A DNA stretch of 64,000 nt. It comes from Candidatus Zhuqueibacterota bacterium (lineage in GTDB: Bacteria; Zhuqueibacterota; Zhuqueibacteria; Thermofontimicrobiales; Thermofontimicrobiaceae). Where the stretch lies: contig JBMOPW010000016.1 in the NCBI GenBank assembly GCA_049322915.1, positions 39,971 through 103,970 of the forward strand, written 5' to 3'. A program made the position numbers and the translations under genes. Shown one piece after another: positions 1 to 64,000 of this stretch. The notes beneath the pieces are model-generated. The model made no database searches and was not told the DNA's origin. It saw only the letters and a program-made list of their open reading frames with translations. Numbering within the stretch: position 1 is the first letter of the stretch; every line of letters begins with the position of its first letter.

Positions 1-243
1 GCGCCGAAGTACATTCAGGACTGGATCAGTTGGGGCGCCGGCCCGCGGGCTTCCCAATACCTGATTCTCGGGGCAAAAACGCGCGCCATTCTGGATGGTC
101 GTTCCACGCCGGATGTCGAAGATGTCCGGGCGCTGGCAGTGCCTGTGCTGCGGCATCGGCTGGTCACCAATTTCAACGCGGAGGCCGATGGGGTCGGCAC
201 CGTGGATATCATCGAAAAATTACTGCGCGACGTGAAGGCGTAA
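1..243 (+). CDS. MoxR-family AAA+ ATPase, C-terminal part (5'-truncated by window edge)
   Basis: Frame 1 reads APKYIQDWISWGAGPRASQYLILGAKTRAILDGRSTPDVEDVRALAVPVLRHRLVTNFNAEADG...*. WGAGPRAS and VLRHR are MoxR lid motifs. A DUF58 gene follows, the usual pairing. Absent from the ORF track because no start codon lies in the window. Confidence 0.9.
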   Translation, partial: APKYIQDWISWGAGPRASQYLILGAKTRAILDGRSTPDVEDVRALAVPVLRHRLVTNFNAEADGVGTVDIIEKLLRDVKA

Positions 244-246
244 CCC

Positions 247-1158
247 ATGGCAGAGCAGGATAAAATCGATTACCGAAAATACCTCAAGCCAGAGGTGGTT
301 TCCCGGCTGAAAAATATGAATCTCCGCGCGAGACTGGTTGTCGAAGGCTTCATCACCGGCCTGCACCGCAGCCCGTATCACGGCTTCAGTGTGGAGTTTT
401 CCGAATACCGGCAATACATGCCCGGGGACGAAATCCGTCACATCGATTGGAAAGTCTATGGCAAGACCAATCGGTTTTACATCAAGCAGTTTGAAGAAGA
501 AACGAACCTGAAATCCTACCTGCTCCTGGACAGCTCCGGCTCGATGGGCTACAGCTCCCACAACGTGAGCAAACTCAGCTATGCTTCGTATGTTGCCGCG
601 GCGCTCACCTATTTGATGATCGAGCAGCGGGATGCTGTGGGCCTGGTGACATTTGCCGAGAAAATCAATACCTACCTGCCGCCACGATCCATCAAAAGCT
701 ACCTGCCCCAGATTTTGCGCGAACTGGAGCATATTCAATGCAGCAATACCACCGATGTCAGCGCGACGCTGCATGAAATCGCCGAACGCATTCATCGACG
801 GGGTTTGATCATCCTGCTGTCCGACCTGTTCGACGATCCGGATAAAGTCATCTCCGGGCTGAAGCATTTTCGGCACAAAGATCACGAGGTGATCGTTTTT
901 CATATTCTGGACCCCATGGAGATCCACTTCGATTTCAAACAAAATGCGGTGTTCAAAGATCTGGAGACAAGGGAGGAGATGACAACTCAGCCGTGGCACA
1001 TCAAACAGGAGTATCGAAAGAAGGTGCAGCAATTCATCGAAAACTACAAGCGCCAGTGCCGGCTCAACCGCATCGATTATGTCCTGTTAGACACATCGTG
1101 GGATTTCGATCGCGCGCTGATGGAATATTTGATCAAACGCAAGCGCATCGGCGGATAG
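247..1158 (+). CDS. DUF58 (vWA-like) protein
   Basis: GLHRSPYHGFSVEFSEYRQYMPGDEIRHIDWKVYGK, LLLDSSGSM, ILLSDLFD motifs; directly after moxR. Confidence 0.92.
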   Translation: MAEQDKIDYRKYLKPEVVSRLKNMNLRARLVVEGFITGLHRSPYHGFSVEFSEYRQYMPGDEIRHIDWKVYGKTNRFYIKQFEEETNLKSYLLLDSSGSMGYSSHNVSKLSYASYVAAALTYLMIEQRDAVGLVTFAEKINTYLPPRSIKSYLPQILRELEHIQCSNTTDVSATLHEIAERIHRRGLIILLSDLFDDPDKVISGLKHFRHKDHEVIVFHILDPMEIHFDFKQNAVFKDLETREEMTTQPWHIKQEYRKKVQQFIENYKRQCRLNRIDYVLLDTSWDFDRALMEYLIKRKRIGG

Positions 1159-1329
1159 GTTGAAGCCGGCCGTTGGTTCAGGCTACCGACGCGCCGGAGA
1201 ATCGCTGCTGCCGGAGTGAACTGAATCGGCCTGATAAACCGGGCTGCACATGAAATGTCCTGCATTGCACTGTTACATCCTTTCGGCGATAACCATTTTA
1301 AACGTAGCCACTATTGGTATGGTTGAAAT

Positions 1330-2895
1330 ATGAAAATTTTTCTTTTTTGGGTCATTGCCATCTCTCTCATTCTTGCCGTGTATTCCTGGATCATCTATCG
1401 CCGCTCACCAAAAGGGTTCAGATTTCAGGTGAAGCTGACCATCATCTTTTTTCTGCTGGTGCTCATTCCGGCGGTGCCATTGACCTATTTCGTCAGCGGT
1501 TTGCTCACCACCGGCGTCGAAATGCTGTTGCTCCCGGGGATTGAAAACTCGCTGTCGCAATCGCTGGAAGTGATTCGATTTCAGCTTGAAGAACGCGGAC
1601 ACAATTTTTTCAGAGCCAATCCGGCATTTCGTTCGTTGACCCGGGAATTTTTGACAATGCAAAGCATTGCCTACATCGCGGAACTGCCTGCGGACTCGTC
1701 GTTCCCGCCGGCAACAGTGCTTGGCCCTGGCGCGGAACTGATGAAAGGAAGCCCGCTACACAGAGCCGATATTCTCACCCTTGTCCGCCAGGGCGAAGTG
1801 ACCAGCAATCTGTTCACCGGCGAAACTGGAAATATTTGTGAGGTTTACCATGACCTGGGCGGGAACAACGTTGGCGTTGTGGCCTTTGCCGTCAGCGATC
1901 ATGTTCTCAGAGCGAAGGAGCAGATTTCCGAATCGCTGCGTATTTACAAATCGCTGTCGCTGATTAAAAAATCTGTGGTGGAAGCTCAAATCATCTGGGG
2001 ACTGGCCACTATTTTCATCATCATGTTGGCGTTGTCCGCAATCTACGCTGGCAAAATTCTATCGCGGGGAATCAGCGAGCCGATCAAAGAGCTGGTGGTT
2101 GGGATGCAGCGTGTGGCCAGCGGGGATTTGACCCGGCCGGTCGATGTGAAGGCGAAAGATGAACTGAAATTTTTAATCACCTCCTTCAATACAATGGCCA
2201 GGGACTTGCAGACGAGCCAGGAGAAATTGGTACAGGCGGAGCGGCTGGCAGCCTGGCAGGATGTGGCGCGCCGGGTGTCTCACGAAATCCGAAATGCGCT
2301 CACTCCGATTCAGTTGTCGTTGCACCGGCTGCAGACTCACTTGCAGGGCGAAGTTACGCAGCCGGTCGACTCGTCGATATCCGTCATTCAGGAAGAGGTG
2401 GAATCGCTGCGCCGGATTTCCGAAGAATTTTCGCAGTTTGCGCGCATGCCAAAAATTACCAGAGCGCCGGAAAATGTGAACGACATCGTCCGCAGCCTGG
2501 CCAATCTGATCGAGGCCGAACCGCATGCAATTTCACTGCGGTTGACTCTGGATGAAGCGGCGCCCGAGGTGAGCGTCGATCGCGATCAAATAAAACGCGC
2601 GCTGCACAATCTGGTGAAGAATAGCATCGACGCGAGCAGCATTGGCGGGGTGATTTTCATCGAGACAAAATCTGTGGCCGAAGAAAAATTTCGCGTGAAA
2701 ATCATCGTTCGGGATATGGGTAATGGTATACCGGCGGAAGATCTGGAAAAAATTTTCGAGCCTTATTTCACGACAAAGAAACGAGGGATGGGGCTTGGGC
2801 TTTCCATTGTGAAGCGCATCATCGAAGATCATGATGGGAAAATTGCCATTGAAAGCGCGTTGCATAAAGGAACCACCATCACCGTTCTGCTCTGA
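1330..2895 (+). CDS. Membrane sensor histidine kinase (HAMP-HisKA-HATPase, NtrY-like)
   Basis: N-terminal TMs, HAMP (PIKELVVGMQRVASGDL...DELKFLITSFNTM), H-box WQDVARRVSHEIRN, N-box NLVKNS, DMGNGI, FEPYFTTK, GMGLGL. Confidence 0.92.
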   Translation: MKIFLFWVIAISLILAVYSWIIYRRSPKGFRFQVKLTIIFFLLVLIPAVPLTYFVSGLLTTGVEMLLLPGIENSLSQSLEVIRFQLEERGHNFFRANPAFRSLTREFLTMQSIAYIAELPADSSFPPATVLGPGAELMKGSPLHRADILTLVRQGEVTSNLFTGETGNICEVYHDLGGNNVGVVAFAVSDHVLRAKEQISESLRIYKSLSLIKKSVVEAQIIWGLATIFIIMLALSAIYAGKILSRGISEPIKELVVGMQRVASGDLTRPVDVKAKDELKFLITSFNTMARDLQTSQEKLVQAERLAAWQDVARRVSHEIRNALTPIQLSLHRLQTHLQGEVTQPVDSSISVIQEEVESLRRISEEFSQFARMPKITRAPENVNDIVRSLANLIEAEPHAISLRLTLDEAAPEVSVDRDQIKRALHNLVKNSIDASSIGGVIFIETKSVAEEKFRVKIIVRDMGNGIPAEDLEKIFEPYFTTKKRGMGLGLSIVKRIIEDHDGKIAIESALHKGTTITVLL

Positions 2896-3152
2896 CAGCC
2901 TTCACCGGAACGCCTGCCGTATTTCAGCGAGCGGGCGTCCCCGGCGTTGACATTGCGGGCTCGAATCCTGTCTTTGAAGCGTCGGGCATCCCGGAAATCC
3001 ATGGGCTGCATGTCCCTTCTGCAATTTCTGCTTCGAAACACAGCACCAGTTGTTCCTGCAAAAGAGATAGCTCACAAAGATATCCGACACTGTTGTTTCA
3101 CCGTGGAACACGTGGCCCCATCTGAGACAAAACCCGATTTTCCGCAGCGGAA

Positions 3153-4439
3153 TTACTTTTTCTCTCCGGAACCGGAATAATATTGGACTTCATCCAGAAA
3201 TGCTCCCTGACAGGTTCGGTTATTGAACGTCAGAAAATAGAGCAGATCCAGATTGCTGACCGCTGTGCCAGTCCACGTGGCCTTTTCCGCTTTTAATTCG
3301 TGATCGACAAAAATGTTGTAGAATTGATTCTGACAATCGAATAGCAGTTCGACGAAATACCACTTATTCGAATCGATCGGACAGACAGTATGCCAATTCA
3401 GGTCGTCGCCGTAGTAGGCGATTGTACCATCGCGCAGGGACACCTGCGGCCCAAGTCGTTCTTCGACGGCTATTTCCGAGTATATCCTGAGTCCAAAAAC
3501 GTCCGAACCGGTGGAGGCCCACCAGTAAAATTGCAGTTTGCCGGCGACTCGCGCATCGAGACGCGTCGCCAAAAAACTGTTGCCTGCCAGCGTGGAGTCG
3601 GTGAACAGAACGCTATTACCGGCGTTGTTCCAGGCGATGGAATCAGAAACTACAATTTCGCAGGCGTCGCTTTTTAAAACCTGCCACGAAGCATTATCTG
3701 GATAGCCGCCAGCCGGAGCCGCATCAAAATTATCGGCAAACAGAAGCACCGCAGCTTCGGTGGTGAACTGCCACACGGGTCCGGTCGTGGATAACCCGTA
3801 ATTGTCTTTGGCCTCGATTTTCCAGTAATAGGTCGTTTCGAATTCGAGCAAGCCGATCACATAAAATGTGTCCGGATGGTCAGCAGCCAATAGCTCCATC
3901 GAGTCCGCGGCCTTGCCAAAATAGACATCGTATGTCACGATGCTGTAATCGTTGGGATCGCCACCGCGCCAGTGGAGCGATACGTTTTCAATCGGCAGCG
4001 ACGGTTCGCCGGCAGTCGGAGCAGGATTGGCCGGCGTACGCGGAGCGGCATTATCGCCGAAGCGGGTCTGAAACGTCCAGATGGGGCCGGCCGTTATCCG
4101 GCCTTTGGTATCTTTCGCCGTCACCTGCCAGGAGTAATGGGTGTTGTATTCGAGTTGCGCGTAATGAAACGCGGTGGTATCAAGGTTCGAAGCGATGACG
4201 ACCGTCGCCAGCGTGTCTTTTTGCAGACTGATATCGAATGTCAGCCGGTCGTCTTCATCCGGATCTCCGCATGTCCATTGGAAAGAAATATCGATTATGA
4301 TATCGGTTGTATCATTCGGAGGGAAAATATTCTTCGGCACACCTGGTGGCTGATTGTCTAAATCTGACGGTAACGGCTGGTGGCAGCCGGCAATTCCGAT
4401 GATCCATAACAGAGAGACAAATTTGACCAGCTTTCCCAT
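3153..4439 (-). CDS. Lipoprotein with two FN3-like repeats and a C-terminal beta-sandwich domain
   Basis: Lipobox IAGC. Two repeats of NxxPxxPxNxxP...W..GDP...YxWxxxAKD...GPxWxFxT. Start placed at ATG 4439 behind a GAGGTG RBS. Confidence 0.75.
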   Translation of the reverse strand: MGKLVKFVSLLWIIGIAGCHQPLPSDLDNQPPGVPKNIFPPNDTTDIIIDISFQWTCGDPDEDDRLTFDISLQKDTLATVVIASNLDTTAFHYAQLEYNTHYSWQVTAKDTKGRITAGPIWTFQTRFGDNAAPRTPANPAPTAGEPSLPIENVSLHWRGGDPNDYSIVTYDVYFGKAADSMELLAADHPDTFYVIGLLEFETTYYWKIEAKDNYGLSTTGPVWQFTTEAAVLLFADNFDAAPAGGYPDNASWQVLKSDACEIVVSDSIAWNNAGNSVLFTDSTLAGNSFLATRLDARVAGKLQFYWWASTGSDVFGLRIYSEIAVEERLGPQVSLRDGTIAYYGDDLNWHTVCPIDSNKWYFVELLFDCQNQFYNIFVDHELKAEKATWTGTAVSNLDLLYFLTFNNRTCQGAFLDEVQYYSGSGEKK

Positions 4440-4603
4440 CTTCACACCTCATTCCTGAATTGTTGGGGACAGATTGAACATCAGTGACAGAGTCATTCAA
4501 GGGATTACACAACGGGCATGTTGTATGAACATGTGCGATTTATTTACAGAAATTAATTCTTAAAATCAAGTGAATAAAAACAGATTACTTTTTTTTAATA
4601 AAA

Positions 4604-4637
4604 AAACCGGCCCTGGATAATATCCGTGGGCCGGTTT
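4604..4637 (-). terminator. Intrinsic terminator after the MinD/FlhG-like gene
   Basis: AAACCGGCCC...GGGCCGGTTT stem followed by a T-run on the minus strand. Confidence 0.75.
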
Positions 4638-4685
4638 CGTTTGTGCGATTTGATGCTGTGAACATCAAAACGAGGGGAGAGAATT

Positions 4686-5870
4686 TTATAAAGTTTTCAA
4701 AAAGCCAATATATTTCATTTTACAAGGGTACCCGCCCCGCTGTCGGGTGCAGTTATTCCACAACGTGCACTTTTGCGAGCAGATCAACATCTCCTGATCG
4801 TACGCCACCGTTCGGCTGGTACGCACACCACTCTTTCGATTGATCAAAGTGTCAGCAGCGAACTGACGCTGCGAATGAATGGCAATGAACTGTTCTGCCA
4901 TACGTTTGTAGAATGAAGAAATTTGTTCAATTTTTTCAAGCGACAGATCGCCGGACGAAGAATTCTTGAGATCAGGATAGAAATTCACGCTGCCCCAATA
5001 TTTCAATTGAATGCCGAATATTTCTTCAATGGCCATCTGGAAAGCGGCCGCTTCAAGAAGCTCGGATTTGTTGTATACCTTGTTGAGCAAAAATCCCGGC
5101 CTGAAATTCTGGAGAAGCTGCCCGGGCTGATGGTTGCTTTTATTCAGCCCGTTAATCAACGATTTCAGCGTCTCGCTTGTCACGTCGTCAAATTTTTCGT
5201 AGGCCTGATTGATTAAATTGATCAAACTCGGTTGGCCAGAGACGATGGATTCCAGCTTTTTCAACAGACAGCATTTGAAAAAATTGAAAGCCTCCTGCAT
5301 GGACGTTGGCTCTGGATTTGTAATAATGATTCCTTCATCCGCCTGCAGAAAGAGAATGACATCGCTCAAGTTCAAACCGGTGCCCAGGTCCAACACAACG
5401 TAATCGGCCTTTAGTTTCCTGATGGAACGAATTATACGGGACACGATAATATGCGAACTCTCACTGATGCCAAGCGTGCCCGGTGAACCGAAAATCACCT
5501 TCAGGTTGGGCAGGTCTGTCTTGAACGCCAGTTGATTGATATCTGCCTCCGGATTGAGGATGAGTTCTTTCAGGCTGAACGTGGGATTGTACATATTGAA
5601 ATAGGTGTTCAAACTAGGGCTGCCGAAATTGGTGTCGATCAGAATGACCGACTTCTTCTGCCTGGAAATTTGGTAGCTCAGGTTTGCTGCAAAAAATGTT
5701 TTTCCGACACCGCCTTTGCCGCTGCCAACCGCGATAATCTTCGGCGTTGCTGTTAGCGGGGGGAGCGGTTCCACAGGCCTCTTGGAAACGTCGGGTATTG
5801 TACTTTCAATGGGTATCTCAGCAGAAATGAAATGGCTCAGACTGCTCATAATAGCGCCCCTATCCCTCAT
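4686..5870 (-). CDS. MinD/FlhG(FleN)/ParA-family P-loop ATPase with C-terminal Cys4 motif
   Basis: Deviant Walker A GSGKGGVGKT, DYVVLDLGTG, TNPEPTS; C-terminal CSQKCTLWNNCTRQRGGYPC. Confidence 0.85.
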   Translation of the reverse strand: MRDRGAIMSSLSHFISAEIPIESTIPDVSKRPVEPLPPLTATPKIIAVGSGKGGVGKTFFAANLSYQISRQKKSVILIDTNFGSPSLNTYFNMYNPTFSLKELILNPEADINQLAFKTDLPNLKVIFGSPGTLGISESSHIIVSRIIRSIRKLKADYVVLDLGTGLNLSDVILFLQADEGIIITNPEPTSMQEAFNFFKCCLLKKLESIVSGQPSLINLINQAYEKFDDVTSETLKSLINGLNKSNHQPGQLLQNFRPGFLLNKVYNKSELLEAAAFQMAIEEIFGIQLKYWGSVNFYPDLKNSSSGDLSLEKIEQISSFYKRMAEQFIAIHSQRQFAADTLINRKSGVRTSRTVAYDQEMLICSQKCTLWNNCTRQRGGYPCKMKYIGFLKTL

Positions 5871-6125
5871 GAATTTCTATGAAATGGTAAGATGTTGTCT
5901 GGTGAAGGTCATGGAGGAAAAACTGAAACACAAACGGCAAAATTTACGCCAAAAAATATTAATTAAATGACATTTGTGGATTTTGAAGTTTATTAATATG
6001 TTACAATCGTCAGGCCAATTGTTGCGCCGGGATAACATTGTCTCAAAGTGGACAATTACAAATCATAGAATGCATTTTCAAAAAGTTAGGCTGCACTGAA
6101 TCACGCCATGATACCATTAATTGAC

Positions 6126-6154
6126 TTGCTAATCGCGTGGAAAGTGCGTATATT
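6126..6154 (+). promoter_or_regulatory. sigma70-type promoter
   Basis: TTGCTA-N17-TATATT upstream of the RNase HIII-like gene. Confidence 0.55.
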
Positions 6155-6341
6155 CAAAAAAATTTTTAAAACATTTTTGTGACATGTCAAAAATTTGATT
6201 TGTCGTCTGTTACCCTTCTGAAAATTGCTTCGGGATTCTCGAAGACAGCGACAGGTCGATTCATTCGAGTCAGGCAGTGAGTCGCGGAACTCATGAATTC
6301 ACATCCAGGCGATGGAATCGCATTACAAAATAGAGGTATCC

Positions 6342-7226
6342 ATGCCGAAAAATTTATTTCGCACCCGAATTTATCCTGACCAGGGAGCATCGCTCCGAAG
6401 CCTGCTCACCGCCCATGGCTATGAAGTGCGCGAAGTGGGGCATGCGCTTTGGCAGGCGAAAAAAGAGCGATCGTATGTCACGTTGTACCGCAATGGCGAA
6501 ATCATCGTGAGGGGGAAAAATTCAGATGGTCTCGCTGCGTGGTTTCAATTGCAGATGGCAGCACAGCCTGTTGAGCGTGAATACCCTGCAGATTTGCCCG
6601 AAACCTGGGTGGCGACGCAGATCTATGGTGAACAAAAGTATTGGGGACCATTGATTTCCGCGGCGATCCTCGTCGATGGACGGACTGAGAAAAAATTGAG
6701 TCGTATCGGCCTCCACCGATACGGAGCATCATCGGATCTGGATTTAACTGAACTCGCAAAGGTGATTCGAAAGACCTGTAAACATTCCAGCGCCGCCATT
6801 CGCCCCAATGAATATAATGAACTGTTTATCGAGTATCAAGATCAAGCGCCGATAGTCTCTCATGCAAATGCCCAGGTGATTAAAAATATCTACTTGAAGG
6901 AGAATTGTACGACGTTCATCGTGCCTGATGCAGGCGATGAAAATTTGCTCAGACAACTGACCGCTGATATACCCAATGCCAAATTGATTTTGCGGCTGCC
7001 GCATGAAGTCCGGCTGGCAATCGACGCCGCTCACATATTAGCAAAATGCAAGTACTATGAGTTTCTGGCGCATCTCGAAGAAAAATATGATACAACGTTT
7101 CCTGAAAATGTCTCACAGGGGAACGAAAGTTTTGTGAATCATTTTGTAGAAGTTCATGGAAATAGCGCTCTGAAGTACGCAGCAAAGTTGTATTTAGGCG
7201 CACGAAAGGATCATGACGTAAAATAG
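6342..7226 (+). CDS. RNase HIII-like protein with degenerate active site
   Basis: N-terminal TBP-like segment (VTLYRNGEIIVRGK), YWGPLISAAILVD, PNEYNELF, LAIDAAHILAK, YAAKLY. The catalytic GxDExG is replaced by ATQIYG. Start at ATG 6342 (GAGG RBS); 6312 is an alternative. Confidence 0.75.
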   Translation: MPKNLFRTRIYPDQGASLRSLLTAHGYEVREVGHALWQAKKERSYVTLYRNGEIIVRGKNSDGLAAWFQLQMAAQPVEREYPADLPETWVATQIYGEQKYWGPLISAAILVDGRTEKKLSRIGLHRYGASSDLDLTELAKVIRKTCKHSSAAIRPNEYNELFIEYQDQAPIVSHANAQVIKNIYLKENCTTFIVPDAGDENLLRQLTADIPNAKLILRLPHEVRLAIDAAHILAKCKYYEFLAHLEEKYDTTFPENVSQGNESFVNHFVEVHGNSALKYAAKLYLGARKDHDVK

Positions 7227-7320
7227 GCTCGCATGAATTTTGCTGAATGTCACATAAAACAAAAAATTGATTGACACTGGAAAAAACATCTTTACGAAAG
7301 AATGTTCTGAATGGGAGAGA

Positions 7321-7749
7321 TTAGCGGAATAAAGCTTTGATGCTGCCCCAGGTATAACGCGCACCTGAGATGGAAGGGGTTACCGCAACAATTTCTGAGT
7401 AGATAGTTTCAGTGTTGTCCACGTTGATGATTGTAAGACGGTAATAAAAGGTTCTATTCAGTTGGGTTTTAAAAACGGTCTTGTCTTCGAATTCGTAATC
7501 CTGGCGAGATGATGAGTTTCCTGTCGCCTTAACAAAACCGATCTTGGAAAATTCGTTTCTATCGAGGCTGCGATCGACTTGAAAGCCCTTGCAGTTGATT
7601 TCGCTCATGGTGGACCATCGGAGCGTAACCCGATTACTGCCGGGTTCGCCTCGAAAATCAATGATGACGGCTCCAGCCCATAACGCGAGGTTGAATAATG
7701 CGATGATTCCGATGGTGAGGAACAACGCTGCAAGTCGTTTTGTGTGCAT
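7321..7749 (-). CDS. Small secreted protein: signal peptide, FN3/Ig-like domain, C-terminal TWGSIKALFR tail
   Basis: Signal peptide ending ALWA; VTLRWSTMSEINCKGFQVDRS...GFVKATG...YEFEDK...YYRL domain; terminal TWGSIKALFR. Confidence 0.8.
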   Translation of the reverse strand: MHTKRLAALFLTIGIIALFNLALWAGAVIIDFRGEPGSNRVTLRWSTMSEINCKGFQVDRSLDRNEFSKIGFVKATGNSSSRQDYEFEDKTVFKTQLNRTFYYRLTIINVDNTETIYSEIVAVTPSISGARYTWGSIKALFR

Positions 7750-7788
7750 TCAACTGATCCCTTCAATATTTCAAATTATGACATCTAT

Positions 7789-7816
7789 AAGATAAATTTT
7801 TATTTATAAAAGTCAA
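7789..7816 (-). promoter_or_regulatory. sigma70-type promoter
   Basis: TTGACT-N16-TATCTT on the minus strand, ~40 nt upstream of the 7749 start. Confidence 0.5.
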
Positions 7817-8110
7817 GTTTTTTTTTATATTTTCATACAAATTTTTAAGTTGTGAATAACCTGGATGGAATACTTATCCAGCAATGCCTATATAATATGT
7901 CGACGGAACTTCAAATTTTCATAACAGATGCGGGAAATATTTTACTCAAGGAAAAGTCGTTGCCGTGCTTTTCATGTATTGCATGCCGGGATCGATGCGC
8001 AGAGAACTGGTCGCAATAGCCGGTCATTTCGACATGACTCCGAAAGAGCAACCACTCATCGTGAGGCAGGAGTCGGTTTGATTTTGTAAAAATAAAATAA
8101 TAATTTGATG

Positions 8111-8139
8111 TTGACAAAAAAAATAAATTTTAGTATATT
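8111..8139 (+). promoter_or_regulatory. sigma70-type promoter of the sigma factor gene
   Basis: TTGACA-N17-TATATT with an AT-rich upstream tract. Confidence 0.8.
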
Positions 8140-8183
8140 CAACGTCCTTTTAATTGATGTTCACACATTTGAAAGGGGGCTTC

Positions 8184-9041
8184 ATGGCCAAAACTCCCAA
8201 TCGAACTCAGAACAAATCCGAACACTCACTTGATCAGTATCTTCAGGAGATTGGTGAAGTTCACCTCCTTTCGCAGGAGGAAGAAATTGATTTAGCGAAA
8301 CGGATACGATTAGGTGATGAAGCCGCGTTAGAAAAATTGACAAAGGCAAATCTTCGATTTGTTGTCAGCGTTGCCAAGCAGTATCAGAGTCAGGGCTTGT
8401 CATTGGGAGATTTAATCAATGAAGGCAATCTTGGATTGATCAAAGCGGCTAATCGGTTCGATGAAACCAGGGGATTCAAATTCATTTCCTACGCAGTCTG
8501 GTGGATTCGGCAATCGATTTTACAGGCATTGGCGGAACAATCGCGGATCGTGCGCCTGCCGTTGAACCGGGTCGGCACGATGAATAGAATCGGAAAAGCG
8601 TTCAGCGCGCTGGAGCAGGAATTTGAACGCGAGCCCTCGCCGGTTGAAATCGCCCAGCAACTGGAAATCAGCGATTTTGAGGTGTCCGAAACGCTCCAAA
8701 AATCCGGCAAACACCTTTCATTGGATGCTCCCTTCAGCGAAGAGGAAGAAAATCGCCTGCTGGATATCATCGAAAATCAGGAACTCCCCTCGCCTGACAA
8801 CACCCTCATCAGCGAATCTCTGAAAATCGAATTGGATCGGGCGCTATCAACGCTCACTGCACGCGAGGCTGAAGTGGTGAAACTTTACTTCGGATTGGAT
8901 CAGGAAACTCCACTGACACTGGAGGAGATTGGCGAACGGTTCCAGTTGACCCGGGAGCGAGTGCGGCAGATTAAAGAGAAGGCGCTCCGTCGGTTACGGC
9001 ACGCGTCACGAAGCAAGCCCCTCCGCGGATTTTTAGGCTAA
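8184..9041 (+). CDS. RNA polymerase sigma factor, RpoD/SigA family (short, lacks region 1.1)
   Basis: [69 protein letters not shown]. Start at ATG 8184 behind an AAGGGGG RBS. Confidence 0.95.
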
Positions 9042-9188
9042 GCGCTTTGATATCATTCCTACCTTTTTTCTTACTCATACTTCAACAACGGATGAATTAT
9101 TTTATCTGGATCAGTTTCCTGCACAGAACGCTACTTCGCTATTGTAAACAAATAACCAAAAATATTTTGTTGTAATTATACTTTTACC

Positions 9189-9217
9189 TTGATTTTACAT
9201 GATAAATGTTTTAAATT
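9189..9217 (+). promoter_or_regulatory. sigma70-type promoter
   Basis: TTGATT-N17-TAAATT upstream of the 9250 gene, which has a GAGGAG RBS. Confidence 0.5.
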
Positions 9218-9249
9218 ATTGACAGAATTTTTATAAACCGAGGAGCGGA

Positions 9250-10053
9250 ATGATGGGGAAAAAATTATTCTTAATTGTGACAGCTCTGGGTGTTTTTAGC
9301 AGTGCGACGTGTTTTGCTCAGACATATTTTTCCCAGACAGAAACTTTCATAACGAAATCGACCCCTATCAATTTAATTGATAATCCTACAGCGAACTTCA
9401 TCGACAGAAAGAATTTTCAGCTCAAATTACGCGTTTATCATAGCGGAGGCATGCTCACCGGATTGACTGTCGGGCTCACGCAAAAGCTCATGTTTGGCGT
9501 GACCTATGGCGGACAGAACATCATCGGTCAGGGAAAGGTGCTGTGGAATGCGGCTCCCGGCGTGAATATCCGTTACCGCATTCGATTCGAGCGAGTGAAT
9601 TTCCCGGCGATGTGTATCGGCTTTGATTCTCAGGGTTATGGAGCGTACTATCCGGATTTGAAGCGCTACCAGATCAAATCCAAGGGTTTCTATTTCGTCA
9701 TGAGTAAAAACTATTTCATTCTGAAAGACTTCGGCGTCCATGGTGGATTAAATTACAGCGGTGAAAATCATGGCGGTGAAAAGGATTTGAACTTCTTCTG
9801 TGGCGCACATTTAATGTTGGATCCTGAACTGTCGCTGGTGTGGGATTATGATTTTGGTATCAACGATAACGACAGCAATTCGTTGGGGACCGGGAAAGGA
9901 TATATGAACGCTGGGGTTCGTTGGTATTTCTCAGAACGATTGCTGCTGGAATTTTCAGTGAAAAATTTAACCCGCAACAATAGAACAATCGACGGCGAGA
10001 CGATACCGCACTCCAATCGGGAACTCAAAATTATTTATTTCCAGTCGTTGTAG
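9250..10053 (+). CDS. Outer-membrane beta-barrel protein (YjbH-domain-like)
   Basis: Signal peptide, LIDNPTA, amphipathic strands, GFDSQGYG, GYMNAGVRW, C-terminal RELKIIYFQSL. Confidence 0.7.
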   Translation: MMGKKLFLIVTALGVFSSATCFAQTYFSQTETFITKSTPINLIDNPTANFIDRKNFQLKLRVYHSGGMLTGLTVGLTQKLMFGVTYGGQNIIGQGKVLWNAAPGVNIRYRIRFERVNFPAMCIGFDSQGYGAYYPDLKRYQIKSKGFYFVMSKNYFILKDFGVHGGLNYSGENHGGEKDLNFFCGAHLMLDPELSLVWDYDFGINDNDSNSLGTGKGYMNAGVRWYFSERLLLEFSVKNLTRNNRTIDGETIPHSNRELKIIYFQSL

Positions 10054-10157
10054 ATTTTGAATCCAACGGCCGATGATTAAGGTAGTGTTTTGTCGATAGT
10101 TCGGCGACTCTGTTAAAAGCGGATATAGCCATGATAACCCAAAAAGGTAAAAATAAA

Positions 10158-10733
10158 ATGAAACGCTTACCGAGCCATCGCGCAGTTGTCGCAAGCATCG
10201 CTCTGCTGCTGAGCTGCTTTTTGCTACAGTGCTATACAACACTGCGGCATCCTGAAGTCACCGCGCCCCGTGAGAATAGCGAATTTGTCCATAAGGGTGA
10301 AGTCACTTTTATGGACGATTGTTCTTCCTGCCACGAGCAGAGTTCGGCGGTGGCTGAACCGTATCAGGAACTCTATTACAATCCTGTATATGAACAGGAT
10401 TATAACTGGGAATATTATTTCGTTCTGCCCTGGTGGATCGATGAATATTATTATTACGAATCACTGCCGGGGGCCGGGAATAATCCCGTCCATCCGCCGG
10501 AAAGACGCGGTTTTGAAAGAGGAGAAATCGGCGGGACGCCCAGTTATTCCACTCCCAATATGTCCCAACCCGCTTTGTCCAAAACGCCAACCACGGATAG
10601 CAATTCGTCGGAACCGGAAAAGCGGCATGAAAGGCGAGATTCTGTAACCGATCAAAAAAAGGAATCCACGAAGTCCGTCACACCCGAACCGGTTCGTGAA
10701 AAGAAAGAAAAAAAAATCGAAGAGAAAAAATAG
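10158..10733 (+). CDS. Lipoprotein with a single CxxCH motif and low-complexity charged tail
   Basis: Lipobox-like LLQC-YTTLRHP; DCSSCHEQ; Tyr/Trp-rich middle; Lys/Glu-rich tail. Confidence 0.7.
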   Translation: MKRLPSHRAVVASIALLLSCFLLQCYTTLRHPEVTAPRENSEFVHKGEVTFMDDCSSCHEQSSAVAEPYQELYYNPVYEQDYNWEYYFVLPWWIDEYYYYESLPGAGNNPVHPPERRGFERGEIGGTPSYSTPNMSQPALSKTPTTDSNSSEPEKRHERRDSVTDQKKESTKSVTPEPVREKKEKKIEEKK

Positions 10734-10821
10734 CCGAAACGCTGATTGGAACAGCCCTCGGATGTTCATGCTCACAAATTCAGATCAAGGATGTTGCGTA
10801 AGGTAAGTTACCGGAGGTCAA

Positions 10822-13239
10822 ATGCCGCGAGTTGCCAAAGTCATTCTGGTGATTTTAGGAATGGCAATTCTGATTTTGATTATCACGTTGGTCATTGGTG
10901 TACGACTTCTCAAAAAATCGTTACCTCAAACAACCGGCACAGTGGAAATTCAAGGATTGCGGCAGCCGGTTCGCGTCATCCGGGATCATCATGGTCTCCC
11001 CCACATTTTTGCTGAAAACAGTGACGACCTCTATTTCGCGATGGGCTATGTCGTCGCTCAGGACAGGCTCTGGCAAATGGACATCAACCGACGTTCAGCC
11101 CTGGGCACCCTGTCCGAAATTTATGGCAAAAGCACTCTGTCTTATGATCGGTTCATTCATACCATTGGCCTGCCTTCCATAGCCAGGAATCTGACCGAGT
11201 CGCTGAGTCCGGAGTCGAAGAAAATTCTGACTTCGTACGCCGATGGTGTCAATGCGTTCATCACGACGCATTTCGATCAACTCCCCATTGAATTCGCTGT
11301 ATTGGACTATGAGCCGCAGGCCTGGGAGGTGGAGCATAGCCTGGCGTATCAGCGGCTGATGGCCTGGGGGCTGGAAATGGCCTGGTTCGTCGATCCGGTG
11401 TACGGCCAGTTGGCAGGGAAAGTGACGCCGGAGAAACTGGCGGAAATTTCGCTGGATGAATCTGCCGGCAAGAAACCGCGCTTGCATCAATTTAGAGAAC
11501 ATTCTCCAATCGCTCACCAAACGTTTCAGGAATTGAATGACACACTCAACACCCTGGCCGGGTTTTTCGGGACAGGTCTCGGCAGCAATAGCTGGGTGGT
11601 GTCCGGTCGAAAAACAAAGACCGGGAAACCGCTATTGGCCAACGATCCGCATCTTGAATTGAAGAATCCCGGCATCTGGTACGAGGTTCATCTCCATGCG
11701 CCGGGCATGGATTGTCACGGCGTTTCGTTGCCGGGGATCCCCGGCATTGTCATTGGCAGGAATAAATCGTTGGCCTGGGGATTGACAAATGCCATGGCCG
11801 ATGGCTGTGATTTTTGCATCGAAAGTATGAATCCCGTCAATCAAAACCAGTATCTCTACGAGGGGCGATGGTTCGAAACAGTTCAGGAGAAAAAAGAAAT
11901 CGCGGTTCGGGATACCCTGCCGGAGACCATCACCATTCGATCCACCAAACATGGCCCCATCATTTCCGACATTGTTCCCGCCCTGCAGGATTCCAGTCAT
12001 ACCGTATCCATAAACTGGGCCGGCTTCATCCGAAGCGATGAAGTGCTTGCGTTTTCAAAAATAAATCGCGCTCAGAATTGGGAACAGTTCCTCGATGGGC
12101 TGAGACATTTCGCAGTGCCGGCACAAAACTTCATGTATGCCGACGTTGCAGGAAATATCGGCCACTATTGCGCCGGCAAAATTCCCATCCGGGTCAAAGG
12201 TCGCGGACTTGTGCCGCTGCCCGGTCAGAACGGTGACTGCGAGTGGGAGGGATGGATTCCGTTCGAGCAGTTGCCTCACGACTTCAATCCGTTGAATGGC
12301 ATCCTGCATTCAGCCAATAATCAATTAGGCGATCCGCTCTATCCCTATTTCATCTCCAGCTACTGGGAGCCTTCGTACCGCGCGGATCGGATTATCGAAC
12401 GGCTCACGCAAACCGAGATTTTCGACGCCGACGCTTTTCAGGCGATTCAGATGGACCTAATTTCCAGGCATGGCGAGTTCATGAAACCGTTCATTTTAAA
12501 AGTCCTGCCCGGTTTCGAGCAAAAGGATAAACTGACTGAATTTTTCTGCAACACCATTGTATCATGGGATTTCAATACGGACACACGGTCAGTTGGCGCC
12601 ACCATTTTCGAGGTCTATCTGATAAAATTATATGAAAATATCTATCTCGATGAAATGGGCGAGCCGCTCTTTCAGAGTTTTATGAGATTGCCCAATATCC
12701 CGATTCGCGTCACCGATCAACTTTTGACACAGGGAGTATCCCGGTGGTTCGATAATGTCAGTACGCCGGATACGGTCGAAGTCATGGACGGCATTCTATT
12801 GGAATCGCTCCATGAGACGTATGACTTTTTAATAGCGAATTTCGGTGAAAAAGTATTCGACTGGCGCTGGGGGCAAATTCATACCATCACCTTTGACCAT
12901 CCCCTGGGAAAAAAGGCGCCGCTGAATAGCCTGTTCAATATCGGCCCGTTTCCGATCGGTGGTTCTGAAACGACCGTCAATAATGCAACTTACAGAATGC
13001 GTGGAAATCAATTCGAGACTGTCGTTGGTCCGTCGCTGCGGCAGATCATTGATTTGTCACACCCAAATAAATCGCGCTGGATGATAACCACAGGACAAAC
13101 TGCGCATCCGCTCAGCCGCCATTTCAAAGACATGGCGCCCATGTGGCTGAATGGCGACTACCTACCCATGATGACTGACAGCCTGAAAATTTGCACCTCG
13201 GACTTTGACAATTTGGTTTTAAAGCCAGATAACTTCTGA
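10822..13239 (+). CDS. Penicillin acylase family (Ntn-hydrolase, peptidase S45) protein
   Basis: RDHHGLPHIFA, AQDRLWQMD, autoprocessing site GSNSWVV, LLANDPHL, HGPIIS, PAQNFMYAD. Confidence 0.95.
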   Translation: MPRVAKVILVILGMAILILIITLVIGVRLLKKSLPQTTGTVEIQGLRQPVRVIRDHHGLPHIFAENSDDLYFAMGYVVAQDRLWQMDINRRSALGTLSEIYGKSTLSYDRFIHTIGLPSIARNLTESLSPESKKILTSYADGVNAFITTHFDQLPIEFAVLDYEPQAWEVEHSLAYQRLMAWGLEMAWFVDPVYGQLAGKVTPEKLAEISLDESAGKKPRLHQFREHSPIAHQTFQELNDTLNTLAGFFGTGLGSNSWVVSGRKTKTGKPLLANDPHLELKNPGIWYEVHLHAPGMDCHGVSLPGIPGIVIGRNKSLAWGLTNAMADGCDFCIESMNPVNQNQYLYEGRWFETVQEKKEIAVRDTLPETITIRSTKHGPIISDIVPALQDSSHTVSINWAGFIRSDEVLAFSKINRAQNWEQFLDGLRHFAVPAQNFMYADVAGNIGHYCAGKIPIRVKGRGLVPLPGQNGDCEWEGWIPFEQLPHDFNPLNGILHSANNQLGDPLYPYFISSYWEPSYRADRIIERLTQTEIFDADAFQAIQMDLISRHGEFMKPFILKVLPGFEQKDKLTEFFCNTIVSWDFNTDTRSVGATIFEVYLIKLYENIYLDEMGEPLFQSFMRLPNIPIRVTDQLLTQGVSRWFDNVSTPDTVEVMDGILLESLHETYDFLIANFGEKVFDWRWGQIHTITFDHPLGKKAPLNSLFNIGPFPIGGSETTVNNATYRMRGNQFETVVGPSLRQIIDLSHPNKSRWMITTGQTAHPLSRHFKDMAPMWLNGDYLPMMTDSLKICTSDFDNLVLKPDNF

Positions 13240-13263
13240 CTCGCTGAACCGAAAGGGGATTCC

Positions 13264-14223
13264 ATGGTCCAAAAGCTAATTTCCGAGCTCAATCCCGGTG
13301 ATTCAGTAATCGCATTTTTTGTCATTCGAAAAAAGGAAATCAAATTTCAAAAATCCAGTCAGGAGATGTATCTATCCCTGGAATTTGGAGATCGTTCGGG
13401 CAGAATCCGCGGGTCGCTGTGGAAGGGCGTCCCTGAGATGAATAAATTTCTGCTGCCCGGCGACATCGTCAAAGTGAAAGGGAAGGTCATCACGTTCCTG
13501 GAGCAGCCGTATATCACAATTGAAAAGATACGCAAAGCCAAGCCCGATGACACTATCGATCCGGCGCAATTCCTGCCAGTGTCGGCACACGATGTGGCGC
13601 AACTGTTAGCTGATGTGCAGCAACGCCTGGCTTCAATCACCGATGCTCACCTGAAAACTCTCAGCGATACGTTTCTGAATGACCAGGAATTTGTCGACGC
13701 CTTCTGTTCAGCCCCGGGCGGCAAACTATGGCATCATGCCTGTATCGGCGGGCTGCTGGAGCACACGCTTTCGGTGATGAAAATCGCGGCGCTGATCAGC
13801 GACCATTACGGGGATTCGATCAATAAGGATCTGCTGATGACAGCCTCGTTTCTGCACGACATCGGCAAGATCGAGGAATTCAGCGCCAAAGGATTTATCG
13901 ATTATTCCACGCCGGGCCGACTCCTCGGGCATATCGCAATCGCGGCGAATCTCATTTCGGAAAAGATGCGTCAGTTCAACGGTTTCCCTGACAATGTGCG
14001 GGAACAACTCCTTCACTGCATTTTGAGTCATCACGGCCAAAAAGAGCGTGGCTCGCCAGTGATACCCATGACGTTGGAGGCGTTGATTCTTGCTCACGCG
14101 GACGAACTGGACTCCTCGGTGGCCGCCTTCAGCCGAATTATTTCCCGTGAGAAAGAGCCTGGAAAAGAATGGAGCAATTACGTTAATTTGATCGACCGGT
14201 TCATCTACCTGGGAGAAGAATAA
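13264..14223 (+). CDS. yhaM: 3'-5' exoribonuclease YhaM family (OB fold + HD domain)
   Basis: OB fold (GDRSGRI, DIVKVKG); HHACIGGLLEHT, LHDIGKIEE, ILSHHG, AHADELD. Confidence 0.88.
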   Translation: MVQKLISELNPGDSVIAFFVIRKKEIKFQKSSQEMYLSLEFGDRSGRIRGSLWKGVPEMNKFLLPGDIVKVKGKVITFLEQPYITIEKIRKAKPDDTIDPAQFLPVSAHDVAQLLADVQQRLASITDAHLKTLSDTFLNDQEFVDAFCSAPGGKLWHHACIGGLLEHTLSVMKIAALISDHYGDSINKDLLMTASFLHDIGKIEEFSAKGFIDYSTPGRLLGHIAIAANLISEKMRQFNGFPDNVREQLLHCILSHHGQKERGSPVIPMTLEALILAHADELDSSVAAFSRIISREKEPGKEWSNYVNLIDRFIYLGEE

Positions 14224-14649
14224 GCCCGCAGTCCTTTTTCTCCCGGTCGACACCCGGATGGATGAATCGGAATACATTTCCCCGCGACACGGAGCACCGC
14301 ATGCAACCGCCATTGTGCAGCGAGGGATGAAATCTTGTGTCTTAACCTCTCAAAAAAACCTGGCTGCCTGCCAATATTTTAATTGCAACTTATAAATTAA
14401 TATATTAAATTCGAATTTATTTTTTCAAAATCCATGCATAATTTCAGAGTGCGAGTTGTCATTGTTCGCCGACTGGTTTCCAGTGATGGAGAGAAGCGTT
14501 TCTGCGCACTATTATTTTTTCGCGCCGATGTTCATACTCAATACACTGACAAATGCTGTGTGAAATTTAAATCATACGCCATGTATCTTTCGAACGTTAT
14601 TTTGAGCCGGAATGGCAGTATTGCTCATTTTCAATTGAAGAGATGAACT

Positions 14650-16299
14650 ATGAAGCTTGCAAAAACAGTTCTGTTTTTCATCCTCCTGCTTTCCCCTCTG
14701 GCAACGGGACAGACCCTGCTGACCCGCGCGGAAGCGAGCCATTTTACCGCGACTTCAAACTATGCAGAGGTGCTCGATTTTTTGAACCAGCTTCAGCAGA
14801 AAAGTCAGTTGATGAAGTTAATTTCCATCGGACAGTCCACCGAAGGGCGCGAGATTATATTAGCCATTCTGGGCGATCCCGCGCCGGCTTCTCCGGCGCA
14901 GTTGCTGGCGATGGACAAACCGGCAATTTACATTCAGGCAAATATTCACGCCGGCGAAGTGGAAGGCAAGGAAGCCATGCTGATGCTGATGCGGGACATC
15001 CTCACTGGCGAGCTCAGACAGTTGCTGAAAAATCAGGTGCTGCTCATCGTTCCCAATTTCAATCCGGATGGCAACGAACAAATCGATCAAAAGAATCGAC
15101 GCAATCAACTTGGGCCTGAAGGCGGAGTGGGCGTGCGGCACAATGGCCAGAATCTGGATTTGAATCGTGATTTCATCAAAGTGGAAAGCCCTGAAAATGC
15201 AGCGGCATTCGCCGAGATACTCAATCGCTGGGACCCCATGCTGCTGATTGATCTTCACACCACCAACGGCTCCTATCACCAGCATCCGGTGACGTTTGCC
15301 ACATCGCACAATCCCAATTGCAATCAGTCGCTGCCGCACTATGTCCGCGAGAAGCTGCTCGCCAACGTGGTGGCTGAGATGGAATCGCGATATGATTACT
15401 CTGCCGTCTACTACGGGAATTTCGAGGATCACCGGGACCCGAACCGGGGGTGGACGACTGTGGATCACGAGGTCTTTTATAGCACTAACTACTGGGGATT
15501 GCGCAACCGATTCGCCATCCTGGATGAGAATTACTCCTATGCGGATTACGAAACCCGGGTGCGCGCCTGTTACCGTTTCATCCAACTCATCCTGGAATAC
15601 ACCCAAAAGCATGGCGCTGAGATGAGACGCATGATTCAACAGGTGGATTCGGAGACAATTTCGCGGGGGCTGAGTCCTGATACGACGGCGCAATTTGGGC
15701 TGGAGTTCCAAACCGTGCAATGCGAGAAGCCGATCCTCATTAAAAGCTATGAGTTTGAAAAATACAATGACGAGAATGGCCGCGAGCGCGTGAAGAAAAC
15801 CGATCGGATGAAGGATTACACCATCCCGTTCTTTGGTAAATTCATCAAAACGAAACAGATCGCGCTGCCCAAAGGCTATTTTTTTTCAGGCAATCTGCAT
15901 GAAGTCGCGGCAAAACTGATGCAGCATGGCATTGCGGTGGAGCGGTTGAACCAGCCGCTGCATGCGTCGGTCGAGTCATTTCAGATAAGCGAGATAAAAC
16001 CGGATGAGCGGCTGTATCAGGGGCATCGGCGAACCCGGTTGAAAGGCGTGTACCAAATGGTCGAAAAGGACTTCCCGGCCGGGACTTTTTACGTGGGCAT
16101 GGATCAGCCGCTGGCAGACCTGGTCGCCTATTTGCTGGAGCCGGAGAGCGATGGCGGACTGGTGCAATGGAATTTTTTCGACCGGTACCTGATGGTCAGC
16201 CAGTGGGGGAATCAGCTCCATCCATTTCCTGTGTTTCGGTTGAAAGGGCCGATGAATTTTTCCAGACAACTCTGGACATCCGATGGGACAGGGGAGTGA
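14650..16299 (+). CDS. Secreted M14-family zinc carboxypeptidase
   Basis: Signal peptide; IHAGEVEGKE, NPDGNE, DLNRDF, DLHTTNG. Confidence 0.92.
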   Translation: MKLAKTVLFFILLLSPLATGQTLLTRAEASHFTATSNYAEVLDFLNQLQQKSQLMKLISIGQSTEGREIILAILGDPAPASPAQLLAMDKPAIYIQANIHAGEVEGKEAMLMLMRDILTGELRQLLKNQVLLIVPNFNPDGNEQIDQKNRRNQLGPEGGVGVRHNGQNLDLNRDFIKVESPENAAAFAEILNRWDPMLLIDLHTTNGSYHQHPVTFATSHNPNCNQSLPHYVREKLLANVVAEMESRYDYSAVYYGNFEDHRDPNRGWTTVDHEVFYSTNYWGLRNRFAILDENYSYADYETRVRACYRFIQLILEYTQKHGAEMRRMIQQVDSETISRGLSPDTTAQFGLEFQTVQCEKPILIKSYEFEKYNDENGRERVKKTDRMKDYTIPFFGKFIKTKQIALPKGYFFSGNLHEVAAKLMQHGIAVERLNQPLHASVESFQISEIKPDERLYQGHRRTRLKGVYQMVEKDFPAGTFYVGMDQPLADLVAYLLEPESDGGLVQWNFFDRYLMVSQWGNQLHPFPVFRLKGPMNFSRQLWTSDGTGE

Positions 16300-16303
16300 C
16301 CGT

Positions 16304-17200
16304 ATGAACCTCTATGTCGGGCCGGCCGGATGGAATTATAAGGACTGGGAAGGCATCGTTTATCCATCCCGAAAGGAAAAGAACTTCGATCCGCTGGCGT
16401 ATCTGTCCCGATTTTTCAACGCGCTGGAAATTAACAGCCCGTTCTATCGTCCGCCTGCGGTCCATGCAGCGAAAACCTGGGTTGAGCGCGTGAAGTCCCG
16501 CGGCGAGTTTTTATTCACGTATAAATTATGGCAAAACTATACGCATCAGCGGGATCAATTTCCCGGCGGTCATGAAGAAACTCGGGTGAAGCAAGGTCTG
16601 GATGTCCTGCGTGAAAACGGGCGGCTCGGCGCGCTGCTCATCCAGTTCCCCTGGTCGTTTCAGCGGTCGCCTGAAAACTACAACTGGCTCAGCAAAGTGC
16701 TCCGGTTGTTCAAGGACTATCTGCCGGTGGTGGAGATCCGGCACGATTCGTGGAATGAACCACAATTTTTTGAACTGCTCAGCAACGCCGGCGCCGGGTT
16801 CGCTAATATTGATCAGCCGACGGTGTCTCATTCAATCGGACTGACCAATCGTTACACCAGTCCCACAGGGTATGTGCGCCTGCACGGTCGCAACGCTGCC
16901 AATTGGTTTTCGGAATCGGCGACAGTGGCCAGTCGCTACGACTATCTCTATCAGCCCGAAGAATTGACGTCGATAAAAACGACCATCGAGGCTCTGTTCG
17001 AAAACAACGCCAGGACGTTCATCATTTTCAATAATCATTACCGGGGACAGGCTGTGGCCAATGGGCTTCAAATGATGCATCTATTCTCGAATCACCTGGT
17101 CGCTGCGCCGGCGGAATTGGTGAGGTTTTATCCCCAACTCGAGTCTATCGCGCGGAACGTATCAACAGGCGGACAGGTTTCGCTATTTGGGCCGAGTTGA
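16304..17200 (+). CDS. DUF72 (YecE-like) protein
   Basis: GPAGWNYKDW, EINSPFY, LLIQFP, VEIRHDSW, YVRLHGRN, RYDYLY, FNNH. Start at ATG 16304 avoids overlap with the peptidase. Confidence 0.92.
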   Translation: MNLYVGPAGWNYKDWEGIVYPSRKEKNFDPLAYLSRFFNALEINSPFYRPPAVHAAKTWVERVKSRGEFLFTYKLWQNYTHQRDQFPGGHEETRVKQGLDVLRENGRLGALLIQFPWSFQRSPENYNWLSKVLRLFKDYLPVVEIRHDSWNEPQFFELLSNAGAGFANIDQPTVSHSIGLTNRYTSPTGYVRLHGRNAANWFSESATVASRYDYLYQPEELTSIKTTIEALFENNARTFIIFNNHYRGQAVANGLQMMHLFSNHLVAAPAELVRFYPQLESIARNVSTGGQVSLFGPS

Positions 17201-17284
17201 CATTCGTACGGCCGGGTTGCCGGGGCAGGCCAGTGAGGCACAAGCCGGACACATCGATAATTTCAATGAATAAAGAATTTTGTC

Positions 17285-17531
17285 GTAACCGATCACAGGG
17301 TGAATAGACAAAAACCGCTGAAGCGGTTTCAGGAGTTCTTTTGAGATGATTATAACACCACAATGAATTGTGGTGTTAGTTCAACTCCCCTTTGAATCAA
17401 CACCATGATTCCCAGTATTGTCTCCTTAAAAAATATGGAAGACTGGGCAATGCATCATGGTGTTGATTGTATGAATGAAACATGTCCGAAGCCGTTTCAA
17501 CGGCTTCTATCTACATCCCGTAATCGGTTAC
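17285..17531. mobile_element. MITE, 247 bp, GTAAC termini, with REP-like internal hairpins
   Basis: Ends GTAACCGATCAC / GTAATCGGTTAC; exact 8-bp direct repeat ATTTTGTC at 17277-17284 and 17532-17539; no coding capacity. Confidence 0.85.
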
Positions 17532-17583
17532 ATTTTGTCATCTGATAAACGGTGTAAATTTTAAAATTTAGACAGAGGGTGTT

Positions 17584-17940
17584 ATGGCAATTTTGGGCTA
17601 TTTTCTATTGGGCGCGATTGCGGGTTTTCTCGGAGGCGCATTTGGAGTCGGCGGCGGAATTATCATGGTTCCGGCCCTGTTGATACTTTTTAAGCAACCC
17701 ATTCATATGGCTATTGGCACGTCGCTGATGCTGATCATTCCCATTTCCATCGCCGGGGCGCTGCGCCATTACATGCAGCACAATGTGGAAATGAATATCG
17801 TTCTGATGGCTGGCATTGGGGGAATCATCGGCGCCGTTCTCGGCGCGACTGTCATTATGAACATCCCGGCGATTTATGTGAAACGCGCCCTCGCAATCAT
17901 CTTGATTTATTCCGCGATCCGATTGTGGTTCGCCAAATAA
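17584..17940 (+). CDS. Sulfite exporter TauE/SafE family, half-size
   Basis: GAIAGFLGGAFGVGGGIIMVP, AIGTSL; 118 aa, about 4 TMs. Confidence 0.88.
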   Translation: MAILGYFLLGAIAGFLGGAFGVGGGIIMVPALLILFKQPIHMAIGTSLMLIIPISIAGALRHYMQHNVEMNIVLMAGIGGIIGAVLGATVIMNIPAIYVKRALAIILIYSAIRLWFAK

Positions 17941-17987
17941 AGTGTGAGCTTAATCAGAATGGAAATTCTATAATTTCAGGAAGGTCA

Positions 17988-20900
17988 ATGAATTCACTCC
18001 CCGAAAAAATAATGAGGCAAATTCCTTCTGCATTTTTGATTGCCGGCTGGAAAATTTACAGCGAGGGCAAATACAAATATTTTGACTTCGTCCGAAACTC
18101 GTACACCAGTCATTTCAAGGAGAAGCGAGGAAGCTACTGGACCACCATCAGGAAGCATAGCGATCAAAGCACGTTTCAGACCTATTGCACGTGCAATTCC
18201 TATTTGATGAATATGAACTGCCCCCATGTGGCAGCGTTGTTTTTCATCATATATGGTTCGGGTGAACATTCGTCGGATGTCGAAAAGACGCTGTACAAGA
18301 ATTTCGAAACGAGCATCTGGGTGAATATTGCCAAGTTATGTTATGAACACTGGCAGGAGGATAAATTAGCCATTGCGTGCGAGGCGACGCCGGATCAGGG
18401 AGGGAAACGCGACATCCGCATTAGCGGCGCTGATTCCGAAGGACTACAAATTTTCAAATTCATACTGACAGCGCCCTATCGGGAGCGATTCCTGTTGAAA
18501 TATCGCTGGCAATTCTTTGAGCATATTGAGGAAGATGTATTTCCGTGGAGTGAATACAACGATGATATGGAATTTCTGACTGCGGACAAGTCCGAACTGG
18601 AAATCCGCATGAACATGTCCGGGTATAAGTCCTGGCAGCAAAAATTTGAAGATAGCTATTGGTACGATTTTGCCAAAGCATGGTATCTGGGCTATGAAGA
18701 TCAGGGGTATTCGGTCGTTTATTCCGAAAAAGAGATGTCCCTGAAAATATTTTCCGGCGAGGACAATTTTGAATTCTGCATTCCCAATAAACAGATATCT
18801 TCCATCATCTCGAAGTTGGCGCAAAACGAAGCCATTCGGGATACACTCAACATTTCCCAGGAAAAGCTTCAACTCAATTATTCGCTGGAAATCAACGATG
18901 CGCACGATTTAATCATCACGCCGGTGTTGATTTTCCCTGATAATTCGGATCCGATATTTTGTCGGGCCGGGGACGCTTTAAAGCCGGTGATTTTCGGGAA
19001 GTACCTTTATCTGCAAAATCGCGGCTTTTTTCAGTACGAACGGGCTATCAAATACTTTGACGCCAATATTTTCAATCTGGAAGAGGTGCGCATTCCCAAC
19101 GATTCGATCCCGAAACTGATGCAAGATTATAAAAAATATTTTGACAAAGGCGAGTTCCATTACGTCAGTCCTTCATTGAAAAATAAGGACTTTGATTTGA
19201 CCATCAAGAATTTGGAGATTCACGTCGAATCGATCGAGGATGATTGGCTGTTTCTCTCCCTGAACTACAGCCTTGCGCGGGAGACGGTGTCGCTGTATGA
19301 TATTTATCAGGCGCTTCGCACAAAAACGCGCTACATCATTGGACAGAAGACCTGGATCGACATGCAAAGCAGCGGCATCGAATGGATTAAAACATTGATT
19401 GACTACGGCGGCGCCTTTTTCGAATTGGACGATAAACACACGGTGCGGCTGAAACTGAATAAGATGAACTTCCTGAGGCTCCGCTCCCAACTACCTGCCC
19501 AGGGCAAAATATCGGCCCATCCGGAATTGATCGAACGAATCGATCTGCTGCAGAATTTAAAATCCTCGGTGAACTGCCCGTCGGTGGCAAACAGGAAATA
19601 TGATCTGCGCGAGTACCAGAAAAACGGCTATGAATGGCTGTGGTTCCTCTACGAAAACCGGCTGGCCGGCCTGTTGTGCGACGATATGGGTCTCGGGAAA
19701 ACGTATCAATCCCTGGCGCTGATTGATGGCGTGACCATGTTCGTTAAAAAACCAACGAATTTTCTGGTCGTTTGCCCGACATCGGTGCTGCCCCACTGGC
19801 ATGATAAATTGTTTCAGTTGAAGAAGAAAGTGAATGTTCATCTGTATTATGGCGGCGACAGAGATCTGGATAATATTGACAGCGAAAAATATTCCGTCAT
19901 TCTGACCTCGTACGGAATTCTCCGCAATGACTTTGCCATCCTTTCGAAGATAGCCTTTGAAGTCGCTATATTCGATGAAATTCAGACCGGGAAGAACAAG
20001 GCCAGCCTCACCAATGCCGCTTTGAATCAACTCCAGGCCAGGGTGAAAATTGGGCTGACCGGCACCCCGATTGAAAATAGCCTGAGCGAACTGAAAGCGT
20101 TGATAGACATCATCCTGCCTTCGTACCTCGGGAGCGACGCCGCATTCCGCACGCATTACATTGTCCCCATCGAGCGGAACAAGAATATGGAGAGGCTGGA
20201 GGAACTGCACCGCATCATCCAGCCGTTTGTATTGCGCAGAACGAAAGTGCAGGTATTGCAGGAGTTGCCTCCCAAAACCGAAGAGGTACGAAAATGTGAA
20301 TTGAGCGCGCATCAGGTGAAATTGTACCAGGATGTGATCAATTCCCGCGCCCAATTATTGATCGCCCAGCTTTTAAAACAGGAGAAGGGCATTCCGTACA
20401 TCCACATTTTCAGCGTGCTCAGCTCCCTCAAACAGATCTGCAATCATCCCAGCCAAATGGAGGATGGTTGCACCGATTACAACAAATATCAATCCGGGAA
20501 ATGGGACCTGTTCTGCGAGCTATTGGAGGAAAGTCTGGGCAGCGGATTCAAGGTGGTTGTGTTCAGCCAGTACTTGAATATGCTGGGGCTGATCGAAGCC
20601 TATTTGAAGGATAACCATATCCAATTTGCAACGATCAAAGGATCGACCCGCAACCGGCGGGAAATGATCGATGAATTCAATAAAAATCCAAAATGCCAGG
20701 TTTTCACGGGCAGTCTGAAGGCCTCCGGCTATGGCATTGATTTGATCGGCGGCTCCGTGGTCATTCATTACGACCGATGGTGGAATGCAGCCCGCGAAGA
20801 TCAGGCCACAGACCGCGTACACCGCATCGGGCAGACGCGGGGAGTTCAGGTTTTCAAACTGGTCACGGAGGGCACGCTGGAAGAAAAAATAGACCGGCTC

Positions 20901-21017
20901 ATTTCGAAGAAGAAAAAACTGATGGAGGAACTCATCCGCGAAGACGAAGCGGATATGGTGAAGAGTTTCACGCGCGAGGAAATGATCGATTTGCTCACGT
21001 TCGACATGGGGGAATAA
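17988..21017 (+). CDS. SWIM-zinc-finger SNF2/RAD54-family helicase
   Basis: CTC...CPH SWIM; LCDDMGLGKT, DEIQ, LTGTPIEN, LRRTK, QICNHP, VVFSQ, HYDRWWN, QATDRVHRIGQ. Start moved to ATG 17988. Confidence 0.93.
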   Translation: MNSLPEKIMRQIPSAFLIAGWKIYSEGKYKYFDFVRNSYTSHFKEKRGSYWTTIRKHSDQSTFQTYCTCNSYLMNMNCPHVAALFFIIYGSGEHSSDVEKTLYKNFETSIWVNIAKLCYEHWQEDKLAIACEATPDQGGKRDIRISGADSEGLQIFKFILTAPYRERFLLKYRWQFFEHIEEDVFPWSEYNDDMEFLTADKSELEIRMNMSGYKSWQQKFEDSYWYDFAKAWYLGYEDQGYSVVYSEKEMSLKIFSGEDNFEFCIPNKQISSIISKLAQNEAIRDTLNISQEKLQLNYSLEINDAHDLIITPVLIFPDNSDPIFCRAGDALKPVIFGKYLYLQNRGFFQYERAIKYFDANIFNLEEVRIPNDSIPKLMQDYKKYFDKGEFHYVSPSLKNKDFDLTIKNLEIHVESIEDDWLFLSLNYSLARETVSLYDIYQALRTKTRYIIGQKTWIDMQSSGIEWIKTLIDYGGAFFELDDKHTVRLKLNKMNFLRLRSQLPAQGKISAHPELIERIDLLQNLKSSVNCPSVANRKYDLREYQKNGYEWLWFLYENRLAGLLCDDMGLGKTYQSLALIDGVTMFVKKPTNFLVVCPTSVLPHWHDKLFQLKKKVNVHLYYGGDRDLDNIDSEKYSVILTSYGILRNDFAILSKIAFEVAIFDEIQTGKNKASLTNAALNQLQARVKIGLTGTPIENSLSELKALIDIILPSYLGSDAAFRTHYIVPIERNKNMERLEELHRIIQPFVLRRTKVQVLQELPPKTEEVRKCELSAHQVKLYQDVINSRAQLLIAQLLKQEKGIPYIHIFSVLSSLKQICNHPSQMEDGCTDYNKYQSGKWDLFCELLEESLGSGFKVVVFSQYLNMLGLIEAYLKDNHIQFATIKGSTRNRREMIDEFNKNPKCQVFTGSLKASGYGIDLIGGSVVIHYDRWWNAAREDQATDRVHRIGQTRGVQVFKLVTEGTLEEKIDRLISKKKKLMEELIREDEADMVKSFTREEMIDLLTFDMGE

Positions 21018-21111
21018 GGCCGGATTTCCGGTGGAAGGATTCTCCGCAGTCGATGGCCCGTTGGCCACACCCGTCTTTGAACCAGGGAGCCAAATTTAAC
21101 CTCAAAAAATT

Positions 21112-21157
21112 AACCCCGCTGACATCGCGGCATTTGGCCGCTCAGCGGGGTTTCTTT
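21112..21157. terminator. Bidirectional terminator between convergent genes
   Basis: AACCCCGCTGA...TCAGCGGGGTT stem flanked by A-rich and T-rich tracts. Confidence 0.75.
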
Positions 21158-21170
21158 CATCAATACCTGC

Positions 21171-24100
21171 TCAACTCTCCTGCTTTTCAAGCCATTCTTC
21201 TTTTGTCATCACTTTGATTGGCTGGAGCTTTTTGACGGCAAGTTTTTTATTGAGTGACGCAAGCTCCTTTTCGATGATTTGCCGGTACGAGACGTTCGCT
21301 TTCTCGATCTCTTTTTCCAGCACAATGATTCGTGCGAGCTGCGACTCGGTCGGCCTTCCAAAGTAATTGCTGACGCTTCCATAGACATCAACGACGCGTT
21401 CGCGGAGCTGTACTTCGCCGGTAATGCCAGCGCTCTTCTTCGTGGCGACGAGCGTTTTGTGCAGTTTGTCGAGTTTGTCAGCGAACTGTTTCAATCCGTC
21501 GGACAGGCCATCGCCTTTTTTCAACTGTTTGGAATGATCCCGGGCCATGTCGCGCGCAGCCGTAACCTGCTCGGCAATGTAGGCCAGATATTCCTGCATG
21601 CGATAGAGTTGCCACACGGTCTTTTGTTGAAGCGCCCGATCTTCGGCCGAATGGGGCAGCTTCGGATCGAACGCAATCTTTATCTCGGTGGACAGCGTGT
21701 CTTTACCGCGGATCAATTTTGCGGTGTAGGTTCCTTCCGGAACCGTAGGACCGAATAACGCCCCGCCAGCCAGAGTCGGCGCCGGCGCGACTTTGGGCGG
21801 TTTCAATCGCATGGGCCAATTGACAATATTTATGCCACGCCGCTTGCCGCCCGGCAGACTTTTGATCAACGCGCCTTCGGCGTCGAAAATCTCCACTTTC
21901 AAATCGCCGAACATATGCCGCTTTTTCATGGAATAAATCACTTTGGCGATTTCGTTCGGATTTGCGCCGATGAATTCGGCCGGCTCTGCGTAACGGATAT
22001 CGCCGCCCATGGATTTGATGTAAGTGACGGGCGACTTGAACAGATGAATGTCTGCGTCCGCAATTTCTTGGGTGATGTTGCGTAGCAGGTCGAGATCATC
22101 GACGATGTAAATTCCGCGACCATGCGTGGCGAGAATTAAATCCGCTTCACGCGGATGAATGGCGATATCGAAGACAGCCACATTGGGGAAATTGCCGGTG
22201 AACTGCGCCCATTGAGCGCCGCCATCGATGGATAAAAATAGCCCAAACTCGGTTCCGACAAATAGCAGATTCGGGCGCTCCAGATCCTCGCGAATGACAT
22301 GGGCGAAGCCCTTGATATCGTCCGTCACAAGTGACTGCCAGGTCGCTCCGAAGTCTGTGGTTTTATAGACATAGGTGCGCATGTCCCCGGTGCGATGCCC
22401 ATCGAATGTGGCGTAAGCGGTTCCCCGGTCGAAGCGACTGGCTTCGATGAAACTGCACCAGGTGTTTTTCGGCAAATTCGGAATGTTTTTCACCACATTG
22501 GTCCAGGCTTTTCCGCCGTCCCGGGTGACCTGCAAATTGCCATCGTCGGTACCGGCCCAGACGATTGTGAAATCCAGAGGTGATTCGGAAATGGTGAAAA
22601 TGGTGCAGTGGTTTTCGGCGCTGGTGTTATCGACGGTAATTCCGCCCGAGTTCTCCTGCTGTTGTTTCGCCGGGTCATTGGTCGTCAGGTCGTCCGAAAT
22701 TCTTGCCCATGAGTCGCCTTTATCTGTCGAGCGAAACAGGAACTGGCACCCAATGTACAACGCGTTTTTGGTGACGGCGATCGGCGTGTTCCAATTGAAA
22801 CGATAGGGTGGCTCGCCTTCTTTGGGCAGCGGTTTTATGTCCTTGCTCTCGCCAGTGGATTTGTGAAGCCGGGACAGGTTACCGCCCTGCCATTCGCGAT
22901 AAATGATGTCCGCATCCGCCGGATCAGCGATGACGTAAAATCCATCGCCGCCGCCAACCTGGCTCCAATCGGCATTGGTGACGCCATCCGGGCTTTGCGA
23001 TGGCCCGTAGCACGAACCGTTATCCTGCAAGCCGCCGTAAACATTGTACGGTTCGGCCATATCCACACTGACGTGATAGAATTGAGATACAGGGATGTTG
23101 TTCAGAAAATGCCAACTGGAGCCTGTATCGAACGAGACATACACGCCGCCATCTGTCCCTAAAACCAGATGGTCGGGATTACTGGGATTGATCCAAAATG
23201 CATGGGTGTCCGGGTGAAATCCTCTGAGTGAGTTAAAAGATTCGCCGCCATCTTTGCTCACATCCAGTACAAATCCCGGTTTATAGACGCGGTTATATTC
23301 GCGGGGATCGACCTGAAGCAGGCTGAAATAGAAGGGACGTTGTCCAATGCTTGTTGAAGAATCCAGGCGCGCCCAGTTCTCTCCCATATCTGCGGATCGG
23401 TAGACTGCGGTTTTTTTCGATTCGATGACCGCATACACGGTGCTGGGGCGACTCGGCGCCACGGCGACGGCGATTCTCCCAAGGTTCTCGCGGGGAATGC
23501 CCTGTTGCAGCTTCTTCCAGGTCTTCCCGCCATCGAGGCTGCGGTAGAGTCCGCTGCCTTTCCCGCCGGAATTGAATGTGTGCGGCTGTCGCCGGAATTC
23601 CCACATGGTGGCGTAAATGACATCCGGCTCCTGGGTATCCATGGCAATGTCGCTGCAACCGGTGTTCTCATCCACATAGAGAATTTTCTGCCAGGACTTT
23701 CCGCCATCGCAGGTTTTGTACACGCCGCGCTGGGGATTGGCATTCCACAGGTGACCCAGAGCGGCAACGTAGACGATATCCGGCTTTTTTGGATTGATCA
23801 GAATTCTGCCAATCCGTTCCGTGCTGTCCAGGCCGACGCAGGTCCAATTGTCTCCGCTATCAGTTGATTTGTAAAGGCCGGTGCCCGCTGAAACGCTGTT
23901 GCGGACCCATGTTTCACCGGTGCCGACCCAGATGGTATCCGGATGCGTTTGATCGATGGTAATGGCCCCAATGGATTGCGTGTATTTATCAAAAACGGGT
24001 TTGAACGATACGCCGGCGTTGATAGATTTCCAGACGCCGCCGTTGGCAGCACCCACGTACATAATTCGGGGGGTTTTGGCGACGACGTCCAGGGCGGTAA

Positions 24101-24260
24101 TACGTCCGCCGATAACTGCCGGGCCAATGGAACGAGCTTCAATTGCGCCAAATGTGTAGGTATCGATTTTCTTTTCAGGCGAGAGGGATGGTGTCACCGC
24201 CCAAGTGCCTGAAACACAGAGAAGTAAAATCACGAAGGCTATCAATGATTTTCGGATCAT
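21171..24260 (-). CDS. Secreted BNR/Asp-box (VPS10-like) beta-propeller protein, glycosyl-hydrolase-like
   Basis: Signal peptide; RSIGPAVIGGRI; many SxDGGxxW Asp boxes; GGLQDNG; ATHGRG. Confidence 0.88.
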   Translation of the reverse strand: MIRKSLIAFVILLLCVSGTWAVTPSLSPEKKIDTYTFGAIEARSIGPAVIGGRITALDVVAKTPRIMYVGAANGGVWKSINAGVSFKPVFDKYTQSIGAITIDQTHPDTIWVGTGETWVRNSVSAGTGLYKSTDSGDNWTCVGLDSTERIGRILINPKKPDIVYVAALGHLWNANPQRGVYKTCDGGKSWQKILYVDENTGCSDIAMDTQEPDVIYATMWEFRRQPHTFNSGGKGSGLYRSLDGGKTWKKLQQGIPRENLGRIAVAVAPSRPSTVYAVIESKKTAVYRSADMGENWARLDSSTSIGQRPFYFSLLQVDPREYNRVYKPGFVLDVSKDGGESFNSLRGFHPDTHAFWINPSNPDHLVLGTDGGVYVSFDTGSSWHFLNNIPVSQFYHVSVDMAEPYNVYGGLQDNGSCYGPSQSPDGVTNADWSQVGGGDGFYVIADPADADIIYREWQGGNLSRLHKSTGESKDIKPLPKEGEPPYRFNWNTPIAVTKNALYIGCQFLFRSTDKGDSWARISDDLTTNDPAKQQQENSGGITVDNTSAENHCTIFTISESPLDFTIVWAGTDDGNLQVTRDGGKAWTNVVKNIPNLPKNTWCSFIEASRFDRGTAYATFDGHRTGDMRTYVYKTTDFGATWQSLVTDDIKGFAHVIREDLERPNLLFVGTEFGLFLSIDGGAQWAQFTGNFPNVAVFDIAIHPREADLILATHGRGIYIVDDLDLLRNITQEIADADIHLFKSPVTYIKSMGGDIRYAEPAEFIGANPNEIAKVIYSMKKRHMFGDLKVEIFDAEGALIKSLPGGKRRGINIVNWPMRLKPPKVAPAPTLAGGALFGPTVPEGTYTAKLIRGKDTLSTEIKIAFDPKLPHSAEDRALQQKTVWQLYRMQEYLAYIAEQVTAARDMARDHSKQLKKGDGLSDGLKQFADKLDKLHKTLVATKKSAGITGEVQLRERVVDVYGSVSNYFGRPTESQLARIIVLEKEIEKANVSYRQIIEKELASLNKKLAVKKLQPIKVMTKEEWLEKQES

Positions 24261-24313
24261 GGGAAAGCTCCTTTTTTAGAACAGATCAGAGGAATTTTTC
24301 GATCGATGAAATT

Positions 24314-24339
24314 CTCCCCGGGCAGAAGCGCCCGGGGAG
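24314..24339. terminator. GC-rich hairpin between co-oriented genes
   Basis: CTCCCCGGGC-AGAAGC-GCCCGGGGAG; weak U-tract, so may be a stability or attenuation hairpin. Confidence 0.45.
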
Positions 24340-24406
24340 TTACCATCATTTTCGGTGTGTGCGCGCATTTCGGGTTTAGCGGTCGATGCAGAATTGAATT
24401 CGAACA

Positions 24407-25162
24407 CTAATTTTGGGGTGTTTCCGGCGCGCTTTCTTTCACAGGCATTTTGAAAAGGGAATCGTCGACTTCCACGTTCATTTCAATGGTGTCGATGGTG
24501 ATTTGCGAAACTGTCTGGCCGCTGACTTTGGTTTCCATGGCCGTGCCAACCATCAGACCATTCACCTCTTTGTAATCGCTGATGGATGTCTCAGCCTCGA
24601 TCTGGGTCCCCTGACGATCGATTTTCGCGATGGTCTTAATTTCCAGGAAGTGTTCGGCATCGATGAGATCGTAACGAACATCGCCATTCTTCAGCACGAC
24701 TTTGACCTTGTACACGTCTGTGCCTTCCATGTTTTCTTTGCCGATCAACTCGACTGTATGACCTTTATCCTTGGAGTCCACCAGATGCCCGTCCATGTCC
24801 GCTTGTTCTTCGACACTCCTGGCCTGATCTTCCGGCATTTTTTGTGGATCATTTAAACCCATAAAAGGATTAATCCACCAGGCGTTTTGTCCATCAAAAA
24901 CCTGCACCATCGTTTGTCCCTGTAACGAGACTTCGAGGCGGATGCAGTTCGGGCGCTTTTGAATGATCGTAAACGGAATTTCCATGCCCTGCATCATTTG
25001 CTTGCCGGTCATTTTAACGGTATTCACGGCTTTCAGCTTATCATAACCGCCGCGGGCTTCGATATTCTTTTTGATGATGTCATCGACTGTTTCCTGGGCG
25101 AATGCCAGCGCGCACATCGCCAGCACGAATATTCCAGTCAGAACGACTAATTTTCGAGACAT
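24407..25162 (-). CDS. Periplasmic LolA-like (outer membrane lipoprotein-sorting) protein
   Basis: Signal peptide ending AFA; KNIEARGG, KRPN, FDGQNAW, SDYKEVNGL, VDDSLFKMP. Confidence 0.75.
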   Translation of the reverse strand: MSRKLVVLTGIFVLAMCALAFAQETVDDIIKKNIEARGGYDKLKAVNTVKMTGKQMMQGMEIPFTIIQKRPNCIRLEVSLQGQTMVQVFDGQNAWWINPFMGLNDPQKMPEDQARSVEEQADMDGHLVDSKDKGHTVELIGKENMEGTDVYKVKVVLKNGDVRYDLIDAEHFLEIKTIAKIDRQGTQIEAETSISDYKEVNGLMVGTAMETKVSGQTVSQITIDTIEMNVEVDDSLFKMPVKESAPETPQN

Positions 25163-25607
25163 AAAACACTCCTTGTTTAAATGAAATGATGAACCAATGA
25201 ATTATGAGATCGGCGTCAAAACATGTCCGCCTCACGAGGCAGATGCTCAAATCAGGCTGTCCGGGTGTTGCCTGAAATTGTGAACGCATGATTCAAGCTG
25301 AGCCTGCGAGACTAACCTGGATTGAGGTTGTGCCCTGAATTGCCGACAGGGCGGCTCAATATAGAAATTTAATCGTTGAAAATCAATGACAATGTTACGG
25401 CAGGTGTGTTTTATTGTTGCAATTATTTTCTCAGGATAGCAATGAAATAGAGCTTGATTTTTATTCTAATATTTTTTATACTTGGCGCGATGAATCTGGC
25501 TGGAACTGGTTGTCGGCTCGAAATATGGTTCCGGCAGGCAATTTAATGAATCGGACGAATTGAAACGAACAGAATGATTTGTAATTTAATGTACGAGGGA
25601 AGGAAAT

Positions 25608-26543
25608 ATGAAACTGAGCAGGAACATCAGACATCAAATTCGCGATTATACGGCCATTACGATCGGCGCGTTCATCATGTCGGTTGGAGTTGGCGCTTTT
25701 TTGGTCGATGCCAAGGTGGTGCCGGGCGGCGTCAGTGGCCTGGCCATGACCGTGCATTATCTCACGGATTACAAATTTTCAGTGGGACTCCTCATGTGGC
25801 TGTTCAATATTCCACTGTTCATCTGGGGACTGAAGGAACTGGGGAGCCGGTTTGGATTGAGGACGTTTGTGGGTTTTACGCTCAACTCACTTTTCATCGA
25901 TTTGATCCGGGGAAATATTCCCGGATTTCGATTCATCCGATTACAGGATTCGGCTGCGATCCGGGATATGTACCAGAACGATTTCATCCTCGCGATTCTT
26001 TTTGGAGCGGCGTTGTTGGGCATTGGATTGGGGATAATATTCAAATTCCGCGGCACCACGGCGGGCTCCGATATCGTGGCTGCCGTCATGCAGAAGAGGT
26101 TTGGCTGGAAACCGGGTCAGGCCATGATGCTCATCGATTTTTTTGTGATCACAGCCGCTGGTTTTGTGATTCAATATAAGCACCTGTCGGAGTTCAAGCC
26201 GGCGTTGTCGTTGACGTTGTACGCATTCATCCTGTTGTTCATTTCCGCCCGCATCATCGACGTCATCATCGATGGTATGGATTATGCCCGCGCCGCTATC
26301 ATTATCTCTCCCAAATATGAAGAAATCGCCGAAGCGATTATGGACGACCTCAGCCGCGGCGCTACCGCTCTGCGCGGTTATGGCCTGTATACCCAGGTGG
26401 AGCGGCAGGTGATTTTTACGGTTATCACCCGGAAGGAAACCACGCAATTGACGGACATTGTCAAAGAGATCGACCCGGATGCGTTCGTCATTATCAATAA
26501 TGTACATGAAGTGCTGGGCGCCGGATTCCGGCGGAGGATGTGA
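25608..26543 (+). CDS. YitT family membrane protein
   Basis: VPGGVSGLA, NIPLF, GTTAGSDI, RGATAL.GYG, EIDPDAFV, EVLGAGF. Confidence 0.93.
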   Translation: MKLSRNIRHQIRDYTAITIGAFIMSVGVGAFLVDAKVVPGGVSGLAMTVHYLTDYKFSVGLLMWLFNIPLFIWGLKELGSRFGLRTFVGFTLNSLFIDLIRGNIPGFRFIRLQDSAAIRDMYQNDFILAILFGAALLGIGLGIIFKFRGTTAGSDIVAAVMQKRFGWKPGQAMMLIDFFVITAAGFVIQYKHLSEFKPALSLTLYAFILLFISARIIDVIIDGMDYARAAIIISPKYEEIAEAIMDDLSRGATALRGYGLYTQVERQVIFTVITRKETTQLTDIVKEIDPDAFVIINNVHEVLGAGFRRRM

Positions 26544-26568
26544 GGTGATTAGTTTTAAAATAAAAAAT

Positions 26569-26850
26569 TGCCGCGTAGCCGCCAGGGCGCAAAGAAGAAC
26601 ATTTGAAATTTGAAGCAGGACTGTTAAAATTTTTCAGAAATTTTCTCATTGAAATCTTGTAACCGTTCACCGGTTCATCGTTCAGGGTTCAAGGTTAATG
26701 ATAACGTACAGTTGCTGATGGACTATTTTCGCGCACAAAAAGTCTCGCGCAAACCTATCCAAAACCCCAACCGGGAACAATGAACCCGGAACCTGTGAAC
26801 AGCTACGAAATCTTTCTTTTAATACTTCGCAACTTCGTGTCTTCTCGGCA
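26569..26850. repeat. Degenerate inverted repeat with ~8-9-nt periodic arms, interrupted by a MITE
   Basis: Left TGCCGCGTAGCCGCCAGGGCGCAAAG versus right CTTCGCAACTTCGTGTCTTCTCGGCA; imperfect complement. Confidence 0.45.
26659..26806. mobile_element. MITE, 148 bp, GTA(A/G)C termini, 7-nt periodic arms
   Basis: Ends GTAACCGTTCAC / GTGAACAGCTAC; exact 8-bp direct repeat GAAATCTT at 26651-26658 and 26807-26814. Confidence 0.85.
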
Positions 26851-26871
26851 TTCTTTTATCTCCATCAAAAA

Positions 26872-27972
26872 TCAATCGCGCGCATAGCACGAGAATCCGG
26901 CGTCGCGAATCAGTTTCACTGCTTCCCTGCGCTCCCGTTCTGTGTCAAACGCCAGGCGGATGGAGCCGCCTTCGCCTTCGCGGACTTTGAGCACTTCAAT
27001 GTCCTTGATATTGATATTGTTTTGAGCCAGCAGGTTGGAGAATTTGGCGATCACGCCGGGAATATCTTCCACGGCAATGGAGACGTCGTGCAACGGCCGC
27101 AAGAACCCCTTGCTGTCTTTCGGAATGGCGAGCCGCGTCGTGGCTGCCCTGTCGAAATAGGTCTCCAGATCCTGATCCAGCAGATGGTTTCGCACTTGCT
27201 TCAATTCATTCATGTATTCTTCTAAAAATTTCACGATCTGATCGCGGTTCGTGCGGCAGATGTCCTTCCACACCGAAAACGGGCTGGAGGCGATGCGCGT
27301 CATGTCCCGGAATCCTCCGGCAGCCAATTTCAGGAAATTGGCGTTTTGCTGATTGTGCCGACCCAATAAATTGACCATCGCCACGGCTGCAAATTGAGGC
27401 AGGTGACTGACGCCGGCAGCGATGTCGTCGTGCATTTCCGGGGTGAGCATGAGGATCTTCGCTCCGATTGATTCGAACAGCGTGCCTACCTTTCGGGTAA
27501 TGGCTTCCGGCACCAACAGGCCCGGCGTGAGCACCCAGATGGCATTTTCGAATAAAAACGGATCCGCTGATTCGATGCCCCGTTTCTCAGCGCCGGCCAT
27601 GGGATGGGTGCCGAGGAAGAAATTGCGCTTGCCAAAATACTTATTCGCCTCGGAGACGATGAGCGTTTTTGTGCTGCCTACGTCGCAGACCAGGGCATTT
27701 TCATCGGCGAATTGCGCAATCTGCGGCAGTAACTCCACAATCTGCTGTACCGGTGTGCACAGGAAAATGAGGTCAGAACCTTTGAGCGCCTGCGCCAACT
27801 CCGCTGGATTATATCCTTCAGAGATCGCCCCTCGCTCAAGCGCCTTGTGAATGATGGAATATTCATCCACGCCAATAATGGTTTGGCAAAATTTCTTCCT
27901 GTTCAATGCCAGACCAATAGACCCGCCAATTAGCCCGGTCCCGATAATGGTAATCTGGGAGCATTTTTGCAT
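26872..27972 (-). CDS. tyrA: Prephenate/arogenate dehydrogenase with C-terminal ACT domain
   Basis: IGTGLIGGSIG, DVGSTK, HPMAGAE, HD..AAGVSHLP, GGFRDMTRIASS; ACT segment EDIPGVIA...INIKDIEV. Confidence 0.92.
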   Translation of the reverse strand: MQKCSQITIIGTGLIGGSIGLALNRKKFCQTIIGVDEYSIIHKALERGAISEGYNPAELAQALKGSDLIFLCTPVQQIVELLPQIAQFADENALVCDVGSTKTLIVSEANKYFGKRNFFLGTHPMAGAEKRGIESADPFLFENAIWVLTPGLLVPEAITRKVGTLFESIGAKILMLTPEMHDDIAAGVSHLPQFAAVAMVNLLGRHNQQNANFLKLAAGGFRDMTRIASSPFSVWKDICRTNRDQIVKFLEEYMNELKQVRNHLLDQDLETYFDRAATTRLAIPKDSKGFLRPLHDVSIAVEDIPGVIAKFSNLLAQNNINIKDIEVLKVREGEGGSIRLAFDTERERREAVKLIRDAGFSCYARD

Positions 27973-28024
27973 GGCTTAACCTCGAAGTTTTGTGAAGGAA
28001 ATTCAAGTGATGTCTTGCTACTTA

Positions 28025-28870
28025 TTATCTGGTTGTTTTCAAATAGTCATAAAATGCAGCTTGCAGCTTCTTCGTGATCGGCCCCGGCTGGCCGTCGCCA
28101 ACAGTCCAATCATCCACTCGCACCACCGGCGTAATTTCCACCGTAGTGCCGGCAATGAATAATTCGTCAGCGCGTTTCAACCGGGTTTCCAGTATGGGAA
28201 ATTTTTTCACCGGGATGTTTAAAATCATCGCCAGGTCCAATACAATCTGCCTCGTAATGCCGGCCAGCAACAGGTTTGATTCCGGCCCTGTCCACAACTG
28301 GCCATCCAATACGGCGAAAAAATTGGAATGCGAACCTTCGGTCACAGCGCCATCGCGGATGAAAATAGCCTCCGGCGCGCCATTGTCCCGAGCATGTTGA
28401 TGCGCCAGAATATTGGGCAACAATGAAATCGATTTGATGTCGCAGCGAGTCCATCGCGTATCGGACACGAGCACGATTTTGATCCCGGCATCCAATTCGT
28501 CCTGATGCGGGTGGAAGACCGAGGCCGAAGCGAACACCGTCGCCGGTACCGGGGTCACCGGAAACCGATGGGTTCGCGGCGCAACGCCGCGGGTCACCTG
28601 AAAATAGACAGTGGCCTGTCCCTGTTGCAGCCCGTTTTTTTGAATCAACGCTTCAGCGACGCCAGTCAGCGCGTTTACGCCGGGAAAGTCGATGCGCAGC
28701 TCGCGCAAACTTCGGGCAAGTCGTTGAAGGTGAGCGCCTGCCTTGAATAATTTACCATCGTAGCTGCGAATGACTTCGTAGGCTCCATCGGCAAAGAGAA
28801 ATCCCCGATCGTCCGGAGAAATAGTCACCTCTTCTTTGGGAAGAAATGCACCGTTCAGGTATGCAATCAT
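28025..28870 (-). CDS. dat: D-amino-acid aminotransferase (PLP fold IV)
   Basis: DRGFLFADGAYEV, YFQVTRGVAPRTH, RWTRCDIKSISLL, EGSHSN, LAGITR. Start at ATG 28870 (MIAYLNG). Confidence 0.88.
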   Translation of the reverse strand: MIAYLNGAFLPKEEVTISPDDRGFLFADGAYEVIRSYDGKLFKAGAHLQRLARSLRELRIDFPGVNALTGVAEALIQKNGLQQGQATVYFQVTRGVAPRTHRFPVTPVPATVFASASVFHPHQDELDAGIKIVLVSDTRWTRCDIKSISLLPNILAHQHARDNGAPEAIFIRDGAVTEGSHSNFFAVLDGQLWTGPESNLLLAGITRQIVLDLAMILNIPVKKFPILETRLKRADELFIAGTTVEITPVVRVDDWTVGDGQPGPITKKLQAAFYDYLKTTR

Positions 28871-29006
28871 TTTGTTCCTGTCCAGGGAAAAAGTGTGAAT
28901 GATGGGTGTATTGAAAAGAATAATTAGAATGTTCAAATTCCGGCTGAAGCGATCGCATCGCCGTCAACCGCAGTCTCTTCGTTTGCATCGTGCCGGGACG
29001 TGGAAT

Positions 29007-29879
29007 TCAATTTTGTTCGATCGTTTCCATTGACAGGGATACCGGCGCGAGGGTCTCTGTTCCGGGAACCGCGCTTTCTTCCGGCTGAATGCGGTTCGCC
29101 TTGAGAACCGGTTTCAGGTTGTCCGGCGTGGCGTATTTGCGAATGGCGAATTGCCAGGATGTCCTAATGGCGATTTTCTTGAGCAATGATTGGACAATGT
29201 AGGGCATCTTTTCTAACAGCCACATGGTCTCGCGCGTAAATTCCCGGAGGTTGAGCGGCCGAGTGACAACCTCCACCTTCCCCTGTTTGATGGCATGAAT
29301 GATCGCCGGGATGGATTTTTCTTCAGCATACACGTACGAATACGTTGTGCCGAATTGATATTCCTTGTGCGCATCGGAATTGCCAATCATGGGCAGATTG
29401 AATTTTTCAGCAATGCGCATGGCTTTCCGATTCGGATTCAGCCACTTCATGTAGTAATGGCAAAATTCCACGCCATCGAAACACTCGATATGATCTGTCA
29501 AATCCCGGCCGAGGCATTCCGAAACAAGATAATTGGGATGCGGCGCAATGACCAGAACATCGTCGGTCTTGTACTTCAACAAATCTTCGTACGAAAGTAT
29601 ATATTTTTTCGAAGAGAAATTTATCAATAACACATGCTTTCGCTGGATGAACGTTTCCACGCCCGGGATAATCAGAAGACCTTTCCTGCGCGCATATTCC
29701 ACCAGCGCTTTGTCGATAAATTGAACGCCATGATGCGTAATGGAAATCGCATCGTATTTCTGTTCCACTGCCATGTCGATGAGTCGGGTCGGGGAAATCA
29801 GATTTTTCCTTCCTGATACAATTTCTGCCAGATCCCGATTTGTGTGCAGATGCAGATCAACCTTCAGCTTCATCACCAT
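29007..29879 (-). CDS. PHP-domain phosphoesterase
   Basis: DLHLHT, ITHH, PGVE, APHP, GNSDAH. Confidence 0.88.
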   Translation of the reverse strand: MVMKLKVDLHLHTNRDLAEIVSGRKNLISPTRLIDMAVEQKYDAISITHHGVQFIDKALVEYARRKGLLIIPGVETFIQRKHVLLINFSSKKYILSYEDLLKYKTDDVLVIAPHPNYLVSECLGRDLTDHIECFDGVEFCHYYMKWLNPNRKAMRIAEKFNLPMIGNSDAHKEYQFGTTYSYVYAEEKSIPAIIHAIKQGKVEVVTRPLNLREFTRETMWLLEKMPYIVQSLLKKIAIRTSWQFAIRKYATPDNLKPVLKANRIQPEESAVPGTETLAPVSLSMETIEQN

Positions 29880-29979
29880 AATCACTCCAGATTCGGAAAC
29901 CACTCATCATTCCGACCATGCAGACGCGTATGCACCATGTTCGCAGTTCGAGTTACACAAATGAGGTAGAGTCATGTCC

Positions 29980-31866
29980 TTATTTTTTTTGTGGCTTCAA
30001 TGGATACACCGTGTCCATCAAATTCTGCCACTGATGTGAATTATTCAGCGGCGTTACAAAGGGCGCCGCCTGTCGCTTATAATAGTGCTGCTTCAAAACC
30101 AGCATTCCGCTGTCGGTGGTTTGAAGCGAGTCCAGAACCGATTGATTGACTTCGATATGGTATTTATCGGCTAAATGTAACAAAAAATTATCAATGGTCC
30201 GGATGCGCTTATCATGCAGCGCATCGGTCTGGACGTCAGCCTGAACCTGAGCCAGTGACAGCGGCCCTGCGTCGCGTTTGTCCAATACTTTGAACACGGA
30301 ATACTCGCCGGTCTCTGTCGCCACCGGCCGACTGATGTCCCCAATTTTCAGAGCTTTCGCCGCCTCGCCGATTTTACCAAGCGCTGATGCCGCGAAGTAG
30401 CCGGAAATCCCATCCTTCTTCTTGCTCAATTCCCGCGTGTTATAGACGCGGGCGAGCGCTGCAATGTCCTCACCGGCCTGAATGCGCTGATAGATTTCGT
30501 CAGCTAATTTCTTATTATCGACCAGAATCTCCTGGATGTTCACCATGGCCGGACCTGTGTAATTATTTTGATGGCTGTGGTAAAATGCCTGCACTTCTGC
30601 GTCGGTGACAGTGATCGTATCGATGATAGACTGCCGCAAGTCCATGGCCAGGTACGAATCGGCCCACATTTTTGTCTGATACTGGACGTAATAGGTTTCA
30701 TCCAGTCCAAGCTCTTTTCCTTTTTGCGCCAGCGACTCAAACTCCACCATGCTTTTCATGGCGCGGCTGAGGCTGTTTCGGAATGCGTTTTTCGATTTGT
30801 AGCTGATTTTGTACGGCCCAATGCTCAGCTTTGTGATGAAATCCTGAACCGTCCACTCAGAGCCATCTTCGAACCGGGCGAATGGTTCGTTGATGATGTC
30901 GCTCAACTCGCGCCTTTGCAAAGCCTCCAGAGTGAACTCGCGGAAAATCTGTGTTGAATCATCAGCTGTGCGGTTGCTGCCGATGGGGTACACTTTTTCC
31001 AGCTCGCTCGCAACCAGATCGAACATCTGATGAGAGACTTTCACTTCCTTGTCCTTCATCAATGTCTTCATGTAATTGTAGAATTTCTGGGTTCGCTTCC
31101 GCTGTCGGATCGTTTTCTGAATGGACGGTGCCTGGTTCTGATAATCCGCTTCAGACAAAAAAACGTTGCTCTTTTTATCGATGAGCTTCAAAATGAAATA
31201 CGAGCCATCTGCGTAGATGGGCTGGGAGACCTGGTTCATGCCGAGAGTGTACGCTGCATCTTCCAATGACGGATGGGCCTGTCCCCATTTCATGGGCAGC
31301 GTGAGTACCGAATCGGCTGAGATGAACGTCTCGGTCTGAAATTCCCGCTTGACCGCATTGAGACTCTTGCCAGTCTCGATTTGCTCTCTGGCTTGCTGGG
31401 CCGCCTGCAAGCTGTCGAATGTCAGCACTTGCAGCGTAAGTTCCGATTGAGATCGAATGTATCCCTGTTTTATTTCCTGCTCGGTAATTTCAATGGTCGA
31501 GCTGATTTCGTGATCGAACAGGGCTTCGACCATCGCTTCCTTTTGCATCTGATCCACATACAGGTTGTATTTCGCCTTGTCATCCAGGTTTCGATGATAG
31601 GCCTCTTCGGCCAAAAGCTTTTCGCCGAGCATGGAAGCGACGGCATTTCGGCGGTTTTGAAATTTATCCTTTGTCTGCATGATATGAGGCGTAAACTGAT
31701 AGCGATCCCGAAACTCGGATAGCGGAATGGTCGTTTTACCAGCCCTGGCGACAATGGGCTCCGGGCTCTCTTTTGCACATGTGACAAAGAACATCAATAG
31801 CGCACTGTGAGCAATTATAGCAGCAATCGGGGACAGATACGTATTTTTAAATTTGATTATTTTCAT
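29980..31866 (-). CDS. PpiC/SurA-type peptidyl-prolyl isomerase chaperone (lipoprotein)
   Basis: FVTC lipobox-like; two rotamase-like domains (QVSQPI; IQEILV...ALARVYN...GDISRPV). Confidence 0.8.
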   Translation of the reverse strand: MKIIKFKNTYLSPIAAIIAHSALLMFFVTCAKESPEPIVARAGKTTIPLSEFRDRYQFTPHIMQTKDKFQNRRNAVASMLGEKLLAEEAYHRNLDDKAKYNLYVDQMQKEAMVEALFDHEISSTIEITEQEIKQGYIRSQSELTLQVLTFDSLQAAQQAREQIETGKSLNAVKREFQTETFISADSVLTLPMKWGQAHPSLEDAAYTLGMNQVSQPIYADGSYFILKLIDKKSNVFLSEADYQNQAPSIQKTIRQRKRTQKFYNYMKTLMKDKEVKVSHQMFDLVASELEKVYPIGSNRTADDSTQIFREFTLEALQRRELSDIINEPFARFEDGSEWTVQDFITKLSIGPYKISYKSKNAFRNSLSRAMKSMVEFESLAQKGKELGLDETYYVQYQTKMWADSYLAMDLRQSIIDTITVTDAEVQAFYHSHQNNYTGPAMVNIQEILVDNKKLADEIYQRIQAGEDIAALARVYNTRELSKKKDGISGYFAASALGKIGEAAKALKIGDISRPVATETGEYSVFKVLDKRDAGPLSLAQVQADVQTDALHDKRIRTIDNFLLHLADKYHIEVNQSVLDSLQTTDSGMLVLKQHYYKRQAAPFVTPLNNSHQWQNLMDTVYPLKPQKK

Positions 31867-32164
31867 GGCGTATTTTTATGCTTTGGTCATTTCAAAACGT
31901 GATTGAAGAACGATACCTGAGACAGGTGACTGCAGGAGAGCAACGCCAGGCTGGCATTCACTTTCATCTCAAAAAGAATCGTGCTTCCAATCGGTCATTT
32001 GTAAATTATGGGCGCATGACTATCCCGGAAACGGCAGTGGGTCGCTCACCCAAAGTAGCTGCGTCGATGGGTGAGTTCTCCCCTGTCTTTTCGCAGGCAG
32101 CATTCGGCTGCGGACGGTTCTGGCTGTCGCGATGCCTGCGGACAAGACACGCGCTGTCAGGCGA

Positions 32165-33631
32165 TCAATGAGCCAGGTATTTCTCCGCCTCTTCCACGTC
32201 GTTGAAATGGATGGTCTTATCTTTGAGTGTCTGCGTGGTTTCATGGCCTTTGCCGAGAAGCATGATGATATCGCCTTCCCCGGCATTTTTAATGGCGTAT
32301 TCAATGGCCTTGCCGCGATCGATTATCTTTGTGCAGCGCGTTCCGCTGACGCCTTTTTCGATCTCGCTGATTATGGTCTCCGGGTTTTCATTGCGGGGAT
32401 TATCCGCTGTGAGGACAACCTCATTACTATAACGCGCAGCGATCTCTCCCATGATGGGTCGTTTTTCTTTGTCGCGATCACCGCCGCAGCCAAACACCGT
32501 GACCACCCTGTTCGGATTCAATTTTTTCGTGAGGCTGAGTACCTTTTCCATGCCGTCCGGGGTGTGGGCATAATCGACGACCACCGAGAACGGCTGGCCT
32601 TTATCCACGAGCTGAAATCTTCCCGAGACAATGATTTTTGCTTCCAGGCCTTTTTTAATCGTTTCCAGATCAATACCCTGAGAATAGGCGACAGCCACGG
32701 CTGCAAGCGAATTGTACACGTTGAACATGCCGACCAGTTGCTGTTGAATTTGAATTTCGCCGCGGGGAGTGACGAGACGGTAGCCTGTCCCTTTGATGCT
32801 GAGCTTGATTTCCTTCGCCATAATATCGGCCTGATTTTCCACGCCAAACGAGATTTTCTCCGCCCGGCTCACATTGAGGAAATCGCGACCGTGCGGATCA
32901 TCGGTATTGGCGATGGCATGATCTTCCGGACGCAGCCACTGGAATAACTTCATCTTCGTCTTCATGTAGGCGTCCATGGTTTTATGGTAGTCCAGATGAT
33001 CCTGGGTGAGATTGGTGAATACCGCCACATTGTAGTTCACGCCCTGAACGCGGAAAAAATCGATGCCGTGGGACGAAACTTCCATGGCGCAGTAATCGAC
33101 TTTTTGATCCACCATGCGCGTGAAAATCTCCTGCAAATCCGGCGGCTCAGGCGTGGTGTCCTTCGATTTATTGATCTGACCATTGATTTTATAATACAGG
33201 GTGCCGATGAGGCCGGTGCGATTGTTTTGAATCAGAATACTATCGATGATGTGCGTGGTTGTGGTTTTACCATTGGTGCCGGTCACGCCGATCATCTTCA
33301 TCTTTTTCGAAGGAAAGTTATAGAATTTATTGGCCAGCAGCGCCAGTGCGTAGCGCGAATCCGGCACCACAATTTTAACCACGCTGCCGGGCACATTCAT
33401 GTCCTTTTGCAGGACAATCACCGATGCGCCTTTGGCGATGGCATCGTGCACACGATCGTGGCCATCCGGAATTTCGATTTTGTTCAACTGCGTATAAATG
33501 TTGATCGCCACATACATGAAATCTTTCTCAACGCGCAGCGGATCGTAGACGATCCCCTTTACATTCACTCCATCAATTTTTCCCTGGATTTTCTTGTCGT
33601 TTAATTCTTCCAAAAGTGTCGCTAGTAGCAT
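32165..33631 (-). CDS. murE: UDP-MurNAc-L-Ala-D-Glu:meso-DAP ligase
   Basis: GVTGTNGKTT, TTPE, MEVSSH, FTNLTQDHLDYH, DYAHTPDG, FGCGGDRD, DNPR (DAP specificity), LGKGHE. Confidence 0.92.
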   Translation of the reverse strand: MLLATLLEELNDKKIQGKIDGVNVKGIVYDPLRVEKDFMYVAINIYTQLNKIEIPDGHDRVHDAIAKGASVIVLQKDMNVPGSVVKIVVPDSRYALALLANKFYNFPSKKMKMIGVTGTNGKTTTTHIIDSILIQNNRTGLIGTLYYKINGQINKSKDTTPEPPDLQEIFTRMVDQKVDYCAMEVSSHGIDFFRVQGVNYNVAVFTNLTQDHLDYHKTMDAYMKTKMKLFQWLRPEDHAIANTDDPHGRDFLNVSRAEKISFGVENQADIMAKEIKLSIKGTGYRLVTPRGEIQIQQQLVGMFNVYNSLAAVAVAYSQGIDLETIKKGLEAKIIVSGRFQLVDKGQPFSVVVDYAHTPDGMEKVLSLTKKLNPNRVVTVFGCGGDRDKEKRPIMGEIAARYSNEVVLTADNPRNENPETIISEIEKGVSGTRCTKIIDRGKAIEYAIKNAGEGDIIMLLGKGHETTQTLKDKTIHFNDVEEAEKYLAH

Positions 33632-33673
33632 ATCTTCCTCTCTGTTAAAACTCGTTCTCGAAATGTTATTGAA

Positions 33674-34105
33674 TTATCGGTAGCTCAAAATGCATTTTTC
33701 AGCATATCGGTCGATATGTTCGAGCAGATCATCGGCGCGGCAATCGATGCGCACGATGAACGCCTCCAGCAGTGTCCGCGCGAATTTCCATGCCTCAGTC
33801 TCGAACTGCATTTTCCGTTCGCCTTTGTCCAGATGGATCAACTGCCAGAATTGCCCGGTGGAATCGCTGGCTGCGTGGTGTTGCCATTGCATCAGGTGAC
33901 CGGCTTCGTGGAACAGCAGAAACAGCGCGCCGGAGCAATCCCTGTTTTGAGCATTGTAAAACAGCGTGATGGTTGACGCATCGTTATTTGGCGGGAAGAA
34001 ATACGCCACCTCATCCTGAATGGGAATGAGCTGAACCGTCGCCTGCGGAAATTTCTCCCAGCAAAGAAATGCTTTTGCCTCAAACAAAATCGCCTGACCC
34101 ACCAT
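33674..34105 (-). CDS. Small HExxH metallopeptidase-like protein (ImmA/IrrE-like)
   Basis: LLFHEAGH and downstream ETEAW. Start at ATG 34105 because a promoter overlaps the ORF-track start at 34150. Confidence 0.6.
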   Translation of the reverse strand: MVGQAILFEAKAFLCWEKFPQATVQLIPIQDEVAYFFPPNNDASTITLFYNAQNRDCSGALFLLFHEAGHLMQWQHHAASDSTGQFWQLIHLDKGERKMQFETEAWKFARTLLEAFIVRIDCRADDLLEHIDRYAEKCILSYR

Positions 34106-34139
34106 GACGAACCTGCTTTGATGTGAAAAATGAGCCGTC

Positions 34140-34168
34140 AATTTAAACATTAAAAAATATTAAATCAA
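34140..34168 (-). promoter_or_regulatory. sigma70-type promoter for the HExxH-murE unit
   Basis: TTGATT-N17-TAAATT on the minus strand. Confidence 0.5.
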
Positions 34169-34197
34169 GCATTTTATGAGAGTGAAGTAAGTATTTC

Positions 34198-34226
34198 TTG
34201 ACTATTTGCCCGATGGATTTTATATT
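34198..34226 (+). promoter_or_regulatory. sigma70-type promoter of mutM
   Basis: TTGACT-N17-TATATT. Confidence 0.7.
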
Positions 34227-34260
34227 TACTGACTAATGACAAAGCGAAAGGGTCGGGTTT

Positions 34261-35091
34261 ATGCCGGAACTACCTGAAGTGGAAACCATTGTCAGGCAAT
34301 TGCGGGACAAAATTGTCGGGCAGAAAATTGAGCGCGTGGACATTCTCCGTGCCAGCCAGTGGAAGCAGAACGATCCGGCAGCGATGCAGCGGACATTGCC
34401 GGGCGAAAAAATTGCCGCCATCGATCGGCGGGCGAAATTCATTTCAATCGAATTTGGGAGTGGCAATCAGTTGGTCCTGCATCTGCGCATGACCGGCAAG
34501 CTCATCTGGTCGCCGGGCAAGGCGCTGGTGGATAAGTTCACCCGGACGATCATCTGTTTTGAAAGCGGCGCCAGCATGCAATTCAACGACACGCGCGCGC
34601 TGGGCACGCTGGCATTTTATCCTGTGAATGAACGGGATCAGTGGCAATGCCATCTGGGAATTGAGCCGCTTTCGGACGACTGGCAGGTCCAGCGGCTGCA
34701 CGAAATGTGCAGCCAGACTGCCCTGCAGATGAAGGACTTTTTATTGGATCAAACCCGGATTGCCGGCATCGGGAATATTTATGCCAATGAAATTTTATTC
34801 CGGGCAAAAATTCATCCGGAGCGGCGCGCCAATACCCTGTCCGACCGCGAAATTGCCGCCCTGTTTCGAATCATCCCGCAGGTGTTGCAACTGGCCGTTG
34901 CCAAAATGGGCACCTCACTCGGAGATGGCGTATTTAATTACCGATCCGTATACAACATCGAAGGGGAATTTCAGAACATCCTGGCCGTGTACGACCGCGA
35001 AGGCGAGCCATGCCCTGTGTGCCAATCGCCGGTTCGACGGATCAGGCAGAAGGGGCGGAGCAGTTATTTTTGCGAGCGGTGCCAGTCCTGA
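34261..35091 (+). CDS. mutM: Formamidopyrimidine-DNA glycosylase
   Basis: MPELPEVE, HLRMTG, LLDQ..IAGIGNIYANE, C-terminal zinc finger CPVC...CERCQ. Confidence 0.97.
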   Translation: MPELPEVETIVRQLRDKIVGQKIERVDILRASQWKQNDPAAMQRTLPGEKIAAIDRRAKFISIEFGSGNQLVLHLRMTGKLIWSPGKALVDKFTRTIICFESGASMQFNDTRALGTLAFYPVNERDQWQCHLGIEPLSDDWQVQRLHEMCSQTALQMKDFLLDQTRIAGIGNIYANEILFRAKIHPERRANTLSDREIAALFRIIPQVLQLAVAKMGTSLGDGVFNYRSVYNIEGEFQNILAVYDREGEPCPVCQSPVRRIRQKGRSSYFCERCQS

Positions 35092-35159
35092 ATCGCCGCT
35101 CTTTCAAATTCACCCGATCGTAAATTTCACATCATTCAAAATGACCACAGGAGAGACGA

Positions 35160-37193
35160 ATGAACCAAAAAGCCGACGGCGCGCATCCGACCACAACCAT
35201 GATGTGGGCCATCACCGATCAAGTCATTGAAAATGAAACGGTGCTGGATCAGCAATTTTTTGATCTGTTGCGCGCCGGCTTCGGGGGCGTCGCCGCATTC
35301 ATCCGATGCAGCCGTTACACATGGGATCAGCCCGTGGCGCAGCAGGCGTTGGCCCGGATTCGTTCGCTTTGCCAGGAGAACGGCATCTGTTTTTGGGCTG
35401 TGCCGGATCCCCGGTTTTTAGCCCGGCTGTTGATGGAAAAATTCGGTGGGCTACCTGTGCTGCTTTACGGCGATCAGGTCCTGGCGAAGCAGGTGCCGAA
35501 TGTTGCTCCGGTTCAGCAAAATCGATTCAACATCCGCTGCTACATTCCGCCGCGCCACTGTCACATGGTGAATGAGGTGGCCATTGATTTCACGCCGGCC
35601 GGCATTGAAAAAATCTACGCCGTGCGAAAGGGACGCGCTGCATTCGGTGCTGCGGATGTGCTGGACGCGACCCCGGCAGCGACATTTTTTTATCACGCCA
35701 AAGAAAAGTACGTGGAGGCATTCGGCCAGTTCGAACCGCCGGAGGGTGACTGGCAAATCATCGCCTTCTTCAAATTCATCGCCCGCCATGTGGATTATTC
35801 CAATCCTTCCCACATGGAATATTATATCGAGCGATTGATGCATTTTGCCCGCGTCGTGGGGCCTGCGGATTTGCTCATGTGGGACGAACCGGGCTATACC
35901 TGCGTCTACGGCGCGCTGCCATTTTCAGACGCGATTCAGGCGAAATGTGGCGAGATGACTGGGCAGGCCTTGTCGGACAACCTGTGGAAAATTGCCCTGG
36001 ACTGCGAAGACCAAAGCCACATTCCGCTGCGCACCGCCTATTTCAAGATTGTCCAGGACACGGTGGTGGCTGCGCAGAAAAAATCCTGGGAGGCTGTCAG
36101 CGAGGTGTGGCATCAACCGTCGTGCGGCGTGCATGATACCTGGCATTGGGAATACGGGGACATGTGCGATATGAATCACGGCAGCCTCGATCTGTGGCAG
36201 GGACTGGAATCCAAGGATGGCGGGTTTGTGGATGTCGGCAATATCAATTTGTTGAAGGAGAAGGACTCGTTTCATTACGCCAATGTGGCGGCTGTGTGCG
36301 CGATCAATAAGTCATTGGGTCGATTCAGTCAGGGCAAATTTGCTTACAACAATCTCTGGACAGCAGGCAAGGACGCTGACTGGCAGGTTGGCGTGATGGA
36401 TTATTGCGTGAATCTCATGGCGTTGTTGGGGCTGAATTGGTTCGCGCACATCTACGGACCGGTGGGCACCATCGGAGAGGAGGGTTCATTTTTAGGCGAT
36501 AATCCCATGCCGGGTTACCCGCATCACAGCACCTGGCAATGGTTCCCGGAATGGACGCAGCGTTTGCGGCAGCACGCTGAGGCGGTCGGGCATCGCCTGC
36601 CGATGGCCAATGTGTTGCTGGTTTTTCCGGTGGAGAGCATGCAGGCGCTGGCGAACAATCGCGCGGACGCCCTTGCCCGGGATATTTTCAACCTGATTTT
36701 GAATTTGATGGACGAACACTATCACGTCGATATTGTCTCGCCGACGGTATTTGCGGCTGGCGGGTGGGACAAAGACAGGTTTTCGGTTCATGGCTACGAT
36801 TACGAGGTGGTGCTCCTGCCGCATGCATCGGTTGTTCCTGAGCCGGTTGCGGCCATTTTGAAACACGGCGCGGATCGAACCCTGTACATTTTTTCCAGGC
36901 CGACGTGGACGAACCGCGGCGTTGCTGTCTCGCTGCCGGTGCAGCATTGGGCGGAAAATCAGCAGCAGGTTCTGGACTGGCTTTGTGGATGGGACGGATT
37001 GCGCCGGGTCACTGCGCCTGAAAATTGCTGGGTCAGTCTGACTCCGTTGGAAAATGGCGTTATGGTCACACTCATGCCGTCGCGGTTCGGCAGCAGCTAT
37101 GCCGGGGAGGTACGCTGCGGCGGTGCGTCGTTGCAGATTTCCGAAACATCCCAATTACAGCGGTTATTCTTCCCTGGCCTTGCGGCGTGGTAA
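35160..37193 (+). CDS. Hypothetical protein, glycoside-hydrolase-like architecture
   Basis: 677-aa ORF with GGAGAG RBS; LMWDEPGY acid motif; C-terminal YEVVLLP GATase-like segment as in GH42/GH106. No clear signal peptide. Confidence 0.55.
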   Translation: MNQKADGAHPTTTMMWAITDQVIENETVLDQQFFDLLRAGFGGVAAFIRCSRYTWDQPVAQQALARIRSLCQENGICFWAVPDPRFLARLLMEKFGGLPVLLYGDQVLAKQVPNVAPVQQNRFNIRCYIPPRHCHMVNEVAIDFTPAGIEKIYAVRKGRAAFGAADVLDATPAATFFYHAKEKYVEAFGQFEPPEGDWQIIAFFKFIARHVDYSNPSHMEYYIERLMHFARVVGPADLLMWDEPGYTCVYGALPFSDAIQAKCGEMTGQALSDNLWKIALDCEDQSHIPLRTAYFKIVQDTVVAAQKKSWEAVSEVWHQPSCGVHDTWHWEYGDMCDMNHGSLDLWQGLESKDGGFVDVGNINLLKEKDSFHYANVAAVCAINKSLGRFSQGKFAYNNLWTAGKDADWQVGVMDYCVNLMALLGLNWFAHIYGPVGTIGEEGSFLGDNPMPGYPHHSTWQWFPEWTQRLRQHAEAVGHRLPMANVLLVFPVESMQALANNRADALARDIFNLILNLMDEHYHVDIVSPTVFAAGGWDKDRFSVHGYDYEVVLLPHASVVPEPVAAILKHGADRTLYIFSRPTWTNRGVAVSLPVQHWAENQQQVLDWLCGWDGLRRVTAPENCWVSLTPLENGVMVTLMPSRFGSSYAGEVRCGGASLQISETSQLQRLFFPGLAAW

Positions 37194-37295
37194 CTGTTCC
37201 TGACTTGCGTGCCTGAGAATGCGCACTGTGGTAATTCAATGGTGGCTGAATCCGGGGCAGGCTAAAAAGAGTCTGTCCGAAACTGCTATTATTGA

Positions 37296-37329
37296 CCTCA
37301 CCCCAACCCTCTCCTAAAAGGGGAGGGAG
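37296..37329. repeat. REP-like element CCTCACCCCAACCCTCTCC...GGGGAGGG
   Basis: CCCTCTCC-TAAAA-GGGGAGGG hairpin with CCTCACCCC leader, between convergent genes. Confidence 0.55.
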
Positions 37330-37379
37330 ATGTTTCCCTTCTTCTTCCAGGCGTAGTGCCCGCAGGCTAAGAAGGTTGG

Positions 37380-38444
37380 TCACAAAATGCCGGCTTCGGA
37401 AGCGAGCGGCAGGGAAATGCGGCTCCCACTATCCGATGATTTGTACATGGCCAGCGCCAATTCCAGCGTGTGCCGGGCCGAAGGCGCTGAAATGACCGGC
37501 TCGCGATGTTCCAGGATGGCATCCACCATATCTTCGATGACAATTTTATGGTCGTTGAAATCGAACGCGGCCGGCCCGGTCGCTGCAGTGCCGATGGATT
37601 TATCCCCGATCTTCCGAATCATTTCATCCTCCGGCAGACTGTCTTTGAACTGCCAGGTGTGAATCGTTTCGCCCAGAATAATTGCCACGCCATTGGTTCC
37701 AAAAATTTCAATGCGAATATCCTGTCCCGGCCACAGCGCTGTAGACGCCTGAAGGACGCCCCGGGCGCCGTTGGCAAAATCCAGAAATGAGTGCAGCGTG
37801 TCTTCCAGATCAACATCCGGATGGGCGAGATTCGCCATCCGCGCCTGCACCGCAGCGATGGGCCCGGCAAGGTAGTGCAGCAGATCGATGTAGTGAAACG
37901 CGTGCTGAATAGTCACTCCGGCGCCCGCCTGCCGGAGACTGCGCCAGGCGTCGCTGCGGTAGTACTCGCCGGTTCGGAACCATTTCATGTACGCATCCGC
38001 GTGAAGCAATGCGCCGAACCGGCCGGCGTCGATGGCCTGTTTCACGGCCTGAACCGCCGGGCGAACGCGGCATTGCAGCATCACTCCCAGTTTGACGCCA
38101 ATCCTTTGGCAGATATCGATCATCTCGTCAACATCGCGGAGGGACAGGGCCGGAGGTTTTTCCACGAGTATCGATTTCTTTGCTTCGGCAATTTTAATCA
38201 CTGCGTCTTTGTGCAGATGGTTCGGCGTGGTGACATTGATGACGTTGATGGAGTCATTGTCCAGGAGCGCATCAAGTGAACCAGCCATGCTGCATGAAAA
38301 CTCCTCGCTGAAACGCCGGGCGCGGGCAGAATCGATATCCGCCACCGCAACGAGCCGGCATTTTTCTGAGGACCGGATCGATTTCGCGTGAAACGGCGCC
38401 ACGAGTCCTGCGCCCAATATTCCAAAGCCTAATTGTGCAGCCAT
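37380..38444 (-). CDS. Gfo/Idh/MocA family oxidoreductase
   Basis: GILGAGLV, TTPNHLH, LVEKP, QHAFHYID, DLED. Confidence 0.93.
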   Translation of the reverse strand: MAAQLGFGILGAGLVAPFHAKSIRSSEKCRLVAVADIDSARARRFSEEFSCSMAGSLDALLDNDSINVINVTTPNHLHKDAVIKIAEAKKSILVEKPPALSLRDVDEMIDICQRIGVKLGVMLQCRVRPAVQAVKQAIDAGRFGALLHADAYMKWFRTGEYYRSDAWRSLRQAGAGVTIQHAFHYIDLLHYLAGPIAAVQARMANLAHPDVDLEDTLHSFLDFANGARGVLQASTALWPGQDIRIEIFGTNGVAIILGETIHTWQFKDSLPEDEMIRKIGDKSIGTAATGPAAFDFNDHKIVIEDMVDAILEHREPVISAPSARHTLELALAMYKSSDSGSRISLPLASEAGIL

Positions 38445-38559
38445 GCTGATTTCTCCGCCAAAAAAAATATCCTGCCCAGGCCAATTTTGGAGCGGCAGAA
38501 TTTCAAGTTAGAAAAGGAGGTTTTCCCAAATTTCCATCGAAGTTAATTTTCAAACAAGA

Positions 38560-38775
38560 CATGGAACACGGATGACACAGATAACACGGATGTACACGGA
38601 TTTGAATTTTGTTCAGGATTTTCTGGTAAACCAAAAGTGGACGTGAAGGAAATTTTTTTTACTTTATAAAATTATAAAAATTTCATTCGCACAAATGCGC
38701 CGAAGGACGCATCTGCCTTTGGCATGATCCGCGGCCATCGTTTTGGCGGATTATCAGTGTCATCCGCGTTCCATG
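38560..38775. repeat. Foldback element with 25-bp terminal inverted repeats and ACACGGAT tandem units
   Basis: CATGGAACACGGATGACACAGATAA versus TTATCAGTGTCATCCGCGTTCCATG (23/25 complementary); four ACACRGAT units in the left arm. Confidence 0.8.
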
Positions 38776-38830
38776 ATTTGCCTGGAAGTTTTCTTCACGA
38801 TAATTTTAGATATTAGCCCATTTCAAAATT

Positions 38831-38963
38831 AAAAGGCCGGAGGGTGCATCAAACGCTCAAATTATCAGATTTCGTTGCAATATTTTGAACAGCTATTTTA
38901 GATATTATCAATACATTGTGTCAAAGAAATAAATCGGCGCCCTTATGATACACCCTCCGGCCT
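38831..38963 (-). terminator. Long-loop inverted repeat or terminator after sucD
   Basis: AGGCCGGAGGGTGCATCA / TGATACACCCTCCGGCCT with a ~94-nt loop, followed by TTTT on the minus strand. Confidence 0.5.
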
Positions 38964-38988
38964 GAGACTTTTTGTTTTGATCAGCAAT

Positions 38989-39864
38989 CTACGCTTTCAG
39001 CACCTTGGCCACGGTCGCGCCAATATCGGCCGGGCTCTGGCACACAGAAACGCCGCACGCGCGCAGCGCTTCCATCTTTTCGGCCGCTGTGCCTTTGCCG
39101 CCGGCAATGATGGCGCCGGCGTGTCCCATGCGTCGTCCCGGGGGAGCAGTCTGGCCGGCGATGAAACTGACGACCGGTTTGGACATTTTTTCTTTGACAA
39201 ACCGGGCGGCCTCTTCCTCAGCAGTGCCGCCGATTTCGCCGATCATGACCACGGCTTTGGTCTCATTGTCCTGTTCGAACAGCGCCAGCGCGTCGACAAA
39301 GGTAGTGCCGATGACCGGGTCCCCGCCGATGCCGATGCAGGTCGTTTGTCCCAGTCCCCGTGTGGTCAACTGGTGCACTGCTTCGTAGGTGAGTGTGCCA
39401 CTGCGGGAGACGACGCCCACGCTGCCCTGTTTGTGAATGAAACCCGGCATGATGCCGACTTTGGCTTTCCCCGGCGAAATGATGCCGGGACAATTGGGCC
39501 CGATCAACCGCGTCGGACGATTTTTGATAAACTGATAGACTTTCACCATATCCAGCGTGGGAAGGCCCTCGGCGATGCAAACGACCAGAGCTGCGCCGGC
39601 GCTGACCGATTCGATGATCGCATCGGCAGCGAACGCCGGAGGTACGAAGATCACCGCCGCGTTTGCGCCCTCTTTTTCAACGGCTTCAGCGACAGTGTTA
39701 TAGACCGGGACTTTATCGTCAAATTTTTGTCCGCCCTTGCCCGGAGTTACACCGGCAACGACATGGGTGCCGTACTCAATCATCTGCCGCGTGTGAAATG
39801 TTCCTTCTCCGCCAGTGATTCCCTGTACGACCAATCGTGTATTTTTATCGACTAAGATACTCAA
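38989..39864 (-). CDS. sucD: Succinyl-CoA synthetase alpha subunit
   Basis: [35 protein letters not shown] phospho-His motif; TTG start with GGAGG RBS. Confidence 0.98.
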
Positions 39865-39893
39865 TGTTAATCCTCCAGAATTTATTAAAATTG

Positions 39894-40033
39894 GTAACTG
39901 CTAAGACACCATGCTGAAGCATGGTGATGATTCAATTGTACCAGCGCCACAATTTAATGTGGTGTCTCTGCAACGAACTGATCAGCAACAGCCGCTTCAT
40001 CGGCTTTTACAACAAGCATCGCTTGGTAGTTAC
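39894..40033. mobile_element. MITE, 140 bp, GTAAC termini, between sucC and sucD
   Basis: Ends GTAACTGCTAAG / CTTGGTAGTTAC; flanks TAAAATTG (39886-39893) and AAAAATTG (40034-40041), a 7/8 match. Confidence 0.7.
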
Positions 40034-40067
40034 AAAAATTGGTGCCACTATTCAGGCATGTCGTTTT

Positions 40068-40193
40068 GCCACAAAGATACCAGGTCACGAAGATGTCCAT
40101 TTTCACATTCAATTTTTTTTAAACCAAACTCAGCTTTTCAGAATCGATGATTTTAGGTGGTTGTTTTTCATTGTGCCTTTGAGACTTGGCGGC
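40068..40193. repeat. Degenerate inverted repeat with ~8-nt periodic arms
   Basis: GCCACAAAGATACCAGGTCACGA versus TTGTGCCTTTGAGACTTGGCGGC. Confidence 0.5.
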
Positions 40194-40288
40194 TGAACAG
40201 GAAAAAGCTGATATGAATAATCGATTAAGTTGGCCATCTCCTTCCCAATGCCAACAGCGACAGCCGCCGGAGAGGCCTGACTCTTTCA

Positions 40289-41449
40289 TTAATTCCCCAA
40301 TGCTTCCACCACGCGCTGTGCGGCTTCCTGGAACGAATTCGCCACCAGAAATTTCAGGCCGGACTGGTTCAGGATATCGGCTGCTTCTTCGGCATTGGTG
40401 CCGGCCAATCGCACGATCATCGGCACCTGAACGCCAATTTTTTTCGCGGCTTCGACCACACCGGTCGCGACGCGGTCGCAGCGAACAATGCCGCCGAAGA
40501 TATTCACCAACACGGCTTTGACGTTGGGATCGCTGAGGATGATGCGGAAACCGTGCTCCACGGTTTCTGCGCTGGCGCCGCCGCCGACGTCGAGGAAATT
40601 GGCGGGTTCGCCGCCGGCCAACTTGATCAAATCCATGGTGGCCATGGCTAAACCGGCGCCGTTGACCATACAGCCCACATCGCCGTCCAGCTTGATGTAA
40701 TTCAAATCGTATTTGGAGGCTTCAATTTCCAATGGCTCTTCTTCGGCCAGATCGCGCAGTTCGAGGATTTCTTTGTGCCGGAACAAGGCATTGTCATCGA
40801 TATTGATTTTTGCGTCGAGGGCTAATACGTTGCCTTCTTTGGTCACCACCAGCGGATTTATTTCCGCCAATGACGCATCGATGGCCAGATAGGCATTGTA
40901 CAGAACTGTGAAAAATTTAATCGCATTTTTGAATTGGTCGCCGGACAATCCCAGACCGAATGCCAGTTTGCGCGCCTGAAACGGGGAGAAACCAACGGAC
41001 GGATCGATCCACTCTTTCAATATTTTTTCCGGCGTCTGCGCCGCTACTTTTTCAATTTCAACGCCGCCTTCAGTGCTTGCCATAAAAACCAATTGTGATT
41101 TCGCTCTGTCCAATACGATGCCAGCATACAGTTCTTTCTCAATATTCAGTCCCTGCTCAACCAAAATCCGATTCACGGTCTTTCCTTCCGGCCCGGTCTG
41201 ATGGGTCACCAGCGTCATGCCCAGCATTTTCTCGGCCAGCTTCTCAGCTTCGTCCGCGTTTTTGGCAATCTTCACGCCGCCGCCTTTGCCGCGACCGCCG
41301 GCATGAATCTGTGCCTTCACGACCACGGTTCCGCCCAATTGCTCGGCTATCTTTCGGGCTTCACTGGCTTTGAAAGCAACCTTGCCTTCGGGAACAGGTA
41401 CGTTGAATTTCCGCAAAATTTCTTTTGCCTGATATTCGTGTATTTTCAT
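40289..41449 (-). CDS. sucC: Succinyl-CoA synthetase beta subunit
   Basis: [58 protein letters not shown]. Confidence 0.98.
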
Positions 41450-41585
41450 TATGCCTCCTGAGTTAAAACGAGTTGAACCAAATATGATTTATAAAATTAG
41501 AATTCCGTTTGGGTAGCAGTTAAGCCACCAGATTGCGATGGATATACATCCAGCGCGGGCAATGGCTGGGACGTATGTTCGGGCG

Positions 41586-41605
41586 CCCCGACTTTTAAGT
41601 CGGGG
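41586..41605. repeat. REP-like hairpin
   Basis: CCCCGACTT-TT-AAGTCGGGG just downstream of arcC. Confidence 0.5.
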
Positions 41606-41647
41606 AATAGACGTCCAATGCCGGCGTCCTGTCCGAAAAGGCGTCGC

Positions 41648-42595
41648 TCATTTCACAATGCGCGTGCCGGCCAAACCCTTCATGGCGTCGGTCATTTTTT
41701 CGGTGGAGGTGATGATGCACAGATGCCCGCCGTTCTCGATGAAATGAATGGCGGACTCAATCTTGGGACCCATGCTGCCACCGGGAAATTGCTTTTCGGC
41801 CAGATATTTTTTCGCTTCGGCAATGGTCATCACATCGAGGTCGCGATGGTTCGGCTTTCTGTAATTCAACGCCACTTTGTCCACAGCCGTGAGGATGTAC
41901 AATTCCTCGGCGCCAATATCGCGGGCCAAAATTGCTGCTGCTCGGTCTTTATCCACAACGCCGTCCACGCCCTCGTAAGTGCCGTCCTCTTCGATGTAGA
42001 CCGGCGCGCCGCCGCCGCCGACTGAAATCACAATCACGCCGCGGCTCACCAGATGTTTGATGGTTTTCTTTTCGACAATTTCCAGCGGAATGGGTGAGGG
42101 AACCACGCGGCGATAGCCACGGCCCTCGTCGTATTTGATGGTCCAGTTTCGCTCGGCCATCAGCGTTGGCACCTGCTCTTCCTTGTAAAACGGGCCGACA
42201 AACTTGGTCGGATTCAGTATCGATGGGTCATTCTTATCGACTATCACCTGCGTGACAATGGTCGCCACTTCCCGGTCGATCTTTCGGCGAATGAGCTTGT
42301 TCTGCAGCGACTGCGCAATCATATAGCCCATGCCGCCTTCCAGATCAGCGACGATGACTCCCAACGGAATCGGCGGGACAAGGCGCCGCGATTCTTCCAC
42401 GCGAATGAGCGCATTGCCCACCTGCGGACCATTTCCGTGGGTGATGGCAACATTATAGCCTCGCTCGATTAACTCAGCAACGCCGGCAAGGCTCTGGCGC
42501 GTGTTGGCGAATTGCTGGTAAATATTACCTTCTTCGAATTCCCGGGTGATGGCGTTGCCGCCGAGAGCGACAACGACTGTCTTTGTTGTTTTCAT
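41648..42595 (-). CDS. arcC: Carbamate kinase
   Basis: VALGGNA, THGNGPQVG, PTKFVGPFY, RRVVPSP, GVVDKD, GSMGPK. Confidence 0.97.
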   Translation of the reverse strand: MKTTKTVVVALGGNAITREFEEGNIYQQFANTRQSLAGVAELIERGYNVAITHGNGPQVGNALIRVEESRRLVPPIPLGVIVADLEGGMGYMIAQSLQNKLIRRKIDREVATIVTQVIVDKNDPSILNPTKFVGPFYKEEQVPTLMAERNWTIKYDEGRGYRRVVPSPIPLEIVEKKTIKHLVSRGVIVISVGGGGAPVYIEEDGTYEGVDGVVDKDRAAAILARDIGAEELYILTAVDKVALNYRKPNHRDLDVMTIAEAKKYLAEKQFPGGSMGPKIESAIHFIENGGHLCIITSTEKMTDAMKGLAGTRIVK

Positions 42596-42775
42596 GGTTT
42601 TAAAATTGGTTTCTATGCAGATGGATAAGACCTGTCCGCAGAGGTGACTGGGTCACTGTGTCGCCCGTCTCGCTGCGGCGCCGGCCTTGATTGTATGGCA
42701 TTGGAGCCGAAAAATAAGAAATAATTTTGCCAAAATCCAGAAAAATATTTCACGATTAAAGTTGACTGGCGCGAC

Positions 42776-44812
42776 TCAAATTTTTTTTATCACGGCAAAA
42801 GTCACGTCATCTTCCTGATTCCGATTGCGCCTCCAGACATCTGCGGCGCGGAATAGCTCCGTAACAATTTTGTCGGCGTCGAGTCGGGCGACATTTTTGA
42901 AAATGTCTTTGACGCGCGGATAATCCAACATTTCCTTCTGCTCATTGAACAGCTCCGGGAATCCATCGGACATCAGCAACAGGACATCCCCGGCCTGCAA
43001 TTCTGTTTCGAAAGAAGGAAAATCGGCCGCCACCGGTCCGCCCAGGAACATGCTTTTCAGGACGACTTCCTCCACCTCGTCCGCAGAGCTGCGATAAATC
43101 AACAGCGGCGGCATGCCGGCGGAGGTGACGGTACAGGTCGCGCCCCTGATTTTCAACAGCGACAGCGCCATGTAGCTATTGCTCAATTTCACCTTCTTGA
43201 TCATTCCGGAGCAAGTCTTCAAAAATTCAGCGAGCCCCATCCCCGGCGCGAATGAGTGGAAGAGACTTTTGATGGTCAAAATCATCATGCCCGCTTTCAT
43301 CCCGTGTCCGGTGGCGTCGCCCACGGCGAAGATGACCGAACCATCTTCGGCGGACAACGAATCGTAGTAATCACCGCCGACTTCTGTGGCAGTCCGCATT
43401 TCAAAACAGATGTCCAGGCCGGGAAAGTCATTGGTGAACCGGGGCAGCATGGATAGCTGGAATTGGCGCGCGTCTTCCAGTTCGCCGGTCTTTCGCTGAT
43501 TATCCACCTCCAATAGTAGCCTATCGATCTCTCGCTCCCTGGCGAGCCGTTCCTGCTCCAGCGTTTTCTGAGATAGCTCTTTCACCTGTATCAATTGCTT
43601 TTCCAGGTTTCGCGCCGTGGCTGCAAAATCGTAAGCCATATCCAGTGACATGGAGAAAATCATGGCGATGAGCCCAATGAGGTAGGGGTAAACGATGCCA
43701 AACACCGGCTGGACGACGTTGAATCCTATCAGAATCTGGTAGGCGACACTGGCGAACAGAATGAGAAAACCGATTCGGATGATCCATACATTGAAGCGCC
43801 CTCTGCTTTTGAGCTTTGTCATGACGCGGAGAATTTCAAGGAACTCGATGATCATGAGAAACAGCGCCATCCGGATGATTGTCGGAGATGATTGAAAATA
43901 GAGCAGCAGCATCATGCCGAGATTCAGCAGGATGATCACCGGCGTATAGTTGGGAAATCGGGGCAAATTCGAATACGTGGTGAATAATCCGAGCAACGTC
44001 GAAAAAAGCATTGCCAGGAAAAAGAGGCGATTGTACAGATACATGGAATAAAAATTGGTTGTCAAGTACGGCTGGAATTGGGCCAGGATAAGCACGGCAA
44101 ATCCGAGCAGCATAATTGCATAAAACAGATTTTCCTTCAGTCGGGGATAGTACAGGAAAATCAGCAGGTGGTAAATGGCAATGATGATCGGAATGAGCGT
44201 GAAGATGAATTTATTGGTCGTGTATTTTTTCAGCATGGCGATGCTTTGATCCAGAGAATCGTCGAAATCGCTGATGGACGCTGCAAAGCCGGCAACGCTG
44301 TTGAACGCGTTGAATTGCAATGCATAATAATTGGAATAGCGAATGGCAATGATATGGTGCGTGCTATCTTTGAACACGATGCTCGTGGGGAAGCGCGAGA
44401 AAAATCGCTGCTCGTCGCGAGACGAAGTGCCTATGACGCCAAATCGCCGGACTAATTCGCCATCGATGAAAATCTCGCAGGCGCCGGCCTGCACTATTTT
44501 TAGTCCCAGCGGCGCATTGATGAGGGACGAATCGATTTTCACATGAAGTCGAAACCAACCGATACCGTTCCAGTTCTTTGCCGCGGCGGTTTCGCCGGAG
44601 AGATGCGTTTCGGAGAACTCCCACGCGCGGTCATCGAATCCGGGCGAGGCGAAGGCAGCACTATCAATCGGGCAGAATTTCCAGCTCGTCGTGAGCCTGA
44701 CAGTCTCGCCTGAGAGGATTTGTTTCGACAGAATGCGGAACGGAGCATCATCCTGGCCGATTCCTGTTCCAATAGTGCAAAAGAGAAATACGATACTGAT
44801 TAGTTTTTTCAA
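42776..44812 (-). CDS. Membrane sensor PP2C/SpoIIE phosphatase (sugar-binding-like domain + 7TM)
   Basis: Signal peptide; WKF...FDD..W and GWFRLH jelly-roll domain; ~7 TMs; coiled coil; EVGGDYYD, GDATGHG, SAGMPP, MSDG, QEDDVT. Start at TTG 44812 (GGAG RBS). Confidence 0.88.
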   Translation of the reverse strand: MKKLISIVFLFCTIGTGIGQDDAPFRILSKQILSGETVRLTTSWKFCPIDSAAFASPGFDDRAWEFSETHLSGETAAAKNWNGIGWFRLHVKIDSSLINAPLGLKIVQAGACEIFIDGELVRRFGVIGTSSRDEQRFFSRFPTSIVFKDSTHHIIAIRYSNYYALQFNAFNSVAGFAASISDFDDSLDQSIAMLKKYTTNKFIFTLIPIIIAIYHLLIFLYYPRLKENLFYAIMLLGFAVLILAQFQPYLTTNFYSMYLYNRLFFLAMLFSTLLGLFTTYSNLPRFPNYTPVIILLNLGMMLLLYFQSSPTIIRMALFLMIIEFLEILRVMTKLKSRGRFNVWIIRIGFLILFASVAYQILIGFNVVQPVFGIVYPYLIGLIAMIFSMSLDMAYDFAATARNLEKQLIQVKELSQKTLEQERLAREREIDRLLLEVDNQRKTGELEDARQFQLSMLPRFTNDFPGLDICFEMRTATEVGGDYYDSLSAEDGSVIFAVGDATGHGMKAGMMILTIKSLFHSFAPGMGLAEFLKTCSGMIKKVKLSNSYMALSLLKIRGATCTVTSAGMPPLLIYRSSADEVEEVVLKSMFLGGPVAADFPSFETELQAGDVLLLMSDGFPELFNEQKEMLDYPRVKDIFKNVARLDADKIVTELFRAADVWRRNRNQEDDVTFAVIKKI

Positions 44813-45192
44813 AAGAGTATCTCCAGTAAAAACGACCGGCCGGAAAATCACGATTGCTGTACAAATCACAGCTATGTTAATTTTGAACAATGTGTCCGGC
44901 GAAATGCATTCACCATTGGCTGCAATAGAAACCAGGATCATCCTGACTGATTTGACAGCGGCGTCAGTTTCAGTGAAAGAATTGCCAGAACATCGCGCTC
45001 AATGTGCAGCCGGGACTGCATCACCATGAGGCCAGGCTTTTGACGCACACACTCCGCGGAGTGGCCCGATTGGCTGGCTGCGGTACAAAACCGATGATCC
45101 GGCCCGGGTCGATGTTCACGTTGAAACTGCATGTGCTGTAGCAATTTCGGGGACAGGCTGTGGAATATGTTTTCATGAATGAACCACCGATA

Positions 45193-46191
45193 CTAATCCG
45201 GGCAATTCTTGAACGGCTGCGCGGCGGTTGGCATTGTCGCGCTGCTGTGGATTCTCGCCTCGATCCGCTCGATGACCGCATTCAAAAAGTCAGACGGCTT
45301 TTTTTTCTGGCCAAAATCCCATTGGCTGGATTTCAGATACACAGACTCCGGCACATAGCCACCAACCGTCCGTTTGCTGATAACGGCTTGAAACATGTCG
45401 TGAAAACGGCTGTCACTCACAGCTTCCGGATAACGACTGAGGATCTCCACGACATGCAAAATATCGTACCAGACAAAAGGCAATTTTAATTTTTTAAAAT
45501 CGCTGCCCATGCCAAAGAGATACGGCTTAATAACCTGACGGCGATCCCATAAATTAAGAAGAGTTTGGATGCCAATCTGTTTTTCCTGGCGATAATCATC
45601 TCCGTGCGTAAGAGAAAGCAGGTGAAGCATCAGGAGGGTGGCGTAGGGACAGGGATCGTCTTTGCGGCCCGGCCCGCGAAACTTACCCAATTCCGCAGAA
45701 GCGAGGCAATGCCAGCCATTTTCAGATACGCGACTGGCAAGATAATCGACAGCTTTTTTCATGGCTGGGTTCAATTCGCCGCTGTTCAATTTTATGGCGG
45801 CGTAGGCAACGAGCGGGGTGTCACAGAGAACCCATGTTTTTATGGGGAGACCTGTCCCGCCAAAGTGCTTTGGAATATTGATCAGGATCTGAAACGGCCC
45901 TTCTTCGGATTGGTTGGACATTATCTTTTCGAGGATATTGGCAATTCCCGGTTCGGCCGAAGTGAATCCTAACTCAGCGAGAAACGACAGTTTGTGAAGC
46001 GGATGGTCGACACTTTTGTGCGACTTGATTTCATCCCCGGGCCAGGCCTGCAATTCAGTGATAATCGACCGGACCCGCTCATCGTCGCAAGTCAGCCTTA
46101 CAATTTCTGCCATTGAATCGAATCGTCTCACAGAATTTCGGTGCAAAAAGAATTTGACGTAAGGTTCATGGTAGTTGAAATCTTCATTCAT
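45193..46191 (-). CDS. Hypothetical protein with prenyltransferase/squalene-oxidase-like alpha-toroid repeats
   Basis: QSEEGPF and SENGW repeat-type motifs; FGMGSDFKKLKLPFVWYDIL; DFGQKKKPS. Confidence 0.6.
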   Translation of the reverse strand: MNEDFNYHEPYVKFFLHRNSVRRFDSMAEIVRLTCDDERVRSIITELQAWPGDEIKSHKSVDHPLHKLSFLAELGFTSAEPGIANILEKIMSNQSEEGPFQILINIPKHFGGTGLPIKTWVLCDTPLVAYAAIKLNSGELNPAMKKAVDYLASRVSENGWHCLASAELGKFRGPGRKDDPCPYATLLMLHLLSLTHGDDYRQEKQIGIQTLLNLWDRRQVIKPYLFGMGSDFKKLKLPFVWYDILHVVEILSRYPEAVSDSRFHDMFQAVISKRTVGGYVPESVYLKSSQWDFGQKKKPSDFLNAVIERIEARIHSSATMPTAAQPFKNCPD

Positions 46192-46384
46192 AGCGTGTCT
46201 TTATTTGTATATGAATATTTTGAAAATACCGTGCGTCTCATCATTGAGAAGACGTATGGCGCGTGGAAAAATCTGATAAGTTAAGTATATCCCAGGTCCA
46301 TCACAAGGGAAAATCCCGCTGCGAGGTGTACGCTTTGGTCAACGCCTCATCGGAATTGCTAAAAAAGATCTGATTGGGTGAAAC

Positions 46385-46420
46385 AAAAATCCCGATGTTG
46401 CAGGTGCAGCATCGGGATTT
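46385..46420 (-). terminator. Intrinsic terminator after the ArcE-like gene
   Basis: AAATCCCGATGTTGCA...TGCAGCATCGGGATTT stem with a T-tract on the minus strand. Confidence 0.8.
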
Positions 46421-46426
46421 GTAAGT

Positions 46427-47740
46427 TTATTTGAAGCGTTTCAGCACATCTTCCAGCGAGGGTCTGCCAATTTCCTGAAGCGAATAGGACACCCGAACCG
46501 CTGGTTTTTTGATATTTATTATTTTGCGCAGGTCGATGGGAGTTCCAATGATCACCACATCGCAGTCCACGGCATTGATGGTCTGTTCCAGGTCTTTCAC
46601 CTGTTGCGCGCCGTAGCCCATGGCCGGCAGCAGATCTCCGATGCTGGGGTATTTTTCGTAAGTCTCAGCAATTTTGCCAACCACCCAGGGGCGCGGATCG
46701 ATGATTTCGGACGCGCCAAATTTTTCCGCAGCTACAACACCTGCGCCGAAGGTCATTTCGCCGTGGGTGAGCGTTGGACCGTCTTCGACGACCAGAGCAC
46801 GTTTCCCGCGAATGAGTTCCGGGTCTTCAACGCTCAGCGGTGATGCGGCTTCGATGATGATCGCGTTCGGGTTGACTTCCCGGATGCTGGCGCGGACATA
46901 TTCGATATCGTCATAGCCCGCTGTATCGATTTTATTGATGACGACGACATCGGCCATGCGCACATTGGTTTCGCCGGGATAGTAGGTCAGTTCATGGCCG
47001 GCGCGGAGCGGATCTGCAATCACAATGTGCAGATCGGGTTTGTAAAATGAAGTATCGTTGTTGCCGCCATCCCACAGGATGATGTCCGCTTCCTGTTCAG
47101 CCTGTTCAAGAATTGCGCCGTAGTCCACGCCGGCGTAAATGATGGTGCCGTTTTCAATATGCGGCTCGTATTCTTCCATCTCTTCGATGGTGCACTTGTG
47201 GCGCTTCATGTCATCGTAGTTCGCGTAACGCTGGGCTTTTTGCGCGGCCAGATCCCCGTACGGCATGGGATGCCGAACCGCTACCAGTTTTTTACCGTAG
47301 GATTTCAGAATGTCACTGACGCGGCGGGTCGTTTGACTCTTCCCGCAGCCGGTCCGGACGGCGCAGATGGAGATGATCGGGACTTTGCTTTTGATGGCCG
47401 TGGAGTCTGCGCCCAACAGGATGAAATCAGCGCCATTGGCATTTATCAGCGAGGCTTTGTGCATCACTTGTTCGTGGGGAATATCGCTGTATGAAAAAAC
47501 AACACCGTCCACGTGATGTTCTTTGATGAGGTCGACCAATTCTTCTTCCGGGTGAATTGGGATGCCGTTGGGATAGAGTTTTCCGGCCAGTGACGCCGGG
47601 TAGCTTCGGCCGTCGATATCCGGGATTTGAGTTGCTGTGAAAGCTACCACGTCGTACAAATCGTTATCCCGGAACCTGACATTGAAATTATGAAAATCGC
47701 GCCCTGCAGCGCCCATGATGATGATTTTTCTGCGACTCAT
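46427..47740 (-). CDS. COG2403 P-loop NTPase (cDPG-synthetase-like), probable arginine synthetase ArcE
   Basis: IMGAAGRDFHNFN, AFTATQIP, VRTGCGKSQTTR, RHPMPYG, TIEEMEEYE, WDGGNND, VEDGPTLTHG. Start at ATG 47740 (GGAGG RBS). Confidence 0.8.
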   Translation of the reverse strand: MSRRKIIIMGAAGRDFHNFNVRFRDNDLYDVVAFTATQIPDIDGRSYPASLAGKLYPNGIPIHPEEELVDLIKEHHVDGVVFSYSDIPHEQVMHKASLINANGADFILLGADSTAIKSKVPIISICAVRTGCGKSQTTRRVSDILKSYGKKLVAVRHPMPYGDLAAQKAQRYANYDDMKRHKCTIEEMEEYEPHIENGTIIYAGVDYGAILEQAEQEADIILWDGGNNDTSFYKPDLHIVIADPLRAGHELTYYPGETNVRMADVVVINKIDTAGYDDIEYVRASIREVNPNAIIIEAASPLSVEDPELIRGKRALVVEDGPTLTHGEMTFGAGVVAAEKFGASEIIDPRPWVVGKIAETYEKYPSIGDLLPAMGYGAQQVKDLEQTINAVDCDVVIIGTPIDLRKIINIKKPAVRVSYSLQEIGRPSLEDVLKRFK

Positions 47741-48084
47741 AGTACCTCCAGAATGTATGATAGTGGATTGATTATCATTGGATTTATGGAATCGTTCAGA
47801 GTGTACAGGAGAATTGAGAGAATCAATGAGGACGAACCGGGTTTGAAATAGCGCAACGCGAACAATAGAAATTGGATTCACCCAGATGCCCGCTGGATTT
47901 TGGGACATTGCCAGTGAAATCTATTGCTTCGCCGAAATACATGAATGCTCCCAAACACTGAGTCGCCCGATCCGGAAAAATTGAACCAACGTCTAACCGG
48001 GATTTCCACCAGTTCTCCACCACTCCTGTTTTGGCGATACATCAATGTCAGGGACTTCAACTATCAAACATTCTGTGCCAAACT

Positions 48085-49098
48085 TTATGCAGGGATCTCT
48101 TGATTGGAATGAAAAAATTGCAGTCGTTCATAAGTCGATATTCTGTCAAAATAGGAACTTAAAAAATCAATGACTTGCTGTTCAGTCGTCAGTTTGAAAA
48201 GCTCGTTTTTTATGATAGAACTGTGTGGCAGTCCTTTCAGGTACCAGCCAATATGCTTTCGCATCTCACGCACACCGCGCGTGGGGCTGTTCAGTTCGAC
48301 CATGTCATGCAGGTGTTTGAGAATCAGCGCCAGCCGATCCATGTTCGACGGTGGAGACGACAGCGCGCCATTGCGAAGAAGCTGATCGGCGCTTTCAAAA
48401 ATCCAGGGATTTCCCAGACTGGCCCGGCCAATCATCACCATGTCGCAGCCTGTCTCGTCGATCATGCGCTGCGCGTCCTCGGCCGTAACGATATCGCCAT
48501 TGCCAATCACTGGAATGCTCAGTTCCTGCTTTATCCGGCGTATGAGCGACCAGTCCGAGTGACCCCGAAATTGCTCAGCCTTTGTTCGGGGATGGATGGT
48601 CACCGCCCGCACGCCGCATTGTTCCAACAATTTGGCCACATCCATGGCATTGACAGCGTTTTCGTCCCAACCTTTTCTGATCTTTGCCAGTACTGGCACC
48701 GTCGAGGTCCGAACCACAGCTTCAGTGATTCGCCGGAGCATTGGAATGTCCTGAAGCAACGCAGAGCCTGCATTTCGCTTCACGACTTTTTTCACAGGGC
48801 AACCATAATTAATATCAATGAAATCCGGCGAGTGAGAAAGAACAATTTCCACGGCGCGCGCCATGATTGAGGGATCGGATCCAAAGAGCTGAAACCCAAT
48901 GGGGCGTTCCTGTTCCCGAAAATACAGGTAATCCAGTGTCCGTTTATTTTGCTGGACAATGCCGTCGGCGCTGATCATTTCCGTGAAAACAAGCGCCGCA
49001 CCTTTTTCCCTGCAAATGGCCCGAAACGGTGAATCCGTAATTCCTGCCAAGGGCGCCAACACAACTTTTCCATCGACGCGAATTGTTTCGACTTTCAT
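48085..49098 (-). CDS. dusB: tRNA-dihydrouridine synthase B
   Basis: LAPLAGITD, FTEM, QLFG, DINYGCP, KIRKGW, HPRT, GNGDI, MIGR..GNPW, MRKH. Confidence 0.95.
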   Translation of the reverse strand: MKVETIRVDGKVVLAPLAGITDSPFRAICREKGAALVFTEMISADGIVQQNKRTLDYLYFREQERPIGFQLFGSDPSIMARAVEIVLSHSPDFIDINYGCPVKKVVKRNAGSALLQDIPMLRRITEAVVRTSTVPVLAKIRKGWDENAVNAMDVAKLLEQCGVRAVTIHPRTKAEQFRGHSDWSLIRRIKQELSIPVIGNGDIVTAEDAQRMIDETGCDMVMIGRASLGNPWIFESADQLLRNGALSSPPSNMDRLALILKHLHDMVELNSPTRGVREMRKHIGWYLKGLPHSSIIKNELFKLTTEQQVIDFLSSYFDRISTYERLQFFHSNQEIPA

Positions 49099-49105
49099 GA
49101 AATGT

Positions 49106-49134
49106 AAGATAAGAACTTAAGTATTAACTTGCAA
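49106..49134 (-). promoter_or_regulatory. sigma70-type promoter of dusB (possibly leaderless)
   Basis: TTGCAA-N17-TATCTT; the -10 box ends 7 nt before the ATG. Confidence 0.55.
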
Positions 49135-49316
49135 GTGCTTTTTATAGAATTTTATCATAGCGAAAACCGTGAGTTACAAAAGAATACTCTCCCGGCGCTC
49201 ATGCCGTAAAAAAATGTAAGCGCGCGGAAATGATGAGCAACCGGGAGGTCTAAAAACGCGCGTGCTTCCCAGCGAAATGCTCATTATGCGGATTTGGTTT
49301 TTCCAATAGAAACTTC

Positions 49317-49345
49317 TTGACTTTTAGGGCGGCTATTTTTATATT
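49317..49345 (+). promoter_or_regulatory. sigma70-type promoter of the polysaccharide operon
   Basis: TTGACT-N17-TATATT. Confidence 0.7.
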
Positions 49346-49399
49346 GTTCCACTTTAAATTGATTTTAGTGACAGGGCTTTTCTAAATTTGGAGTATACA

Positions 49400-50668
49400 G
49401 TGCGAAAAATAGAATTGATAATCCTGCTGAACCTGGTGCTGCTTATTTTGAACCCGGCCGGGTTGTTCAGCCAACTGGCAAATCCAAAACGGAATAAAAC
49501 AACCTCCGCCCGGACGACATCACCGTTCATGTCAAGCGGTGAAGAAAAAATCTCGCTGGAAGAAAAAGGTTTGCCTGTTCCCACAACCCAGGCCCTGGAA
49601 CAAGTGATCAATCCTGATCAATACGTGGTTGGCCCTGGTGATATGTTTTATGTCAACGTCTCCGGTGAAGCCGATTTGATGTTCCCGTCGCAAGTAACCC
49701 CGGAGGGACTATTAATCGTTGAGACGATTGGAATTTTCAAGGCCGATGGAAAGAGATTATCCCAATTGCAGAGTGACATTAGACAGGCGGGAAAAACGAA
49801 ATATAAAATGAAAGATGTGTTTGCCAATCTGGTACAGCTCCGTTCGTTCCGCGTTCATGTCGTGGGCGAAGTGGTGAATCCCGGCACTTACGTTGCGCAG
49901 GCAGTCGATCGGGTATCGGTCGTCATCGATCGGGCTGAATCCCTCACCGACTGGGCGGATGAACGGCACATCGAAATTCGCCATACGAATGGTCAGATTG
50001 ATTCTCTGGATCTATTTCAATTTAAAAAATTGGGTGATTTGAGCGAAAATATCTTTGTACAAAATGGCGACATCATCTATGTTCCGGCAATTGATTTAAT
50101 TCAAAAGACCGTCATTCTCGAAGGGCTGGTCAGACAGCCGGGGATTCATCAGATTACTGAAAACGAGTCTCTGAGTAGTTTCCTGCTGCGCGTCGATGCA
50201 TTCAATCGCTCGTTGGATCCGCAGAATATTTATGTCGTGAGGCAAGGCGAGAAGGGTGAAAAGAAGATATTTAACATAAATTTACTGGGTTCAAAAAATG
50301 GGAACAAGGATCAACGACCGGTGGATGTCGCTTTACAAAATGGTGATCATATTTTCGTCCCATCATTAAAGAACAGGGTTTATGTCCACGGTGCGGTGAA
50401 TATCCCCGGCGGTTATTCCTATATGGCAGGATTCAAAATTCAGGATTATGTCGGGCTGGCTGGCGGCACCACTGAAATGGGAAATGTCAAGGGCATTAAG
50501 GTCATTCACCTACGCGATAATTCAGTGGAGCAGGGAATGGATGTGGCAGTCGATCGTGGCGATACAATCATTGTGCCCCTGTCGTTCCGCAAGGAATTTG
50601 CCGAGTACTTGCAGATTTTTTCGGGACTGGCTACGCTGGTCTTTGCATTTATGGCAGCGCAGAACTAA
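49400..50668 (+). CDS. Polysaccharide export protein with SLBB domains (Wza/KpsD-like)
   Basis: YVVGPGD, VHVVGEVVNPG, VQNGDIIYVP, VHGAVNIPG, LAGG; probable GTG start at 49400. Confidence 0.9.
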   Translation: MRKIELIILLNLVLLILNPAGLFSQLANPKRNKTTSARTTSPFMSSGEEKISLEEKGLPVPTTQALEQVINPDQYVVGPGDMFYVNVSGEADLMFPSQVTPEGLLIVETIGIFKADGKRLSQLQSDIRQAGKTKYKMKDVFANLVQLRSFRVHVVGEVVNPGTYVAQAVDRVSVVIDRAESLTDWADERHIEIRHTNGQIDSLDLFQFKKLGDLSENIFVQNGDIIYVPAIDLIQKTVILEGLVRQPGIHQITENESLSSFLLRVDAFNRSLDPQNIYVVRQGEKGEKKIFNINLLGSKNGNKDQRPVDVALQNGDHIFVPSLKNRVYVHGAVNIPGGYSYMAGFKIQDYVGLAGGTTEMGNVKGIKVIHLRDNSVEQGMDVAVDRGDTIIVPLSFRKEFAEYLQIFSGLATLVFAFMAAQN

Positions 50669-50705
50669 TTCTTATGCCCCCAACTATTTAAAAATGAAAG
50701 CGAAA

Positions 50706-51956
50706 ATGGAAAAGCGAAAAATCACTACTTTAGATTATCTATCTATATTGGTCAAGTGGCGAAAAATGATAATTATTAACAGCCTGATATTCTGCTTTTT
50801 TGTTGCCGTTGTGAGTTTAATTATTCCAAAATACTACACAGCCACTGCCACCATTATGCCGCCGACAAGTGAGAGCAGTGATTTAGGCCTGTCATCTTTA
50901 TTAAGCAAAATACCTGGCGGTAGTTTCACCGCTAATATGGGATTAGTATCGGAAGAGACAAATACATTCTTAGCGATTTTAAATAGTCGATCAGTCATGC
51001 AGAATGTGATAGAGAAATTTAATCTAATTCAAAGGTTTAAAAGCAAAAATATAGAAGAAGCGGTCAGAACATTAAGTCAATTAGTCGTTGTCAAAGTAAA
51101 TGACGAAGGCACTATTTCTCTTTCAATGAAAATCAACACTCCTTTTTTTGCAGGAAAAACAAAGGAGCGTGAAGCGGCTGAACTTGCAAAGGACATTGCC
51201 AATTACTTTTTAATTGAACTTGATCGAGTCAATCGAGAACTGAAAACTGACAAAGCTCGGAGTACACGCATTTTCATTGAGCGCCGTTATCATCAAAATC
51301 TTGTTGACTTAATAAAAGCAGAAGATGATTTTCGATCCTTTCAAATACAATATGGTGCCATTTCTCTGCCAGAACAGGTAGAAGTTGGCATAACGGCAGC
51401 TGCTGAGTTGAAGGCTCAAATCATTTCCAAACAAGTCGAACTTGGAGTGATGAAAAAATATTTAAGTGAAAGTCACCAGGAATTCATGAAAACCCAATCT
51501 CAATTACAGGAGTTGGAGAGCAAGTACAACGATTTTCGATACGGCACCAAACTGGATAAGAATAATTCTATTAACTCTCAGTCGTTAGATCTATTTCCTC
51601 CATTTTCTGACATCCCTGATCTGGGCATTCAATACGCGCGATTATATCGTGAAGTAAAATTGCAGGAAACGCTCTTAGAATTTATTCTTCCCCAGTACGA
51701 ACAAGCGAAAATACAAGAAGCAAAGGACACCCCAACCGTTCAAGTCCTCGATAAAGCGATCGCACCCATCAAACGTTCCAGTCCAAAAAGAATGCTGCTG
51801 GTTTTAGCTTCGGGAATTATCAGTTTGTTGTTCTTTTCCATGATGGCATATATAGCTGTAAATCTTGAATACATCAAGCAGTCAGATTCAAATCGCTATA
51901 GTCGCATTCAACAGATTTTTGTCGATCTGAAGCCCAATAACTGGTTTAGAAAATAG
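50706..51956 (+). CDS. Polysaccharide co-polymerase (Wzz/GumC-like, no kinase domain)
   Basis: TM plus PKYYTATATIMPP, coiled-coil periplasmic region, VQVLDKAIAPIKRSSPKR plus TM; start at ATG 50706 or 50694. Confidence 0.9.
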   Translation: MEKRKITTLDYLSILVKWRKMIIINSLIFCFFVAVVSLIIPKYYTATATIMPPTSESSDLGLSSLLSKIPGGSFTANMGLVSEETNTFLAILNSRSVMQNVIEKFNLIQRFKSKNIEEAVRTLSQLVVVKVNDEGTISLSMKINTPFFAGKTKEREAAELAKDIANYFLIELDRVNRELKTDKARSTRIFIERRYHQNLVDLIKAEDDFRSFQIQYGAISLPEQVEVGITAAAELKAQIISKQVELGVMKKYLSESHQEFMKTQSQLQELESKYNDFRYGTKLDKNNSINSQSLDLFPPFSDIPDLGIQYARLYREVKLQETLLEFILPQYEQAKIQEAKDTPTVQVLDKAIAPIKRSSPKRMLLVLASGIISLLFFSMMAYIAVNLEYIKQSDSNRYSRIQQIFVDLKPNNWFRK

Positions 51957-51967
51957 ATCGAAATTTT

Positions 51968-53476
51968 ATGGCTAACGATTACTCTCAGTCTTTTGTCAAT
52001 AGTCAAATCAAACGAACGGCAAAAGATTTTCTTATTTATTTACCTGCTATGGTTATCCCAGCAATTGTTGGCATTATACTCATTCGTATTTTTACAAGCA
52101 TTTTTACGCCGACAGAATATGGAAATTACCAATTAGCTTTTTCAGCATTTGGCTTAATCCGAGTTTTCAGCATGGCTTGGCTGGCAAATTGCGTTACTCG
52201 TTTTTTTTTAAATCAGAAAAACAATGGCGTTCAGCATATTTTTTTTTCCACGTTAGGCATCGCTTCCTTTGTAAGCGCCTTTGGTATTGCAACGCTTAGC
52301 TATCTTATCAATATTTTCTTTTTTAAAGCCAAAATAGCGGATAGTCTTTTTTCGTTGGTTAATCTAGCAATTGTCGCCTCAATTTTCAATACTATATTTG
52401 AAATTTTTGTGTTGGTATATCGTGCGGGCCTGGAAGCGAAGAAATATTCTCTTTACTGGATTTTGTTCTCGGTAGGAAAACCGCTACTCAGTATTGGACT
52501 GATACTTCTTTTTGACTTGAGAGTATCCGCTATTTTTTGGGGATTCCTTATTGTTCCACTTGTTCTCGATATTATAGTTTTGTTTGAATTAAACTTTATT
52601 CGTCAATTCCGTATTCAAAATTTCTCGATGCCTCTTCTGCGAGAGTTTGCAAATTTTGGAATCCCAATAACTTTTTCGATGTTTTCATTTTGGATATTAT
52701 CCCTGTCCGATCGGTTTCTCATTGAGTACTTTCGAGGGAGTAGTGAAGTGGGGCTATACGCAGTTGGTTATGTAATCTCAGAGCGTATATTAACTTTTGC
52801 TTATACTGTACTTATGCTCGCCGCTTATCCGATTATTATCGAAAATTGGGAGCAGCATGGCGATCAAAAAACTCAAACATTGATTACTGAATTGACTCGA
52901 TATTATTTTTTGTTATGTATGCCAATTGTAACTGTTTTGCTGGTTGTCCCCAAGCCGATGCTCAAGATATTTTCCAGCGCCACATTCATTGATGGCGCCA
53001 AAGTGCTCCCATTCATTGCAATTGGTGTTTTCTTCAATGGTCTTTGCCAGTATGTATTGAAAGGCTTCGAGCTCCATCGCAAAAGCGGAAGCATCGCTAA
53101 ACTTGCATTAATCGCTGGTGTCATTAATATAAGTTTGAATTTAATTTTCATCCCCAAATATGGTTATTACGGCGCTGGATTGTCAATGCTTTTAACCTAT
53201 CTGGGATACTTCATTCTTGCAATTTATTTTACAAAAGATGAATTGCGCTGGACACCACCTATAAGATCAATATTAAATAGTATTCTAGCTGCTTGCTTGC
53301 TCGCCTGTTTTTTATTAGGCAGTTTGGAAATCATAGACAGTCAATTATCTTTTATTTTTCTAATATTGCCATCGGGAATCGTTCTGTACTACTTTTCATT
53401 ATTTGTTATTAAGGAAATTAAGATGGAGGAAGTACAAAAAGGTAAAACTGTCATCTTCCGACTCTTCAGGGACTGA
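51968..53476 (+). CDS. wzx: Oligosaccharide flippase (Wzx/MATE-like)
   Basis: 12-14 TMs; TPTEYGNY, LSDRFLI, EVGLYA, IPKYGYYGAG. Confidence 0.88.
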   Translation: MANDYSQSFVNSQIKRTAKDFLIYLPAMVIPAIVGIILIRIFTSIFTPTEYGNYQLAFSAFGLIRVFSMAWLANCVTRFFLNQKNNGVQHIFFSTLGIASFVSAFGIATLSYLINIFFFKAKIADSLFSLVNLAIVASIFNTIFEIFVLVYRAGLEAKKYSLYWILFSVGKPLLSIGLILLFDLRVSAIFWGFLIVPLVLDIIVLFELNFIRQFRIQNFSMPLLREFANFGIPITFSMFSFWILSLSDRFLIEYFRGSSEVGLYAVGYVISERILTFAYTVLMLAAYPIIIENWEQHGDQKTQTLITELTRYYFLLCMPIVTVLLVVPKPMLKIFSSATFIDGAKVLPFIAIGVFFNGLCQYVLKGFELHRKSGSIAKLALIAGVINISLNLIFIPKYGYYGAGLSMLLTYLGYFILAIYFTKDELRWTPPIRSILNSILAACLLACFLLGSLEIIDSQLSFIFLILPSGIVLYYFSLFVIKEIKMEEVQKGKTVIFRLFRD

Positions 53477-53477
53477 A

Positions 53478-54830
53478 ATGTTAATTCAAAATTTAAATTT
53501 CGAAATTGATATAAAGAAATATTTCAAATGGCTTGTTGCAGTAGAGTCATTAACAATAGCTATGTTGTTTTTTTCAGAAATTTTCAGTCTTGCTTTTTTT
53601 CTGACCTTTTTTTTTCCGTTTATAATTTTTTTAGTTCCTGAAATCAGCTTTGCTGTTGCGTTGACCGACAATATTCTCCTCAAGGTTTTATCAGATGCTG
53701 TTCCTACTGGACTTCCATTTCCTCAGTTGATTGCTTATTTTTTATTAATTTCCTTCTCGATCTTTTTTTATCTCAGCAGAAAATCAGATCAATATGAATT
53801 CATTGATAGTAGACTTCATCAGATTGTAATCGCTATTATATTATTACTTATTTTCGGATTATTCTTTTCGACTAATAGAAGCTATGGCGCGACTAAGATT
53901 TTATTCTATCTGATTTATAATTTGACTATGTTTTTCATTCCCTCTCTTTATGTGAATGATTTAAGAGGTATTAAGAGAATTATCATTATTGGTTATATCC
54001 TGGGAATTATCCTCGGCCTTATTAGCTTCCTAGTTAAAGCTGACACAGTAGTTCAATTTTTACGTTTTCGGCCATCGGAAAGTGTCAACCCAATTTTTCT
54101 ATCAAGAAGCCTTGGCGTTTCTATTATTTGTGGTATTTTTTTACTCGTGAAATCGAAACAACTTTATACAAAATTCTTGATCCTATTATCTTATATCATT
54201 CTATTACCTCCCATGATTTGGTCGGGTTCGCGAGGCCCTTTTATTGGTGTTTTAGTATTAGCTTTAGGGTTTTATTTTCTTCAACCTGCGAAGCCATTAT
54301 CAAAAAAGATATTGATTAGTCTTGTCACTTTGACATCAGCAGTCCTTCTAATAATTTACACCACAAATACAATTTCCACGCGGATATCGGCACCAATCAC
54401 TCAGGAAGCAAGCTCAGCATTTAGGGTTCTGGCATGGTTGGTTGCTATTCAGAATTTCCTATCTTCACCATTGATTGGCATTGGAACAGGAAGTTATCTT
54501 ATGGAAGCGCCATGGCAGAATTTTATTTATCCTCACAATCTAATTTTGGAATTGGCATGCGAGAATGGTATACTCGGATTAATTTTAATACTTTTGTTCA
54601 TCGGCCAGGCTATTCGTTATGGGTTAAGTAACATTAGAGATTATGCCGCGACGAATGAATCGTCTGGTCTGCAATTGAGTGTTGTAAGTATTTGTTTGTT
54701 TCTTTTTGGTCTCTGGAATGCAATGTTTAGTGGTGACATTTCTAATAATTCGCTGGTTTGGTTTGCGGGAGGATTAATTAGCGCTTTATCTCTGACGACA
54801 AAAGTAAAAAGAGTGAAAAAAAATGGTTAG
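53478..54830 (+). CDS. O-antigen polymerase/ligase family (Wzy_C) protein
   Basis: Polytopic; SGSRGP, R...W, PLIGIGTG, YPHNLILE..ENG. Confidence 0.88.
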   Translation: MLIQNLNFEIDIKKYFKWLVAVESLTIAMLFFSEIFSLAFFLTFFFPFIIFLVPEISFAVALTDNILLKVLSDAVPTGLPFPQLIAYFLLISFSIFFYLSRKSDQYEFIDSRLHQIVIAIILLLIFGLFFSTNRSYGATKILFYLIYNLTMFFIPSLYVNDLRGIKRIIIIGYILGIILGLISFLVKADTVVQFLRFRPSESVNPIFLSRSLGVSIICGIFLLVKSKQLYTKFLILLSYIILLPPMIWSGSRGPFIGVLVLALGFYFLQPAKPLSKKILISLVTLTSAVLLIIYTTNTISTRISAPITQEASSAFRVLAWLVAIQNFLSSPLIGIGTGSYLMEAPWQNFIYPHNLILELACENGILGLILILLFIGQAIRYGLSNIRDYAATNESSGLQLSVVSICLFLFGLWNAMFSGDISNNSLVWFAGGLISALSLTTKVKRVKKNG

Positions 54831-55746
54831 GGGTAAAGTGATAGAAGAAAAAAATTATCTCATTAGCCTAATACTAATTACCTACAATCGAATTAATGTC
54901 CTAATCGATTGCATCGATGCTATAAATACTCAAACGTACCAATCTCTTGAAATAATTCTAGTGGATAATAGCAGTTCAGATGGCACTTCAGAAATTATTA
55001 AAAACAAATATTCGGATATTAAATTAATTCAGGCAGAAAAAAATCTTGGCGTACCTGGTGCAAGAAATTTAGCGATTAATTATGCACACGGAGACTTGTT
55101 GGTGTTTATAGATGATGACTGCATCATTAAAGATCGTCAATTCTTTGAGCAGCTCAATCGTTACTTCGTTGAAAAAAAAGATGTAGCCATTTTGACCTTT
55201 AAAATTGTGAATTATTTTTCCGATAAAGTTAATCGACTTGAGTTCCCTCATCGGGATAAAAGTTTGGTTGAACAGGAATTCGAAACGAGTTATTTTTTGG
55301 GAACGGCAAACGCTATTCGCCGAGAAGTTTTTGAATCGACTGGCGTTTTGTTTGCAGATTATTTTTATGGTTTCGAAGAGATTGACTTTTCAATGCGCGC
55401 TTTGGAACGTGGTTTTCGATTATTTTATTCTCCACAATTCGTTGTCTATCATAAAACTTCACCCGAGGCGCGGCCGTCATGGCGATCGGTTTATTATTTT
55501 ACCCGGAATAGAATCTGGTTCGCATTTTCATTTCTACCATGGTATTTTATCGTAACTCATTTTATCATCTGGCTGAGTTATTATTTTCTGCTTTCACTTA
55601 AAATTAAACATCCGGCAAAATTTTTCAAGGGCTTGGCGGATGGAGTTCGCGGCCTAAAAAAAATCAAACAGAGAAGACAATCGCTAAAAACCTCTAAGAC
55701 CGTCATTAATAAATTATTTCAACTTAAGGGGCGATTGTTGTACTAA
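54823..55746 (+). CDS. Glycosyltransferase family 2
   Basis: ITYNR, VDNSSSDGT, ARNLA, FIDDD, EEIDFSMR. Confidence 0.92.
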   Translation: MVRGKVIEEKNYLISLILITYNRINVLIDCIDAINTQTYQSLEIILVDNSSSDGTSEIIKNKYSDIKLIQAEKNLGVPGARNLAINYAHGDLLVFIDDDCIIKDRQFFEQLNRYFVEKKDVAILTFKIVNYFSDKVNRLEFPHRDKSLVEQEFETSYFLGTANAIRREVFESTGVLFADYFYGFEEIDFSMRALERGFRLFYSPQFVVYHKTSPEARPSWRSVYYFTRNRIWFAFSFLPWYFIVTHFIIWLSYYFLLSLKIKHPAKFFKGLADGVRGLKKIKQRRQSLKTSKTVINKLFQLKGRLLY

Positions 55747-55785
55747 TTTTTTTAGATTATTCTTTCTTATTTGAACTTAATAACT

Positions 55786-56979
55786 ATGCGTATTTTATTA
55801 ATCACAAACTATTTTCCGCCGGCGAACACAGTTGCATCTCATCGGCTTTACAGCTTCGTCAAATATCTGCCCGATTTCGGTATCGATATTGATGTCTGTA
55901 CTCCGAGACGAACTGGTACACTTGAATATAATCTGAACTCGATTATTCAAATATTTCTTTATCCAGATGATTCACAGCTAAATAAATTTTCCGCAGATTT
56001 GAGCTTCTTGCGTCGATTTCTCAGGTTCACTGGTCTGGTTCCACTCTACCGTTATCTGAGAAATCAACTTTTTTTAAAGGGAAAAGCCTATTTTAATAGC
56101 GAGCGAATGTCAAACTATCAGGCTATTTTTGTTTCATTTGGCCCTGAAAGTGTATTACGCCTTGGATACTATTTGTCCAGAAAATATAACCTGCCGCTAA
56201 TAGTTGACTATCGAGATTTATGGTTGAATATTTTAATTCCTAATCCGTCTCTTTTCAACCGATTCATTATTTCATTTATTGAGAAACGAATTATACAACA
56301 TGCCGCGTTAATTACAACTGTGTCCCAAAATCTTGCTGCAGAACTTCACAGTCGCTACCAATGCGAATCAGTTATTATTTACAATGGCTATTTTGATGAT
56401 ATCCATGTTAAAGGAGATTTCGAGTTATCAGCGGTTGAAAAATCAGATATCATTATCGGCTATTCGGGTAGTTTGTACAATGGCATTCGTCCCATTGAAG
56501 TTATATTCCCGGCATTAAAAAACTTATCCAAACTAAAACTTCATGTGGCAATTTTTGATGACATCGATTATAACTATGTAATAAATTTATGCAAGAAATT
56601 TAGTGTCAACCACAAAGTTGTAATATACCAAAATTTGACCAATGAACAATCCATACTATTCCAACGCCTATGTGATATTTTGTTATTACTAAATAGGATG
56701 GACGGCTCATGGAAAGGTGCGCTTACTGGAAAACTGTTTGAATATATTTCTGCAAGAAAATTTATTTTGGGAATAGGCCATCCTTCAGATGAAGCGGCAG
56801 AAATCATTCAACGATTAAAAATTGGTGTGTATGTTAATTCTACGGAGCAGGCATCGAAGTTTTTTGAAACTATTGATCACTTCAATTTAGTCACACCTGA
56901 GGATACATCCTTTTTTACTCGAAGAAATCAGACAAAAATTCTGGCAGAGGCAATTTACCGTGTATTCCCGCAAAGATGA
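55786..56979 (+). CDS. Glycosyltransferase family 4-like (GT-B)
   Basis: ITNYFPP, VDYRDLW, IYNGY, YSGSLY, TGKLFEY. Confidence 0.88.
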   Translation: MRILLITNYFPPANTVASHRLYSFVKYLPDFGIDIDVCTPRRTGTLEYNLNSIIQIFLYPDDSQLNKFSADLSFLRRFLRFTGLVPLYRYLRNQLFLKGKAYFNSERMSNYQAIFVSFGPESVLRLGYYLSRKYNLPLIVDYRDLWLNILIPNPSLFNRFIISFIEKRIIQHAALITTVSQNLAAELHSRYQCESVIIYNGYFDDIHVKGDFELSAVEKSDIIIGYSGSLYNGIRPIEVIFPALKNLSKLKLHVAIFDDIDYNYVINLCKKFSVNHKVVIYQNLTNEQSILFQRLCDILLLLNRMDGSWKGALTGKLFEYISARKFILGIGHPSDEAAEIIQRLKIGVYVNSTEQASKFFETIDHFNLVTPEDTSFFTRRNQTKILAEAIYRVFPQR

Positions 56980-57017
56980 GCAAGGCTATAATTAATCGAA
57001 ATAAAGGTGAACTCAAA

Positions 57018-58172
57018 ATGCTCTTCAAATGGATATTTTGGATTTCGTTATCATTGATCGTTTATAGTTATTTAGGTTTTTATTTAGTGTTATTCATTCT
57101 TACCAAAATTAAACCGAAGAAGCGACTTCGTGATCAGAACTATTTTCCAACGATCAGTATGCTCATCTCGGCTTATAACGAAGAATCAGTTATAAAAAGC
57201 AAAATAGACAACTGTTTACTAATTGATTATCCAAAAGATAAAATTGAGTTTTTGTTTGGCTCGGATGCATCTGATGATAATACCAACCAAATACTCACTG
57301 CCAATCAGTCCAATCTGATTCGACCATTTTTTTATTCACAGCGACAGGGAAAAGCAGCAACGTTGAATAGATTGGTAAAAAATGCGGATGGAGAAATCCT
57401 TGTTTTCTCTGACGCTAATACGATGTATCAACCAGATGCAATAAAAAATCTTGTTCAGCACTTTGTTGATGAGAATATAGGGGGTGTCTGTGGTAGATTG
57501 AAATTAGTATCTTTTAATGATAGTTCCGGCGGTAACGGAGAAACGCTCTATTGGAGCTACGAAAATATGTTGAAAGCAATGGAAGGAAAGATAAAAACAG
57601 TCTTTGGAGCTAATGGTGCTATCTACGCCATTCGGCATAAATTCTATCATGCTCTACCAGAGAATAAGGTGATCATGGATGATTTTATAATCCCTTTGAA
57701 AATAATCGAGAAGTATCACAAAGATATTATCTACGCATCGGATGCAGTTGGCATTGAAACTACTTCTAAGAATGAGGCTGGAGAATTCACGAGAAAGATT
57801 CGCATTGGTGCGGCAAATTTCAATAGTTTGGTTGAAATCTGGCGGCTGCTATTACCATGGAGATGTTTTGTAGCATTTGGCCTTTGGTCGCATAAAATTC
57901 TCCGTTGGTTCGTTCCATTCTTTTTAATTTTTGTTCTGGTGACTAATTTTTTATTGTCAGACATTCCCTTTTTTATGTTTGCTGCGTTGTTGCAATTGTT
58001 ATTTTACATGTCAAGCCTTATTGGGTTTATGCTGACAAAACTGGAAATTAAAAAGCCCTCTATTCTTGTTTATAGCTATTATTTCGTGGGAATTAATGCT
58101 GCACTTTTAATTGGCTTTTTTAAGTTCATCTTTAAAACGCAAAAACCAGCCTGGAAGCGGGTCCAAAGATAA
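57018..58172 (+). CDS. Glycosyltransferase family 2, membrane-anchored (PgaC/IcaA-like)
   Basis: SAYNEE, SDASDD, GKAATLN, FSDAN, GANGAIYAIR, DDF, HKILRW; start at 57018 or 56976. Confidence 0.9.
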   Translation: MLFKWIFWISLSLIVYSYLGFYLVLFILTKIKPKKRLRDQNYFPTISMLISAYNEESVIKSKIDNCLLIDYPKDKIEFLFGSDASDDNTNQILTANQSNLIRPFFYSQRQGKAATLNRLVKNADGEILVFSDANTMYQPDAIKNLVQHFVDENIGGVCGRLKLVSFNDSSGGNGETLYWSYENMLKAMEGKIKTVFGANGAIYAIRHKFYHALPENKVIMDDFIIPLKIIEKYHKDIIYASDAVGIETTSKNEAGEFTRKIRIGAANFNSLVEIWRLLLPWRCFVAFGLWSHKILRWFVPFFLIFVLVTNFLLSDIPFFMFAALLQLLFYMSSLIGFMLTKLEIKKPSILVYSYYFVGINAALLIGFFKFIFKTQKPAWKRVQR

Positions 58173-58182
58173 GCCGATTTAA

Positions 58183-59286
58183 TTATTCTGCCAATTTAAG
58201 ACAATAAGACTTTTCATCTGGTGGAAGTGAAATTAGAACATTGCACCGATTGAAAATTTGAGTCTGTTTATATCCACCCTGATTGGATATAATCATTTCT
58301 TTATTTATCCAATATTCTGGAATAGTTAGTTCGATCGTTAAAGGCTGACTGTAAAAATTATTATCGAGTTCATCGCTCAACATTAAAGTTAAAGTTTCAA
58401 TTTTGCCCTGAATATTTTTAGATATTAGAAGGTCAATTTTGGTTTTGTTTTTTTCTAAAATATATAAATTGATATCATTCATAGAGGCGACCCAAAAGTC
58501 ACGACTTTTTATTGATTCGACATTTTTCACAAACTCGTCCCATTTAAAAAAGCCATATCCATTCTCCTCGCCAATTGAATGATAGGCTAAAATTAACCAG
58601 GCGCGGGATGCAATCGCTTGGTCCAGAATTGGTACAAGTTCATTGTTATCATTCACGCACTCTTCGTTATTAGCATAAGATAAATCTTGCATTACAACGG
58701 ATGGAAGCTGATACCAATTTTGCGGCTCTGATAAAGAATCTGGAATAATCCATGGTTTGTTCATTCCTTTAAAAAAATGCATTCGACCAGACAAAAAGCC
58801 CGCTTCGTGCAACGCATTTTGTGTTTCATTTTTTAGACCGCCACTTGCAGGATAGGCATAAGCAATAGGTTTTAAATTCCAGCTTATTAACGTTTGATAA
58901 CATAGAGAAAAAGAATTCAATTTTTCTTCGTAACTTAAAGCATCATGATCAAAATGCCAATGACCATGCCCATAGTATCCAAAACCAGATGGTATCAAAT
59001 AGTTTAATAAATAATCTTTTAGCTCAGGATGACAAAGATAATAGCTAGTCACTATTTCATAATCGATCGTCATATTTTGAGACAACAAATAATTTTGAAG
59101 CATAATATTTGAATCACTCATTGGATTACCATGGTCGTAAGTCAAGGATATAGCGGCTCGACAATTGCCAAACCATTTTGTGATTTTCGCATTTGCCGAG
59201 TATTGTTCTGGTTCATAAGCATTTTTCATATCACAATTTAACCATAACATCAGCCATAGAAATAAATATGCATTCAATATTTTCAT
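58183..59286 (-). CDS. Polysaccharide deacetylase-like (NodB/CE4 fold) lipoprotein
   Basis: WLNC lipobox-like; AAISLTYDHG (TFDDG variant), GHGHWH, YAYP, WLILAYH. Confidence 0.7.
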   Translation of the reverse strand: MKILNAYLFLWLMLWLNCDMKNAYEPEQYSANAKITKWFGNCRAAISLTYDHGNPMSDSNIMLQNYLLSQNMTIDYEIVTSYYLCHPELKDYLLNYLIPSGFGYYGHGHWHFDHDALSYEEKLNSFSLCYQTLISWNLKPIAYAYPASGGLKNETQNALHEAGFLSGRMHFFKGMNKPWIIPDSLSEPQNWYQLPSVVMQDLSYANNEECVNDNNELVPILDQAIASRAWLILAYHSIGEENGYGFFKWDEFVKNVESIKSRDFWVASMNDINLYILEKNKTKIDLLISKNIQGKIETLTLMLSDELDNNFYSQPLTIELTIPEYWINKEMIISNQGGYKQTQIFNRCNVLISLPPDEKSYCLKLAE

Positions 59287-59483
59287 CTCAACGCTCCTCG
59301 AAGTATGTTCTTTTTTGTGTAACTATATCTTGATAACTTTGAAATTAAGCCAGCAAACGATTACTTGCTCAAACGTTGAGCATTTCAGTAGGAGCTAACT
59401 TCGCATTACTCAGTTCAACTTTAATTATTAATATTTTCCACAGCTTAAAGTATGAATTGAAAATGAAGAAATGCACATGATTT

Positions 59484-60434
59484 TCATGGATAGTCTTTCG
59501 CGAATAAATCAGCCATTTCTTTAAAATAATTTTCACCAGTCATCTTAAAAAGCATGTTAAGCTGATCGATATGAACTTGATGGTAACTTGCTTCAGGAAT
59601 ATGTTTGTGTTTCAGACAATAGTAACTTATTCCGCCTGGATTTCGAAACTGATCGATACAATGGTAGATTGTAGTAATGCCAGCCTGAAGTAGTTCTTTA
59701 CAAAGTTCATTATTTGTTAATTGATAGTAGTCATAAAGACCATAAATCCCGAATATAAAACCATTCAAGGTGTGATCCGGAATTTCTAATGGATATTCTT
59801 CAATCCAATAGTAATTCGCTGAATCGGTCATCACAGTCCATGGATTAGATGAGACTTTGAAATTGTTAAAGCTTGTAAAAATCTGGTCGGCAATTTCAGC
59901 GTATTTTTTTTCATTGGTCATCTTGTACAACCTGACAAATGCTGAAAGTGTTTGTCCTTGCGCCATGCCTGAATACCAAGGGCTATACAGTATATCACCT
60001 CCATGAAGGGTAAAATTAAAGGAGTAAGGAAAATAAAGTGCATTATTGGAAAGTGTGGATATCTCGATTAGCTTATCAGCGAACAAATTTGATCGTTTTA
60101 TGTAATCGTAATTATTGGTGATTCTATAAGCGTTTAAATATTGTAGAATCCACTGAGCAAGCTGAACTGGGTGATAATATTTTTCTCCTCTATAGTTAAA
60201 TAAAATAACTCCCTGTTCATCTTTTTCAAATGGGTAGTCTAGGGAGAGTGCGATATTCCCGCTATATGGAGCGTCATCGTAGCTCAATGCATTGATATTA
60301 AAGGGAGTAATTAGGTACGTAATTCTTTCAGGCTCTGGACTTTGACAATCACGACAGTTTATCGATGAATGCACAATAATAGTTGCAAGTAAAAGGATTA
60401 TAATTGAATTAGTTTTTATTAACTTGATTCGCAT
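59484..60434 (-). CDS. D-glucuronyl C5-epimerase family protein (exported)
   Basis: HPVQLAQ, WYSGMAQGQ.LS...R, WIEEYP, TLNGFIFGIYGLYDY, YHQVHIDQL: hallmark GLCE C-terminal motifs. N-terminal signal. Confidence 0.88.
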   Translation of the reverse strand: MRIKLIKTNSIIILLLATIIVHSSINCRDCQSPEPERITYLITPFNINALSYDDAPYSGNIALSLDYPFEKDEQGVILFNYRGEKYYHPVQLAQWILQYLNAYRITNNYDYIKRSNLFADKLIEISTLSNNALYFPYSFNFTLHGGDILYSPWYSGMAQGQTLSAFVRLYKMTNEKKYAEIADQIFTSFNNFKVSSNPWTVMTDSANYYWIEEYPLEIPDHTLNGFIFGIYGLYDYYQLTNNELCKELLQAGITTIYHCIDQFRNPGGISYYCLKHKHIPEASYHQVHIDQLNMLFKMTGENYFKEMADLFAKDYP

Positions 60435-60636
60435 TTAATATTCCTTTCTACTCAACGGTTGTTCAGATAGATAGTATTTGTAAAAAAGAAATGCTGTTAT
60501 AATATTAGTGACTAAAAAATACTTAGAGTAACATCAACAGAATTCTGGAAATGACTAAATATCAATGAAAGCATATTTCTTCAGTCGACTAAAACTTCGA
60601 ACAGATCGCTAACAACGTGATTATTTAAATTGTGTA

Positions 60637-60665
60637 ATAATAGTATTTTTGTTATTAATAGTCAA
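60637..60665 (-). promoter_or_regulatory. sigma70-type promoter for the epimerase-deacetylase pair
   Basis: TTGACT-N17-TATTAT on the minus strand. Confidence 0.6.
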
Positions 60666-60967
60666 GAAAAATTTCAGTTGACCTTCATGAAAGGCAAAGT
60701 AATTTTTTCACTCTTGGCTTCAATGATAATTATTTTTTCCATTGATTAAAAATTTAGACAATCTCACATAAAAGAATCACTCACGCACGTTCACAGGGAT
60801 ATTTTTTTCCTGGAACGAAAGTTGTATAGCCATGTATAACAAAGTGACTAAAATTTTCAAACGGTGATGCCAGACGACTGTGTTGTCCGCGATAGCCATA
60901 TTTCAGGACTTTGAGTGGCATATACGTTTTGATGCGAAAAATGGAACGCGTTCAAGTGGGATGAGAT

Positions 60968-61900
60968 ATGGTACAAACATCAAAAAGATTCCGCAGAGTT
61001 TATCAGAGCTTAACCAATTTTGAACTCCAGAGAACGTCATCCGCCGATAAGCTCATTTCGACGGAAGACATTCTGGGCGATTTGGAGGAAAAGGAACGAC
61101 CCCATTTGTTCCTGAATTTTTACTCGGAATTGGGAATCCAGAAAGCGCTCGAAGAATATGGCATTTTCCACGATTTGAACAAGCGCGGTTTTTTTAATTT
61201 CATCACACGAATCGATGCGCAGGACCCCTATCGGCATACGCTGAAATTGTTCTACGAGAAGGAAGACGTCGACCACCTGCTGGGCGAGTTGTATGTTCGG
61301 AAAAAATATTTCATTGCCAAGCCTGTCTTCCCTTCGGAAATTTCCGGCCAGAAATTTTCCATGATCGTGATAGAATGGCTCACGCTGCAAGACCCCACTG
61401 CGGAGTTCACAACGCGACGTCCCCCGTTGCCGGGACAAATTTTCCCCGGGCTGAGGATCGGGCGAAAAATTGTGGGGATTTTTGTGAATATGGCGCTGCG
61501 GCTCAAGACGGATGGACTGCTCAATATTCCGGACCATTACCACAATGCCGTGTTTTATTCGAAGCATTTCAAATATTTCAATCCGACCACCGAGGGACAG
61601 TTTTTGGCCATGCAGCGTGATTTGCGCATGTTGGGTTTATTCAAAGCCGCCTGGGCTGTGGAATTGAATTGCATTCTCGAAGAAAATTCCAGCAAGCCGT
61701 GGCAGTGGTTCACGGACGAACAGGTCCTGTTTGTGAGCAGAAAAATGGAGAAGTATTTTGAGGCGGATGAATACCAGGATCATGTGGCCGAAGCGTTCGC
61801 TCAATACAAATTCACCATTGATGAGGAGAAGTTCAACCATTTGATCAAAGAGCAGCCATTTTGCGCCATGGTTCCTGAATTGATGGAGCAAATGGCGTAA
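60968..61900 (+). CDS. Hypothetical protein with GNAT-like motif arrangement
   Basis: IEWLTLQDP...RPPLPGQIFPGLRIG...DGLLNIPDHYHNAVFY. Confidence 0.6.
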   Translation: MVQTSKRFRRVYQSLTNFELQRTSSADKLISTEDILGDLEEKERPHLFLNFYSELGIQKALEEYGIFHDLNKRGFFNFITRIDAQDPYRHTLKLFYEKEDVDHLLGELYVRKKYFIAKPVFPSEISGQKFSMIVIEWLTLQDPTAEFTTRRPPLPGQIFPGLRIGRKIVGIFVNMALRLKTDGLLNIPDHYHNAVFYSKHFKYFNPTTEGQFLAMQRDLRMLGLFKAAWAVELNCILEENSSKPWQWFTDEQVLFVSRKMEKYFEADEYQDHVAEAFAQYKFTIDEEKFNHLIKEQPFCAMVPELMEQMA

Positions 61901-62095
61901 CCTGATTTGGGCAGGGAACCGCTCGTGAATCGATCGCTTCGTGAACTGGCAGCGTCTGTTGTGATCATCCAGGCAATGCCCGCAGTCGACGCGATTCGGC
62001 GGCACGAATTAGAACTCGCAGGAAAGACTCCAGCTTCGTTTTTGGTGGAAAGACCAGGTTGTTTTTTCATAGAATTTTATTTCAATAATAAATGC

Positions 62096-62142
62096 AAACA
62101 CCCGAAATCACAATGTTCCTTCGATTTCGGGTGTTTTATTTT
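62096..62142. terminator. Bidirectional terminator
   Basis: AAACACCCGAAATC...GATTTCGGGTGTTT stem followed by TATTTTTT. Confidence 0.78.
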
Positions 62143-62172
62143 TTACCATTGGCGTTGAACAATGTATCAAAA

Positions 62173-63537
62173 TTAATCCACAGGTGGATAATCTTCGATC
62201 ATCTTCAGCGTCTCCTGAATTTGCTTTTCCGGCAATTCGTAGTTCGTCAGTTGGCCATCATTGAATTTATCGTAGGAGCCCATATCAAAATGGCCGTGGC
62301 CGCTGAGGTTGAACAGAATTGTCTTTTTCTGGCCTTCCTTTTTAGCCTTTTCTGCCTCGACGATGGTGGCGCGAATGGCATGCGACGATTCCGGCGCCGG
62401 GAGAATGCCTTCGGTGCGGGCGAAGAGACGAGCCGCTTCAAACACTTCGATCTGTTTGTAGGCGGCAGCTTCGATGTGTTTTTCCCGAACCAGGTGGCTG
62501 ATGAGCGGCGCCATACCATGATAGCGCAAACCGCCGGCATGGATTGGAGGCGGAACAAACTTATGGCCCAGCGTGTACATGGCCATGAGCGGCGTCATTT
62601 CCGCGTTGTCGCCAAAATCATAGGCATACGGTCCGCGAGTCAGCGTGGGACACGATGCCGGCTCCACCGCAATTGCCCGGACTTTCTGCCCTTCGAATTT
62701 ATCTTTGCAGAATGGGAAAACCAATCCCGCAAAATTGCTGCCCCCGCCGACGCATCCGATGATGACATCCGGATAGTCGCCGGCGATTTCCATCTGCTTT
62801 TTCGCTTCAAGTCCCACAATGGTCTGATGCAGCAGCACATGGTTCAGCACGCTTCCCAGCGAGTATTTGGTATCTTCGCGGCTTACCGCTTCTTCCACTG
62901 CTTCGCTTATGGCGATGCCCAGGCTGCCGGGGGAATCCGGATTCTCCGCCAGAATCATGCGACCGGCATTGGTCTCATTGCTGGGACTTGGAATAACCGT
63001 AGCGCCCCACGTCATAATCATGGCGCGGCGATACGGCTTCTGCTGATAGCTGATTTTCACCATGTAAACTTTGCATTCGATCCCAAAGTAATTGCAGGCA
63101 AGGCTCAGCGCGCTGCCCCATTGACCGGCGCCTGTTTCGGTGGTGATGCGTTTCACGCCTTCCATTTTGTTGTAATAGGCCTGAGCCACCGCAGTATTGG
63201 GTTTATGGCTGCCGGCCGGACTGACGCCTTCATATTTATAATAGATTTTTGCCGGCGTATCCAGCGCCTTTTCCAGCCGCCAGGCGCGGTACAGCGGAGA
63301 TGGCCGCCATAATCTATAAATATCCCGCACTTCATCCGGAATGTCGATCCAGCGATCGGTGCTCACTTCCTGCTTGATCAACTCCATCGGAAACAGCGGA
63401 GCCAGGTCGGCCGGCCCCACCGGCTGTTTTGTCCCCGGGTGAAGCACCGGCGGCATGGGCTTTGGTAAATCAGCTTGAATGTTGTACCATTGACGCGGTA
63501 AATCTTTTTCGTGCAATAGGATTTTCGTGTCGCTCAT
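62173..63537 (-). CDS. trpB2: TrpB2-type tryptophan synthase beta (PLP enzyme)
   Basis: [74 protein letters not shown]. Confidence 0.95.
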
Positions 63538-63582
63538 TTTTTTCTCCTTTGGATTAGAAGTAAATATGAATAGACGTGTTTG

Positions 63583-64000
63583 TTATTCATCAAACAAAAA
63601 CGTCGGCTCATGATAAAACCGAATTGATTTATCTTTGATTTGATCGTTGATTCGCTTGTTCAGCCAATGGTTCTTTTGTGCCGCGGAAACATCGAAGCGC
63701 AGCAAGTCCAGTGGCACATTCAATCGAAGCGCCCGCTTTGGCAGAATAATGCGGGTGATTCCGCTGGGAATTCTCATCCCGTGGTCGGTCACCTGCACAA
63801 GTTCTTCTTTGGTAATTTTACGAAACACAATGAGGGCGCTGAATTGAGGGTAATTATTTTTGAGATGCTCCAGATTGGTGTAGCTCACGCGGTCCATGAA
63901 TTGCGAACCGTGATACAAATCGGTAATGCCTTGTAAATCTCTCACGCGTTGAAACAAATCCTCGTGCGCGCGCACAGCAAAGATAGAGGCATCGGCAAAT
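63583..64000 (-). CDS. SbnI/SerK-like (ParB/Srx fold) protein, C-terminal part; frame open to the window edge
   Basis: IPSGITRIILPKRALRLNVPLDLL...W...IRFYHEPTFLFDE resembles, from recall, the SbnI C-terminal pattern PxGxTR...RxLxLxVPLxLL...RxYxExxxL. No in-frame stop up to 64000. Confidence 0.65.
   Translation of the reverse strand, partial: FADASIFAVRAHEDLFQRVRDLQGITDLYHGSQFMDRVSYTNLEHLKNNYPQFSALIVFRKITKEELVQVTDHGMRIPSGITRIILPKRALRLNVPLDLLRFDVSAAQKNHWLNKRINDQIKDKSIRFYHEPTFLFDE

Follow-up and report, generated by a model that had tools for sequence, protein, structure and literature searches.

How the stand-alone tryptophan synthase beta chain TrpB2 obtains its substrate, and what purpose the enzyme serves, are to our knowledge open questions. 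The locus considered here lies at the end of a 64,000-nucleotide stretch of DNA (the window), where trpB2 follows an open reading frame that a preliminary description had likened to the serine kinases SbnI and SerK. Does this neighbor supply TrpB2 with O-phospho-L-serine (OPS)? We consider it probable that the two genes form an indole-salvage operon induced by tryptophan starvation, in which a serine kinase makes OPS and TrpB2 joins OPS to indole. No description of an SbnI/SerK-like kinase paired with TrpB2 was found in the literature searched.

Only the 3' part of the upstream gene lies within the window; the whole gene was analyzed in L002 (G000:C16:101000-115000), a stretch of the same genome that extends past the window end. 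A window coordinate equals the L002 coordinate plus 61029. The genes and their borders are as follows:

60968..61900, plus strand: open reading frame, next after trpB2 and convergent with it
62096..62136, minus strand: hairpin followed by a U-rich stretch, candidate operon terminator
62173..63537, minus strand: trpB2, 454 aa, stand-alone TrpB2-type tryptophan synthase beta chain
63538..63582, minus strand: kinase/trpB2 spacer, 45 nt, holding the trpB2 ribosome-binding site AAAGGAG
63583..63999 (feature to 64000), minus strand: 3' part of the kinase-like ORF, 138 codons, 5' end open
L002 2554..3408, minus strand: whole kinase-like gene, 284 aa, reaching beyond the window end

As the preliminary description had stated, the partial ORF ends 45 nt before the trpB2 start on the same strand. 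Reading of the sequence places AAAGGAG 8 nt 5' of the trpB2 ATG. The kinase-like gene starts with GTG, preceded at 4 nt by AAGGAGG; its 284-aa form is the one found in the database, and most of the 120 homologues listed have this length. Upstream of it lie a leader with an attenuator and a thioredoxin gene, and downstream lies TrpB2. The claim that no terminator separates the two genes also stands: a consensus scan flagged no terminator-like site in the spacer and one weak site (7 pairs, 3 of them G-C) across the last codons of the kinase gene (L002 2593..2574, window 63603..63622), which may be due to chance, since the scan returned 7 sites in total against 4.3 ± 2.2 in shuffled sequences. 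The operon may end at the hairpin 37 nt past the trpB2 stop codon. RNA of positions 62078-62172 (minus strand) folds with -29.6 kcal/mol (z -5.23; none of 200 shuffles was equally stable), and the consensus scan, limited to loops of 8 nt, missed this hairpin, the folded loop of which has 11-13 nt. Being palindromic, the stem could also terminate the convergent plus-strand ORF. This ORF matches no Pfam family above threshold, in agreement with the earlier statement that neither trpA nor another trp gene lies downstream.

The downstream enzyme is a TrpB2 by family score (NF009057, 770.3 bits against a cut-off of 366; TIGR01415, 676.5 bits against 518.85), while the canonical trpB model TIGR00263 gives 155.3 bits, under its cut-off of 392.45. 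Among PDB chains it matches the TrpB2 entries 6hul_B (6.3e-139) and 4qys_B (1.3e-123). The PLP lysine is K112, in the motif GSHK, and Arg338 lies in AGGLRYHG; by manual count R338 aligns with D300 of the TrpB chain 7rnp_A. According to the available text of a preprint (10.64898/2026.03.11.711232), the position of TrpB D300 is occupied by Arg in TrpB2 and contacts the phosphate of phosphoserine. OPS dependence has been reported for other TrpB2 enzymes in work of 2014, as cited in the accessible parts of PMC11917138 and of the same preprint. The AGGLRYHG-type Arg motif is kept in all 49 neighboring trpB2 copies that reach the position. Judged from sequence, this Arg, typical of TrpB2, speaks for OPS as the substrate.

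In the case of the upstream protein, Pfam searches returned no family, either for the partial protein or, at E ≤ 10, for the full one. Among NCBIfam models it matches SbnI (6.6e-18, positions 7-252 of 254) and SerK (1.8e-9, positions 21-243 of 244). The scores, 65 bits for SbnI (NF033589; curated equivalog cut-off 350) and 37.1 bits for SerK (NF053625; cut-off 380), are so far under the cut-offs that we treat the protein as a separate, unnamed subfamily, orthologous to neither. A profile built from 22 homologues retrieves SbnI at 6.7e-21, P. furiosus 1vk1 at 7.4e-7 and SerK 5x0b at 2.1e-4. We compared the AF2 model of the 284-aa protein (pLDDT 83.9, pTM 0.80) with known structures. SbnI and SerK make up the best nine Foldseek entries (E 1.5e-16 to 1.5e-14; TM 0.73-0.79, normalized by target length), followed by ParB/Noc/Srx matches of ~80 columns only, and in VIA-align the nine SbnI/SerK entries reach Z 20.7-21.8 over 225-244 residues, with the runner-up at Z 8.7 (85 residues). 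In the structure alignments the protein is 15-22% identical to SbnI and SerK. The predicted fold has two domains, an N-terminal ParB/Srx-like domain and a SerK/SbnI-specific C-terminal domain, and is matched whole only by SbnI and SerK.

A ParB partition protein or nuclease is ruled out by fold coverage, since ParB-type chains cover the N-terminal part only. Almost every ParB, Noc or KorB chain aligns at model residues ~12-98 alone (70-81 residues, Z 5.8-8.5); 6sdk_B, 8qa8_A and 7bm8_A span to residues 230-282, yet with no more residues aligned. The helix-turn-helix and dimerization domains of ParB are unmatched, and the remainder of the model aligns with the C-terminal domain of SbnI/SerK.

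The C-terminal motifs that the preliminary description had quoted as resembling SbnI do align with it, and the full protein has the N-terminal ParB/Srx-like domain together with an H-E motif and a DGxxR motif, here DGANR. SerK 'pHEq' (E30 by chain-numbering count) aligns with H28-E29, of which E29 does not vary across the 22 homologues. The mutants E30A and E30Q are named in the titles of PDB entries 5x0e, 5x0g, 5x0j and 5x0k; in line with these titles, we take SerK E30 to be the catalytic glutamate. LLDGANR aligns with IDGVHR of SbnI and VDGHHR of SerK; D68, G69, N71 and R72 are invariant in the 22 homologues, with Asn (DGANR) where SbnI and SerK carry His (DGxHR). PSGITR (224-229; P, S, G, T and R invariant) aligns with PAGVTR of SbnI and KTTRH of SerK/PF0380, and we infer that the Thr-Arg motif of this C-terminal domain binds serine.

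The family comprises 405 homologues at E ≤ 1e-3, with 62 columns invariant among 22 diverse ones, and extends to 870 representative clusters. Fusions were surveyed in the 21 proteins of at least 343 aa picked from the 150 representatives listed: a SerA-type 2-hydroxyacid dehydrogenase domain stands at the N-terminus of 16, Prok-JAB occurs in one and ThiS in one. The dehydrogenase fusions suggest a metabolic role for these relatives. A distant subtype of the kinase occurs in one family, without a link to TrpB2.

Conservation of gene order links the two proteins. In 53 of 59 related loci trpB2 lies directly downstream on the same strand; four of the loci without it offer less than 50 nt of room and two offer 4 kb, so the adjacency is conserved in 53 of the 55 loci with room downstream, across several phyla. 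The reverse dependence does not hold. Our phylum sample contains 151 genomes (29 kinase carriers and 122 non-carriers, including the unpublished G178 and G122); TrpB2 is present in 100 of them, and the kinase is absent from 75 of these 100. In one family all 12 genomes have TrpB2, three have trpA and none has the kinase, and at 12 kinase-free trpB2 loci a kinase-like ORF is absent from the 2.5 kb around. In general, a lone TrpB2 does not need the kinase. Cross-tabulation of the same sample finds trpA in 7 of 29 kinase carriers versus 85 of 122 non-carriers. Since trpA is present in 9 of 34 carrier genomes, the kinase-TrpB2 pair is not confined to auxotrophs.

These distributions bear on the reading that the upstream protein is a small-molecule kinase with a different substrate, such as another hydroxy-amino acid, or a different purpose, such as phosphoserine for cysteine or other pathways, with TrpB2 using plain serine. 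The low identity to SbnI and SerK would fit, as would the SerA, ThiS and JAB fusions and the TrpB2-unlinked distant subtype seen elsewhere, and the fact that most TrpB2 genes of the phylum lack the kinase. We nevertheless regard this as unlikely, given the adjacency at the informative loci of several phyla, shared transcription behind a Trp-specific attenuator (see below) and the phosphate-contacting Arg in every neighboring TrpB2 that reaches the position. A serine kinase that feeds TrpB2 remains our preferred reading.

Two observations go beyond the preliminary description: a Trp-leader attenuator and a genome without a detected de novo trp pathway. The elements of the attenuator lie upstream of the kinase-like gene:

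L002 3736..3763, minus strand: promoter-like site TTGACA-16 nt-TATATT, from a consensus scan
L002 3595..3705, minus strand: leader ORF MSKFIVTKLLGFMSTISNWCWWRVPIGVADLLKFDV, 36 codons
L002 3615..3628, minus strand: antiterminator segment UGGUGUGGCGGAUU, inside the leader ORF
L002 3540..3569, minus strand: attenuator terminator, 12-bp stem GACCCACUUUAU/AUAAAGUGGGUU followed by a U-run

The leader encodes W-C-W-W, that is, three Trp codons within four consecutive codons. Of 60 loci, 37 show a run of Trp codons upstream, compared with 0.0265 such runs per 400 nt elsewhere, and in 35 of these 37 a hairpin with a T-run precedes the kinase gene. In 33 of 34 loci, the segment that pairs best with the 5' arm of the terminator lies 15-46 nt past the point where the last Trp-codon window starts, within the leader ORF or just beyond its end. 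Both the terminator and the antiterminator helix covary, alignment column 107 doing so with both of its partners; the antiterminator helix has 95.1% of cells paired and 18 cells changed on both sides (0 of 500 shuffles). At our own locus the antiterminator duplex (-13.5 kcal/mol; z -1.46 against shuffles) competes with a terminator hairpin of -14.9 kcal/mol, and the constrained minimum-energy fold keeps the terminator even with a ribosome on the Trp codons. We retain the attenuator despite this fold because of the comparative evidence, namely partner position and covariation. A genome-wide scan for the leader-attenuator pattern returned our locus and one dubious site only. Rfam Trp_leader (RF00513) scores 19 bits at our locus (E 0.49), short of its gathering score of 41, and an Rfam search of 19 related loci yielded no family above threshold; these loci, mainly of the Zixibacteria and Ignavibacteria type, comprise L063, L069 and 17 of the 20 that have 200 nt or more upstream but lack a Trp-codon run. 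Taken together, these results connect the operon with the supply of tryptophan through a covarying leader attenuator that holds Trp codons. As a Trp leader is still present at 8 of 12 kinase-free trpB2 loci, the attenuator is in the first place a feature of trpB2 and less informative about the kinase alone.

The attenuator also bears on the view that the upstream protein is mainly an SbnI-like regulator that binds DNA or a ligand and controls trpB2. Its best-matching NCBIfam name is 'bifunctional transcriptional regulator/O-phospho-L-serine synthase SbnI', and its N-terminal domain folds like ParB, a fold that occurs in many DNA-binding proteins. However, the operon already possesses a cis-acting attenuator, neither the catalytic Glu nor the DGxxR residues vary, ParB-type chains match the N-terminal 70-100 residues only with no helix-turn-helix part among them, and relatives are fused to SerA-type dehydrogenases. 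A mainly regulatory role is, in our judgment, very unlikely, and we continue to see an enzyme in the upstream protein.

What does the genome provide around this pair? In the assembly, which is 96.3% complete, we found no trpA, no IGPS (trpC), no chorismate-binding enzyme (trpE) and no TrpB above the trpB1 cut-off. As trpA, trpB1, trpC and trpE were not found, the kinase-TrpB2 pair looks like the genome's only route to tryptophan, via indole salvage. Phosphoserine synthesis is less clear-cut. No canonical SerC was found, the serC_1 model giving one weak match. Of the 18 Aminotran_5 matches, 12 were inspected (11 cysteine-desulfurase-like and one AGT-like, the neighbors of which give no hint of function); the other six include a 400-aa ORF on contig C34 (72 bits). 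Across the 34 carrier genomes serC_1 has no match above cut-off and three at E ≤ 1e-24. We treat the absence of SerC as unproven because no more than 4 of 14 control genomes have a match to this model above its cut-off, and an AGT-type transaminase may act in the SerC role. The proposal that the pair works independently of SerA and SerC thus stands in part: the missing canonical SerC speaks for it, the possible AGT-type substitute against.

The same inventory weighs on a reversal of the reaction in vivo, in which phosphoserine and ADP would yield serine and ATP, as proposed for SerBK (DUF1015), and so give TrpB2 local serine. The available text of the GapMind 2026 preprint proposes that DUF1015 proteins, with SbnI-like predicted structures, can replace SerB, but it also describes this direction as thermodynamically unfavorable. 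Moreover, no canonical SerC was found in this genome to make the OPS, and the TrpB2-type Arg favors OPS as the substrate. We hold the reverse direction to be highly improbable. Finally, the two genes might be neighbors as a neutral relic or through faulty annotation, with an upstream ORF that has no function. The missing Pfam family and nothing else speaks for this reading, which has practically no chance of being right: the 405 homologues, the 62 invariant columns, the 870 clusters and the confident predicted fold count against it, and conservation effectively refutes it. Homologue number and invariant columns likewise rule out a chance ORF.

The preferred operon would work as follows. Transcription would start at the sigma-70-like promoter, and the 36-codon Trp leader would be read first. 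When charged tRNA-Trp is scarce, the ribosome would presumably stall at the leader Trp codons; the next leader segment would then pair with the terminator's 5' arm as an antiterminator, and RNA polymerase would read through. When Trp is plentiful, the ribosome would reach the leader stop and cover the antiterminator segment, and the terminator would form. The first read-through product, the 284-aa SbnI/SerK-fold kinase, would convert free L-serine, its presumed substrate, to OPS, with either ATP or ADP as the phosphate donor. The second, TrpB2, would join OPS, its presumed substrate in the source organism, to indole, giving L-tryptophan and phosphate. The indole would come from outside the cell or from Trp breakdown, as trpA, trpB1, trpC and trpE were not found. 

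We suggest more tentatively a wider reading: that this is an undescribed third module in which a free-serine kinase feeds an OPS-dependent PLP enzyme, after SerK-CysK and SbnI-SbnA, and that it is the sole, starvation-induced tryptophan route in many FCB-group bacteria apparently without a trp pathway. If so, these FCB-group cells would depend on indole released by their neighbors, and the kinase would be there because the cells, having no SerC, keep no phosphoserine pool. The two proteins may also act as a physical pair, the invariant, unstructured C-terminal tail IRFYxEPTFxFDE of the kinase being a candidate docking element. A conserved Trp-regulated kinase-TrpB2 operon would offer a testable answer to the source of the TrpB2 substrate in many, mostly uncultured bacteria, and would give a role to a protein family that lacks annotation, with its 405 close homologues and 870 representative clusters. 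It would also indicate that organisms counted as tryptophan auxotrophs from their genomes may live on indole, a point that bears on metabolic models of biofilm, soil and sediment communities. The compact two-gene path from serine and indole analogues to tryptophan analogues could possibly serve biocatalysis.

Among known systems, SbnI (S. aureus and S. pseudintermedius; PDB 5ujd, 5uje and 6nr6) is the best full-length match (profile E 6.7e-21, Z 21.4-21.8). SbnA consumes O-phosphoserine in staphyloferrin B synthesis, and the likeness extends to this partner: in both cases the gene of a free-serine kinase would lie beside a fold-type II PLP enzyme that uses O-phosphoserine, kinase activity and OPS use being predicted for our locus. 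Unlike the staphylococcal pair, ours has TrpB2 as the partner and a Trp attenuator as the control, and lies outside a siderophore (sbn) cluster; the kinase-like protein shares 20-22% identity with SbnI and has DGANR for DGVHR. SerK (TK0378, Thermococcus kodakarensis; PDB 5x0b-5x0k) and PF0380 (P. furiosus; 1vk1) have the same two-domain fold (Z 20.7-21.8). SerK phosphorylates free serine and thereby supplies phosphoserine to a beta-replacement enzyme of cysteine synthesis, according to the accessible text of Makino 2016 (PMC5120207), the available main text of which contains neither 'tryptophan' nor 'TrpB'. Our protein is 15-16% identical to SerK, which is archaeal, ADP-dependent and linked, in the literature available, to cysteine and serine catabolism. 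Compared with known TrpB2 enzymes, the one described here is the sole TrpB of a genome without detected TrpA and is co-transcribed with a candidate substrate source; no paper on such a co-transcribed lone TrpB2 was found in the literature searched. The attenuator, hosted by genomes of KSB1, Gemmatimonadota and Eiseniibacteriota type, resembles enterobacterial trpL (RF00513) in its short Trp-codon ORF and in a terminator and mutually exclusive antiterminator that share one arm. However, while trpL controls a full trp operon, the attenuator described here controls trpB2 alone or the kinase together with trpB2.

The kinase-like gene at the end of the window and trpB2 make up a genuine operon, both conserved and regulated. 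The window spans G000:C16:39971-103970. The kinase-like gene is completed in the adjoining DNA (L002; window coordinate = L002 coordinate + 61029), and the parts of the operon that lie in the window, with the neighbour that converges on it, are the following:

62173..63537, minus strand: trpB2 ORF, 454 codons
63583..63999, minus strand: window part of the kinase-like ORF, 138 codons, 5' end open
60968-61900, plus strand: 310-aa ORF convergent on trpB2, without a Pfam family (best DUF1967, E 0.14)

As the preliminary description had it, the partial ORF lies upstream of trpB2 on the same (minus) strand, separated from it by 45 nt, and AAAGGAG precedes the trpB2 ATG. The accompanying claim that no terminator lies between the genes holds for the spacer itself, where a consensus scan found no terminator-like site. 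One weak site of 7 pairs lies over the final codons of the kinase-like gene and may be chance (7 sites in the whole scan vs 4.3 +/- 2.2 in shuffles). RNA folding places a strong hairpin 3' of trpB2 (-29.6 kcal/mol, z -5.23). The upstream neighbours on the same strand (L002 4130-9466) encode a thioredoxin, a PtsI-like PEP-utilising enzyme (583 aa) and an M1 peptidase (1020 aa), the last with a C-terminal FlgD_ig-like domain that resembles a secretion tail.

Across the window and L002 the full kinase-like ORF is at most 330 codons long. Because 284 residues is the length both of most of the 120 homologues listed and of the database form of the protein (P0002), we place the start at the GTG 4 nt after AAGGAGG. 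No Pfam family matches the protein, even at E 10. The NCBIfam models for SbnI (6.6e-18, positions 7-252 of 254) and archaeal SerK (1.8e-9, positions 21-243 of 244) do, with scores that miss the equivalog cut-offs by far (65 vs 350 bits and 37 vs 380 bits, respectively). Among solved structures a single-sequence search retrieves SbnI (~4e-10) and P. furiosus 1vk1 (0.0024), and a profile of 22 diverse homologues retrieves SbnI at 6.7e-21, 1vk1 at 7.4e-7 and SerK 5x0b at 2.1e-4. An AlphaFold2 model built from the 22-homologue alignment (pLDDT 83.9, pTM 0.80) has exactly the SbnI and SerK structures as its top nine Foldseek entries (E 1.5e-16 to 1.5e-14), followed by ParB, Noc and sulfiredoxin over ~80 columns only; VIA-align gives these nine entries Z 20.7-21.8 over 225-244 aligned residues, with the next row at 8.7. 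The likeness to SbnI and SerK, originally proposed from a partial ORF, thus extends over the full length of the protein, which has the architecture of a free-serine kinase.

The H-E and DGxxR motifs, for which the N-terminal domain was to be checked, are present: H28-E29 and D68-G69-x-N71-R72 are invariant among the 22 homologues. E29 aligns with SerK E30, which by entry titles is mutated in four PDB entries, and the counterparts of DGANR are DGVHR in SbnI and DGHHR in SerK. The C-terminal match to SbnI was also correctly recognized, the P-S-G-x-T-R motif aligning with PAGVTR (SbnI) and KTTRH (SerK). The protein carries the key residues of free-serine kinases. It is nevertheless a separate, unnamed subfamily, distinct from both SbnI and SerK. 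Its tail, P0002 residues 270-284 (window 63586-63630), reads K-x-I-R-F-Y-x-E-P-x-F-x-F-D-E and is invariant in 22/22 homologues; it is modelled at pLDDT < 50 and is a candidate contact element.

The 454-codon ORF is a TrpB2, since it scores above the cut-offs of both TrpB2 models (NF009057, 770.3 bits, cut-off 366; TIGR01415, 676.5 bits, cut-off 518.85) and below that of the canonical trpB model (155.3 bits only, cut-off 392.45). O-phospho-L-serine (OPS) is cited as a substrate of TrpB2 enzymes (Busch et al. 2014, as cited in PMC11917138 and in the reference list of PMC12727527). According to a 2026 preprint (10.64898/2026.03.11.711232), TrpB D300 is replaced in TrpB2 enzymes by an arginine that touches the phosphate of phosphoserine. 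By manual count, D300 of TrpB chain 7rnp_A aligns with R338 of the window TrpB2, in the motif AGGLRYHG; this motif is found in 48 related loci and SGGLRYHG in one more, that is, in all 49 neighbouring trpB2 copies that reach the position.

The preliminary description left it to be established how often kinase-like homologues neighbour trpB2. We surveyed one genome per species with a 22-sequence profile, which yielded 59 loci, and searched these by tblastn with the window TrpB2. A trpB2 64-89% identical to it lies directly downstream on the same strand in 53 loci; four others leave less than 50 nt of room after the kinase-like gene, and two (L068 and L073) lack trpB2 by tblastn despite 4 kb of room, L073 being the most distant kinase-like locus (31% identity). 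Adjacency is therefore kept in 53 of the 55 informative loci. The carriers are labelled as KSB1, Gemmatimonadota, Zixibacteria, Ignavibacteria, Eiseniibacteriota and Calditrichota MAGs, with single Acidimicrobiia and Chlorobiaceae. The gap between the genes, usually 25-150 nt, is ~430-560 nt in two carriers (L017, which has the same coordinates as G170:C174, and G129:C9). Two loci were inspected whole, and in each the pair has no companion genes, being flanked by a divergent and a convergent neighbour.

The regulatory elements lie beyond the window end, between the thioredoxin gene, which has its own terminator, and the kinase-like gene:

L002 3763..3736, minus strand: promoter-like TTGACA-16-TATATT, 11/12 consensus matches
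L002 3705..3595, minus strand: leader ORF, 36 codons, MSKFIVTKLLGFMSTISNWCWWRVPIGVADLLKFDV
L002 3569..3540, minus strand: 12-bp hairpin and T-run, 28 nt past the leader ORF stop

The kinase start is 131 nt beyond the hairpin. Counting as a Trp run any four in-frame codons of which three or more are TGG, we find one in the 400 nt before the kinase-like gene in 37 of 60 upstream stretches (3 of the 60 have < 70 nt of upstream sequence), against a background in the rest of the same loci of 54 runs in 815,398 nt, or 0.0265 per 400 nt. The leader peptides carry WWW to WWWWW, and a hairpin with T-run separates leader stop and kinase-like gene in 35 of the 37. For 34 of these 35 we analysed the antiterminator: in 33 the terminator 5' arm has its best partner 15-46 nt from the start of the final Trp-codon window, on its 3' side. 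This partner is contained in the leader ORF in 31 of them and extends past the leader stop in L053 and L055. In L024 the arm pairs best with the Trp-codon run. The duplex reaches z < -2 vs shuffles in 25/34 loci.

Both helices covary in 33 aligned leader stretches. In the terminator helix 90.0% of cells are paired (shuffles 79.2%; slid registers 30-48%) and both partners are changed in 56; in the antiterminator helix 95.1% are paired (shuffles 89.9%; slid registers 33-62%) and both partners are changed in 18. Neither count of double changes was reached by any of 500 shuffles, but these counts are not probabilities, given that the sequences are relatives and themselves served to define the helices, and the slid-register control is more telling. 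One shared-arm column (A or G) covaries with both partners, pairing with the 3' arm as AU 16, GC 16 and GU 1, and with the leader segment as UA 15, CG 11, UG 5 and other 2.

The arrangement of leader, terminator and antiterminator is conserved. A scan of the 6.25-Mb genome for a Trp run in a short ORF with a terminator returned the leader site and one dubious site only. Some results speak against the attenuator. At the operon itself the Rfam Trp_leader model scores 19 bits vs a gathering score of 41, the constrained minimum-energy fold of the leader retained the terminator, and the antiterminator duplex is modest (-13.5 vs -14.9 kcal/mol, z -1.46). Rfam searches of 19 loci gave no family. Of the 57 loci with 200 nt or more of upstream sequence, 20 lack a Trp run, mostly of Zixibacteria and Ignavibacteria type. 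Pairs of these types (L058, L062-L071) have neither Trp-codon leader nor Rfam match; the upstream stretches of L064, L070 and L071 look alike by eye.

Among 12 kinase-free trpB2 loci of the same phylum (L086-L097), with no kinase-like ORF within 2.5 kb even by an HMM of the N-terminal domain alone, eight keep a Trp-codon leader (WWWW, WSWWWW etc.) 114-172 nt upstream. The attenuator therefore belongs first to trpB2, with the kinase gene placed between them in some lineages; in the phylum, Trp attenuators seem to be a common feature of trpB2. In the phylum sample of 151 genomes, the kinase profile finds 29, trpA 92 and TrpB2 100. The kinase-like gene is absent from 75 of the 100 TrpB2 carriers, and one family has TrpB2 in 12/12 genomes, trpA in 3/12 and the kinase in 0/12. 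TrpB2 does not in general depend on the kinase.

The window's own genome, G000 (96.3% complete, 2.5% contamination), yielded no TrpA, indole-3-glycerol-phosphate synthase or chorismate-binding enzyme and no TrpB above the trpB1 cut-off, its sole good TrpB match being the operon trpB2; the four trp-gene searches found their targets in 14/14 control genomes. It does encode a protein of the tryptophanase / tyrosine phenol-lyase family (457 aa; NF009709, 693 bits, below three equivalog cut-offs):

G000:C3:~90475-91848 (L008 1390-2763), minus strand: tryptophanase / tyrosine phenol-lyase family gene

This protein may make or consume indole, so that Trp breakdown and indole salvage may coexist. TrpA is above cut-off in 9 of the 34 carriers reached through loci and was not found in 25 (completeness not given). 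In the phylum sample trpA occurs in 7/29 kinase carriers vs 85/122 others, or 6/28 vs 84/121 without the unpublished genomes G178 and G122, which is a tendency and not a test because related genomes are not independent. Carriers may lack a phosphoserine pool. Canonical SerC was found neither in G000 nor in 31 of the 34 carriers by a model that does not detect every kind of SerC, and G000 has an AGT-like class V transaminase. The same genome encodes a 736-aa fusion of a NifS/IscS-type cysteine desulfurase (TIGR03402, 502 bits) with SelD (TIGR00476, 405 bits) at L077 1492-3702 (G000:C14:~561044-563254).

A word-indexed search with the kinase-like protein retrieves 405 proteins at E <= 1e-3, none with a functional name; the organisms named are KSB1, Calditrichota, Latescibacteria, Gemmatimonadota, Bacteroidota and 'Candidatus Oleimicrobiaceae'. 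An exhaustive search of representative clusters gives 870 at E <= 1e-3, 496 at 1e-10 and 145 at 1e-30. We scanned for domains the 21 proteins of at least 343 aa out of 150 representatives listed. A 2-hydroxyacid dehydrogenase domain (SerA family) lies N-terminal to the kinase-like part in 16, including six full-length SerA-type fusions of 565-603 aa (P0158, P0209, P0212, P0225, P0238, P0253). According to Makino et al. 2016 (PMC5120207), serK adjoins a 3-phosphoglycerate dehydrogenase homologue in Desulfurococcus. One long relative joins Prok-JAB to the kinase (P0193), another ThiS (P0175), and three showed no further domain. ThiS-type carriers and JAB peptidases act in the CysO/CysM/Mec cysteine route, which uses OPS, and the two fusions hint at a connection with sulfur-carrier, phosphoserine-dependent cysteine synthesis. 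Through the SerA, JAB and ThiS fusions the family is linked to phosphoserine chemistry by evidence that does not involve TrpB2. A more distant subtype (~240 bits to the profile), which the phylum sample shows in four genomes of one genus (G098, G131, G155, G178), does not adjoin TrpB2 and is mostly unassociated with it, three of the four genomes having no TrpB2 at all.

The preliminary reading, in which the kinase supplies OPS for TrpB2, is supported in every computable respect. It knew of no description of the pairing, and no serine kinase-TrpB2 link was found in the literature searched, which was that readable without subscription; in term searches of the text available, 'tryptophan' is unmentioned in Makino et al. 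2016 and in the 2025 PNAS ParB-fold survey, and trpB in GapMind 2026. The operon offers a testable answer to the source of TrpB2's phosphoserine and would recast many apparent Trp auxotrophs as indole users. What is new here is the partner of a known module type, the kinase subfamily and the regulatory setting. In the closest known systems, SbnI-SbnA and SerK-CysK, a free-serine kinase supplies OPS to a fold-type II PLP beta-replacement enzyme; the operon would follow the same logic, but its consumer would be TrpB2 and its switch a Trp attenuator.
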